Virus record (IMG/VR): IMGVR_UViG_2703718850_000001 | Origin: a virus | Taxonomy: Monodnaviria > Loebvirae > Hofneiviricota > Faserviricetes > Tubulavirales > Inoviridae | Direction: 5' to 3' (one strand) | Length of the DNA: 8,386 nt | Shown: positions 1 to 8,386 of the stretch, in pieces | How the letters are laid out: each line of letters starts with the position of its first letter | Position numbering within the stretch: position 1 is the stretch's first letter | Notes under the pieces: model-generated | The model's database searches: none | The model's input: the letters and a program-made list of their open reading frames with translations, nothing else | Told to the model about the DNA's origin: nothing | Position numbers and translations under genes: made by a program

Positions 1-771
1 ATGTGGAGTGCTATTGCTGGCGCTGCTGGCGCTATTGGTTCTGCTCTTCTTGGTGCTCATTCAGCAAAGGCTTCTGCTGACCGTGCCAATAAGATTACGA
101 TGGATTTGGCCAAAAATGGTATCCAGTATCGTGTGCAGGATTTACGGAAAGCTGGCCTCAATCCCATTCTGGCCGTTACAGGTTCCGGTGGTCTTGGTTC
201 CGTCAGTTCGTCAGGTATTCAGGCTGCCCAGCCTGCTGATTTTTCTGGTGCCGTCAGTTCTGCCGTTGCTGCATTTGATGCCTTAACGAAGCGTCAACAG
301 CAACAGGTTGCTAAGGAAGGTATTGAGTCACAGATTGCTTTGCAGCGTAACCAGATTGCGAATAGTGCGGCTGATGTACGTCTTAAGGATGCACAGGCTG
401 CTGCCGCTCTCCAGAACGTTGAGAACATGAAAACACAGTCTAATCTGACCAATCAGCAGATTTTGACCGAGGCAAGTCGGAGAGCTAATATCGAAGCACA
501 GACAGGCCTTAGCTCTGCACAGCGGATTAGAACTCAATATCAGACTGTTCAGGACAAGGTTCTGGCTGATTATTTGAATACACCTGTTGGAGCTGAAAGT
601 GCACGTGTCAATATGGATGCTTCTTCTGGCGGTCTTATCGGCGGGCTTAATACTTGGCTTAGTTCTTATAAGCGTGACCATGAGGCTAATTCGGCGAAGA
701 AAGTAAACAAGGGGGGACGCTTCCCCCCTTCACAGTTCCAGCAGCAGTTGATTAACAATTATCGGAGGTAA
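1..771 (+). CDS. Microviridae-like DNA pilot / minor spike protein (H/VP2-like)
   Basis: 256-aa ORF starting with ATG at window base 1. Gly/Ala-rich N-terminus MWSAIAGAAGAIGSALLG resembles the remembered phiX174 H N-terminus (MFGAIAGG...), followed by a Gln-rich, coiled-coil-like middle. Immediately followed by a J-like basic peptide gene. Call by recalled resemblance, no search run. Confidence 0.5.
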   Translation: MWSAIAGAAGAIGSALLGAHSAKASADRANKITMDLAKNGIQYRVQDLRKAGLNPILAVTGSGGLGSVSSSGIQAAQPADFSGAVSSAVAAFDALTKRQQQQVAKEGIESQIALQRNQIANSAADVRLKDAQAAAALQNVENMKTQSNLTNQQILTEASRRANIEAQTGLSSAQRIRTQYQTVQDKVLADYLNTPVGAESARVNMDASSGGLIGGLNTWLSSYKRDHEANSAKKVNKGGRFPPSQFQQQLINNYRR

Positions 772-773
772 TT

Positions 774-893
774 ATGGCTCGTTCCCGTAGACGTATGTCT
801 AAGCGTTCTTCCCGCCGTTCGTTCCGCAAGTATGCGAAGTCGCATAAGAAGAACTTTAAAGCCCGCTCAATGCGTGGCGGTATCCGTTTATAA
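774..893 (+). CDS. Small Arg/Lys-rich DNA-binding/packaging peptide (phiX174 J / gokushovirus VP8-like)
   Basis: 39 codons ATG..TAA, MARSRRRMSKRSSRRSFRKYAKSHKKNFKARSMRGGIRL; 18 of 39 residues are R/K. GGAGG at 764-768 lies 5 nt before the ATG. Too short for the ORF track. Position right after a pilot-like gene fits a microvirus structural module. Confidence 0.5.
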   Translation: MARSRRRMSKRSSRRSFRKYAKSHKKNFKARSMRGGIRL

Positions 894-909
894 TCGCAAA
901 TCTGGCACC

Positions 910-938
910 TTTTGACATAACTTTACATTATGCGCACC
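910..938. other. dif-like XerC/XerD recombination site (candidate IMEX attachment junction)
   Basis: Minus strand reads GGTGCGCATAA-TGTAAAG-TTATGTCAAAA. Against the E. coli dif consensus GGTGCGCATAA-TGTATA-TTATGTTAAAT the XerC arm is 11/11, the XerD arm 9/11 and the central region is 7 bp rather than 6. It sits in the non-coding gap between the microvirus-like genes and the inovirus-side genes. Confidence 0.55.
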
Positions 939-976
939 AATGGTAAGGATGGCGGGAACTGGCGTTACCGGTGCCG

Positions 977-1210
977 TCATTGGTCACAGACCGTAATCCA
1001 CTGGCCCAGGACGTCTTTCAGGCAATGTTGGCATAAATCCAGTTTTAAGCGATTACTGTCACCAAAAATTGAACCGTATCCAGCTAAGTGATTAACAGAC
1101 AGAAACTCATTGAACTCAATGTCATCTACCACCGTCTTCGCATGGCGACCACAGCGATCGCAGGTCTTCGCACATAACATTACAGTATCGCTGGATGTGA
1201 AAAATTGCAT
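977..1210 (-). CDS. Hypothetical 77-aa protein with CxxC...CxxC (putative zinc ribbon)
   Basis: ATG at 1210 with GGAG 6 nt upstream (minus strand), TGA stop at 977-979. Two Cys pairs, CDRC and CQHC, about 40 residues apart. No homologue recognised. Lies between phage gene IV and the dif-like site. Confidence 0.5.
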   Translation of the reverse strand: MQFFTSSDTVMLCAKTCDRCGRHAKTVVDDIEFNEFLSVNHLAGYGSIFGDSNRLKLDLCQHCLKDVLGQWITVCDQ

Positions 1211-1327
1211 TTTATCTCCTCGTAATGCTGCCGCGCCGAATCAGCAATAACGCTAAAAAAACAGAATTGTTCGGCTTGGCCAACCCCTGACACTAACAAA
1301 AGCAAGTTTTGTCACTGTCCGGAGTTA

Positions 1328-1636
1328 TCATATAAACCAATAGACCGTCCTTACGCCATTCTGGTTATCAATAACATAGCCGCATTGTTTCCTTAAAAAT
1401 TCTTCTGCTAAATCAATGGCTTTTACAGAAATCTCATAAGAAGGAAGTAAAGTGTATCCTTTCCCTTCACTGGCAGCTGCTTTGATCGCATCCAGAGTAT
1501 TATCAATCAGTAACAGAGCAAGTGATGCTTCATTTACCTGAGCCGAAGAACTTCTGGCTGCAAGTGTCATTGTTTTTGCTTCTTCCGCTGTAATCGTTCG
1601 TTCTGCCAGAGCAGATAAAATCCCATAAGAATCCAT
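1328..1636 (-). CDS. Hypothetical 102-aa protein (unknown function)
   Basis: ATG at 1636 with a weak GGGG Shine-Dalgarno upstream, TGA stop at 1328-1330. Same strand as the phage genes, directly downstream of gene IV. No homologue recognised. Confidence 0.45.
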   Translation of the reverse strand: MDSYGILSALAERTITAEEAKTMTLAARSSSAQVNEASLALLLIDNTLDAIKAAASEGKGYTLLPSYEISVKAIDLAEEFLRKQCGYVIDNQNGVRTVYWFI

Positions 1637-1657
1637 TAGTTACCCCAATCAATAATG

Positions 1658-1715
1658 TCCATTTGATGGATAGCGAGCAGGGCTCACGCACCTACCCGCT
1701 ATCCATCAAAGTGGA
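1658..1715 (-). other. Long imperfect hairpin overlapping the gene IV stop codon (possible terminator or packaging-signal-like element)
   Basis: 14-bp perfect stem TTTGATGGATAGCG (1662-1675) pairs with CGCTATCCATCAAA (1697-1710), extended to about 18 bp with one bulge; 21-nt loop. Only a weakly T-rich tail follows on the minus strand. Confidence 0.3.
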
Positions 1716-2971
1716 CGAATGATATGTGCTGTAAGCAAAATATACATAATACGCTGTTCATTGCTGTCTGCCTTGCTACTGAAAATCCAGCCTATAAGAG
1801 GAATTTTACTTATAACTGGAACTGAACGCTCGGCATTGCTGAACGATGAATCGATAAGCCCCCCCAATAACAACGTCTGACCATCCTTAATCTGGACTGT
1901 CGTCTGAATCTGGCGCTGATTAGTAATAATATCGGATGCCTGATCATCATTGCTGATTGAATCAGCGCGAGTGTCGATAGTCAGAACTAGTTGCCCGTTA
2001 CCCATGACAACAGGCGTTACCTTGAGAGAAACGCCAACATCATGACGCTCGATAGTCTGAAACGGATTATTTACCCCGGCAGATTCGCCCGTTACCTTTC
2101 CGGTGATAAACGGCACATTCTTACCTACGGAAATGTAACCAGTCTGACCAGACTGAGTAAGAATACGCGGCGTTGAAATCACCTTAGAGCGTGAATTACT
2201 CTGGACAGCACGCAGAGACAGCGCCAACACGTTACCATCAAAAATACCAAAAGAACCGCCCGCCGTAGAAAGAGCGCTACCCAGTGCAGAAGTATTAAAG
2301 CCCCCCGCAACCTTATGACCGGATGCAGAACCTGCCGCAAACGATAAATCAACGCCATCAGACAAGCTGGTTTCAAACATCAGCGACTGAATGAGAACCT
2401 GATCGCGGGCAACATCCACAGAATTGATAAAATCGGACAGAACCGGCAGCAGCTCGTCAGGCGCAGAAACAATCAGCGAGTTATTGCCTGGATAATCCAC
2501 GACATTACCACCACCATTAGAATCAAGATAAATTTTAATCAGTTGCTGAACATCGGACGATCTAACTTTTGTCAGCTTAAAATTTCTGACCGTAAGCGCC
2601 ACAGGTACTGGCTGGTAAGATGGCTCAGAAGGAAAAGTATCATAAGACTGGTTATCAGAATCATCGGAATCCGAAACCATCTGTGAAGGTAATTTAGACG
2701 GCAAAGAGACTACCGCAGGATTGCCAGAAAGCATGACAAAACCGTTAGCATTCAGAACAGACTTAAAGAAATCATCAATATTTGCTGGATTAACATCAGC
2801 ATTAAATACGGTTACGTTTCCTTTAATATCAGGATTAACAATAACAGGCTTGCCAGTTTTTGAAGAATACCACTGAACAAATGAGCGAACAGATGAATTA
2901 TTTAAATTAACAGTTTCAGCAGAAACGCAGAATGAATAGGCAAATAAAAAAGCAACAATAACAGAGCGCAT
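1706..2971 (-). CDS. IV: Filamentous phage pIV secretin (outer-membrane export channel)
   Basis: 421 aa from ATG 2971-2969 (AGGAG 9 nt upstream), signal-peptide-like MRSVIVAFLFAYSFCVSA. Long runs match remembered M13 pIV (e.g. GKNVPFITGKVTGESAGVNNPFQTIER, QTLLLGGL, SKIPLIGW). The ORF-track extension to 3064 is an upstream alternative-start artefact overlapping gene I. Confidence 0.9.
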   Translation of the reverse strand: MRSVIVAFLFAYSFCVSAETVNLNNSSVRSFVQWYSSKTGKPVIVNPDIKGNVTVFNADVNPANIDDFFKSVLNANGFVMLSGNPAVVSLPSKLPSQMVSDSDDSDNQSYDTFPSEPSYQPVPVALTVRNFKLTKVRSSDVQQLIKIYLDSNGGGNVVDYPGNNSLIVSAPDELLPVLSDFINSVDVARDQVLIQSLMFETSLSDGVDLSFAAGSASGHKVAGGFNTSALGSALSTAGGSFGIFDGNVLALSLRAVQSNSRSKVISTPRILTQSGQTGYISVGKNVPFITGKVTGESAGVNNPFQTIERHDVGVSLKVTPVVMGNGQLVLTIDTRADSISNDDQASDIITNQRQIQTTVQIKDGQTLLLGGLIDSSFSNAERSVPVISKIPLIGWIFSSKADSNEQRIMYILLTAHIIRPL

Positions 2972-2978
2972 AATAATA

Positions 2979-3353
2979 TTACTCCTGACAGGTAACAGTC
3001 TGTAAATAACGGCCTTTTCTAATAACAACACGACAGGCATCTTTAATATCAACGGAATAACCATCTTTAATCAAATCAAAATACTGATATTTCATACCTT
3101 TTGCATCAACAAACGTAACGGAAACGTCAAAGCCAAGTTGTGAAAAAGAATTAATAGAAAGTCGGGGTAAGTCACTGGACGAATCAGGCGTTACCGCCCT
3201 CGCCTGTTCAGCATAAGCAGATTTAATAGCTGAGATTTCATCAACATTCTTTCCAGACTGGAGCCAGAAACCAAACGCAAGCCCCAGCGCCAAAAAAGAA
3301 AGCATTAATATAAGACGGTTCGATTTGCGAAAATAAATTTTAGTGAGGCGCAT
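2979..3353 (-). CDS. XI: Putative pXI (in-frame internal start within gene I)
   Basis: In-frame ATG at 3353-3351 is Met241 of pI, the same position as M13 pXI, with GAGGA upstream; the downstream hydrophobic segment matches the pI membrane anchor. Inferred by analogy with Ff only. Confidence 0.4.
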   Translation of the reverse strand: MRLTKIYFRKSNRLILMLSFLALGLAFGFWLQSGKNVDEISAIKSAYAEQARAVTPDSSSDLPRLSINSFSQLGFDVSVTFVDAKGMKYQYFDLIKDGYSVDIKDACRVVIRKGRYLQTVTCQE

Positions 3354-4073
3354 ATAATAATTAAATCCTCTGTGAACAGAAAATTGACCGTGCGTGATAA
3401 ATGGTGGCAAAAGCGAAAATGCGCCATGAGGATAATTATCTGTGAACGCTTGTTTGGTATTGTAAGCAGAATAAAGAGATTTTCCTGTATATATCCATTT
3501 ATCAACAGTGATTGAATTAACATTATCACCATATTTGACAATGCCAAAGTGTACCTTTGGTAAAGAAAATCTCGCCCCTGAAACCAAATTCATAATGGAG
3601 CCAACAAAAGGAATGTTTAATTTATCTGAACGGCGACAATAAACAACATGCTCAGCAAGCGCCAGACGAGCTTGCTTATCCATTATCGAAATATCCTGAA
3701 TCAAAAATATAATATCCCAGCCTAATTTTCTGGCATGTAAAAACCAGTCAATAACAGATTGTCTGTCTTTATCACCCCATGAGCGGGAATTAAACCAAGT
3801 ACCACATTCATCAAGTACAAGGAGGCCATTACGGGATTCATCGTAAGATGTATTCCCAATACCAATAGCAAGTAAATCATTTAATGAAGGCTTGTCAGGA
3901 ATGCGAATAACGCGCGTTTTTTTCGCATAACGCCCAACCATAGGCATATTATGCAATTTAAGATCAAGATTAGTGGCAACAGGACAACCCTTAGCAAGTC
4001 TTTCCTGTATTCTGGAAACACTAACAAGTGTCTTGCCTGAGCCTAATTTGCCTGTTACTACATAAACCGCCAT
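2979..4073 (-). CDS. I: Filamentous phage pI assembly ATPase (Zot-like)
   Basis: 364 aa; N-terminus MAVYVVTGKLGSGKTLVSV (Walker A) and much of the sequence closely match remembered M13 pI (MAVYFVTGKLGSGKTLVSV...LLVLDECGTWFN...HARKLGWDIIFL...). Start ATG 4073-4071 abuts the gene VI stop (TAAATG). Confidence 0.92.
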   Translation of the reverse strand: MAVYVVTGKLGSGKTLVSVSRIQERLAKGCPVATNLDLKLHNMPMVGRYAKKTRVIRIPDKPSLNDLLAIGIGNTSYDESRNGLLVLDECGTWFNSRSWGDKDRQSVIDWFLHARKLGWDIIFLIQDISIMDKQARLALAEHVVYCRRSDKLNIPFVGSIMNLVSGARFSLPKVHFGIVKYGDNVNSITVDKWIYTGKSLYSAYNTKQAFTDNYPHGAFSLLPPFITHGQFSVHRGFNYYMRLTKIYFRKSNRLILMLSFLALGLAFGFWLQSGKNVDEISAIKSAYAEQARAVTPDSSSDLPRLSINSFSQLGFDVSVTFVDAKGMKYQYFDLIKDGYSVDIKDACRVVIRKGRYLQTVTCQE

Positions 4074-4415
4074 TTAAATCACCCTGTTTGCATAATCAAG
4101 AAATTTTTGTTTTAAATCGAAAACAAAAACACTGATACGAGTAACCATAATAACGTTAACACACGCCTGAAAATGGTCAGGCAATACAGACGCCATTAAA
4201 TGGGAGAAATCAGCAGGTAAACCGTTATACATGACCTCAGCAAGGTACTGCATTAAAAGCGTAACAGTTGTTGTAATTAATGCGACCAATGCAAAGGCGA
4301 TTAATCCTGTTCTGGTAGCAAGTCGAGCTAAAAAACTCGCCACATAGCCAATAAACAAAGGGACAAGACCAATAAGAAAACGCAACAATGCAGGAATACC
4401 TAATAATAAAGGCAT
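4074..4415 (-). CDS. VI: Filamentous phage pVI minor coat protein
   Basis: 113 aa from ATG 4415-4413, [14 protein letters not shown] versus M13 pVI MPVLLGIPLLLRF; hydrophobic throughout. AAGGAGGT Shine-Dalgarno upstream. The gene III C-terminal frame stop overlaps this start as TGATG. Confidence 0.8.
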   Translation of the reverse strand: MPLLLGIPALLRFLIGLVPLFIGYVASFLARLATRTGLIAFALVALITTTVTLLMQYLAEVMYNGLPADFSHLMASVLPDHFQACVNVIMVTRISVFVFDLKQKFLDYANRVI

Positions 4416-4833
4416 CACTCACCTCCTTTGCGAAGCAATGAAGTTAAAGAAGTAAAGACATACCAGAACGTAAGGCAATAAAAAACCCATGAAAGAACAT
4501 CTTTAATAGTCAGTAATTTATCGCAACCAATATCAATCTGATAAACCTCTCCGGGAAAAATAATAAAATCAGAGCAGCCGTTACCATTGGGTAAATTAGG
4601 CAGCATAGCACCTTTATTTAAAAATGCTTCCCATAAAGCACCGTGAGAATCCTTTTCAATTCCCAATTCAGAATCAGCCAAAGTAGAAGCGCCATCTAAT
4701 TCAGAGTCGCCCTTTCCATAACGAGAATCACCACCTGAAGGGTCAGCAAAACGGCCAGCCCCCCGCGTAAGATTGTTAATGGAATCGTCAAGACGATTTA
4801 TATTATTCCTGGTTTGTTCATCGGCATTTTTTT
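4415..4833 (-). CDS. III: Gene III g3p C-terminal domain in the -1 frame (frameshifted continuation; pseudogene or slippage product)
   Basis: This frame is open from the A7 tract (plus 4827-4833) to TGA at 4417-4415. It encodes ...[51 protein letters not shown]..., resembling the M13 g3p C-terminal anchor (...ECRPFVFGAGKPYEFSIDCDKINLFRGVFAFLLYVATFMYVFSTF). It has no start of its own; the track's 4681 start is TTG. Confidence 0.7.
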
Positions 4834-5649
4834 ATCATCTGATGAAGTGTCTTTCTCCGTTAATTTATCATGAATATCGCTGGCTATTTTGGGTGAAGCA
4901 CCTTCGATCGCAGACTGAATATCACCTTTAGAAAGACTGGAACCACTAGAGCCACCGCCAGAACTACCGCCACCGGACTCACCACCGCCAGACTCACCAC
5001 CGCCGGACTCACCACCGCCAGACTCACCACCACCATTTTGGGGGGGTGAGGGTTTATCAGAGGGGTCAGCTACAGCACCTGTAGGCTTCCATGTTGCAGC
5101 GCAAACAGTACCATCACCCTGACAAACAATGACACCAGTAGCCTCATATTCACAGCCGTTATAGTAGATATAGCGACCACCATCATATGAATCAACATTA
5201 TTAAACACACCTTCTTCTGGCGGCTTCGCTTCACAAATTTCTTCTGGTGTCGGGTCAGTAGGTTTTTCATCAGGAACAGAACGCTGAATATTACCAACAA
5301 TATAAGCCGTTAAAGACCAATATTTATCCTTCTGCCCTGGTGAATCGCTGTAAGTACAATCACCAGTAAAAACAAGACGGAATTCAGAATCAGGCCAGAT
5401 ACCCTCATAAGTTGGTTTAACCCGAGTAAATACACTCTGAGCACTGGATTTAGCACCCTGACAAGCGGAGGCCTGCATAGCAGCATCAATATAGTAAACC
5501 GTTGTCTTAGAGCCATCCTGATTGGTTATTTGCTTACTTTCAGCGTAGGCAGAACTTTGATAAGTGGATTTAGTAATGCTTTCCCATGACTCAGCATGTG
5601 AAAAAGGAGAAATGAGGACAGCGGAAAGAATTAATATTTTCCTTTTCAT
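4798..5649 (-). CDS. III: Gene III adsorption protein g3p, N-terminal part (signal peptide, receptor domains, Gly-rich linker); reading frame ends early
   Basis: ATG at 5649-5647 gives [19 protein letters not shown] (signal peptide). A TolA-binding-N1-like segment [29 protein letters not shown] resembles M13 DRYANYEGCLWNATGVVVCTGDETQCYGTW, then a (GGGES)n linker. The frame stops at 4800-4798, 11 codons after an A7 run. The ORF-track extension to 5793 overlaps gene VIII in another frame and is not used. Confidence 0.75.
4951..5034 (-). repeat. Tandem 15-bp coding repeats (about 5 units) encoding the g3p [10 protein letters not shown] linker
   Basis: Plus strand shows repeating units of the form accaccgccagactc / accaccgccggactc; minus strand translation [30 protein letters not shown]. 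Confidence 0.8.
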
Positions 5650-5656
5650 AGTAACC

Positions 5657-5690
5657 CGCTTTAATAAAGGGGCAACGAGTGCCCCTGAGT
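5657..5690 (-). terminator. Rho-independent terminator between gene VIII and gene III
   Basis: On the minus strand, a GC-rich 7-bp stem AGGGGCA/TGCCCCT (5668-5674 pairs with 5680-5686) with a 5-nt loop is followed by TTTATTAAAG, directly after the gene VIII stop. Ff phages have a strong terminator at this position. Confidence 0.6.
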
Positions 5691-5695
5691 GAAAT

Positions 5696-5938
5696 TCAAA
5701 CCGCTTTTGAAGAGAATTTTTTGAAAATACGAATGGCAAGCCCAGCGCCAACCACAGCCACAACAACAGGCCATACTTTACCAATGAGATCATTTGCCTG
5801 AGTCAACAAAGCATCCATTGCCTGACCTGCATAATCAGTACCACCTGTAGCGCCTTCAGCCGCAAAAGAACTTGCAGAAATAAAAAGCGCAGTTGAAGCC
5901 AGAGCAACTTTATATTTAACAGTAGACAGAATTTTCAT
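5696..5938 (-). CDS. VIII: Filamentous phage major coat protein pVIII (IKe-like)
   Basis: 80-aa precursor: signal peptide ending SFA, then mature [54 protein letters not shown]. Acidic N-terminus, hydrophobic core and basic tail [12 protein letters not shown] closely match the remembered IKe coat protein (...[25 protein letters not shown]). ATG at 5938 with GGAG upstream. Confidence 0.92.
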
Positions 5939-5957
5939 AGGAATAACTCCATTAAGG

Positions 5958-6053
5958 TTACATTAATCGGTCAGAAAATGATTTAAATGAACCGACCGCA
6001 TAGAAAAGGGCAAAACCAAAGGTATAAGCCCCGAAGAAATAAACGATATACAT
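5958..6053 (-). CDS. IX: Putative pIX minor coat protein
   Basis: 31 aa, MYIVYFFGAYTFGFALFYAVGSFKSFSDRLM; small and hydrophobic, with C-terminal SDRLM resembling the M13 pIX TRLME region. ATG 6053-6051 overlaps the gene VII stop (TAATG). Too short for the ORF track. Confidence 0.6.
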   Translation of the reverse strand: MYIVYFFGAYTFGFALFYAVGSFKSFSDRLM

Positions 6054-6139
6054 TAACGAAAGACCCCCGCAGTAATCGCGCCGAGGCCAAAAGAAATAAC
6101 GATGCCAGACGCTATCAAAATTTGAATAACATCGTCCAT
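6053..6139 (-). CDS. VII: Putative pVII minor coat protein
   Basis: 28 aa, MDDVIQILIASGIVISFGLGAITAGVFR, resembling M13 pVII (...VVLCFALGIIAGGQR). ATG at 6139-6137 lies 2 nt after the gene V stop; TAA at 6055-6053. Confidence 0.6.
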   Translation of the reverse strand: MDDVIQILIASGIVISFGLGAITAGVFR

Positions 6140-6141
6140 AT

Positions 6142-6459
6142 TTAACCTTTGATCTCTGCGATGCCACCATCGGAAGAAACATTATAAGTTACACCTTCCC
6201 TACCCTCCATTGACCACGCACGGACATAGACAGGAATTTGAACTAATTTCCCAATGAAAGCATTCGCCTGGTTCATTAGACCTGCGTTAACGAGAGCCTG
6301 AGAAACTCGAATAATAATTTGATCCTGCTTTGTACCACCAAAACCATCAGGTATTTCAAGGCCAATACCAATTTCATTATAATAGCCCTGACCATTAACT
6401 TTATTACGTTGGCGGGCTCCCAACATTTTACCCTTAACGAAAAGACCATAATTAGACAT
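6142..6459 (-). CDS. Gene V-position protein (putative ssDNA-binding protein, assigned by synteny)
   Basis: 105 aa, ATG at 6459 with AAGGAAAG upstream, between gene II and gene VII exactly where Ff gene V sits. I do not recognise similarity to M13 or IKe gVp, so the function is inferred from position only. Confidence 0.45.
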   Translation of the reverse strand: MSNYGLFVKGKMLGARQRNKVNGQGYYNEIGIGLEIPDGFGGTKQDQIIIRVSQALVNAGLMNQANAFIGKLVQIPVYVRAWSMEGREGVTYNVSSDGGIAEIKG

Positions 6460-6470
6460 ATTACTTTCCT

Positions 6471-6785
6471 TTAATGCCAGCTACTGGCGTGCGAAATACG
6501 GTTGTAATCGAAAATAAAACCTTTCTCATAAATCCATAAGGGGATTTCCGCTGGCTTGGCTTCCAGCGTTCTTATTAGCGGAACAACGTTATTAGAGTCT
6601 GGTGAATCACAATAGAAATTAATATCGATACCGAACGAAAGCAATTCTCTTCTATGGCGATAAAAAGTGTTATGAGGTAACATTTCTTTCATGTTAGCCC
6701 CTTGTTTCCAAAGTAAATAAGTTGACTGTATTTTTCTTGGCAGTTTCGTTATTTTTTCATCACTTAAAATAGCATTCTGATTCAT
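6471..6785 (-). CDS. X: Putative pX (in-frame internal start within gene II)
   Basis: In-frame ATG at 6785-6783 with GGGAG 8 nt upstream; product MNQNAILSDEK... (104 aa) aligns with the start of M13 pX (MNIYDDSAVLDA...). Inferred by analogy with Ff. Confidence 0.4.
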   Translation of the reverse strand: MNQNAILSDEKITKLPRKIQSTYLLWKQGANMKEMLPHNTFYRHRRELLSFGIDINFYCDSPDSNNVVPLIRTLEAKPAEIPLWIYEKGFIFDYNRISHASSWH

Positions 6786-7565
6786 TTCTATTCTCCCTAC
6801 ATATTCAGAGAATAATTGACGTGGTGTTTTCATATTCCAGTTAGCGCCAAGCGTTAAATTTAAATCAATAAGCTCAGTTGTTCTTAATGTTAATTCAATA
6901 CGTAATTTATCTTTCGTCCAGTCCAGTAACCCGGCTCGTACAAACTCTTCGGCTATCTGGTGCCCTTTTTTACCAGAAACGTGTTCATCATATTTTGAAT
7001 AAAATTTCAGACTCCATCGACGGGAGTTTTTACCTAAATAAACTGTACCGCCTTTCCCACATGCGCGACCATGGCGTGTTTTAGCTTTAAATTCGGCGGC
7101 ATAAAGCCATGATCTGACATTTTCCAGCGTAGATAATGAATACATGTAATTAATGTCAACACGTGAAATTTTATACTGACCTGCCATAACGGCTTTATAA
7201 GACGCTAAATCATGAGGAATATTCAATAAGGATAAAATCCTGGCATAGACCGTCAACATGAGCCCTTGTATATCATCCGACCCAACAACAGAATGCCCCT
7301 GCAGAAACTTGGAAGGATTACCATCAATGTACAAATGTGTCGCTTTACCTTCGCCATTAGATCCTATCGATCGTACTTTCATCGTTGCTTCATGCGAGCC
7401 GCGAACAGTCAGTCGCTTAACGGTTTCCCACTCAATTGCACCGTCAGCATCAACGCTGACAACACTCCCCGCCGGAAGCGGTTTGTGTGTGCAAGGGAAA
7501 ATCCCGGTAAGCCAATCGATCACGAATAAATCCTCAAAATTGCAAAAATGACGACTTACTAACAC
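6471..7565 (-). CDS. II: Rolling-circle replication initiator pII (gene II); start uncertain
   Basis: Matches remembered M13 pII at NPSKFLQGHSVVG (M13 PAKVLQGHNVFG) and SNNVVPLIR (M13 CNNVVPLVR). The track start at 7565 is GTG; a better-supported start is GTG 7520-7518, preceded by GAGGA, giving about 349 aa. Shorter than M13 pII (410 aa). Confidence 0.85.
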   Translation of the reverse strand: MLVSRHFCNFEDLFVIDWLTGIFPCTHKPLPAGSVVSVDADGAIEWETVKRLTVRGSHEATMKVRSIGSNGEGKATHLYIDGNPSKFLQGHSVVGSDDIQGLMLTVYARILSLLNIPHDLASYKAVMAGQYKISRVDINYMYSLSTLENVRSWLYAAEFKAKTRHGRACGKGGTVYLGKNSRRWSLKFYSKYDEHVSGKKGHQIAEEFVRAGLLDWTKDKLRIELTLRTTELIDLNLTLGANWNMKTPRQLFSEYVGRIEMNQNAILSDEKITKLPRKIQSTYLLWKQGANMKEMLPHNTFYRHRRELLSFGIDINFYCDSPDSNNVVPLIRTLEAKPAEIPLWIYEKGFIFDYNRISHASSWH

Positions 7566-7692
7566 ATGAGTTCAGTAGTTCATTAGTGTTTTAACATTAC
7601 ACCAGTGAGCTAGTGAGTTCAAGAGGCTTGGATGATATGAGTTCATGAGCATGTATACTCACTTCAAATATTGCATTGAACGAGCGTAAAAA
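7566..7692. promoter_or_regulatory. Divergent intergenic control region with repeated TGAGTTCA motifs (candidate operator or origin repeats and promoters)
   Basis: ATGAGTTCA at 7566-7574 and 7637-7645, GTGAGTTCA at 7613-7621, plus partial copies (TAGTTCA 7576-7582, AGTGAGC 7604-7610). Candidate minus-strand promoter for gene II: TTGAAC (plus 7617-7622), 17-bp spacer, TAATGT (plus 7594-7599). Candidate plus-strand -10 TATACT at 7654-7659 for the regulator gene. Confidence 0.4.
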
Positions 7693-7875
7693 ATGGCAAA
7701 GCGCACGACTTATAACGTGACGGAAGAAAGAAAAATGAAACTAGAACGACTGGCTATAAATGCCAGTGTAAAACTAGGAAAAACAATTACATGGACAGAG
7801 ATTTTAGGTTATCTGATTGATAACTACTCTAAAGATGCAGCAGAAGATCTCATGTCTGCCAAACAAAAGGATTAA
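7693..7875 (+). CDS. Ribbon-helix-helix (CopG/Arc-like) transcriptional regulator, candidate phage repressor
   Basis: 60 aa, MAKRTTYNVTEERKMKLERLAINASVKLGKTITWTEILGYLIDNYSKD. The pattern (basic N-terminal strand, then two helices) matches the remembered CopG fold (MKKRLTITLSESVLENLEKMAREMGLSKSAMISVALENYKK). Divergently transcribed from gene II, like rstR relative to rstA in CTXphi. Confidence 0.55.
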   Translation: MAKRTTYNVTEERKMKLERLAINASVKLGKTITWTEILGYLIDNYSKDAAEDLMSAKQKD

Positions 7876-7893
7876 GTACCACGAATGGTACAA

Positions 7894-7930
7894 ACGTGCA
7901 GTATTACCAACACTGCACGTTCTTTATTGT
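7894..7930 (+). terminator. Rho-independent terminator downstream of the RHH gene
   Basis: 9-bp stem ACGTGCAGT (7894-7902) pairs with ACTGCACGT (7912-7920), 9-nt loop, followed by TCTTTATTGTG. Confidence 0.5.
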
Positions 7931-7963
7931 GCGAATTTTGAACAGTGAAAAAGGATCAAAAGG

Positions 7964-8386
7964 ATGAGTAGAAATAACGAAACAAGCGGCGTTGAACTGG
8001 TTGTCGTCGGCGTATTTGCTTTCTGTCTGGCAGTTGTTGCCTGGCTAATGAAAACTTTCGATGTTGAATGGCAAACAGCACTGGAAACTGCGCCTGGCCT
8101 GGTAGTCTGGTTGCTTGCTGTCGGAGCGGGGATCTTTTTCGGGATCAAAATGGAAACAGGTCTTGTTCGCTGGGGTGCTCCACTGGCGATCGCCCTTCTG
8201 ATTCCGGTATTCAAACCAATTCTTAAGGAAGCTGCCGGAGTACGTGAAATGGGTGGGTTGGTTTTCGATGATATGGTTTCGTGGTACGGAACTGGCTGGG
8301 GAATGTCGTTGATGTTTTTCGGAATTCTTATCATTGGATACGGACTTCTTTATTGGTGGCACAGAAGAAACTCATATTACTGGTAA
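7964..8386 (+). CDS. Small integral membrane protein (about 4 predicted TM segments), unknown function
   Basis: 140 aa; ATG at 7964 preceded by AAAGG/AAGGA; hydrophobic stretches VVVGVFAFCLAVVAWLM, LVVWLLAVGAGIFFGI, APLAIALLIPVF, MSLMFFGILIIGYGLLYWW. Stop TAA is the last three bases of the window. Preferred over the overlapping minus-strand ORF 7924-8334, which is Pro/Thr/Ser-rich and low in complexity. Confidence 0.5.
   Translation: MSRNNETSGVELVVVGVFAFCLAVVAWLMKTFDVEWQTALETAPGLVVWLLAVGAGIFFGIKMETGLVRWGAPLAIALLIPVFKPILKEAAGVREMGGLVFDDMVSWYGTGWGMSLMFFGILIIGYGLLYWWHRRNSYYW

Follow-up and report, generated by a model that had tools for sequence, protein, structure and literature searches.

Introduction

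The locus described here raises the question of how genes resembling those of a microvirus came to lie against a filamentous phage, with a dif-like site between them. The stretch of DNA that was analysed, referred to below as the window, spans 8,386 nucleotides and is catalogued as an inovirus. The original prediction, drawn from its first 938 nucleotides, held that two single-stranded DNA (ssDNA) elements may have integrated side by side at dif, in a pairing that it did not know to be described. It has been demonstrated that integration of the enterogokushovirus EC6098 depends on XerC/XerD and on the phage dif, and that its excision is continuous (PMC7062461). The gokushovirus prophage of Escherichia coli G301 (contig LOPD01000013), which proved to be the one concerned here, is itself already listed together with its dif motif by Kirchberger & Ochman 2020 (Supplementary file 1, leaf 52, clade D; PMC7062461).

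Results

Source of the window

The window matches contig LOPD01000013 of E. coli G301 at 100% identity and corresponds, with no mismatch, to positions 10001-18386 of the longer locus L010. Read along L010, the array runs from the ydeT/fim flank through the canonical dif, a gokushovirus, a hybrid site, an inovirus and the dif-like site of that inovirus to hipA, the three Xer sites of the G301 contig following one another in that order (dif, hybrid, inovirus site). The gokushovirus unit measures 4,515 bp between its sites, with the gene order VP4-VP5-VP3-VP1-VP2-VP8, and the inovirus unit 8,559 bp. We consider it highly probable that an intact enterogokushovirus prophage has its downstream end in this region, where its dif motif links it to a UPΦ-like filamentous prophage, and that the two form a two-element array at the chromosomal dif of G301, in the terminus of the chromosome, both relying on the host XerC/XerD.

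The gokushovirus prophage

The window begins exactly at the start codon of VP2 (1-771, plus strand), which encodes an intact minor capsid or DNA pilot protein of 256 aa. The H/VP2-like, Gly/Ala-rich N-terminus ascribed to this ORF was confirmed: Gly or Ala accounts for 15 of the first 30 residues, PHROG families that carry the annotation 'pilot protein for DNA ejection' are hit (E = 3.9e-17 for the best), and the protein shares 72% amino acid identity with VP2 of Escherichia phage EC6098 (E = 4e-114). At the nucleotide level the gene is 84.7% identical to the 'DNA pilot protein' gene of Microvirus mar4, and an identity of 80.6% to EC6098 extends over 477 bp. Neither Pfam nor a PDB sequence search returned a match for VP2, and the exact protein is present in 77 blocks of the assembly index. 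The label carried by VP2 in RefSeq is 'hypothetical protein'.

VP2 is followed by VP8 (774-893, plus strand), a highly basic, putative DNA-binding protein of 39 aa with 11 Arg and 6 Lys (17/39), no acidic residue and a pI of 12. It matches phrog_10695 (39 positions, gokushovirus-type, function unknown; E = 7.6e-10) and, by BLASTP, EC6098 VP8, with 19 of 21 residues identical (90%) in an alignment that covers only the C-terminal 21 residues; VP8 is the last gene in the published six-gene order (Kirchberger & Ochman, PMC7062461). As such, the profile and BLASTP searches that had been proposed as a check returned gokushovirus (Microviridae) proteins for both the ORF and the peptide. Since no Pfam family, the J family included, was matched by VP8 at E <= 0.01, homology to phiX174 J is not shown at the level of sequence; the predicted Arg/Lys-rich Microviridae DNA-binding peptide is thus recovered as VP8, while the term 'J-like' applies only in the sense of a functional analogue. 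By analogy, VP2 and VP8 would hold the same virion roles as phiX174 H and J, with a Gly/Ala-rich pilot N-terminus and, encoded after it, a tiny, very basic DNA-condensing peptide. They differ in that the link to H runs through the PHROG pilot families and that to J is one of analogy only, Pfam being blank for both.

Extension of the contig leftwards, the second check proposed, led through L010 gene calls of 287, 89, 170, 557 and 256 aa, the last being VP2, with Pfam matches to REP_ORF2-G2P, Chlamy_scaf and Phage_F; these comprise a replication initiator, VP5, a scaffold protein (PF09675) and the major capsid protein (PF02305), beyond which lies a second, canonical dif. VP8 is uncalled in the L010 gene list, where it was identified as the ORF at L010 10774-10893; sister loci, L007 among them, have it as a called gene. 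No recombinase or integrase gene occurs among the L010 gene calls between the canonical dif and the hybrid site. One might suppose the ORF and peptide to be the remnant of a dead microvirus and not part of a live prophage, as the window contains the last two genes only and VP2 bears the RefSeq label given above. Such a reading is very improbable, however, given that the source contig holds the whole prophage, all six genes being intact, that a near-identical unit is found in nine other strains, and that prophages related to the G301 gokushovirus, EC6098 among them, have been revived as infectious phages (PMC7062461). Occupying the same place without the inovirus, the unit recurs in C5 and in 8 further loci (99.2-99.98% identity), and its identity of 99.9% across nine strains with differing chromosomal flanks indicates recent mobility.

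The Xer junction

The right junction of the gokushovirus is also the left junction of the inovirus, and this hybrid Xer junction, recognised by pattern search and site comparison, occupies 910-938 on the minus strand. On that strand it reads as the XerC arm GGTGCGCATAA (938-928), identical to the XerC arm of E. coli dif, the central region TGTAAAG (927-921) and the phage XerD arm TTATGTCAAAA (920-910). The search for a XerC-arm/spacer/XerD-arm pattern gave 1 match in the window and none in 200 shuffles. The XerD arm of the junction agrees with that of canonical dif at 9/11 positions when a 7-nt spacer is allowed, versus 4/11 with a 6-nt spacer; EC6098-type motifs keep the 6-nt spacer of the host, whereas the clade D motif reads better as 29 bp with a 7-nt spacer. 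A dif-like site had been placed sixteen bases past the peptide, and the distance from the VP8 stop codon is indeed 16 nt in the 29-bp reading (910-938), or 17 nt in the 28-bp reading, in which the dif-like site is GGTGCGCATAATGTAAAGTTATGTCAAA (911-938, minus strand). That 28-mer is the 'phage dif-site' given for G301 by Kirchberger & Ochman (Supplementary file 1). The dif sites that bound the gokushovirus are ATTTAACATAATATACATTATGCGCACT upstream and TTTTGACATAACTTTACATTATGCGCACC downstream; an identical downstream site also closes the same prophage in C5 and 9 other loci, and is present in the free circular genome of Microvirus mar4. The sequence found on the inovirus side of the gokushovirus VP8 end and dif motif is AATGGTAAGGATGG.

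A junction of this kind could in principle be produced during assembly, were two dif-linked contigs to be merged via their common XerC arm. The G301 assembly is a draft, repeats linked to dif do upset assemblies (as in the N-riddled stretch of UM146), and the phage dif is entered as 'n/a' for five clade D strains, 131/07, G51, VREC0441, VREC0439 and G303, in Supplementary file 1 of Kirchberger & Ochman. Against this, only ~14-16 bp are common to the two contexts, which is far under assembler k-mer sizes, and the contig passes through both elements into unique flanks on each side, with all three sites hybrid as expected. Furthermore, the contig is indexed for 2 samples and one further similar place, and Kirchberger & Ochman independently read the same site on it. 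We therefore regard an artefact as most improbable.

The filamentous prophage

From 939 to the end of the window at 8386 (minus strand) lies a UPΦ-like (IKe/I2-2-related) filamentous prophage, which is cut by the window end and continues for 1,111 bp to its own dif-like site (L010 19497). Adjoining the junction is an accessory ORF of 77 aa (977-1210; phrog_5435, E = 4.5e-46), followed by one of 102 aa (1328-1636; phrog_4115, E = 2e-68) that is hypothetical in RefSeq lysogens. The core genes, likewise on the minus strand, are gene IV, a secretin of 421 aa (1706-2971, L010 11706-12971; Pfam Secretin E = 6.6e-43, with N0 and Secretin_N); gene I, a Zot-type assembly ATPase (2979-4073; Pfam Zot, E = 1.9e-40); a DUF5455 small membrane protein in the gene VI position (4074-4415; PF17537, phrog_1944); gene III, for the attachment protein g3p (4415-5649); gene VIII, for the major coat protein (5696-5938; PF19199, RefSeq 'major coat protein'); gene V, for the ssDNA-binding protein (6142-6459; Pfam Putative_G5P, E = 3.2e-51); and gene II, for the rolling-circle replication initiator of 350 aa (6471-7523; Pfam Phage_CRI E = 9.1e-70, G2P_X_C E = 2.5e-29). 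On the plus strand at 7693-8386 are two divergently oriented accessory ORFs of 60 aa (7693-7875; phrog_2503) and 140 aa (7964-8386; phrog_4174), both of which were found in every UPΦ-like lysogen inspected. The Pfam matches to secretin, Zot, G3P, G5P and G2P from 939 onward bear out the expectation of an unrelated filamentous phage beyond the site.

Gene III was identified by alignment with the intact genes of L003, L004 and L005, and is frameshifted: the loss of 1 nt from an A8 run, leaving T7 on the plus strand at 4828-4834, splits it, and the N-terminal half matches the Pfam G3P pilus-binding domain and Phage_Coat_A. No g3p gene occurs among the L010 gene calls. As G301 is a short-read draft assembly, this frameshift and the copy number of the inovirus are both as read from the draft only.

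The core genes II, V, VII, VIII, III, VI, I and IV occur in order between two dif-like sites, and the G301 inovirus appears to belong to the published UPΦ group, to which it is assigned by its match to the published description. Nucleotide identity of 99% connects it with dif prophages in 174 of 5,426 complete E. coli genomes, and every one of these matches begins at 908-911. The prophage is often tandem, as in L004 and L005. The exact protein of the 77-aa ORF is present in 13,667 blocks of the assembly index and lies at the end of a UPΦ-like prophage in 10 of the 10 contexts listed; nucleotide matches to known phages in the phage collection are limited to gene IV, at ~80% to the IKe and PEar phages. 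An assignment to CUS-1/YpfΦ was rejected, as the UPΦ paper separates both groups and the phage here encodes a secretin and IKe-like genes. The notion that 939-1210 derives from hipA was also dropped, having come only from the N-riddled UM146 assembly.

Integration of the two elements

Xer-dependent phages of the VGJ type carry a 29-bp site, and those of the CTX type carry inverted sites that pair as a ssDNA hairpin (PMC4246890). The gokushovirus site fits the former, being a single double-stranded 29-bp attP with a 7-nt central region and with no second inverted site in the window; the junction region has no significant ssDNA fold (z = +0.3). Every gokushovirus lysogen of five lineages has a left-junction XerC arm whose last base is T, with phage sequence next to it. 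The right-junction arm ends in C, the host base, followed by whatever adjoins, in all but two loci inspected, the exceptions being L026 (T at both junctions) and L013/L018 (CATC, a substitution one base inward). With the outer base of the XerC arm serving as a marker, the spacer and XerD arm are seen to remain with their original partner, a pattern that fits an exchange on the XerC side and does not indicate which recombinase is catalytic. Judged from this one base, the crossover would be placed on the XerC side.

It is reasonable to postulate that the gokushovirus integrates through one double-stranded 29-bp site with a 7-nt central region that is recombined with dif by XerC/XerD, the chemistry here being read from the sites themselves, and that the crossover occurs where the XerC arm meets the central region. 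Such an event would leave the host XerD arm and spacer on the left as a working dif, and would carry those of the phage over to the right, where they would abut the XerC arm and flank formerly to the right of dif. In G301, the flank to the right of dif at the time of gokushovirus integration would have been the inovirus.

The right end of the inovirus folds strongly as ssDNA (-33.3 kcal/mol, z = -8.6, with none of 200 shuffles as good). At L010 19403-19497 it carries GGTTCGCACAA-TGACG-TTATGCTAAAG together with an inverted GGTGCGCATAA-TGTCAACGCG-TTATGTTGAAA, the arms matching at 9/11 each. Since two inverted dif-like sites could pair in ssDNA to give a forked hairpin with an unpaired central region, this architecture points to an integration of the CTXΦ type, which would be irreversible.

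Order of integration

Strains that carry one element alone supply the third comparison that had been proposed. Flanks near-identical to those of G301 (99.98-100%) occur with the gokushovirus only in L007 and with the inovirus only in NCTC9104, such that precursors of both kinds exist. Taken together, the microvirus genes, the leftward extension and these single-element strains lead to the conclusion that two ssDNA phages do lie side by side at dif, as originally predicted.

We think it probable that the gokushovirus arrived after the inovirus. Incoming elements use the working dif, and the element adjacent to dif, which in G301 is the gokushovirus, would therefore be the newest; in Vibrio arrays position likewise gives the chronology of insertion, the element beside the working dif being the newest (bioRxiv 10.64898/2026.06.12.731946). 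Because the XerC arms of inovirus and host are identical, both orders give the same product, and the one observed is also that predicted if the gokushovirus had come first and the inovirus ssDNA hairpin had then recombined with the gokushovirus-borne downstream site in place of canonical dif, the microvirus dif motif acting as a secondary landing pad. Several observations are in keeping with such an order. L007, which lacks the inovirus, has flanks of the G301 type, with 1 mismatch over the 5,599 bp of the left flank and none over the 1,274 bp of the right, and its gokushovirus differs from that of G301 at only 3 of 4,515 positions, whereas the NCTC9104 inovirus differs from the G301 copy by ~0.7%. 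In addition, the hybrid site retains, beside its XerC arm, the TGT on which CTX-type compatibility is said to depend (PMC4246890). Nevertheless, canonical dif was available and is the usual target, the 7-nt spacer and imperfect XerD arm are expected to make a poorer substrate, the Vibrio chronology argues the other way, and the inovirus-only NCTC9104 has equally identical flanks. As such, entry of the gokushovirus before the inovirus seems rather unlikely, and entry of the inovirus first is preferred.

Discussion

The arrangement in G301 would have different consequences for its two members. Recombination between dif and the hybrid site could excise the gokushovirus alone, restoring an inovirus-only lysogen; the excised circle would have VP8 joined to VP4 across a reconstituted TTTTGACATAACTTTACATTATGCGCACT, and the scar would consist of the canonical dif followed directly by AATGGTAAGG. 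The inovirus lies outside the interval between dif and the hybrid site, and so would not be carried along. Outside that interval, frameshifted in its attachment gene and apparently single-copy, it is probably locked in. A working dif is kept throughout, so chromosome dimer resolution should be unaffected.

All 7 of the complete E. coli genomes that carry a gokushovirus lack an adjacent inovirus, and none of the 10 contexts of the 77-aa ORF inspected has a gokushovirus beside the inovirus. A 34-mer spanning the exact junction (gokushovirus spacer, XerC arm, inovirus flank) had no match in species-representative genomes or in JGI metagenome contigs, collections that sample E. coli strains poorly, such that these zeros say little about frequency. 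In the literature searched, no mention was found of Microviridae and Inoviridae paired at dif. The supposition that the pairing is undescribed holds to that extent and does not reach its components, as the prophage, its dif motif, UPΦ and Xer arrays are all already published. Both phages and Xer-type integration being known, only their side-by-side pairing seems to be unreported, and the combination is a modest addition, with no new mechanism and no new element.

What the locus does offer is a natural E. coli example of two unrelated ssDNA phage families at one chromosome dimer resolution site, with three junction sequences that are fully readable and a one-base marker by which the crossover is located. 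The two partners also appear to differ in their mode of integration, a VGJ-like double-stranded site in one case and a CTX-like ssDNA hairpin in the other. Surveys of enterogokushoviruses would do well to note the sequence behind the phage dif motif.

The first of the known systems with which the array may be compared is that of the EC6098-type prophages, which the G301 gokushovirus resembles in its six-gene order, its size of 4.5 kb (4.3-4.7 kb for the class), its lack of an integrase, and its position between the fim/ydeT region and hipA, where the upstream dif is canonical and the downstream one is variable and derived from the phage. It differs in that its downstream dif motif adjoins another phage and not the chromosome, an arrangement absent from the main text of PMC7062461. 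The inovirus, for its part, resembles UPΦ (UPΦ901 of strain UMB0901; Shapiro & Putonti 2020, PMC7307601) in being integrated at dif, often in tandem in that group, with IKe/I2-2-like core genes in the same order, GGGES repeats in g3p and accessory ORFs that adjoin dif; UPΦ is described as a unit of ~7.6 kb to which variable cargo is added, and it occurs widely in E. coli as well as in other Enterobacterales. Unlike the published description, the G301 copy measures 8,559 bp with an AbiJ-like cargo gene, has a frameshifted gene III, appears to be single-copy and lies behind a microvirus, and the UPΦ paper makes no mention of any microvirus.

A further comparison is with Vibrio cholerae, where heterologous Xer-dependent arrays are known at dif1, such as TLCΦ-CTXΦ-RS1 and the VGJΦ-CTXΦ of strain MAK757 (PMC4246890; bioRxiv 10.64898/2026.06.12.731946). 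The G301 array is, as in V. cholerae, a heterologous set of elements that probably use host Xer recombination, and the gokushovirus is like VGJΦ of Vibrio in that its only dif-like site is double-stranded and 29 bp long, with 7 nt in the central region. Gokushovirus dif motifs might serve as landing pads or partners for other Xer elements, the inovirus having entered there, with XerC/XerD reshuffling the two into packageable microvirus-inovirus cointegrates. A filamentous capsid, which is not strictly limited in size, could accommodate a cointegrate of this kind (cf. the VGJΦ-CTXΦ hybrids), and this would constitute a route by which one ssDNA phage family mobilises another. We hold this to be very unlikely. 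The CTX-type partner in G301, in contrast to that of VGJΦ-CTXΦ, lies outside the excisable interval of the reversible partner, and co-excision and hybrid packaging of the VGJΦ-CTXΦ type are therefore not expected. In other respects G301 corresponds to the dif1 arrays, in that unrelated, integrase-less elements enter one dif successively, each event yields a working dif on one flank of the insert and a hybrid site derived from the element on the opposite flank, and, as is probable for G301 too, an element of the reversible double-stranded type adjoins one of the irreversible ssDNA-hairpin type. What sets G301 apart is that its host is E. coli and that one partner is an icosahedral microvirus in place of a filamentous phage or satellite, by which multi-element Xer arrays are extended beyond Vibrio and beyond the filamentous phages.

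Results

At the left end of the window lie, both on the plus strand of the ORF list, an intact VP2 gene (ORF1, 1-771, 256 aa) and a gene for VP8 (774-893, 39 aa). In a nucleotide search of a phage collection, window 1-940 matched Microvirus mar4 (84.7% nt), where the product is named 'DNA pilot protein', and the vp2 gene of Escherichia phage EC6098 matched at 80.6% nt; at the protein level, EC6098 VP2 and ORF1 share 72% aa identity (E = 4e-114), and ORF1 also matches PHROG pilot-protein families. The 39-aa peptide contains 17 Arg+Lys and no acidic residues (pI 12), and its C-terminal 21 residues agree with EC6098 VP8 at 19/21 positions. The original prediction that these are microvirus genes is thus borne out. 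Pfam searches with both proteins and a PDB sequence search with VP2 returned no match, and the likeness of the peptide to phiX174 J is therefore one of functional analogy, with no homology emerging from those searches.

The exact VP2 protein is present on many E. coli contigs, one of which, the E. coli G301 contig LOPD01000013 (GCA_001576205.1; locus L010), is identical to the window across 8,386/8,386 bases. From left to right this contig carries the ydeT/fim flank, canonical dif, the gokushovirus, the dif-like site at window 910-938, the inovirus, a further dif-like site and hipA. Upstream of VP2 are encoded a replication initiator (287 aa), VP5 (89 aa), a scaffold protein (PF09675) and the major capsid protein (PF02305), so that the capsid genes, replication genes and second dif sought to the left are all found. 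The minus-strand block on the right of the site is an inovirus, with Pfam matches to secretin, Zot, G3P, G5P and the G2P replication protein; it spans 8,559 bp and ends at the third dif-like site before hipA. The predicted succession of pilot and J-like genes, dif-like site and inovirus is confirmed, and its interpretation as adjoining integration of two ssDNA phages at dif is supported.

The junction between the two prophages contains GGTGCGCATAATGTAAAGTTATGTCAAA (911-938, minus strand), which starts with the 11 bases of the E. coli dif XerC arm. A search for this arm followed by a spacer of 6-7 nt and the core of a XerD arm gave one match in the window and matches in 0/200 shuffles. In strain C5 and at eight further loci the 4,515-bp gokushovirus occupies dif by itself (99.2-99.98% identity). 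Its left and right junctions there differ by one base, as they do in four other gokushovirus lineages. On the left, the XerD arm and spacer are those of the host, and the XerC arm has T as its last base before phage DNA; on the right, the XerD arm and spacer come from the phage, and the XerC arm closes with C before the former right flank of dif. Exceptions are L026, with T at both junctions, and L013 and L018, with a substitution one base inward (CATC). By this marker the XerC arm's outer base goes with the flank and the spacer with the XerD arm, which places the crossover at the border between XerC arm and spacer, where strand exchange on the XerC side would put it (PMC4246890). The G301 right junction has C at this position, followed by AATGGTAAGG, the same bases with which the inovirus starts after canonical dif in strains that carry it alone; 910-938 is therefore a true hybrid junction common to both prophages.

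The two phages appear to use different types of Xer site. The XerD arm of the gokushovirus clade (clade D) matches dif at 9/11 positions with a 7-nt spacer but at only 4/11 with a 6-nt spacer, and hence a single 29-bp site is assigned, like the attP of VGJΦ (PMC4246890); no ssDNA fold was found in the region of this site (z = +0.3). At the inovirus right end (L010 19403-19497, 1.0-1.1 kb past the window end), two inverted dif-like sites flank a GC-rich hairpin, and the predicted ssDNA fold is a forked hairpin (-33 kcal/mol, z = -8.6). Judged from sequence and fold, this is the architecture of CTXΦ attP(+), likewise an inverted dif-like pair with a forked ssDNA hairpin (PMC4246890). The term 'attP' is absent from the main text of the UPΦ paper (PMC7307601). 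Separately, the dif motif of clade D, in its reconstructed circular genome, lies between the halves of a short inverted repeat, TGGCACCT ... AGGTGCCT (window 903-910 and L010 6455-6462); Microvirus mar4 has a different one in the same place, GGCGATTTT ... AAAAGTCGCC, and in EC6098-type phages the XerC arm pairs with downstream sequence instead.

From position 908/911 to its end, the window has ~99% matches in 174/5,426 complete E. coli genomes; each lies at the terminus, with the fim/ydeT region on one side and hipA on the other, and several genomes carry two tandem copies. The sole nucleotide match of the inovirus in the phage collection is gene IV (~80% to IKe). Together with that match, integration at dif, often in tandem, an IKe/I2-2-like core gene order, GGGES repeats in g3p and variable accessory genes adjoining dif fit the UPΦ phages of Shapiro and Putonti (PMC7307601), an assignment made through the published description and not by alignment with UPΦ901. 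Set against three copies from other strains, all intact, the attachment gene, gene III (4415-5649, minus strand), has a 1-nt deletion in a homopolymer (A8 to A7, window 4828-4834) that splits it; the G301 inovirus may accordingly be non-infectious, or the deletion may be a draft sequencing error. A cargo gene just past the window end (L010 18470-19399) codes for 309 aa with the domains AbiJ_NTD4 and Abi_C and is assigned by annotation to the STM4504/CBY_0614 family; other inovirus copies carry a Fic or zinc-binding protein in this slot, which is a variable, defence-like cargo position adjoining the attachment site. In UM146 (L003 14414-14640), the RefSeq sequence behind the inovirus right junction is full of Ns, as if two differing sequences had been merged into one consensus, and the hipA there carries an annotation of damage; this stretch is probably an artefact of assembly at the dif-linked repeat.

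Discussion

Enterogokushovirus prophages were described by Kirchberger and Ochman (eLife 2020, PMC7062461) with exactly the same order of six genes, between a canonical dif upstream and, downstream, a phage dif that varies; EC6098 integration requires XerC/XerD and the phage dif. E. coli G301 (bovine mastitis, UK) is among the strains in Supplementary file 1 of that paper (contig LOPD01000013; leaf 52, clade D), and the phage dif given for it, GGTGCGCATAATGTAAAGTTATGTCAAA, is window 911-938. The main part of the finding is therefore already on record. The suggested novelty seems to hold only for the pairing itself, of which no mention was found in the literature searched. No inovirus lies beside the gokushovirus in the seven complete E. 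coli genomes carrying one, no gokushovirus was seen in 10 sampled inovirus contexts, and scans of two large collections gave no match to the exact junction; G301 remains the sole clear case among the genomes, contexts and collections examined. The same file gives the phage dif as 'n/a' for five clade D strains (131/07, G51, VREC0441, VREC0439 and G303), whose contigs presumably end at the prophage right edge. As downstream repeats such as tandem inoviruses would break contigs there, further arrays may be hidden among them.

In L009, L011 and L012 (each at 10939-13700) and L025 (10166-12930), loci from four other strains, what comes after the same gokushovirus is a 2.8-kb element with genes for a 272-aa protein and a 450-aa SIR2_2 protein. 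At the right end of the element the inverted site and hairpin of UPΦ type persist as an attP remnant from which the XerC arm has been lost, and the element looks like a decayed inovirus derivative with defence-like cargo. In another gokushovirus lysogen (L026 1-5514), the place directly left of canonical dif, which in other strains holds fim or LysR-type flanks, is taken by three large ORFs (845, 556 and 507 aa; no Pfam match).

In Vibrio arrays each integration remakes a working dif on one side, so that position reflects chronology (bioRxiv 10.64898/2026.06.12.731946). As the working dif in G301 adjoins the gokushovirus, the same rule suggests that the inovirus probably arrived first and the gokushovirus second, an order beyond proof from sequence, as the XerC arm of the inovirus does not differ from that of the host. 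Relatives of both kinds, gokushovirus-only L007 and inovirus-only NCTC9104, moreover have flanks 99.98-100% identical to those of G301. If dif recombined with the hybrid site, only the gokushovirus would be cut out; since the inovirus lies outside that interval, co-excision of the kind known for VGJΦ-CTXΦ (PMC4246890; bioRxiv 10.64898/2026.06.12.731946) is not expected here. Both the components and the mechanism are already known, and the gokushovirus-inovirus combination is a further case of a known kind of array.

Follow-up and report, generated by a model that had tools for sequence, protein, structure and literature searches.

A probable hybrid Xer junction between a gokushovirus and a filamentous prophage at the dif locus of Escherichia coli G301

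In attP sites of the TLCφ type the central region is identical to that of dif and the XerD arm is highly divergent. The attP of VGJφ is one 29-bp site in which spacer homology is absent on the XerD side (PMC4246890); exchange is carried out by XerC only and is reversible, and the Holliday junction is resolved by replication (PMC4246890, PMC5357621). Among gokushoviruses, lysogeny of EC6098, a relative of the phage described here, needs host xerC and xerD and both arms of the dif-motif, and its excision is spontaneous and continuous (PMC7062461). In strain EC6163, whose prophage site has a 7-bp spacer, circular genomes were detected by PCR; these circles could have come from rolling-circle replication instead of Xer excision. 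Experiments on gokushovirus sites were performed with the 6-bp design only (EC6098, spacer identical to dif) (PMC7062461). The site analysed here is already known, since it was tabulated by Kirchberger & Ochman (eLife 2020), whose Supplementary file 1 lists G301 (GCF_001576205.1, NZ_LOPD01000013) in clade D with phage dif-site GGTGCGCATAATGTAAAGTTATGTCAAA and bacterial dif-site AGTGCGCATAATGTATATTATGTTAAAT (PMC7062461). Their Enterogokushovirus 'phage dif-motif' is the same object, with which position after VP8, orientation and flanking dif agree; it was printed as 28 nt without comment on the 7-bp spacing, the only remark on the design being that spacer and XerD arms are 'more variable', and the main text makes no mention of a filamentous phage or of a tandem arrangement (PMC7062461). 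To judge by titles and abstracts, later papers that name the genus do not seem to have taken the mechanism of enterogokushovirus attachment sites any further.

The window, i.e. the whole stretch of 8386 nucleotides that was analysed, corresponds exactly to positions 10001–18386 of L009, a 64-kb contig of E. coli G301 (GCA_001576205.1, contig LOPD01000013.1) with chromosomal genes on either flank. Window positions 910–938 hold a dif-like XerC/XerD site of 29 bp, which reads GGTGCGCATAA-TGTAAAG-TTATGTCAAAA on the minus strand (in full GGTGCGCATAATGTAAAGTTATGTCAAAA), correctly given in every detail by an earlier note made from the letters alone. Its layout is 11 + 7 + 11, with the XerC-binding arm GGTGCGCATAA at 928–938, the central region TGTAAAG at 921–927 and the XerD-binding arm TTATGTCAAAA at 910–920, all on the minus strand. 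On comparison with canonical E. coli dif (GGTGCGCATAA-TGTATA-TTATGTTAAAT), which is intact in E. coli UM146 (L004 4000–4027), the XerC arm matched at 11/11 and the XerD arm at 9/11 positions. Both counts agree with the note, which had also called the XerD arm degenerate; the two mismatches are there, but the degeneracy is mild. In the central region TGTA (927–924) is common to the dif spacer TGTATA, and AAG (923–921) is phage-specific and identical in the free Microvirus mar4. The window was searched for the E. coli dif arms with a 7-N spacer, allowing up to 3 mismatches; the site was the sole match, with 2 mismatches, both in the XerD arm, and 0.00 chance matches were expected (200 dinucleotide shuffles). 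The same arms with a 6-N spacer gave 0 window matches at up to 3 mismatches, so that the 7-bp reading stands and the central region is one base longer than the 6 bp of dif, as had been claimed. A relaxed scan (spacers 5–8, up to 6 mismatches) yielded neither a further dif-like site nor an inverted partner of the site in the window.

In L009 the site (10910–10938) belongs to an array with three minus-strand dif-like sites, all of them direct repeats. Downstream of ydeP and fimbrial genes, a near-canonical dif, AGTGCGCATAA-TGTATA-TTATGTTAAAT, occupies 6424–6451 on the minus strand (6-bp spacer; XerC arm 10/11, XerD arm 11/11); neither of the other two repeats shares the canonical 6-bp spacer and the perfect XerD arm of this fimbrial-side site. 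It is followed by a complete gokushovirus prophage (6452–10909) with genes for Rep, VP5, VP3 scaffold, VP1 capsid, VP2 and VP8 only and none for an integrase or other recombinase of its own, by the site itself and, from 10939, by a filamentous prophage with pII, G5P, G7P, pVIII, pIII, DUF5455, Zot/pI, secretin pIV and an AbiJ-like cargo gene. Beyond these are an inverted dif-like site, GGTTCGCACAA-TGACG-TTATGCTAAAG (19405–19431, plus strand), a third junction, the inovirus hybrid GGTGCGCATAA-TGTCAACGCG-TTATGTTGAAA with 10-bp spacing (19466–19497, minus strand), and, downstream of it, hipA and hipB. The dif-type site at 6424–6451, at the chromosomal dif locus, has the same orientation as the site at 910–938 and bounds the gokushovirus prophage on its far side. 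The site at 910–938 is the right-hand junction of that prophage and at the same time the left boundary of the inovirus prophage: similarity to gokushoviruses (the free circular Microvirus mar4 and the E. coli C5 prophage) extends to window 939–940, and similarity to the inovirus prophage in 47 complete E. coli genomes begins at 908–911. The note's boundary between two phage modules was therefore placed correctly. Its view that the site is an IMEX junction and not a chromosomal dif also held, the near-canonical dif lying 4.46 kb away at the other gokushovirus prophage end; the host dif there differs from the site in its 6-bp spacer and perfect XerD arm, second and third junctions are present, and the whole array is chromosomal, between the fimbrial/ydeP genes and hipBA.

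The gokushovirus part of the window consists of the complete gene for VP2, the DNA pilot protein (1–771, plus strand; at nucleotide level 84.7% identical to the gene annotated as 'DNA pilot protein' in Microvirus mar4 and about 80% identical to vp2 of EC6098), whose protein has exact copies on at least 24 E. coli contigs, and of the gene for VP8, an arginine/lysine-rich protein of 39 amino acids (774–893, plus strand; 86% nucleotide identity to EC6098 vp8), which is the final gene before attP. The free circular genome of mar4 has the identical 29-mer (L002 2768–2796) between VP8 and Rep, where it is an attP. In mar4 the 17 nt from the VP8 stop codon to the site have diverged, so that conservation is a property of the site proper. 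When IMG/VR was scanned with the pattern GCGCATAATGTANNGTTATGTCAAA, 0 further free genomes with the 7-bp design were matched, which leaves mar4 as the only free-phage witness, and an INPHARED search with VP8 and the site matched mar4 and EC6098 only. As a prophage, the 4515-nt unit is present in 11 E. coli contigs and differs from that of G301 at 36 positions in C5 and at no more than 3 in the other nine. To judge from this near-identity in different hosts and contexts, the gokushovirus has recently been mobile.

In all 11 contigs the left site is TGTATA-TTATGTTAAAT joined to AGTGCGCATAA and phage flank, and the right site is TTATGTCAAAA-TGTAAAG (other-strand reading) joined to a XerC arm. The XerD arm is invariant in all lysogens and in mar4, and at the right end only the XerC arm and the sequence past it vary. 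At least four different right-hand flanks were found there: hipA flank occurs in three variants, three contigs have an IS/SIR2-gene remnant, and G301 has the filamentous prophage; the right-hand site of L012 has a variant XerC arm, GATGCGCATAA. The gokushovirus's own XerC arm AGTGCGCATAA, whose first base is A, sits at the opposite end of the prophage in 11/11 lysogens, and the accatt flank of the site at 910–938 also borders the perfect dif of the inovirus-only strain UM146, at the corresponding prophage end. As the phage part is constant and the right flanks vary, spacer and XerD arm derive from the phage and the XerC arm from the resident dif, here at the inovirus end. Window 910–923 (XerD arm and AAG) is therefore gokushovirus DNA and 938 onward is resident DNA, and strand exchange occurred within 924–937. 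This stretch of 14 nt, read from the junction sequences, contains the point of XerC cleavage (927|928), and that of XerD cleavage falls outside it. How the array is built, where the two halves of the site come from and within which interval they crossed over are shown; XerC-only catalysis is compatible with the interval but not proven by it.

The site at 910–938 is very probably a hybrid Xer junction within an IMEX array at E. coli dif. It combines dif-like arms, a phage lacking its own recombinase, a second dif-type site in direct orientation and an attP in the free circle, as IMEX junctions do. A clade-D enterogokushovirus would carry a single double-stranded attP, AGTGCGCATAA-TGTAAAG-TTATGTCAAAA, between VP8 and the Rep gene, which host XerC/XerD would pair with a resident dif-type site, with strand exchange at the border of XerC arm and spacer. 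The site at 910–938 accordingly unites the spacer and XerD arm of the phage with the XerC arm of the resident site; its reciprocal, at the opposite end of the prophage, has the phage XerC arm, chromosomal TGTATA and the perfect XerD arm, and would be the dif (L009 6424–6451) now serving the chromosome. Since spacer homology with dif (TGTA) is on the XerC side only, we infer a VGJφ-like pathway, in which XerC would exchange one strand pair without FtsK and the Holliday junction would then be resolved by replication or repair. By analogy with VGJφ this pathway, including its catalytic order and XerC-only exchange, is the most likely one for the site. The two direct repeats 4.46 kb apart could also allow XerC-driven excision of a circular phage genome, with the predicted products cctcttAGTGCGCATAA-TGTAAAG-TTATGTCAAAAggtgcc as circle junction and accattGGTGCGCATAA-TGTATA-TTATGTTAAATcatgtc (next to accatt) as empty site; on the same analogy, the site is presumably still an excision substrate, with the dif 4.46 kb away as partner.

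Compared with the described types, the site appears to work like a VGJφ-type attP without belonging to the VGJφ phage group. The attP sites of VGJφ, VEJφ, VSK and others (Vibrio cholerae) are likewise single double-stranded 29-bp sites of 11 + 7 + 11, likewise have spacer homology to dif beside the XerC arm only (here TGTAAAG versus TGTATA, first 4 bases), and likewise leave two Xer-competent sites flanking the prophage, so that integration is reversible. Their carriers, however, are inoviruses of Vibrio, whereas the carrier here is a microvirus (Gokushovirinae) of E. coli and thus lies outside the Inoviridae. The site is not a folded attP(+) of the CTXφ type, as it is without an inverted partner in the window; a folded attP(+) like those of CTXφ, YpfΦ and CUS-1φ is a feature of the neighbouring inovirus and not of the site at 910–938. 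The spacing of the site is also usable by Xer, in contrast to the 10-bp spacing of the CTXφ-type hybrid after integration. It does not fit the TLCφ type, as its spacer differs from dif and its XerD arm matches at 9/11 positions; EC6098-type sites (TGTATA with TTTAGTTTAAC, 7/11) come nearer to that type. With the chromosomal dif of E. coli it has in common the identical XerC arm, the 9/11 XerD arm, the locus and the orientation, but the spacer is 7 instead of 6 bp and the three spacer bases beside the XerD arm differ, so that it is not the 28-bp dimer-resolution site with a 6-bp center.

From the perfect XerC arm, the 9/11 XerD arm and the position in the terminus region adjoining hipBA, one might argue that the strain resolves its chromosome dimers at this site, which would then be a working chromosomal dif with a variant 7-bp spacer, but this is highly improbable. 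The identification is ruled out by a site on the same contig, at a distance of 4.46 kb, that has the TGTATA spacer and an 11/11 XerD arm; moreover, a free phage genome contains the 29-mer, which is absent from inovirus-only and prophage-free arrangements, and the spacer is without dif homology beside the XerD cleavage point, which is the first used in FtsK-activated exchange. Just as little credence can be given to a plasmid-type multimer resolution site (cer/psi-like) on an extrachromosomal replicon, or to an assembly chimera. Xer sites with spacers above 6 bp (cer, 8 bp) are typical of plasmids (PMC5357621), and the G301 source is a draft assembly; yet the 64-kb contig is chromosomal on both flanks, which rules out the replicon, and plasmid genes are absent from it, while against a chimera stand the report of the contig from 2 samples and the length of the shared repeat (at most 15–28 nt), too short to mislead an assembly of modern reads.

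A rival history deserves more attention, although we consider it unlikely. The site could first have been a gokushovirus–hipA junction and then have served as attB for the filamentous phage, which would have entered at this imperfect 7-bp site and not at canonical dif; that the site is in this sense an inovirus attL made on a gokushovirus scar is equally unlikely. A gokushovirus-only arrangement in which this site adjoins hipA does exist (L003, L005–L007), preferred integration of YpfΦ at an imperfect dif between resident copies has been reported (PMC4266046), and exchange at the XerC border would in either order of arrival give the same three junction sequences as seen in L009. The order of arrival of the two prophages was sought in the junction sequences and, as both orders predict identical junctions, it cannot be read from them. 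According to the standard IMEX model, however, a newcomer enters at the functional dif, whose chromosomal XerD-arm side is the position of the gokushovirus; the gokushovirus also hardly varies from one diverse host to the next, with no more than 3 SNPs in nine of the other ten contigs, whereas the inovirus differs by about 0.6–1% from its closest relatives. The model and the lower divergence suggest that the gokushovirus was the later arrival.

Most of the dif-integrated inovirus prophage lies within the window (939–8386, minus strand), as assigned from Pfam and from the RefSeq annotation of 99% identical prophages. It comprises two small ORFs, secretin pIV (1706–2971), Zot/pI (2979–4073), DUF5455 (4074–4415), a frameshifted pIII (about 4415–5700), coat protein pVIII (5696–5938), G7P (6053–6139), G5P (6142–6459), pII (6471–7523) and two ORFs on the plus strand (7693–7875 and 7964–8386). 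In the pIII gene one A has been lost from an A7 run of the minus strand (4827–4833; A8 in NCTC9104), and with the frameshift the C-terminal domain is lost; the gene also has a Gly/Ser-rich linker shorter by 57 nt. The inovirus prophage may be defective, or the frameshift may be a homopolymer error of the draft assembly. At the hipA-side end of the prophage, beyond the window (hairpin region L009 19398–19505), the inverted sites 19405–19431 (plus) and 19466–19497 (minus) fold, on the plus strand of the phage, into a forked hairpin with a ΔG of −34.3 kcal/mol (z −7.55). This is an attP(+) of the CTXφ/YpfΦ type, of the kind reported from YpfΦ and CUS-1. In some E. coli genomes the inovirus prophage forms a head-to-tail tandem (L001, NCTC9104, 1–14640) with the inter-copy junction GGTGCGCATAA-TGTCAACGCG-TTATGTTGAAA, which parallels the YpfΦ tandems in Y. 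pestis (L018, NCTC5923). The label 'CUS-1' was considered for the inovirus and rejected: the Y. pestis YpfΦ tandem (8742-bp unit, L018), for which 99% identity to CUS-1 has been reported, matches the replication module only (6135–7522, about 80% nucleotide identity) apart from short patches, and no nucleotide similarity to it was found for the inovirus morphogenesis genes.

Beside the inovirus attP there is a variable cargo slot (L009 18470–19399, which starts shortly past the right end of the window, L004 11562–12316, L008 11198–13583), which holds an AbiJ-like gene (AbiJ_NTD4 and Abi_C) in G301 and NCTC9104 and genes for a zinc-binding protein and a hypothetical protein in UM146. Three contigs have only a 2.8-kb remnant in the interval between gokushovirus and hipA, with a SIR2_2 gene, an unannotated ORF of 272 amino acids and one attP half-site. 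The genes of the cargo slot look like defence-type genes carried at dif. A copy of the inovirus prophage with 98.9% identity (window 911–8386) was found in L016 (JARKOR010000214.1), from a MAG labelled Candidatus Nanosynbacter sp.; it is most likely a mis-binned enterobacterial contig in a Saccharibacteria MAG.

Within the genus, Supplementary file 1 of PMC7062461 shows two designs of the attachment site. The 7-bp design, with the spacers TGTAAAG, TGTAAGG, TGTAGCG or TGTAACG and the XerD arm TTATGTCAAA, is found in clades A, B, D and I; the 6-bp design, with a spacer identical to dif and a weak XerD arm (TTTAGTTTAAC or GATGTTAAGG), is found in clades C, E–H and J, including EC6098. For EC6098 the latter was confirmed on NC_048874 (6-bp spacer identical to dif, XerD arm 7/11). 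In the rows for OLC1558, VREC0615 and clade B, some of the listed 'bacterial dif-sites' are not dif (e.g. AGTGCGCATAATGAGGCGTTATGGTAAA, AGTGTGCATAATTTATTTTATGTTAAAT) and in some of the phage sites the XerC arm is not that of dif (TAGGCGTACAA). These rows suggest further unrecognised IMEX arrays, or secondary targets, beside gokushovirus prophages.

The site at 910–938 is thus a correctly called but ordinary, catalogued IMEX junction of a known mechanistic type. Its value lies in a clean natural mixed Microviridae–Inoviridae array at E. coli dif, the junctions of which map exchange to 14 nt holding the XerC cleavage point. What is added to the published record is modest, namely the tandem with an inovirus, in a field where experiments have been limited to the 6-bp design; the 7-bp design of clades A, B, D and I, set against that tested design, may bear on whether gokushoviruses differ in the reversibility of lysogeny. 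Tentatively, and with rather more doubt than confidence, one could propose that two modes of Xer hijacking occur in one genus and that Microviridae junctions act as landing or exchange sites for Inoviridae. One mode may be VGJφ-like, by analogy, with a 7-bp spacer, a good XerD arm and XerC-only exchange, as in the window; the other, that of EC6098, may be TLCφ-like or dif-like and combine the 6-bp spacer of dif with a poor XerD arm. If mixed arrays with shared junctions of this kind are real, the stability or the co-mobilisation of both phages could change.

Follow-up and report, generated by a model that had tools for sequence, protein, structure and literature searches.

The two small open reading frames (ORFs) located between gene IV and a dif-like site in the inovirus prophage analyzed here are already known. 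By position and description, we take them to be published accessory genes of the widespread CUS-1/YpfPhi prophage. Three observations add to the cited literature. First, the two ORFs, of 102 and 77 residues (to be referred to as ORF102 and ORF77), are units that are unrelated to each other. Second, ORF77 is a member of a large mobile family of predicted zinc fingers, which lacks annotation and recurs in a dif-proximal position in several inovirus lineages. Finally, a hairpin that is supported by covariation travels with the ORF77 gene in enterobacterial elements.

The third-pandemic lineage of Y. pestis gains fitness from YpfPhi, as does invasive E. coli K1 from CUS-1. The terminal ORFs of these prophages were named in a 2014 review as the place to look for the mechanism (PMC4266046). 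The results presented here narrow the question, as the two ORFs are unrelated to each other and probably cytoplasmic, and hence unlikely to be toxins. In the explanation that we favor, to which we assign a probability of about 0.45, ORF102 and ORF77 are the accessory genes at the attR end of CUS-1/YpfPhi, and their products would function inside the cell by binding a partner. The mechanistic part taken alone, with ORF77 as an orphan antitoxin-type module and both proteins binding partners in the lysogen, is a tentative proposal, possible rather than probable (see below).

Organization of the window and identity of the prophage

The window, the whole stretch of 8,386 nucleotides that was analyzed, carries a complete inovirus core on its minus strand. 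The core includes gII (6471-7565; Pfam Phage_CRI, E 9e-70), the core inovirus gene gI/Zot (2979-4073), gV, gVIII, gIII and gVI. The last core gene is gene IV, encoding the secretin, with its longest ORF at 1706-3064 (Pfam Secretin, E 6.6e-43). With the RefSeq start codon, gene IV covers 1706..2971 and encodes 421 residues. It is followed by ORF102 (1328..1636; 102 residues, pI 4.7) and ORF77 (977..1210; 77 residues, pI 5.4), both of which are acidic, begin with ATG and are on the minus strand, the strand of gene IV. ORF77 is the final gene ahead of the dif-like site. A sequence-only reading of this DNA had noted two same-strand ORFs of 102 and 77 residues, the latter with a CxxC...CxxC pattern, and had placed them in the slot between gene IV and the att site, the position that is equivalent to that of ctxAB. 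Both ORFs are confirmed at these coordinates, and they do fill this slot, with the secretin gene on one side and the dif-like site on the other.

The dif-like XerC/XerD site (910..938, minus strand; GGTGCGCATAATGTAAAGTTATGTCAAAA) is located 39 nt beyond the stop codon of ORF77. Its XerC arm is perfect, the spacer is 7 nt long, and the XerD arm is degenerate. This site is the junction of the inovirus prophage with an adjacent enterogokushovirus (Microviridae) prophage. The 3′ end of the latter (1..893, plus strand) lies outside the inovirus and provides only context here. It encodes the VP2 pilot protein (1-771) and an Arg-rich protein of 39 residues (774-893), both on the plus strand. The gokushovirus prophage of E. 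coli C5 has an identical site at its right end, and a perfect dif site is located at the corresponding place after ORF77 in E. coli UM146 and in loci L026-L030 and L106.

The conservation of the two ORFs among related prophages, which the sequence-only reading had left to a survey, is borne out. About 47 complete E. coli genomes, that of UM146 among them, contain prophages with 99% identity to the inovirus part of the window (908/911-8386), and both ORFs are conserved. The UM146 prophage is located at dif, between a fimbrial operon and hipBA. On the basis of the literature, we take these 99% identical prophages to be CUS-1.

YpfPhi of Y. pestis is 8.7 kb in size, and CUS-1 of E. coli K1 is 99% identical to it (Derbise and Carniel 2014, PMC4266046). 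YpfPhi has two ORFs next to attR, YPO2280a and YPO2281, with homologues in CUS-1. These are likewise two small same-strand ORFs after the secretin gene, with no predictable function, and the comparison with ctxAB of CTXphi at the equivalent position has already been drawn for them (PMC4266046). ORF102 and ORF77 are taken to be homologues of YPO2280a/YPO2281, matched by position, gene order and the description in the literature. By position and description there is no detectable difference between the two sets of ORFs. In the window, the neighbor beyond the att site is a gokushovirus prophage instead of host DNA. The possibility that the two ORFs are annotated conserved inovirus proteins, which the sequence-only reading had regarded as counting against its proposal, therefore holds in part, as they are conserved hypothetical proteins of a known and very common prophage. 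The function of the terminal ORFs of YpfPhi and CUS-1 was set out as a goal still to be reached (PMC4266046). A 2023 paper on YpfPhi, which deals with Zot and the secretin, mentions neither ORF by its locus name in the main text, and one further mention of YPO2281 was found in the literature, in a CRISPR typing study.

The ORF102 and ORF77 proteins

Both ORFs have the properties of real genes. ORF77 matches phrog_5435 over its full length (residues 1-77, E 4.5e-46), and ORF102 matches phrog_4115 over its full length (residues 1-102, E 2e-68), both entries being annotated as 'unknown function'. RefSeq has coding sequences for both in E. coli UM146 (WP_001159442.1 and WP_000378924.1), and thousands of assemblies contain both ORFs in intact form. 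An exact copy of the ORF102 protein is found in 12,119 blocks of a public assembly collection, nearly always with the gene order gene IV, ORF102, ORF77. The dN/dS ratio is 0.14 for ORF102 (against the Salmonella locus L007) and 0.06-0.11 for ORF77 (against L002 and L106), and these values relative to diverged homologues indicate purifying selection on both ORFs. The ATG of ORF77 is preceded at 5 nt by a strong Shine-Dalgarno sequence (GAGGAG), and the ribosome-binding site of ORF102 is weaker (GGGG, about 8 nt upstream).

With neither protein did searches of Pfam, NCBIfam and PADLOC yield a match above threshold. ORF102 has no match in PADLOC, and ORF77 has only a chance-level match to Cas8b (E 0.023). 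Sequence-profile searches of the PDB found no match to either of them. A signal peptide or hydrophobic segment is absent from both proteins, the Kyte-Doolittle maxima over 15 residues being 0.86 and 1.43. As both proteins are acidic and lack a hydrophobic segment, they are probably located in the cytoplasm, and with no signal peptide or membrane segment in either of them a secreted toxin of the CtxAB kind is unlikely.

ORF102 and ORF77 are two independent evolutionary units rather than a pair. No relatives of ORF102 outside its own phage group were found among 5.8 billion and 1.84 billion proteins, and ORF102 is an orphan that is restricted to its phage lineage. It is located directly behind gene IV also in the Salmonella phage (L007-L009), where unrelated DNA replaces ORF77. 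The ORF102 proteins of the window phage and this Salmonella relative are 60% identical, compared to 80-93% for gII, gV, gVIII, gVI, gI and gIV, and the identity is 32% for the N-terminal third of ORF102. By this comparison, ORF102 diverges far more rapidly than the core genes, its N-terminal third above all. The predicted C-terminus of ORF102 weakly resembles a winged helix. A search of BFVD with ORF102 found uncharacterized proteins only, with E values of at least 6e-3.

The four Cys residues of ORF77 are located in two motifs, C17-D-R-C20 and C60-Q-H-C63. A search with the single sequence finds 14 relatives, and a profile from six relatives extends the family to 1,656 members. This family has no Pfam, NCBIfam or PADLOC model, and no relative with a solved structure was found. 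The residues C17, D18, C20, E32, E35, G44, S47, F49, G50, D51, D58, C60, Q61, C63 and W71 are conserved in 96-100% of the family, with the four Cys residues at 99-100%. The residues R19, G52, L59, H62, K65 and L68 are conserved at about 88-97%.

The AlphaFold (AF2) model of ORF77, based on 112 sequences, has a pLDDT of 87.5. In this model, two short strands are connected by a turn that contains the first CxxC motif, and the second CxxC motif opens the C-terminal helix. The model is consistent with a predicted Cys4 zinc finger in a treble-clef-like arrangement, and it appears to share with treble-clef and zinc-ribbon fingers the CxxC knuckle between strands and the CxxC at the N-terminus of a helix. 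The sequence-only reading had recognized neither protein and had proposed domain searches and structure prediction for both. Structure prediction has given a confident zinc-finger-like model for ORF77, whereas neither protein could be placed in a Pfam, NCBIfam or PADLOC family. Compared to Pfam, the ORF77 family shows only sub-threshold matches to assorted zinc ribbons, and ORF77 has weak matches to the zinc domains of eS26, eS21, PARP, RING and ClpX. The domain has a mean net charge of -2.5 in the family and few conserved basic residues. A degenerate nuclease of the HNH/His-Me finger type was also considered for ORF77 and was rejected, as the catalytic His is not conserved and a match to the HNH profile is absent.

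About one third of the family members have C-terminal extensions, mostly without a Pfam match. Among the 112 aligned members, the ORF77-type domain is followed by an Xre_MbcA_ParS_C domain (PF09722) in three (E 4e-8), by a CcdA-like tail (PF07362) in five (best E 0.007), and by DUF29, HTH_17 and DUF4926 in one each. The zinc finger in the antitoxin fusions takes the place of the N-terminal DNA-binding/dimerization domain of the antitoxin. ORF77 itself ends right behind the zinc-finger domain, with no toxin-binding tail.

Relatives of ORF77 are the final or the penultimate gene before dif in three inovirus lineages. They are located near a perfect dif site in inoviruses of Klebsiella (L014-L017, L036, L037 and L111) and of Providencia (L022 and L023), with a DUF2158 gene coming afterwards in the latter. 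The Klebsiella-type and Providencia-type inoviruses have a different replication protein, of the Rep_trans type. A plasmid-like contig (L002), with StbA, ParB and umuDC-like genes, carries a homologue of ORF77 with 71% identity, and small Rep3 plasmids of Proteus and Providencia (L010) bear relatives as well. Other relatives are found on many viral contigs, some of them beside tailed-phage genes (terminase, portal), in the chromosomes of Burkholderiales and other Proteobacteria, and in environmental Betaproteobacteria. A sample of 160 family loci was taken, 155 of them with a family match, and 15 of these 155 loci have matches to Zot, the secretin or gII with seven queries from three enterobacterial inoviruses. 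A general link between the family and dif was dropped. A dif site near the ORF77-type gene was found only in enterobacterial inovirus loci, with a search pattern of the E. coli type that may miss the sites of other taxa. As the family has more than 1,600 clusters on mobile elements, any function of ORF77 would hold for very many phages and plasmids.

The ORF77 cassette and the hairpins

The homology between plasmid L002 and the window begins exactly at the stop codon of ORF102 and ends about 20 nt past that of ORF77. The Salmonella locus L007 keeps the first roughly 100 nt of this region and the last roughly 35 nt ahead of dif, and it has unrelated DNA instead of ORF77. The limits of homology in these two alignments define an ORF77 cassette of about 370 bp, and ORF77 together with the hairpin that precedes it forms a portable cassette. 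The conserved leader of ORF77 (1211..1281, minus strand), which includes the Shine-Dalgarno sequence (1216-1221), is inherited together with the gene in plasmid L002. The plasmid copy must use this leader for its expression, as the upstream genes there are on the opposite strand. The sequence-only reading had proposed that the two ORFs are candidates for phage-borne cargo with an accessory function, such as lysogenic conversion, defense or anti-defense. The anatomy of the region agrees with this proposal, and ORF77 is exchangeable, being absent in L007 and having its 71% identical homologue on a plasmid. However, the proposal is not new (PMC4266046).

The first hairpin (1282..1326, minus strand), whose 20-bp stem encloses a loop of 5 nt, starts 2 nt past the stop codon of ORF102, at the 5′ edge of the ORF77 cassette, and the fold of the 136-nt region has a z score of -3.25. 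There are 13 distinct versions of this hairpin, from two inovirus lineages and two plasmid types. The pairing is maintained in 92% of the cells over the 13 sequences, compared to 35-50% for slid controls. Compensatory double changes are observed in 9 of the 20 pairs, and none of 500 shuffles equals the observed values. One G.T wobble is retained in 12 of the 13 sequences, which indicates that the structure is specific to the coding strand. For both hairpins, the coding strand is the sense strand of the mRNA and also the packaged (+) strand. The first hairpin is also present in the Salmonella phages that do not have ORF77.

The second hairpin (1662..1710, minus strand) has a 20-bp stem with 90% complementarity. 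It covers the stop codon of gene IV and is located ahead of ORF102. This hairpin is conserved in L007, with one compensatory change, from A-T to C-G. Neither hairpin is followed by a T-run, and a scan of positions 850-1800 found no consensus sigma-70 promoter and no intrinsic terminator. A search of the window against Rfam found no family. The hairpins are candidates for RNA processing or stability elements, for a packaging signal or minus-strand origin, or for a recombination point. Mini-prophages and deletion derivatives retain the ORF102-ORF77-hairpin region. Across the whole ORF77 family, upstream hairpins are not significantly enriched relative to control regions (p = 0.06).

In the Klebsiella locus L037, an additional gene on the reverse strand is located between two copies of the hairpin, the loops of which are mutually inverted. 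Two other roles for the hairpin were considered and rejected. A near-consensus antisense promoter (TTGTCA-16-TATAAA) is located in the hairpin, and as judged by eye it is not kept in L002 or L007. For a single-stranded DNA promoter of the Frpo type, as in leading regions, the strand is wrong, the wobble pairs being on the sense strand.

Possible functions of ORF77 and ORF102

In the mechanism that we propose, each of the two proteins, ORF77 and ORF102, would bind a partner within the lysogen, and this partner would be a protein or possibly a structured nucleic acid. ORF77 would be an orphan antitoxin-type zinc-finger module, neutralizing or regulating a toxin, defense or addiction function, whether this belongs to the host or to a rival mobile element, and neither ORF77 nor ORF102 would be a secreted toxin. 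The turnover of cassettes at the dif end would probably proceed by recombination between elements that are stacked at dif.

The antitoxin module is suggested by the relatives in which the ORF77-type domain is N-terminal to MbcA/ParS-type and CcdA-like tails, as this N-terminal module is thereby shared with type II antitoxins (CcdA; Xre/MbcA/ParS). However, ORF77 differs from these antitoxins in having neither a tail nor an adjacent toxin gene, and in being an acidic zinc finger instead of an RHH or HTH domain. The N-terminal domains of antitoxins normally bind DNA, which is a poor fit with an acidic domain. Antitoxin fusions make up only a small part of the family, and there is no match in PADLOC. 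The gene neighborhoods also speak against this function. The neighbors of ORF77 homologues are heterogeneous across 111 loci, and in the phage no co-oriented toxin gene adjoins ORF77, as only dif follows. The proteins with the CcdA-like tail precede a DUF2971 protein instead of CcdB. The commonest downstream gene, found at 9 loci, encodes an SNase-type protein. It was considered as the toxin of a toxin-antitoxin pair and was rejected, as its N-terminal hydrophobic leader and a later hydrophobic segment make it look exported or membrane-anchored, unlike a toxin of this type.

A more far-reaching version, in our view unlikely, would make the ORF77-type finger and the strand-specific hairpin an undescribed family of mobile cassettes, which neutralizes a toxin or defense module or has the Xer/dif machinery or incoming single-stranded DNA as its target. 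Perhaps together with ORF102, such a cassette would then explain the fitness benefit of YpfPhi/CUS-1. The hairpin-plus-ORF77 cassette and the different single-stranded DNA phages stacked at dif suggest a route for the exchange of cargo between Xer-dependent elements.

The two proteins could instead bind nucleic acids and regulate the phage itself, with ORF77 as a dimeric zinc-finger repressor that acts on the upstream hairpin or inverted repeat, and ORF102 as a winged-helix protein. They would tune expression or lysogeny, for example as an antirepressor like RstC. Several features would fit such regulators. The hairpin and ORF77 are inherited together in two inovirus lineages and two types of plasmid, the ORF77 domain of the fusions stands where type II antitoxins have their DNA-binding domain, and the region is kept by the mini-prophage derivatives. 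We nonetheless regard this explanation as doubtful. Both proteins are acidic, and the family domain, with its mean charge of -2.5, has few conserved basic residues. The hairpin is present in Salmonella phages without ORF77, and its enrichment upstream of the family as a whole is not significant (p = 0.06). Moreover, the conserved G.T wobble indicates a structure in RNA or single-stranded DNA and not a double-stranded operator. The acidic composition and the strand-specific wobble together disfavor a classical operator-repressor pair.

The RS1 satellite encodes the antirepressor RstC, and TLCphi encodes XafT, both of them small proteins with genes beside the att site of Xer-dependent filamentous elements. 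By analogy to XafT, the two proteins could function in the DNA transactions of the phage, either as factors for XerCD integration and excision or in complementary-strand synthesis or packaging, with the hairpins as cis sites, a packaging signal or a minus-strand origin. The relatives of ORF77 that are last or next to last before dif in three inovirus lineages are in favor of this role, as are the replacement of the Ff intergenic region by this segment, its retention in deletion derivatives, and the strand-specific hairpins on the packaged (+) strand. On the other hand, about 90% of the sampled family loci have no match to the seven Zot/secretin/gII queries and no E. coli-type dif site nearby. 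ORF77-type genes are found also on theta-type Rep3 plasmids and on viral contigs with tailed-phage genes, and the Salmonella relative has no ORF77 at all. Neither ORF77 nor ORF102 has a Pfam match (E up to 0.1) to DUF3653, presumably the XafT domain, and the search gives no evidence of homology to XafT. With the ORF77 family widespread outside inoviruses, a dedicated role in Xer recombination or packaging is disfavored, and this explanation is improbable.

CtxA and CtxB are exported. Like ORF77 and ORF102, ctxAB is cargo in a dif-integrating inovirus, located between the assembly/secretion genes and the Xer attachment site, and the shared position would favor exported lysogenic-conversion factors that act on the animal host, in the strict CTXphi sense. 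YpfPhi and CUS-1 also provide a modest fitness gain in animal models (PMC4266046). However, a signal peptide and a hydrophobic segment are absent from ORF77 and ORF102, which also resemble AB5 toxins neither in sequence nor in fold. Members of the ORF77 family are found across environmental Betaproteobacteria, phages and plasmids, and the attenuated CUS-1 mutant maps to puvA, which encodes a virion protein and is outside the terminal ORFs (PMC4266046). Such virulence factors are therefore highly improbable. For the view that either ORF, or both, is a non-functional remnant or an annotation artefact, the absence of known domains and of a consensus promoter from the searches could be cited. This view is hardly credible given the dN/dS values of 0.06-0.14, the intact ORFs in thousands of assemblies, the confident model of ORF77 and its strong ribosome-binding site.

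A similar arrangement is found in the UPphi phages, which are Lineavirus-like and integrate at dif. They have two accessory ORFs of unknown function beside dif, where IKe, I2-2 and M13 have an intergenic region (PMC7307601). The UPphi phages are a separate group, with an overall amino-acid identity of less than 30% between YpfPhi and UPphi901 (PMC7307601).

Gokushovirus and inovirus prophages at the dif site

Within positions 1-938, at the left end of the window, lies the 3′-terminal part of a prophage, an enterogokushovirus (Microviridae). It includes the VP2 pilot protein (1-771) and a 39-residue, Arg-rich protein (774-893). The identity of this part is 85% with Microvirus mar4 and 81% with phage EC6098. 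At the junction between the gokushovirus and the inovirus, the dif-like site (910-938) is the gokushovirus's own variable 'phage dif-motif'. The same site, identical in sequence, flanks a 99.5%-identical gokushovirus prophage in E. coli C5, which is found alone at dif. An icosahedral and a filamentous phage, unrelated to each other and both with single-stranded DNA, thus form a head-to-tail stack at dif. The main text of the 2020 eLife paper on gokushoviruses makes no mention of inoviruses or filamentous phages.

Two copies of the inovirus prophage (loci L187 and L188) are located on a single scaffold, with 8 kb between them. The L187 copy terminates in another hybrid dif site, GGTGCGCATAATGTACGACTCGTTATGTTGAAAA, adjoining a Fic-domain gene, suggesting one more element in the stack at dif.

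Hairpins and possible length variation

A conserved 20-bp hairpin (1282-1326) is located in front of ORF77, the Cys4 zinc-finger gene (977-1210, minus strand). Two copies of this hairpin are present in a Klebsiella-type inovirus (L037, at 3357-3401 and 3911-3962), with their loops inverted relative to each other. A gene on the reverse strand is inserted between the two copies, and encodes a protein of 136 residues that has a hydrophobic segment as well as pairs of Cys residues. In view of this duplication around an inserted gene, and of the inverted loops, the hairpin may be a point of cassette exchange.

A second 20-bp hairpin (1662-1710) spans the stop codon of gene IV, the secretin gene. 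It is maintained in a Salmonella relative, with one compensatory change, and no T-run is found on its 3′ side. This hairpin could serve as an element of the packaging-signal or origin type, or form an RNA structure.

Gene III (4798-5793) includes a Gly/Ser-rich repeat linker. In several E. coli genomes the match to the whole window is split into two pieces, a pattern that may stem from variation in length at some point in the phage.

Deletion derivatives and accessory genes

Recurrent deletion derivatives, with several different junctions, join the N-terminus of the replication protein gII to a C-terminal portion of ORF102 (1328-1636, minus strand) or of ORF77. They are observed in a Citrobacter youngae contig (L196) and in proteins P0014, P0019 and P0151-P0164. 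The contig retains the regulatory and accessory genes, a gII′::ORF102′ fusion and ORF77, while the structural genes are absent from it, a composition similar to that of a mini-prophage or an RS1-like satellite.

The opposite end of the inovirus prophage (7693-8386 and beyond; 10840-12316 in locus L001) contains small, divergently transcribed genes, which constitute a second accessory and regulatory block. Those within the window encode proteins of 60 (phrog_2503) and 140 residues (phrog_4174), and those outside it, in the L001 region, an 'ECs_2282 family putative zinc-binding protein' and a 159-residue protein. All four have no assigned function.

Long proteins with the ORF77 domain, carrying a recurring 'HGGEFP' motif in their tail, are found in Roseateles, Pelomonas, Paucibacter and relatives (L109-L125). 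In these loci the gene is followed by an SNase-type gene, with a gap of 6 nt or a short overlap, and the two form a conserved two-gene unit. The SNase-type protein begins with a hydrophobic leader at its N-terminus, and a further hydrophobic segment occurs later in its sequence.

Follow-up and report, generated by a model that had tools for sequence, protein, structure and literature searches.

Filamentous prophages of the UPφ group

In filamentous phages of the Ff/IKe type, the C-domain of the gene III protein (pIII, or g3p) is built into the virion tip and is needed for filament termination and release. The g3p of IKe and I2-2 (Lineavirus; PDB 4eo0 and 4eo1) presents, in this order, a signal peptide, a pilus-binding domain, a TolA-binding domain, a Gly-rich linker and a C-domain with a membrane anchor, and both phages are non-integrating and preserve an intact gene III. 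UPφ901 and its relatives constitute a published group of IKe/I2-2-like phages that integrate at dif via XerCD (Shapiro & Putonti 2020, Virus Evol, PMC7307601). Their core genes follow the order II-V-VII/IX-VIII-III-VI-I-IV, together with two additional small ORFs and a cargo slot in reverse orientation, their prophages are placed beside hipBA at dif, often in tandem, and their g3p varies chiefly in a GGGES linker. Just one member with an early stop in gene III, GCA_001519645, is mentioned in that paper, and its authors proposed that this member was complemented by another inovirus.

Judged by its gene content and its nearest matches, the stretch of DNA analyzed here (the window, 8,386 nt) holds a UPφ-type filamentous prophage, IKe/I2-2-like and integrated at dif. 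The ORF map and similarity searches placed this prophage at positions ~940-8386 of the minus strand, with gene II at 7565-6471, gene V at 6459-6142, gene VIII at 5938-5696, gene III at 5649-4415, gene VI at 4418-4074, gene I with its Zot domain at 4073-2979, the secretin gene IV at ~3064-1706, and two small conserved ORFs at 1636-1328 and 1210-977, while two ORFs were found on the plus strand (7693-7875 and 7964-8386). As in UPφ, the core genes II, V, VII/IX, VIII, III, VI, I and IV occur in the Ff/IKe order, and the window has the two extra small ORFs and the reverse-oriented cargo slot too. The lengths of its ORFs agree with those of annotated UPφ-type relatives, and the Pfam families Phage_CRI, G5P, G7P_2, coatGP8, G3P, DUF5455, Zot and Secretin were assigned to identical neighbours. 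E. coli prophages with UPφ-type genes annotated were 99.0-99.4% identical over 89% of the window and adjoin hipBA in many E. coli chromosomes, frequently in tandem; prophages in genomes named by PMC7307601, such as ECONIH2, reached 98-99% nucleotide identity, and IKe, I2-2 and Erwinia PEar about 70%. The relatives and the loci that share the gene III allele of the window directly follow hipBA. At the phage end, a dif-like site was recognized at 910-938, with 11 of 11 positions matching in the XerC arm of what we take to be the E. coli dif consensus. The window departs from UPφ in its gene III, which is broken by a 1-nt deletion.

Gene III is divided between two reading frames

Translation of 5649-4415 of the minus strand in three frames revealed that the zero frame runs from MKRK to SSDDKK, continues through nine out-of-frame residues (MPMNKPGII) and ends at a TAA at 4798-4800, for a total of 283 aa (4798-5649, minus strand), a product that is on record in exactly this form in other assemblies. 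The –1 frame relative to it is closed by consecutive TGA and TAA codons at 4837-4832 and is then open for 138 codons, from KNADEQ at 4831 to LLRKGGE and a TGA at 4415-4417 (4415-4831, minus strand), which overlaps the gene VI start by one base, likewise in relatives. The sole homopolymer at the break is the plus-strand T7 at 4827-4833, that is, the A7 run of the coding strand, where relatives have A8 and the window has lost one nucleotide; the zero-frame TAA lies nine codons past this run. The initial annotation had described a g3p gene split by a –1 frame change, in which one extra A would restore about 411 aa, and the translation bore this out, since the insertion of one A yielded a continuous protein of exactly 411 aa. 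It had also listed an A7 run and a T7 run at the break; both are present, although they are the same run read on two strands and not two features.

The identity of the gene as g3p was confirmed by PDB and Pfam matches and by alignment with IKe, I2-2 and PEar1. The signal peptide (5593-5649) was delimited by alignment with the annotated one of IKe g3p, its cleavage position following from that alignment. It is followed by the pilus-binding domain at 5266-5592 (residues 20-128; PDB 4eo0, IKe g3p, E=1.2e-25), in which the Pfam family G3P_pilus-bind (PF21443) spans residues 22-125 with E=8.5e-25, and by the TolA-binding domain at 5065-5262 (residues 130-195; PDB 4eo1, IKe g3p, E=3.6e-25, and f1/fd N1 structures), in which Phage_Coat_A (PF05357) spans residues 135-176 with E=8e-6, both families scoring above their gathering cut-offs. 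The Gly-rich linker lies at 4936-5040, and its repeat number is variable among relatives, in which g3p measures 401-430 aa chiefly owing to this repeat (also reported in PMC7307601). The 283-aa product thus comprises the signal peptide, both binding domains, the linker, about 35 post-linker residues and the nine out-of-frame ones, and the frame is interrupted after K274, where the C-domain begins. The hydrophobic C-terminal membrane anchor, aligned with those of IKe and f1, corresponds to residues 385-406 of the repaired protein (4433-4498) and is absent from the truncated product.

Several comparisons indicate, beyond chance level, that both halves are one gene. In the f1 virion-tip structure 8b3o, the pIII linker and C-domain aligned with residues 196-408 of the repaired protein, the two fragments matched the same protein family, phrog_4150, at positions 1-294 and 343-430, respectively, and the repaired g3p was colinear from its first to its last residue with the g3p of IKe, I2-2 and PEar1. 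The order of domains is that of IKe and I2-2, with signal peptide, pilus-binding and TolA-binding domains all in place, but the C-domain and its anchor lie in the –1 frame relative to the N-terminal domains. As encoded, gene III is consequently best read as a frameshifted pseudogene of the IKe-type g3p family.

Length of the A-run among relatives

The comparison of homopolymer length in related prophages, suggested by the initial annotation, established that UPφ relatives normally have A8 and an intact gene. In the three nearest relatives with complete genomes, the run is A8 and the attachment protein, at 410-430 aa, is annotated as intact. When 101 nt spanning the run were used as a query, 48 complete E. 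coli genomes gave matches, in 47 of them over 102 bases, corresponding to A8; the sole 101-base match, at 100% identity, was EC5502, a genome with 15 UPφ copies, most of whose genes are annotated as 'frameshifted', and of the five copies read there, one has A7 and four have A8. The A7 of EC5502 was discounted, as it belongs to a 15-copy array full of annotated frameshifts, in an assembly unreliable at homopolymers. Moreover, a scan of GTDB representative genomes, IMG/VR and JGI metagenomes for A6-A10 patterns returned 20 further loci, all with A8 and an open frame to the terminal LLRKGGE except two, one with A9 (L010) and one with A8 whose frame ends early (L014). The scanned copies had A8 in 26 of 28 cases, A9 in one and A7 in one. 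The A9 of L010 was not accepted as an independent second event, because this locus presents 18 gap openings in 10 kb against its nearest relative, so that both non-A8 exceptions, EC5502 and L010, sit in indel-rich assemblies.

In more distant relatives, alignment revealed no A-run at the equivalent g3p site of IKe, I2-2 or PEar1: the equivalent codons read CAG AAG AAA GCA in IKe and I2-2 and CAA AAG GAA GCT in PEar1, and the frames of all three are continuous. Because close relatives have A8 and an open frame, and distant ones have a continuous frame and no A-run, the single-frame gene III is ancestral and A7 is derived from it by the loss of one base. The A8 tract itself is a clade-specific accident of codon choice for Lys-Lys-Asn (AAA AAA AAT).

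The A-run was also considered as a recurrent special hotspot, and this was rejected. In 124 blocks of the protein collection, the 88-aa C-terminal ORF is annotated as a gene of its own, and in the ten of these loci that were read the causes were varied, including N-gaps in the Gly linker and frameshifts at a C-run (window 5040-5046) or at a G6 run (4759-4764); a break at the A-run was found only in the lineage of the window and in one copy of a long-read assembly.

Recurrence of the A7 allele

The exact 283-aa product was found on six contigs, with three NCBI protein accessions; as an exact-identity look-up retrieves the same haplotype only, this recurrence reflects a shared allele and not independent origins. 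At the nucleotide level, A7 was present in at least three other independent assemblies besides the window, and every fetched copy read A7: GCA_900480535.1 (L025), GCA_958312155.1 (L026 and L027, two tandem copies, both A7) and the Logan assembly of run ERR1100463 (L028). The last of these agrees with the window at 100% identity across 7,462 nt, corresponding to the phage part only, on a contig common to three samples; none of the fetched loci reproduces the whole window letter for letter. Over 7,264 nt of host flank, L025 and L026 do not differ, and the A7 carriers therefore belong to a single E. coli lineage; in that flank, NCTC9104, an A8 strain, is 99.94% identical. Moreover, the exact repaired 411-aa protein is on record in another E. 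coli (P0001), and the intact parental haplotype is therefore extant.

Within this lineage, L026 has the ancestral bases at positions 7909, 4424 and 3758, where the window, L025 and L028 have derived ones. Since L026 combines A7 with these ancestral bases, the A7 deletion appears to be older than the three substitutions, provided that the A7 calls are correct in both sublineages. In gene I, both copies in L026 are also one A short in an A-run that is intact in the window (3917-3923), and this second deletion is what further decay of a morphogenesis module no longer under selection would resemble.

Origin of the frame change

Three explanations had been offered in the initial annotation, namely an inactivating mutation, a sequencing error, and programmed slippage or phase variation, and the evidence favours the inactivating one: gene III was probably made a pseudogene by a real 1-nt deletion that has been vertically inherited in one E. 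coli lineage, as A7 and the identical truncated product recur in several independent assemblies of that lineage. This same recurrence makes an error confined to the assembly of the window unlikely. As for a broader miscall, in which the true sequence would be A8 and gene III intact, homopolymer miscalls are common, the other non-A8 copies come from the error-rich assemblies EC5502 and L010, many public contigs have g3p split at other homopolymers or at N-gaps, and the exact repaired protein exists in P0001. In addition, GCA_958312155.1 resolves tandem copies of 7.9 kb and was thus probably obtained from long reads, which systematically undercall homopolymers. Nevertheless, the missing A is the sole indel private to the window in its phage genes outside the Gly-linker repeat, in comparison with three relatives, against which all other phage genes of the window are at full annotated length, so that the source assembly is not one rich in homopolymer errors. 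A7 was also reproduced in assemblies deposited separately, among them a Logan assembly at run level that matches the window at 100% identity, and in two sublineages distinguishable by SNPs; recurrence of this kind would not be produced by a random error, and a systematic one should have affected other A7, C7 or G7 runs as well, where none was seen. Taken as a whole, such a miscall is rather unlikely.

If the deletion is real, the A-run could still be functional, either as a site of programmed –1 ribosomal frameshifting or transcriptional slippage that yields truncated and full-length g3p by design, or as a contingency locus at which slipped-strand changes reversibly switch virion completion off (A7 or A9) and on (A8), with a periplasmic receptor-binding fragment that might be useful while completion is off. 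A –1 slip of tRNA-Lys on the second AAA, at the in-phase A_AA.A tetramer, would restore exactly the wild-type KKNADE, and the zero-frame stop follows close behind the run, at nine codons. Nonetheless, the in-phase heptamer is the non-canonical U_AAA_AAA; no canonical X_XXY_YYZ heptamer was found in phase, the zero frame reading GAU GAU AAA AAA AUG, with A_AA.A as the only tetramer in phase. No stimulatory RNA structure was detected in the 101 nt downstream, where the minimum free energy (–20.3) was less stable than the shuffle mean (–23.2; z = +1.04), and the nearest GGAG, about 21 nt upstream of the run, is judged too distant for stimulation of the Shine-Dalgarno type. Thus, the site has neither the stem-loop, pseudoknot or properly spaced Shine-Dalgarno-like element of dnaX or IS3-IS911 type sites nor a two-frame arrangement conserved in homologues, as all relatives are single-frame, an observation that by the reckoning of the initial annotation itself leaves no case for programmed slippage. 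Published efficiencies point the same way, since tetramers with no stimulator gave about 0.15% frameshifting against a background of 0.11% in E. coli (PMC4066793), and reporter assays with E. coli RNA polymerase detected no rescue on runs of fewer than eight A's (PMC6260861). Programmed frameshifting was rejected on these grounds of phase, structure, conservation and efficiency, and recoding by design at this run is extremely improbable. As for switching, A7 and an exactly matching A8 haplotype are both present in E. coli, the tract sits precisely between the receptor-binding and assembly halves of g3p, and indels in 8A repeats are readily generated in E. coli, where they are partly bypassed (PMC3812077). 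Contingency loci are polymorphic within and between close strains, with both states recurrent, but only one credible non-A8 lineage was found among more than 70 copies examined, all other good-quality copies being A8, and A7 is fixed within that lineage, in both tandem copies of L026, in L025, in L028 and in the window, where a switching locus would show a mixture. Moreover, the tract is absent from IKe, I2-2 and PEar1, the second inactivating deletion, in gene I of one strain, fits decay and not regulation, and eight A's are short for a high-rate switch in a mismatch-repair-proficient host. Slipped-strand switching is accordingly held to be very unlikely, and no sign of selection maintaining the frameshifted state was found among the features examined.

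Expected consequences of the deletion

According to the favoured reading, one A would have been lost from the ancestral in-frame A8, replication slippage at the homopolymer being the obvious source of this presumed step, and the deletion would then have passed down vertically within one E. coli lineage. Translation would now stop nine codons past the run, and the predicted 283-aa product would retain both receptor-binding domains as well as the signal peptide and linker, but residues 275-411, nearly all of the C-domain with its membrane anchor, would be missing. The C-domain of Ff phages joins the virion tip and terminates and releases the filament, and its loss is the classical defect that blocks both steps. 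The segment missing here aligns to this same domain in the f1 tip structure 8b3o, so that the allele resembles the gene III C-domain deletions and amber mutants of f1, M13 and fd, with the difference that those are laboratory mutants and this one is a natural prophage allele known from its sequence. Because the C-domain of pIII is needed for filament termination and release, no free infectious particles are expected, and this prophage copy alone should be unable to terminate and release infectious virions, by analogy with Ff genetics. At most, cell-attached filaments would be formed, unless another inovirus supplies g3p, as was proposed for the UPφ member with an early stop (PMC7307601); an intact helper copy of gene III may be present elsewhere in the source genome, of which the window covers 8.4 kb.

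Export to the periplasm would still be expected for the unanchored receptor-binding fragment, whose binding to TolA or to pili is a matter of speculation. A more elaborate proposal regards the A8 at the domain boundary of g3p as a mutational switch and the A7 lineage as a domesticated OFF state kept by selection: the loss of one A could stop virion completion and relieve the host of chronic phage secretion, the exported fragment, unanchored and able to bind pili and TolA, could block superinfection by related filamentous phages, and a transmissible phage could be regained through rare slippage or a return to A8. We consider this combination highly improbable; should the fragment prove protective against related phages, it would be a modest example of prophage domestication.

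Two routes to the C-domain from the A7 allele were also considered. Because a –1 slip on the second AAA regenerates the exact wild-type sequence, it is conceivable that ribosomal or transcriptional slippage on A7 supplies trace full-length g3p, at background level only and not by design. In this respect, the locus resembles the homopolymer frameshift pseudogenes of bacteria, in which a single-base indel in an A/T run leaves low-level bypass possible in principle (PMC3812077; PMC6260861) and of which 8A-repeat indels can be bypassed at some level in E. coli (PMC3812077), but it differs in that at A7 the published data on E. coli RNA polymerase reveal no detectable rescue. Expression of the C-domain alone was judged unlikely upon sequence inspection, since a TTG at 4681, preceded by no visible Shine-Dalgarno sequence, is the earliest candidate start, and the product would have no signal peptide.

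The feature is thus a frameshift pseudogene of an ordinary kind, within a prophage family that is already known; an early stop in gene III of UPφ is on record (PMC7307601). The split gene III is better annotated as a frameshifted pseudogene than as two genes or a recoding site. It marks one E. coli lineage with a UPφ prophage that is probably no longer self-transmissible, and it illustrates how often public assemblies have the g3p of the UPφ family broken at homopolymers, whether truly or by sequencing error.

A gokushovirus prophage end at the same dif site

Positions 1-893, at the left end of the window, belong not to the inovirus but to a gokushovirus (Microviridae) prophage, of which they are the end, encoding a DNA pilot protein and a small Arg-rich protein; between them and the UPφ prophage lies the dif-like site at 910-938. 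The same context, UPφ followed by gokushovirus, occurs in L025 together with an extra partial duplication, and there the remaining gokushovirus genes can be seen, coding for the capsid protein F, the scaffold and Rep. Two unrelated ssDNA phages are therefore stacked at one dif locus, the UPφ prophage abutting a gokushovirus prophage and not another UPφ or a Ypfφ copy. A term search of the UPφ paper (PMC7307601) and of the enterobacterial gokushovirus paper returned no mention of such inovirus-gokushovirus stacking, and this adjacent gokushovirus end at the same dif site is more unusual than the gene III frameshift.

Further breaks and length variation in gene III

The disruption of g3p, the gene III attachment protein, was not confined to a single homopolymer. 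In public assemblies of the UPφ family (L031-L038), the gene was also split at a C-run preceding the linker (window 5040-5046) and, inside the C-domain, at a G6 run (window 4759-4764); additional apparent splits derived from N-gaps within the Gly-rich linker. These breaks are probably sequencing errors in part and real in part. The linker repeat itself (window 4936-5040) differed in copy number between otherwise near-identical relatives, resulting in g3p proteins of 401-430 aa; such variation had already been noted for UPφ (PMC7307601) and, by earlier work, for IKe. Among the PHROG profiles matched by the two gene III segments of the window (4798-5649 and 4415-4681), phrog_8516 (231 positions) covers only the N-terminal half of g3p and phrog_10990 (200 positions) only the C-terminal half, and both look like families assembled from gene III calls that were split or incomplete.

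E. coli EC5502 (NZ_CP092647.1), the sole complete genome with A7 at the gene III site, carried a tandem array of 15 UPφ copies at 4.93-4.98 Mb. Across most of these copies, the majority of genes were annotated with frameshifts; this genome looks like an unpolished long-read assembly. Another UPφ prophage, with A8, was found in a 25-kb contig (JARKOR010000214.1) assigned to a 'Candidatus Nanosynbacter' MAG, very likely a mis-binned enterobacterial contig.

A second deletion, in gene I

Both tandem UPφ copies of GCA_958312155.1 combined the A7 of gene III with a 1-nt deletion in gene I, which encodes a Zot domain; there, an A7 run is shortened to A6, and the gene is split into ORFs of 63 and 234 aa. 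The window counterpart of this run, T7 at 3917-3923, was intact. This second deletion fits a lineage bearing A7 whose morphogenesis genes are still decaying.

Neighboring elements

At its left end (within 1-938), the window carried the terminal part of a gokushovirus (Microviridae) prophage, with 99.5% identity to E. coli C5, comprising a DNA pilot protein (1-771; phrog_8693) and an Arg-rich protein of 39 aa (774-893). The boundary with the UPφ inovirus was a dif-like site at 910-938, whose minus strand reads GGTGCGCATAA-TGTAAAG-TTATGTCAAAA. The remaining gokushovirus genes, coding for capsid protein F, scaffold and Rep, were visible in the related locus L025 of GCA_900480535.1 (15716-20124 of that locus). 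Therefore, one dif locus holds two unrelated ssDNA phages, stacked side by side. A term search for 'gokushovir' in the UPφ paper and one for 'filamentous' in the gokushovirus paper brought up no mention of this stacking.

Past window position 8386, adjoining a 140-aa ORF, the UPφ phages harbor a reverse-oriented cargo slot whose content varied among near-identical phages (L001-L003 and L025-L027, the closest complete-genome relatives and members of the A7-bearing lineage, respectively). The slot held an AbiJ-like STM4504/CBY_0614 protein, a Fic protein, an ECs_2282 zinc-binding protein or a 369-aa hypothetical protein. These genes are possibly defence or toxin cargo swapped among UPφ copies.

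Follow-up and report, generated by a model that had tools for sequence, protein, structure and literature searches.

Putative operator boxes beside gene II of a CUS-1/Ypf-like filamentous prophage and their inheritance with a small, predicted ribbon-helix-helix protein

The prophage and its intergenic region

Most of the window, the whole 8386-bp stretch of DNA analysed here, is taken up by a filamentous prophage of the CUS-1/Ypf group, extending from about 913 to 8386. Its genes for the secretin (1706-3064), Zot/pI (2979-4073), pVI, pIII and pVIII, G5P (6142-6459) and the 350-aa rolling-circle initiator pII (gene II, 6471-7523) lie on the minus strand. Gene II is the presumed regulated target in what follows, and its product matches the Pfam families Phage_CRI (E 4.7e-71) and G2P_X_C (E 2.3e-29). 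The likely start codon of gene II is the GTG at 7523, the same start being used in the RefSeq annotation of identical E. coli prophages, and a GAGGA ribosome-binding site lies 7 nt upstream of it (7535->7531). The true intergenic region is therefore 7524-7692. On its far side, and divergent from gene II, a gene for a 60-aa protein occupies 7693-7875 on the plus strand. The prophage is 99% identical to prophages found at the dif locus in 47 complete E. coli genomes, that of UM146 for example, and equally to a free 7.9-kb circle from Salmonella (NZ_CP140410.1, L002). The dif-locus CUS-1/Ypf group of filamentous phages has been described previously, including an RstR-like HTH protein encoded at the position of the regulator (PMC4266046). 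A blastn search with 7400-7960 matched none of the GenBank phages, and an Rfam scan of the window found no family.

The remainder of the window, from 1 to about 912, is not inoviral: it comes from a prophage of a gokushovirus (Microviridae), of which it covers the 3' part, with genes for the DNA pilot protein VP2 (1-771) and an Arg-rich ORF of 39 aa (774-893); its DNA is 85% identical to Microvirus mar4. Gokushovirus and inovirus meet around 913-940 in a dif-like site that reads GGTGCGCATAATGTAAAGTTATGTCAA in reverse complement, so that two different ssDNA phages stand in tandem at dif. The integration of gokushoviruses at dif is already known (PMC7062461). Further observations concern the filamentous phage itself. 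Its pIII gene contains a 15-nt tandem repeat of 5.6 copies at 4952-5035, encoding a GGGES linker. The non-coding stretch 1211-1327 is conserved at 74% with positions 4882-4988 of L004, though the neighbouring genes differ; its signal for ssDNA structure is modest (z -2.7), and it is a candidate packaging signal or minus-strand origin. Downstream of the regulator gene the cargo slot is variable, since the 140-aa membrane-protein ORF of the window (7964-8386) is replaced in the Salmonella circle NZ_CP140410.1 by a Doc/Fic-family toxin gene (5067-5801). Matches to many E. coli prophages come as two pieces. The genome of E. coli EC5502 (L006, NZ_CP092647.1) matches the phage in 15-16 places, among them copies in which the regulator carries a frameshift (P0069) and gene II is split, giving the impression of a large array of phage copies in decay.

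The small regulator, the boxes and the predicted promoters

The 60-aa protein belongs to PHROG 2503, annotated as being of 'unknown function' and without a Pfam family, which comprises 63 clusters at 50% identity in an exhaustive profile search. The preliminary description had guessed it to be a ribbon-helix-helix (RHH) regulator. In RHH proteins, helix A is joined to helix B by a turn of the form G-x-(S/T/N). AlphaFold2 monomer models made with 15 and then with 48 sequences have the same topology (pLDDT 81, then 95), in which an extended stretch at residues 1-10 (KRTTYNVT) is followed by a helix at 11-28, a turn at G29-K30-T31 and a second helix at 34-58. The model thus contains the RHH feature of an N-terminal strand and two helices within about 45 residues, and G29-K30-T31 is found at the predicted inter-helix loop, with T31 invariant in the close family. 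The N-terminal strand, which in RHH homodimers pairs with its counterpart and inserts into the major groove, is unpaired in the monomer model, as expected of a prediction that does not show the dimeric β-ribbon.

Sequence searches point the same way below threshold. A Pfam search with the 60-aa protein gave nothing significant, and no curated RHH family scored above threshold among 48 relatives, the best being ParG at E 0.055, in five members. Sequence profile searches of the PDB yielded only sub-threshold matches (E 0.16-0.28), all of them, ParG and TTHA0139, to RHH proteins. Comparison of the family profile with that of ParG using hhalign covered the whole RHH domain with 76% probability (E 2.4e-5); here KRVNVNF of ParG, whose sequence was verified against PDB entry 1p94, aligned to KRTTYNV of the 60-aa protein. 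In the Pfam search the match to the ParG family (PF09274) was below the cut-off. At the level of fold, then, these predictions support a ribbon-helix-helix protein, remotely ParG-like. The original guess is supported as regards the fold, through the AlphaFold2 models, the hhalign result and the turn, but does not extend to membership of a curated family, for which the scores remain below threshold.

Three copies of an 8-mer preceded by A or G, accompanied by partial copies, had been noted between gene II and the regulator gene, and the recount bears this out. The exact 8-mer TGAGTTCA occurs on the plus strand at 7567-7574, 7614-7621 and 7638-7645, reading ATGAGTTCA, GTGAGTTCA and ATGAGTTCA, in that order, when the preceding base is included. 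The partial copies are phased by 8 bp: those at 7559, 7575 and 7606 match the box in at least five of eight positions and lie exactly 8 bp from exact boxes. The third box is followed at a distance of 16 bp by an inverted copy, TATACTCA (7654), with 6/8 matching positions. There is a fourth exact copy far off, on the minus strand at 1111-1118. The expectation for TGAGTTCA is 0.34 copies in the 8386-bp window and none of 200 dinucleotide shuffles reached the four observed, so that three copies within 79 bp are far beyond chance. One-mismatch copies outside the repeat region are not enriched (9 found, 7.5 expected).

The 8-bp phase was also seen when 21 boxes from seven distinct related phages were pooled. 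Their neighbours at -8 and +8 match the box on average in 5.0 and 4.9 of 8 positions, compared with only 1.4-3.1 at the other offsets from 4 to 14. Each 8-mer is a whole pseudo-palindromic box, TGA-RY-TCA, recurring with an 8-bp period, and not the half-site first suggested. Box orientation flips between phages, TGAGTTCA in some corresponding to TGAACTCA in others.

The boxes of the window fall into three clusters, here treated as putative operators. O1 (7559-7590) consists of four in-phase 8-bp boxes, CTAACACA, the exact TGAGTTCA at 7567-7574, GTAGTTCA and TTAGTGTT, and aligns in relatives with palindromic AACTCATGAGTT or with tandem TGAACTxA boxes. O2 (7606-7621) consists of TGAGCTAG and then the exact TGAGTTCA at 7614-7621; the TGAGTTCAA that it contains is invariant in 8/8 phages and includes TTGAAC, the -35 hexamer of a leftward promoter. 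O3 (7638-7661) comprises the exact TGAGTTCA at 7638-7645, TGAGCATG and TATACTCA. O3 stands in 8-bp phase with O2 at a distance of 24 bp, or 3 x 8, so that the stretch 7606-7661 may be regarded as a single array of seven boxes, of which the two in the middle are degenerate. A search of the repeat region for ssDNA structure, such as an origin or packaging hairpin, found none (z +0.31), as expected for a duplex protein-binding site. The distant fourth copy of the 8-mer forms part of a box pair, GAAACTCA-T-TGAACTCA at 1102-1118, far from the operators and inside an ORF of 77 aa (977-1210, minus strand). UTI89 lacks the gene that contains this pair in the window, and the pair could be either a chance occurrence or a distal operator.

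Two back-to-back promoters are predicted at these clusters. The leftward one, that of gene II, is placed at 7594-7622 on the minus strand, with -35 TTGAAC (7622->7617), a 17-bp spacer and -10 TAATGT (7599->7594). In the window it is weak, agreeing with the consensus in 7/12 positions, and was not called by the promoter scan there; none of the eight distinct intergenic regions of the TGAGTTCA group lacks its skeleton, TTGAAC-17/18-TAnnnT, and the scan independently calls it in L009 (TTGAAC-17-TATTAT) and L003 (TTGAAC-18-TATATT). The rightward, regulator promoter is placed at 7632-7659 on the plus strand (-35 ATGATA, 16 bp, -10 TATACT at 7654-7659) and was called by the scan in the window itself. 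The T, A and final T of its -10 are invariant columns of the intergenic alignment, and the -10 stands at a fixed distance after box 3 in 7/8 phages. In the predicted gene II promoter, O2 spans the -35 and spacer and O1 would cover about +1 to +28; in the predicted regulator promoter, the spacer is filled by O3, which also overlaps the -10. The overlap of the boxes with the two predicted promoters is conserved in all eight intergenic regions. The invariance of box 2 may be due in part to its -35 role instead of protein binding.

Co-inheritance of boxes and regulator

Homologues of the 60-aa protein were traced to other contigs, a search of GTDB species genomes with the alignment of close relatives having yielded only four loci. 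The regulator gene is divergent from an initiator gene, in the same layout, in all twelve family loci examined. Regulators 56-88% identical to that of the window keep the three box clusters, with start-to-start spacings of 45-53 and 24-25 bp (47 and 24 in the window), yet adjoin three unrelated kinds of initiator. One is the Phage_CRI pII of the window type. Another, of 371-381 aa, aligns with the window pII in BLASTP at 27% over 98 aa (E 0.003). The third, in L021, shares 65% identity with the Rep of L022, which is of the Rep_trans type. The hosts in which the same box is found range from Providencia to Escherichia. Taking 14 loci together, the degenerate box TGARYTCA occurs 41 times in 2193 intergenic bp against five times in 81199 bp elsewhere, an about 300-fold higher density.

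A related pII, conversely, can be found with another regulator. The pII of UTI89 CUS-1 (L007) is 86% identical to that of the window; the gene divergent from that of pII codes for an HTH protein of 148 aa, and no TGAGTTCA box is present between the two genes. In L008, whose pII is 66% identical, the divergent gene encodes a different small protein (PHROG 5219) and is accompanied by TTAGAT repeats. By eye, the HTH cassette of UTI89 (L007 3554-3724) contains TGTCA/TGACA-like motifs and the PHROG-5219 cassette (L008 3526-3642) contains TTAGAT three times. The presence of their own repeats in these alternative cassettes would be consistent with several immunity types.

The limits of the exchange are visible in pairwise blastn comparisons with the window. 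Homology with UTI89 stops at 7522 and resumes at 7865; conversely, only 7561-7857 is shared with L004, which has another initiator type, and only 7560-7869 with L021, which has the third. These breakpoints define an exchangeable cassette of about 7560-7865, comprising the operator array and the regulator gene. Because of the module swaps and their sharp breakpoints, the boxes and the small gene are one exchangeable unit, not tied to pII. The sequences show that this cassette has passed between inovirus backbones that are otherwise unrelated. Shortly before the cassette begins at 7560, the gene II leader at 7536-7558 resembles the 5' end of the regulator gene at 7690-7712 (18/23 nt), possibly as a recombination scar or as a chance match.

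More distant members of the family extend the picture. Four of them, with 39-53% identity, are each divergent from an inovirus initiator gene, these initiators being of four different types, and in three of the four the intergenic region has a short box peculiar to that member, occurring at least three times. The boxes of L023 are GCATGCGC|GCATGCAA, then, 45 bp on from start to start, GCATGCAA|GCATGCTG, and after a further 24 bp GCATGCAT; with its 8-bp tandems and its spacings of 45 and 24 bp, this array comes very close to the 47/24 of the window. L022 has TGTATTCA|TGTATTCA and, 45 bp away, TGAATACA, and L025 has GTATGCA three times, once inverted. Only AT-rich direct repeats were found in the intergenic region of the fourth member, L024. 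According to the alignment, the β-strand residues 4, 8 and 10 differ among these proteins, being R4, N8 and T10 in the window, D, R and N in L023 and R, S and S in L022, and the hydrophobic residues between these positions are kept. Such alternating change is the pattern expected if residues 4, 8 and 10 read the boxes, and we infer that they may do so, the 8-bp box appearing to co-vary with them.

Immediately beyond the cassette, and not part of the operator system, two hairpins and then TTCTTTATTGTG occupy 7876-7931 on the plus strand. Hairpin 1 (7876-7891, GTACCA-CGAA-TGGTAC) follows the stop codon of the regulator gene and has compensatory changes in UTI89 (GTCTCA..TGAGAC); hairpin 2 (7894-7920) has the form ACGTGCAGT-9 nt-ACTGCACGT. 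As ssDNA, the region 7876-7920 folds with z -5.3. This stretch is the sole non-coding DNA co-inherited with the window type of pII, whatever the regulator. The CACGTTCTTTATTGTG after the hairpins matches the M13 nick region over 11 consecutive bases and in a short inverted repeat beside them; specifically, CACGTTCTTTA (7916-7926) is identical to the nick region of the M13 plus origin. This identity made 7916-7931 a candidate for the true plus origin, but the sequence is antisense to gene II and resembles an intrinsic terminator as well. The element at 7876-7931 could terminate transcription of the regulator gene, could contain the pII nick site of an origin, or could do both.

Regulatory interpretation and comparison with known systems

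We consider it likely that the TGAGTTCA boxes are operators of the 60-aa RHH protein, and that the protein represses gene II as well as its own gene; boxes and gene together form a portable cassette. Co-inheritance places the boxes in the regulator cassette; the action of the bound protein, that is its binding, the promoters concerned and the direction of regulation, we infer from box positions and predicted fold. One dimer would bind each 8-bp pseudo-palindromic TGA-RY-TCA box, and the 8-bp phase would allow neighbouring dimers to bind cooperatively. Occupancy of O1 and O2 would repress the gene II promoter and so turn off replication and the structural operon, and occupancy of O3 would make the regulator gene autoregulated. 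The outcome would be a prophage-silencing switch and probably an immunity switch.

The preliminary description had offered two readings of the repeats, and the question of whether the prophage is repressor-controlled hung on the choice between them. According to one, they are iteron-like recognition repeats at the plus-strand origin, where bound pII would position nicking. Their place directly upstream of gene II, on the side of the Ff origin in the M13 layout, and the superficial likeness of three direct repeats to initiator-binding repeats speak for this. It fails on the comparisons, and we give it almost no weight: the boxes are missing beside the 86% identical pII of UTI89 and present beside two initiator types unrelated to the window pII, the breakpoint of the cassette coincides exactly with the start codon of gene II, and the box unit of 8 bp compares with 17-22 bp for iterons. 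Moreover, 7524-7692 is without a nick-like motif or hairpin, the only M13-like nick motif being CACGTTCTTTA, outside the cassette. The other reading, of operator half-sites for the RHH protein in the manner of rstR/ig-2, is retained as regards the operators, on the strength of co-inheritance, predicted RHH fold and promoter overlap, and abandoned as regards the half-sites. The operator reading is well supported by the comparative evidence, which would decide the question in favour of a repressor-controlled prophage.

The protein might instead bind the boxes in a mainly architectural role, as a TraM/TraY-like accessory of replication or of a relaxosome, aiding pII at an origin close by, or in ParG/omega-like centromere or copy control of the episomal RF. 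We think this unlikely: a ParA/ParF-type partner was sought in the window and the 7.9-kb circle and none is encoded, the association of the cassette with three unrelated initiators argues against a specific initiator partnership, and in each of the eight phages the boxes keep step with the promoter elements. An architectural role would also be compatible with repression, given that ParG and omega both repress from arrays of this kind. It is very improbable that the boxes are sites of a host factor, or mere repeats of promoter elements, with the small ORF unrelated to them. The -35 TTGAAC within box 2 would fit such an explanation, as would the response of YpfPhi gene II transcription to the host regulator RovA (PMC4266046), but the box changes with the small protein (TGAGTTCA, TGTATTCA, GCATGC, GTATGCA), the same box recurs across hosts from Providencia to Escherichia, boxes 1 and 3 are away from -35 positions, and a search for a LexA-like box, as in CTXphi ig-2, found none. 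Hardly any likelihood attaches to a toxin-antitoxin pair in which the small RHH protein would be the antitoxin, autoregulated through the boxes as its operator. What lies downstream is not a conserved partner: in the window it is the 140-aa membrane ORF, in L003, L004, L009, L011, L023 and L025 the downstream genes are unrelated or absent, and two hairpins and a T-run separate the regulator from the next gene. The constant partner is the divergent initiator gene.

More tentatively, the operator reading can be widened to a portable heteroimmunity module that has moved among at least three unrelated inovirus backbones, with cassettes of the HTH and PHROG-5219 types defining further immunity groups of dif-integrating Enterobacterales prophages and with ParG-like coating of the 56-bp phased array silencing both divergent promoters; we regard this fuller version as an open possibility, slightly more doubtful than not. 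Since regulator and sites travel as a cassette, cross-immunity groups are predicted. Pathogenic E. coli, Salmonella and Y. pestis carry CUS-1/Ypf-like filamentous prophages at dif. For PHROG 2503, a family found only beside inovirus initiator genes, the analysis provides a concrete predicted function and DNA target, along with a predicted operator code and the identity of the promoters that would be controlled. That an RHH repressor should act on tandem boxes is an already well-known principle; the main value lies in a function and recognition code for an uncharacterised inovirus family and in the evidence of cassette exchange that bears on immunity groups.

Among known systems, rstR/ig-2 of CTXphi offers the same arrangement: in a filamentous phage that integrates at dif, the regulator gene and that of the rolling-circle initiator diverge, the short region between them has several operator sites (putative in the present case), and regulator and intergenic region are swapped as a block between otherwise related phages. 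The RstR-like HTH proteins of YpfPhi and CUS-1 (YPO2273; UTI89 CUS-1) even share the genomic position (PMC4266046). Unlike RstR, the 60-aa protein is a predicted RHH and not an HTH protein, and the two have no sequence relation; unlike ig-2, the region here has 8-bp boxes in phased arrays and no LexA box. A functional precedent for an RHH protein controlling a rolling-circle initiator gene is CopG (RepA) of pMV158. There, however, copG is co-transcribed with repB and acts through one 13-bp pseudo-symmetric element, in contrast to the divergent gene and three box clusters of the prophage. The met-boxes of MetJ, the omega heptads and the Arc and Mnt proteins of P22 have no detectable sequence relationship and belong to other biological contexts. 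The pII-binding repeats of Ff phages (M13/f1) resemble the present boxes in lying upstream of gene II; the likeness to pII repeats or iterons was rejected on account of the boxes not being co-inherited with pII, not lying beside the nick motif and having the wrong unit length.

The closest characterised protein, by profile comparison, is ParG of plasmid TP228, with its OF/parH sites. The 60-aa protein differs from it in scoring below the Pfam ParG threshold, in having no long flexible N-terminal tail and in its setting, the promoters of a phage replication gene and not a partition locus, with no ParF partner. ParG binds as one dimer per ACTC box, the boxes being separated by 4-bp spacers and standing in direct or inverted orientation (PMC3130281). 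Its sites thus share with the boxes described here their shortness, their 8-bp period, their occurrence in either orientation and the presence of degenerate boxes between strong ones (PMC3130281), and TGAGTTCA and TGAACTCA even contain GAGT and ACTC.

What the first reader, a model, noticed from the sequence alone, without database searches (positions are those of the whole stretch)
7693..8386. RHH regulator plus small 4-TM membrane protein flanking the replication gene
This module has no counterpart in Ff or IKe phages. An RHH protein divergent from gene II suggests a repressor-based temperate lifestyle. The 140-aa membrane protein downstream of it could be a superinfection-exclusion or immunity-type factor, or simply a host gene at the edge of the element. 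The window ends exactly at its stop codon, so the right boundary of the element is not visible.
Basis: inference. Interest (0 to 1): 0.45.

Follow-up and report, generated by a model that had tools for sequence, protein, structure and literature searches.

The report
Repressor and membrane protein of filamentous prophage
The two small genes are the repressor-side genes of a known type of filamentous prophage (CUS-1/YpfPhi-like) sitting at the E. coli dif site: a ribbon-helix-helix repressor with its operator repeats, and a conserved but uncharacterised four-helix inner-membrane protein that belongs to the phage, not the host.

Summary
Both ORFs are real: 60 aa at 7693-7875 and 140 aa at 7964-8386. 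Both are conserved and under purifying selection.

The window is an exact slice of an E. coli chromosome. It holds a CUS-1/YpfPhi-type inovirus prophage at dif, beside hipBA, with a gokushovirus prophage on its other side.

The 140-aa protein has four predicted transmembrane helices, probably N-in/C-in. It lies inside the prophage, which continues about 1.1 kb to the right. It follows the repressor in at least five inovirus lineages, and variable cargo follows it (here an AbiJ-like gene). Lone copies persist beside dif in two other genera.

Its function is untested. Superinfection exclusion or protection of the lysogen is my best guess (about 35%).

This is a known kind of module and of modest interest.

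The parts
6471..7523 (-). Gene II (replication initiator, II/X family). It is the divergent neighbour whose promoter the regulator is proposed to control.
   Evidence: Pfam Phage_CRI 9.1e-70 and G2P_X_C 2.5e-29. The annotated 350-aa start is at 7523. Homology to the sister phage's pII stops at 7522.
7524..7692 (.). 169-bp divergent regulatory region between gene II and the regulator gene, equivalent to an immunity/operator region.
   Evidence: TGAGTTCA occurs 3 times here against 0.34 expected in the whole window. Repeat families D1 and D2 fall here. The region has no homology to the sister phage that carries an HTH repressor. The conserved blocks among 80-95% relatives are the AGTTCA-containing ones.
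7568..7587 (+). Box cluster 1: GAGT-tcag-TAGT-tcat-TAGT, tetramer boxes at 8-bp period.
   Evidence: The pattern KAGB-N4-KAGB-N4-KAGB matches only here and at 7607-7626 in the whole window (0.07 expected; the pattern was defined after seeing the sequence). The block 'TAACACATGAGTTCA' is conserved in divergent relatives.
7607..7626 (+). Box cluster 2: GAGC-tagt-GAGT-tcaa-GAGG. It overlaps the candidate -35 of the gene II promoter.
   Evidence: The block GTGAGTTCAAGAGG is invariant in all relatives. Its reverse complement contains TTGAAC (sequence).
7631..7650 (+). Box cluster 3: GATG-atat-GAGT-tcat-GAGC. It lies between the -35 and -10 of the regulator's own promoter.
   Evidence: The block GTTCATGAGC is conserved.
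7632..7659 (+). Promoter-like site for the regulator gene (-35 ATGATA, 16 nt spacer, -10 TATACT).
   Evidence: The sequence GCATGTATACTCAC is shared with the Y. enterocolitica phage's regulator upstream region. This is a consensus match only.
7594..7622 (-). Candidate gene II promoter (TTGAAC, 17 nt spacer, TAATGT). It is weak (7 of 12 matches) and inferred.
   Evidence: Read by eye from the reverse-complement sequence. It falls below the scan threshold, but the -35 block is conserved.
7693..7875 (+). 60-aa RHH-type small 'RstR-like' regulator. The invariant ribbon is K3 R4 T6 Y7 N8 V9 T10; helices span 11-28 and 34-59.
7876..7891 (+). Hairpin 1 (GTACCA-cgaa-TGGTAC), immediately after the regulator's stop codon.
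   Evidence: The stem covaries in other loci (GTCTCA..TGAGAC, ATCTCA..TGAGAC).
7893..7929 (+). Hairpin 2 (AACGTGCAGT-loop-ACTGCACGTT) followed by TTCTTTATT. It is terminator-like, or possibly a single-strand DNA signal.
   Evidence: I2; RNA -21.2 kcal/mol, z -3.5; DNA, z -4.6. The stem is invariant (one loop base varies) wherever this upstream segment accompanies the 140-aa gene, including the lone Lonsdalea copy.
7964..8386 (+). 140-aa four-helix inner-membrane protein (phrog_4174). The conserved motifs are P73, P85, WYGTGWG and GYGLLYWW. The predicted topology is N-in/C-in.
911..938 (-). dif-like junction (GGTGCGCATAATGTAAAGTTATGTCAAA) marking the other end of the inovirus prophage. Gokushovirus DNA lies to its left.

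Best explanation
The region is the repressor-side (lysogeny-side) transcription unit of a CUS-1/YpfPhi-type filamentous prophage. The prophage is integrated by host XerCD at the E. coli dif site.

(1) The 60-aa protein is a dimeric ribbon-helix-helix repressor of the small 'RstR-like' family. I propose that it binds arrays of (G)AGTTCA / GAGT-type boxes spaced 8 bp apart in the 169-bp intergenic region. Binding would occlude the gene II (replication and structural operon) promoter, and the protein's own promoter as well. This would keep the prophage quiet and give phage-specific immunity, as RstR/ig-2 does in CTXphi.

(2) After a double hairpin that probably attenuates transcription, the same strand encodes a 140-aa inner-membrane protein with four helices, probably N-in/C-in. 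This gene is a semi-core, lysogen-expressed gene of this inovirus group. It is followed by a variable cargo slot next to attP, which in this strain holds an AbiJ-like gene just outside the window. Its most likely role is to protect the lysogen at the inner membrane, by superinfection exclusion or by blocking DNA entry of incoming phage.

Shown: the genes, the fold class, the family, the synteny, the repeats, membership of the prophage, and purifying selection. Inferred: DNA binding to the boxes, repression, co-transcription, membrane topology, and the exclusion function.
For: Identity and context. The window is identical to L016:10001-18386. DNA identity to E. coli prophages beside hipBA is 97-99%, and the prophage is tandemly duplicated in NCTC9104. 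dif and dif-like sites bracket the elements. The YpfPhi/CUS-1 literature describes the same organisation, with an untested 'RstR homolog' in this slot (PMC4266046).

Membrane protein. Four TM segments are predicted. The gene is inside the prophage. It sits directly after the regulator in five inovirus lineages whose regulators differ: 60-aa RHH, 148-aa HTH_3, 71+85 aa, 70 aa and 155-aa HTH. It is present in 128 of 5426 complete E. coli genomes, against 49 for the 60-aa gene and 18 for the AbiJ-like gene. The genes downstream of it vary. Lone copies lie 380-580 nt from dif in Mixta and Lonsdalea and remain under purifying selection. Distant homologs sit next to a CBASS system.
Against: No Pfam, NCBIfam or PADLOC model matches either protein. 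Foldseek against PDB found nothing for either model. The AF2 models have only moderate confidence (pLDDT 76 and 65). The ParG match is below conventional significance (79%; hmmsearch E 0.15).

The box pattern was defined after seeing the sequence, and the boxes could instead be gene II origin-binding repeats. I could not establish which experimentally tested rstR allele, if any, is of the small RHH type.

For the 140-aa protein there is no homology to any characterised exclusion or defence protein and no experimental datum. The hairpin pair may stop transcription altogether. The exclusion function rests only on location, orientation and association.
Confidence: 0.55

Rival explanations
1. The 140-aa membrane protein and the downstream AbiJ_NTD4/DUF7014 (STM4504/CBY_0614 family) protein form one two-gene abortive-infection system. 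The membrane protein would act as sensor or effector.
For: The two genes are adjacent and co-oriented, with a strong terminator only after the second gene. The segment from 7865 to extended coordinate ~9500 is 99.5% identical between two otherwise different inoviruses. The 309-aa protein hits the PADLOC candidate PDC-S32 (E 4.5e-10) and AbiJ_NTD4.
Against: Only 18 complete E. coli genomes carry the AbiJ-like gene, against 128 for the 140-aa gene. In F11, GN02323, Y. enterocolitica, L055 and L072 the 140-aa gene is followed by unrelated genes. Lone copies are under purifying selection.
Confidence: 0.12
2. The pair is a toxin-antitoxin or addiction module. The RHH protein would be the antitoxin and autorepressor, and the small membrane protein the toxin, stabilising the episome or prophage.
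Against: The 60-aa family occupies the rstR slot in many inoviruses that lack the 140-aa gene. The 140-aa gene occurs with unrelated HTH regulators and alone in Mixta and Lonsdalea with dN/dS 0.12-0.24. A hairpin pair separates the two genes. A 140-aa four-helix protein with conserved periplasmic motifs is unlike known small pore-forming toxins. No PADLOC or Pfam toxin model matches.
Confidence: 0.06
3. The 140-aa protein is a phage life-cycle factor rather than a host-protecting one. It might act as a membrane anchor, an assembly or secretion helper, or a modulator of envelope stress during chronic virion extrusion.
For: It is conserved next to the regulator in several inovirus lineages. It is predicted to sit in the inner membrane, where inovirus assembly takes place.
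Against: It is encoded on the strand opposite all replication and morphogenesis genes. It is absent from If1, Ff, IKe, CTXphi and all deposited phage genomes, and apparently from YpfPhi: there was no Y. pestis hit, and the review says the CUS-1 ORFs at this end are replaced by unrelated ones. Copies without any phage are retained under selection. Homologs also occur on plasmids and in a CBASS island.
Confidence: 0.12
4. The repeated AGTTCA boxes are binding sites of the gene II initiator (part of the plus-strand origin) and not operators of the 60-aa protein. The 60-aa protein would then have another role, for example as an activator or copy-number factor.
For: Inovirus origins contain initiator-binding repeats near gene II (general knowledge of Ff). 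The boxes lie directly upstream of gene II.
Against: The sister phage has an 80%-identical gene II but none of these boxes, and the boxes co-vary with the regulator type. The 4-bp-box / 4-bp-spacer geometry matches RHH (ParG) operator architecture. One cluster lies inside the regulator's own promoter.
Confidence: 0.1
5. The 140-aa gene is a host chromosomal gene at the edge of the element.
For: The window ends at its stop codon. Lone homologs exist in the chromosomes of Mixta and Lonsdalea.
Against: The gene is duplicated along with the tandem prophage. It is present on a 9.5-kb circular episomal form. It is absent at the hipA/dif locus in strains without the inovirus. Only 128 of 5426 E. coli genomes have it. 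Even the lone copies abut dif.
Confidence: 0.01

Closest known systems
CUS-1 (E. coli O18:K1:H7) / YpfPhi (= CUS-2, Yersinia pestis) dif-integrating filamentous prophages
   Same: They share the gene order (pIV, pI, pVI, pIII, pVIII, pV, pII on one strand; regulator and accessory ORFs on the other). They integrate at dif by XerCD, form tandem copies, and have unknown-function ORFs at both prophage ends (PMC4266046).
   Different: This copy carries an AbiJ-like cargo gene found in only 18 of 5426 E. coli genomes. Its gene III is frameshifted. It lies next to a gokushovirus prophage. According to the review, YpfPhi has unrelated ORFs (YPO2271/2272) at this end. I could not read the original CUS-1 paper, so the mapping onto 'orf1/orf1a' is unverified.
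RstR / ig-2 immunity region of CTXphi, especially the small 'environmental' RstR alleles (GQ466611, KR063268, GU942563)
   Same: The gene is divergent from the replication gene, with a short intergenic region full of repeats. The gene and its operators are replaced as a block between related phages. The protein is 40.7% identical to the environmental RstR. Allele-specific repression has been shown for RstR alleles (PMC11509585).
   Different: Canonical RstR(ET) is generally described as a longer HTH (Xre-type) repressor (from my knowledge, not tested here). The protein here is a 60-aa RHH-like protein with no HTH Pfam match. No RstC-like antirepressor or LexA site was looked for. Repression by this protein is untested.
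ParG of plasmid TP228 (PDB 1p94) and CopG-type RHH repressors
   Same: The N-terminal ribbon (KRVNVNF versus KRTTYNVT), the G-x-T/S turn and helix B (ITDVVNQLVDNWLKE versus ITWTEILGYLIDNYSKD) align. The DNA target is likely to be arrays of 4-bp boxes with 4-bp spacers, in direct or inverted orientation.
   Different: Helix A is about 4-6 residues longer here. There is no ParF/ParA partner and no flexible N-terminal tail. Similarity is only at profile level (79%), and no Pfam family is shared.
PfsE of Pseudomonas Pf4 (a small inner-membrane protein that blocks type IV pili to prevent superinfection) and other phage membrane exclusion proteins
   Same: Both are inovirus-encoded small inner-membrane proteins. 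This is the functional analogy behind the proposed exclusion role (PMC8764522).
   Different: There is no sequence or fold similarity. By my recollection, not checked here, PfsE is far smaller, has a single TM helix and lies in the structural gene cluster. The protein here has 140 aa and 4 TM helices, and lies on the repressor strand. The receptor of CUS-1/YpfPhi is unknown. Function here is untested.

Membership tests
Ribbon-helix-helix (RHH) DNA-binding fold | beta-strand, helix, helix topology that superposes on solved RHH domains | tested here: met
Ribbon-helix-helix (RHH) DNA-binding fold | Sequence or profile similarity to a curated RHH family | tested here: inconclusive
   There is no Pfam or NCBIfam hit even at E<=10. 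The profile search against PDB gives ParG as best hit at E 0.15. hhalign to ParG gives 79% probability over ParG residues 34-74.
Ribbon-helix-helix (RHH) DNA-binding fold | Conserved polar residues at alternating ribbon positions, and a G-x-S/T turn before helix B | tested here: met
   K3 R4 T6 Y7 N8 V9 T10 E11 are invariant, and G29-K-T31 is present. The pattern is kept across the wider family.
Ribbon-helix-helix (RHH) DNA-binding fold | Dimerisation and binding to repeated short boxes | not testable with these tools
   Only candidate boxes were found. No multimer or DNA-complex prediction was available.
RstR-type inovirus repressor (functional class) | Gene divergent from, and adjacent to, the replication initiator gene | tested here: met
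   This holds in the window and for the homologs in VAI2, pre-CTX, CTXphi VC106, Dulem viruses, D_HF5_61 and V. cyclitrophicus phages.
RstR-type inovirus repressor (functional class) | Homology to a protein annotated or shown to be RstR | tested here: met
   40.7% identity (E 4e-6) to the 'environmental RstR' of CTXphi IB1617 and pre-CTX, and 42% to the VAI1/2 'RstR-like' protein. These labels are annotations. I could not link this allele type to a published assay.
RstR-type inovirus repressor (functional class) | Regulator and operator region exchanged as one block between related phages (heteroimmunity) | tested here: met
   Window 7522-7865 has no counterpart in L003/L006/L007/L010, which carry an HTH_3 protein and a different intergenic region between 80%- and 99.5%-identical flanks.
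RstR-type inovirus repressor (functional class) | Represses the rep promoter and confers immunity | not testable with these tools
   This needs reporter or EMSA assays.
Type II antitoxin (RHH class) | Obligate pairing with a cognate toxin gene immediately downstream | tested here: not met
   The downstream gene matches no toxin family. Each partner occurs without the other.
CUS-1/YpfPhi-type dif-integrating inovirus | Inovirus core genes, no integrase, and flanking dif or dif-like sites in the terminus region | tested here: met
   The core genes are present. dif-like sites lie at window 911-938 and at about L016:19470-19497, with a near-perfect dif at L016:6424-6451. hipBA is adjacent.
Superinfection-exclusion membrane proteins | Inner-membrane localisation | tested here: met
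   This is prediction only: four hydrophobic helices. The basic C-terminus (H133 R134 R135) and loop 62-69, with acidic loops 30-43 and 88-110, suggest an N-in/C-in topology.
Superinfection-exclusion membrane proteins | Homology to a characterised exclusion or defence protein | tested here: not met
   There is no PADLOC, Pfam or NCBIfam hit, PHROG function is unknown, and no PDB sequence or fold hit was found.
Superinfection-exclusion membrane proteins | Blocks infection when expressed | not testable with these tools
   This needs infection or transduction assays.

The most novel reading that the evidence does not exclude
The 140-aa four-helix protein defines an unrecognised family that is widespread in temperate inoviruses (phrog_4174 and remote relatives). 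It is encoded directly after the repressor whatever the repressor type. It would act at the inner membrane to exclude incoming filamentous or other phages, for example by interfering with Tol-dependent DNA entry. It would be useful enough to the host to be kept on its own beside dif after the phage has decayed, and to be recruited into plasmid and CBASS defence islands.
Probability: 0.3. Interest if true: 0.6.

Novelty: new member of a known kind. Interest (0 to 1): 0.3.

Why it matters
CUS-1/YpfPhi-type prophages are linked to fitness of extra-intestinal E. coli and of Yersinia pestis. The reviews state that the regulator and the end-of-genome ORFs have never been characterised.

This analysis gives the regulator a fold (RHH, ParG-like), a family that reaches CTXphi and If1, and a concrete operator model that can be tested in a day. 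It also picks out one conserved membrane protein as the best candidate for a lysogen-expressed function. That separates it from the variable defence-like cargo slot beside attP.

None of this overturns current understanding. It refines the annotation of a known element.

Tried and rejected
- Pfam, NCBIfam and PADLOC scans of both proteins found nothing useful, even at E<=10 and for all family members.
- Foldseek against PDB gave no meaningful match for either model. The afdb50 library was unavailable.
- The PDB sequence-profile search with the narrow alignment gave only noise. The 140-aa profile had no PDB hit.
- An Rfam scan of 7400-8386 found nothing.
- The genome-contig scan with the 60-aa alignment gave only 4 loci and no Y. 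pestis locus. I therefore could not confirm that YPO2273 is this protein.
- The original CUS-1 paper is not held.
- I could not map the small RstR allele to a named, assayed allele (232, 4**, and so on).
- The search for related loci with the broad alignment A3 failed.
- No paper mentions PDC-S32.
- I first read the 140-aa and AbiJ-like genes as a fixed two-gene cassette. I dropped that reading once genome counts and other loci showed that the downstream slot is variable.
- I considered that the window might be a circular chimeric inovirus-microvirus genome. I rejected this because the window is an exact internal slice of a longer chromosome contig.
Full report
**Observation.** A 60-aa ORF lies at 7693-7875 and a 140-aa ORF at 7964-8386, both on the + strand. 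They are divergent from gene II, which ORF listing gives as 6471-7565 on the minus strand. The annotated gene II start, and the end of homology to a sister phage, is 7523. Both ORFs are real genes. They match PHROG families of unknown function: phrog_2503 (E 3.6e-34) and phrog_4174 (E 1.7e-84). They have homologs across Enterobacterales. Pairwise dN/dS is 0.05-0.16 for the 60-aa gene and 0.05-0.38 for the 140-aa gene.

**What the window is.** The window is an exact slice (L016:10001-18386) of a contig of E. coli assembly GCA_001576205.1. From left to right the chromosome reads as follows:

- a near-perfect dif site (L016:6424-6451);
- a complete gokushovirus prophage, whose last two genes, VP2 and a 39-aa basic protein, are window 1-893;
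- a dif-like site (window 911-938);
- an inovirus prophage;
- a second dif-like site;
- hipA-hipB.

The inovirus is 97-99% identical to prophages found beside hipBA in other E. coli, and it is tandemly duplicated in NCTC9104. Its organisation is that of CUS-1/YpfPhi as described in PMC4266046. That review notes an untested 'RstR homolog' in this slot and unknown ORFs at both prophage ends. So the window ends at a gene boundary, not at the element's edge. The prophage continues for about 1.1 kb. That stretch holds a 309-aa AbiJ_NTD4/DUF7014 protein (NCBIfam STM4504/CBY_0614; PADLOC candidate PDC-S32), a strong terminator hairpin and the dif-like junction.

**The 60-aa protein: family.** tblastn against deposited phages showed that the protein belongs to a wider family. 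Members include the CTXphi and pre-CTX 'environmental RstR' (40.7% identity), the 'RstR-like' protein of Vibrio VAI1/2, and proteins of several oral 'Dulem' inoviruses, V. cyclitrophicus phages and an Aeromonas phage. In the annotated records inspected, the gene is divergent from and adjacent to the replication gene. The Aeromonas record carries no annotation. An intact, unannotated homolog (58.5% identity) lies in the 'major intergenic region' of the classical phage If1. A profile of this wider family (A4) finds the RHH protein ParG (1p94) as its best PDB hit (E 0.15). hhalign aligns it to ParG's entire RHH domain at 79% probability. I verified the ParG sequence. I therefore accept the RHH call on fold grounds. 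Sequence-level support is only moderate.

**The regulatory region.** The 169-bp region 7524-7692 contains TGAGTTCA three times, against 0.34 expected in the whole window. Read at 8-bp period, it forms three clusters of tetramer boxes with 4-nt spacers: 7568-7587, 7607-7626 and 7631-7650. The pattern KAGB-N4-KAGB-N4-KAGB occurs twice here and nowhere else (0.07 expected). That pattern was defined after seeing the sequence, so the statistic is inflated. Among relatives whose regulator gene is 80-95% identical, the conserved blocks of the region are the AGTTCA-containing ones and a -10-like TATACT. Cluster 3 lies between the -35 and -10 of the promoter-like site for the regulator. Cluster 2 overlaps a weak candidate -35 (TTGAAC) for gene II on the other strand, which I read by eye. 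This geometry is the one established for ParG, which binds ACTC boxes separated by 4-bp AT-rich spacers, in direct or inverted orientation (PMC3413123). Other members of the family each have their own short repeats in the equivalent region.

**Evidence that this is an immunity region.** A second inovirus, found in other assemblies whose host was not checked (L003/L006/L007/L010) and in E. coli genomes, shares pV and pII at 80% identity and everything from 7865 rightwards at 99.5%. It has no homology in 7522-7865. In that interval it carries a 148-aa HTH_3 protein and a different intergenic region without AGTTCA boxes. The regulator and its putative operators are therefore exchanged as one block, as with rstR/ig-2 in CTXphi. 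Allele-specific repression has been shown there by reporter assays (PMC11509585). I could not establish whether any assayed allele is of the small RHH type.

**Between the two genes.** Two hairpins lie directly after the regulator's stop codon, at 7876-7891 and 7893-7921, followed by TTCTTTATT. As RNA they fold at -21.2 kcal/mol (z -3.5), and as DNA of the packaged strand the z-score is -4.6. Hairpin 1 covaries between loci (GTACCA/TGGTAC, GTCTCA/TGAGAC). The stem of hairpin 2 is invariant (one loop base varies) in every locus that keeps this upstream segment, including the 80%-diverged lone copy in Lonsdalea. A few loci (L025/L026, L051-L053) have a different upstream sequence. I read this as an attenuating terminator. 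A single-strand DNA signal, such as a minus-strand origin or packaging signal, is not excluded.

**The 140-aa protein: structure and location.** Hydropathy gives four segments, at about 10-29, 44-61, 66-87 and 110-132. AF2 (pLDDT 65) gives helices 9-32, 36-62, 67-90 and 111-137. The basic residues at 62, 69 and 134-135, together with acidic loops at 30-43 and 88-110, suggest an N-in/C-in topology. This is inference. The protein has no Pfam, NCBIfam, PADLOC or PDB relative, and no deposited phage genome encodes it. An exhaustive profile search of 1.84 billion representatives found only 41 relatives. They share the same length and the same motifs: P73, P85, WYG..W and GYG.

**The 140-aa protein: context.** The context is informative in four ways.

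- The gene is part of the phage. It is duplicated with the tandem prophage. It is present on a 9.5-kb circular episome. It is absent at the hipA locus in strains that have only the gokushovirus.
- It follows the regulator in at least five inovirus lineages with different regulators. These are the 60-aa RHH; the 148-aa HTH_3; a 71-aa homolog of the RHH plus an 85-aa ORF in Y. enterocolitica; a 70-aa protein in an IMG/VR inovirus, where the membrane protein is 38% identical; and a 155-aa HTH protein, where it is only 26% identical.
- It is much commoner than its neighbours. 128 of 5426 complete E. coli genomes carry it, against 49 with the 60-aa region and 18 with the AbiJ-like gene. What follows it varies: AbiJ-like here, 155+123 aa in F11, 264 aa plus DUF6953 in GN02323, and 54, 105 and 257 aa in Yersinia. 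It is therefore a semi-core gene upstream of a variable cargo slot next to attP.
- Lone copies in Mixta and Lonsdalea lie 380-580 nt from the chromosomal dif and are still under purifying selection (dN/dS 0.24 and 0.12). Distant homologs sit on a T4SS plasmid-like contig and directly upstream of a type II CBASS on IncHI2 plasmids and a chromosomal island.

**Mechanism for the 140-aa protein.** The gene is co-oriented with the repressor and opposite to all replication and morphogenesis genes. It is dispensable in related phages, retained without the phage, and associated with defence genes. The best-supported reading is a lysogen-expressed inner-membrane protein that benefits the host-prophage pair. 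The most likely mechanism is superinfection exclusion or a block to entry, and I put this at about 35%.

The rivals are as follows.

- A morphogenesis or envelope-stress helper (about 12%).
- A partner of the AbiJ-like protein (about 12%). The 18 versus 128 genome counts weaken this.
- A toxin paired with the RHH as antitoxin (about 6%). This is contradicted by each gene occurring without the other.
- A host gene. This is refuted.

For the regulator, the main rival is that the boxes are pII origin repeats (about 10%). The block swap argues against it.

**Comparison with known systems and verdict.** This is a member of the known CUS-1/YpfPhi group. Its regulator belongs to the small RstR-like class, which is already annotated as such by position in Vibrio phages. 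The fold assignment, the ParG-like operator model, the If1 homolog and the recognition of the 4-TM family as a conserved repressor-adjacent inovirus gene are useful refinements, not surprises. Interest is modest at 0.3. The most novel reading still open is that the 4-TM family is a general inovirus exclusion factor (probability about 0.3, interest 0.6 if true).

Noticed in passing
window 1-938; L016:6424-10938: The left end of the window is not inovirus. Positions 1-771 encode a gokushovirus (Microviridae) VP2 DNA-pilot protein and 774-893 a 39-aa arginine-rich VP8-like protein (84.7% identical to Microvirus mar4). A dif-like site follows at 911-938. In the source contig a complete gokushovirus prophage sits between a near-perfect dif and the inovirus, so two unrelated ssDNA phages form a tandem array at dif. 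The eLife gokushovirus paper (PMC7062461) does not mention filamentous co-residents.
   Followed up: partly
window ~4828-4831 (gene III, 4418-5649, minus strand): The attachment protein gene III is frameshifted relative to the intact 410-aa homolog in L005. Residues 1-273 read in frame -2 and residues 273-410 in frame -1. This prophage copy may be unable to make infectious virions, or the assembly has an indel error.
   Followed up: partly
L058:2492-2683 (Escherichia phage If1, U02303.1, complement of ~5119-5310): The classical phage If1 has an intact, unannotated ORF 58.5% identical to the 60-aa regulator. It lies inside its annotated 1.2-kb 'major intergenic region', on the strand opposite the structural genes and next to IS200/IS605-like ORFs.
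   Followed up: partly
window 7876-7929 and equivalent positions in L001-L054: A double hairpin lies upstream of the 140-aa gene in every locus that keeps this upstream segment, whatever regulator precedes it. Stem 1 shows compensatory changes. The stem of hairpin 2 is invariant (one loop base varies) even in the 80%-diverged lone Lonsdalea copy, so it is more conserved than the coding sequence. It may be more than a terminator, for example a single-strand origin or packaging signal.
   Followed up: partly
L016:18470-19497 (about 84-1111 nt to the right of the window end): The next gene is a 309-aa AbiJ_NTD4 + DUF7014 protein (NCBIfam STM4504/CBY_0614; PADLOC candidate PDC-S32). A strong GC-rich terminator hairpin and a dif-like site follow it. 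This cargo is present in only 18 of 5426 complete E. coli genomes. Other prophages of the group carry different genes in the same slot, which makes it look like a defence-cargo hotspot beside attP.
   Followed up: partly
L015, L017, L018: 11198-13583: In other E. coli strains a different small element lies between the gokushovirus prophage and hipA, at the same dif locus. It encodes a 272-aa protein and a 450-aa SIR2_2-domain protein.
   Followed up: no
L068:5117-11307; L070/L071:6125-12314: A 36%-identical homolog of the 140-aa protein is the third gene of a 108-161-138 aa trio. The trio lies directly upstream of a type II CBASS operon (DncV-like NTase, ThiF, JAB, SAVED) on IncHI2 plasmids and in a chromosomal island.
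   Followed up: no
L022:8595-9411; L027:8390-9423: Lone homologs of the 140-aa gene in Mixta intestinalis and Lonsdalea quercina lie 380-580 nt from the chromosomal dif site. No other phage genes are called nearby. dN/dS is 0.24 and 0.12. This suggests a remnant or mini-element retained for the host's benefit.
   Followed up: partly
window 977-1210 and 1328-1636 (minus strand): Two further conserved unknown ORFs lie at the other prophage end: 77 aa (phrog_5435, with a CxxC pair) and 102 aa (phrog_4115). By position they probably correspond to YPO2280a and YPO2281 of YpfPhi.
   Followed up: no
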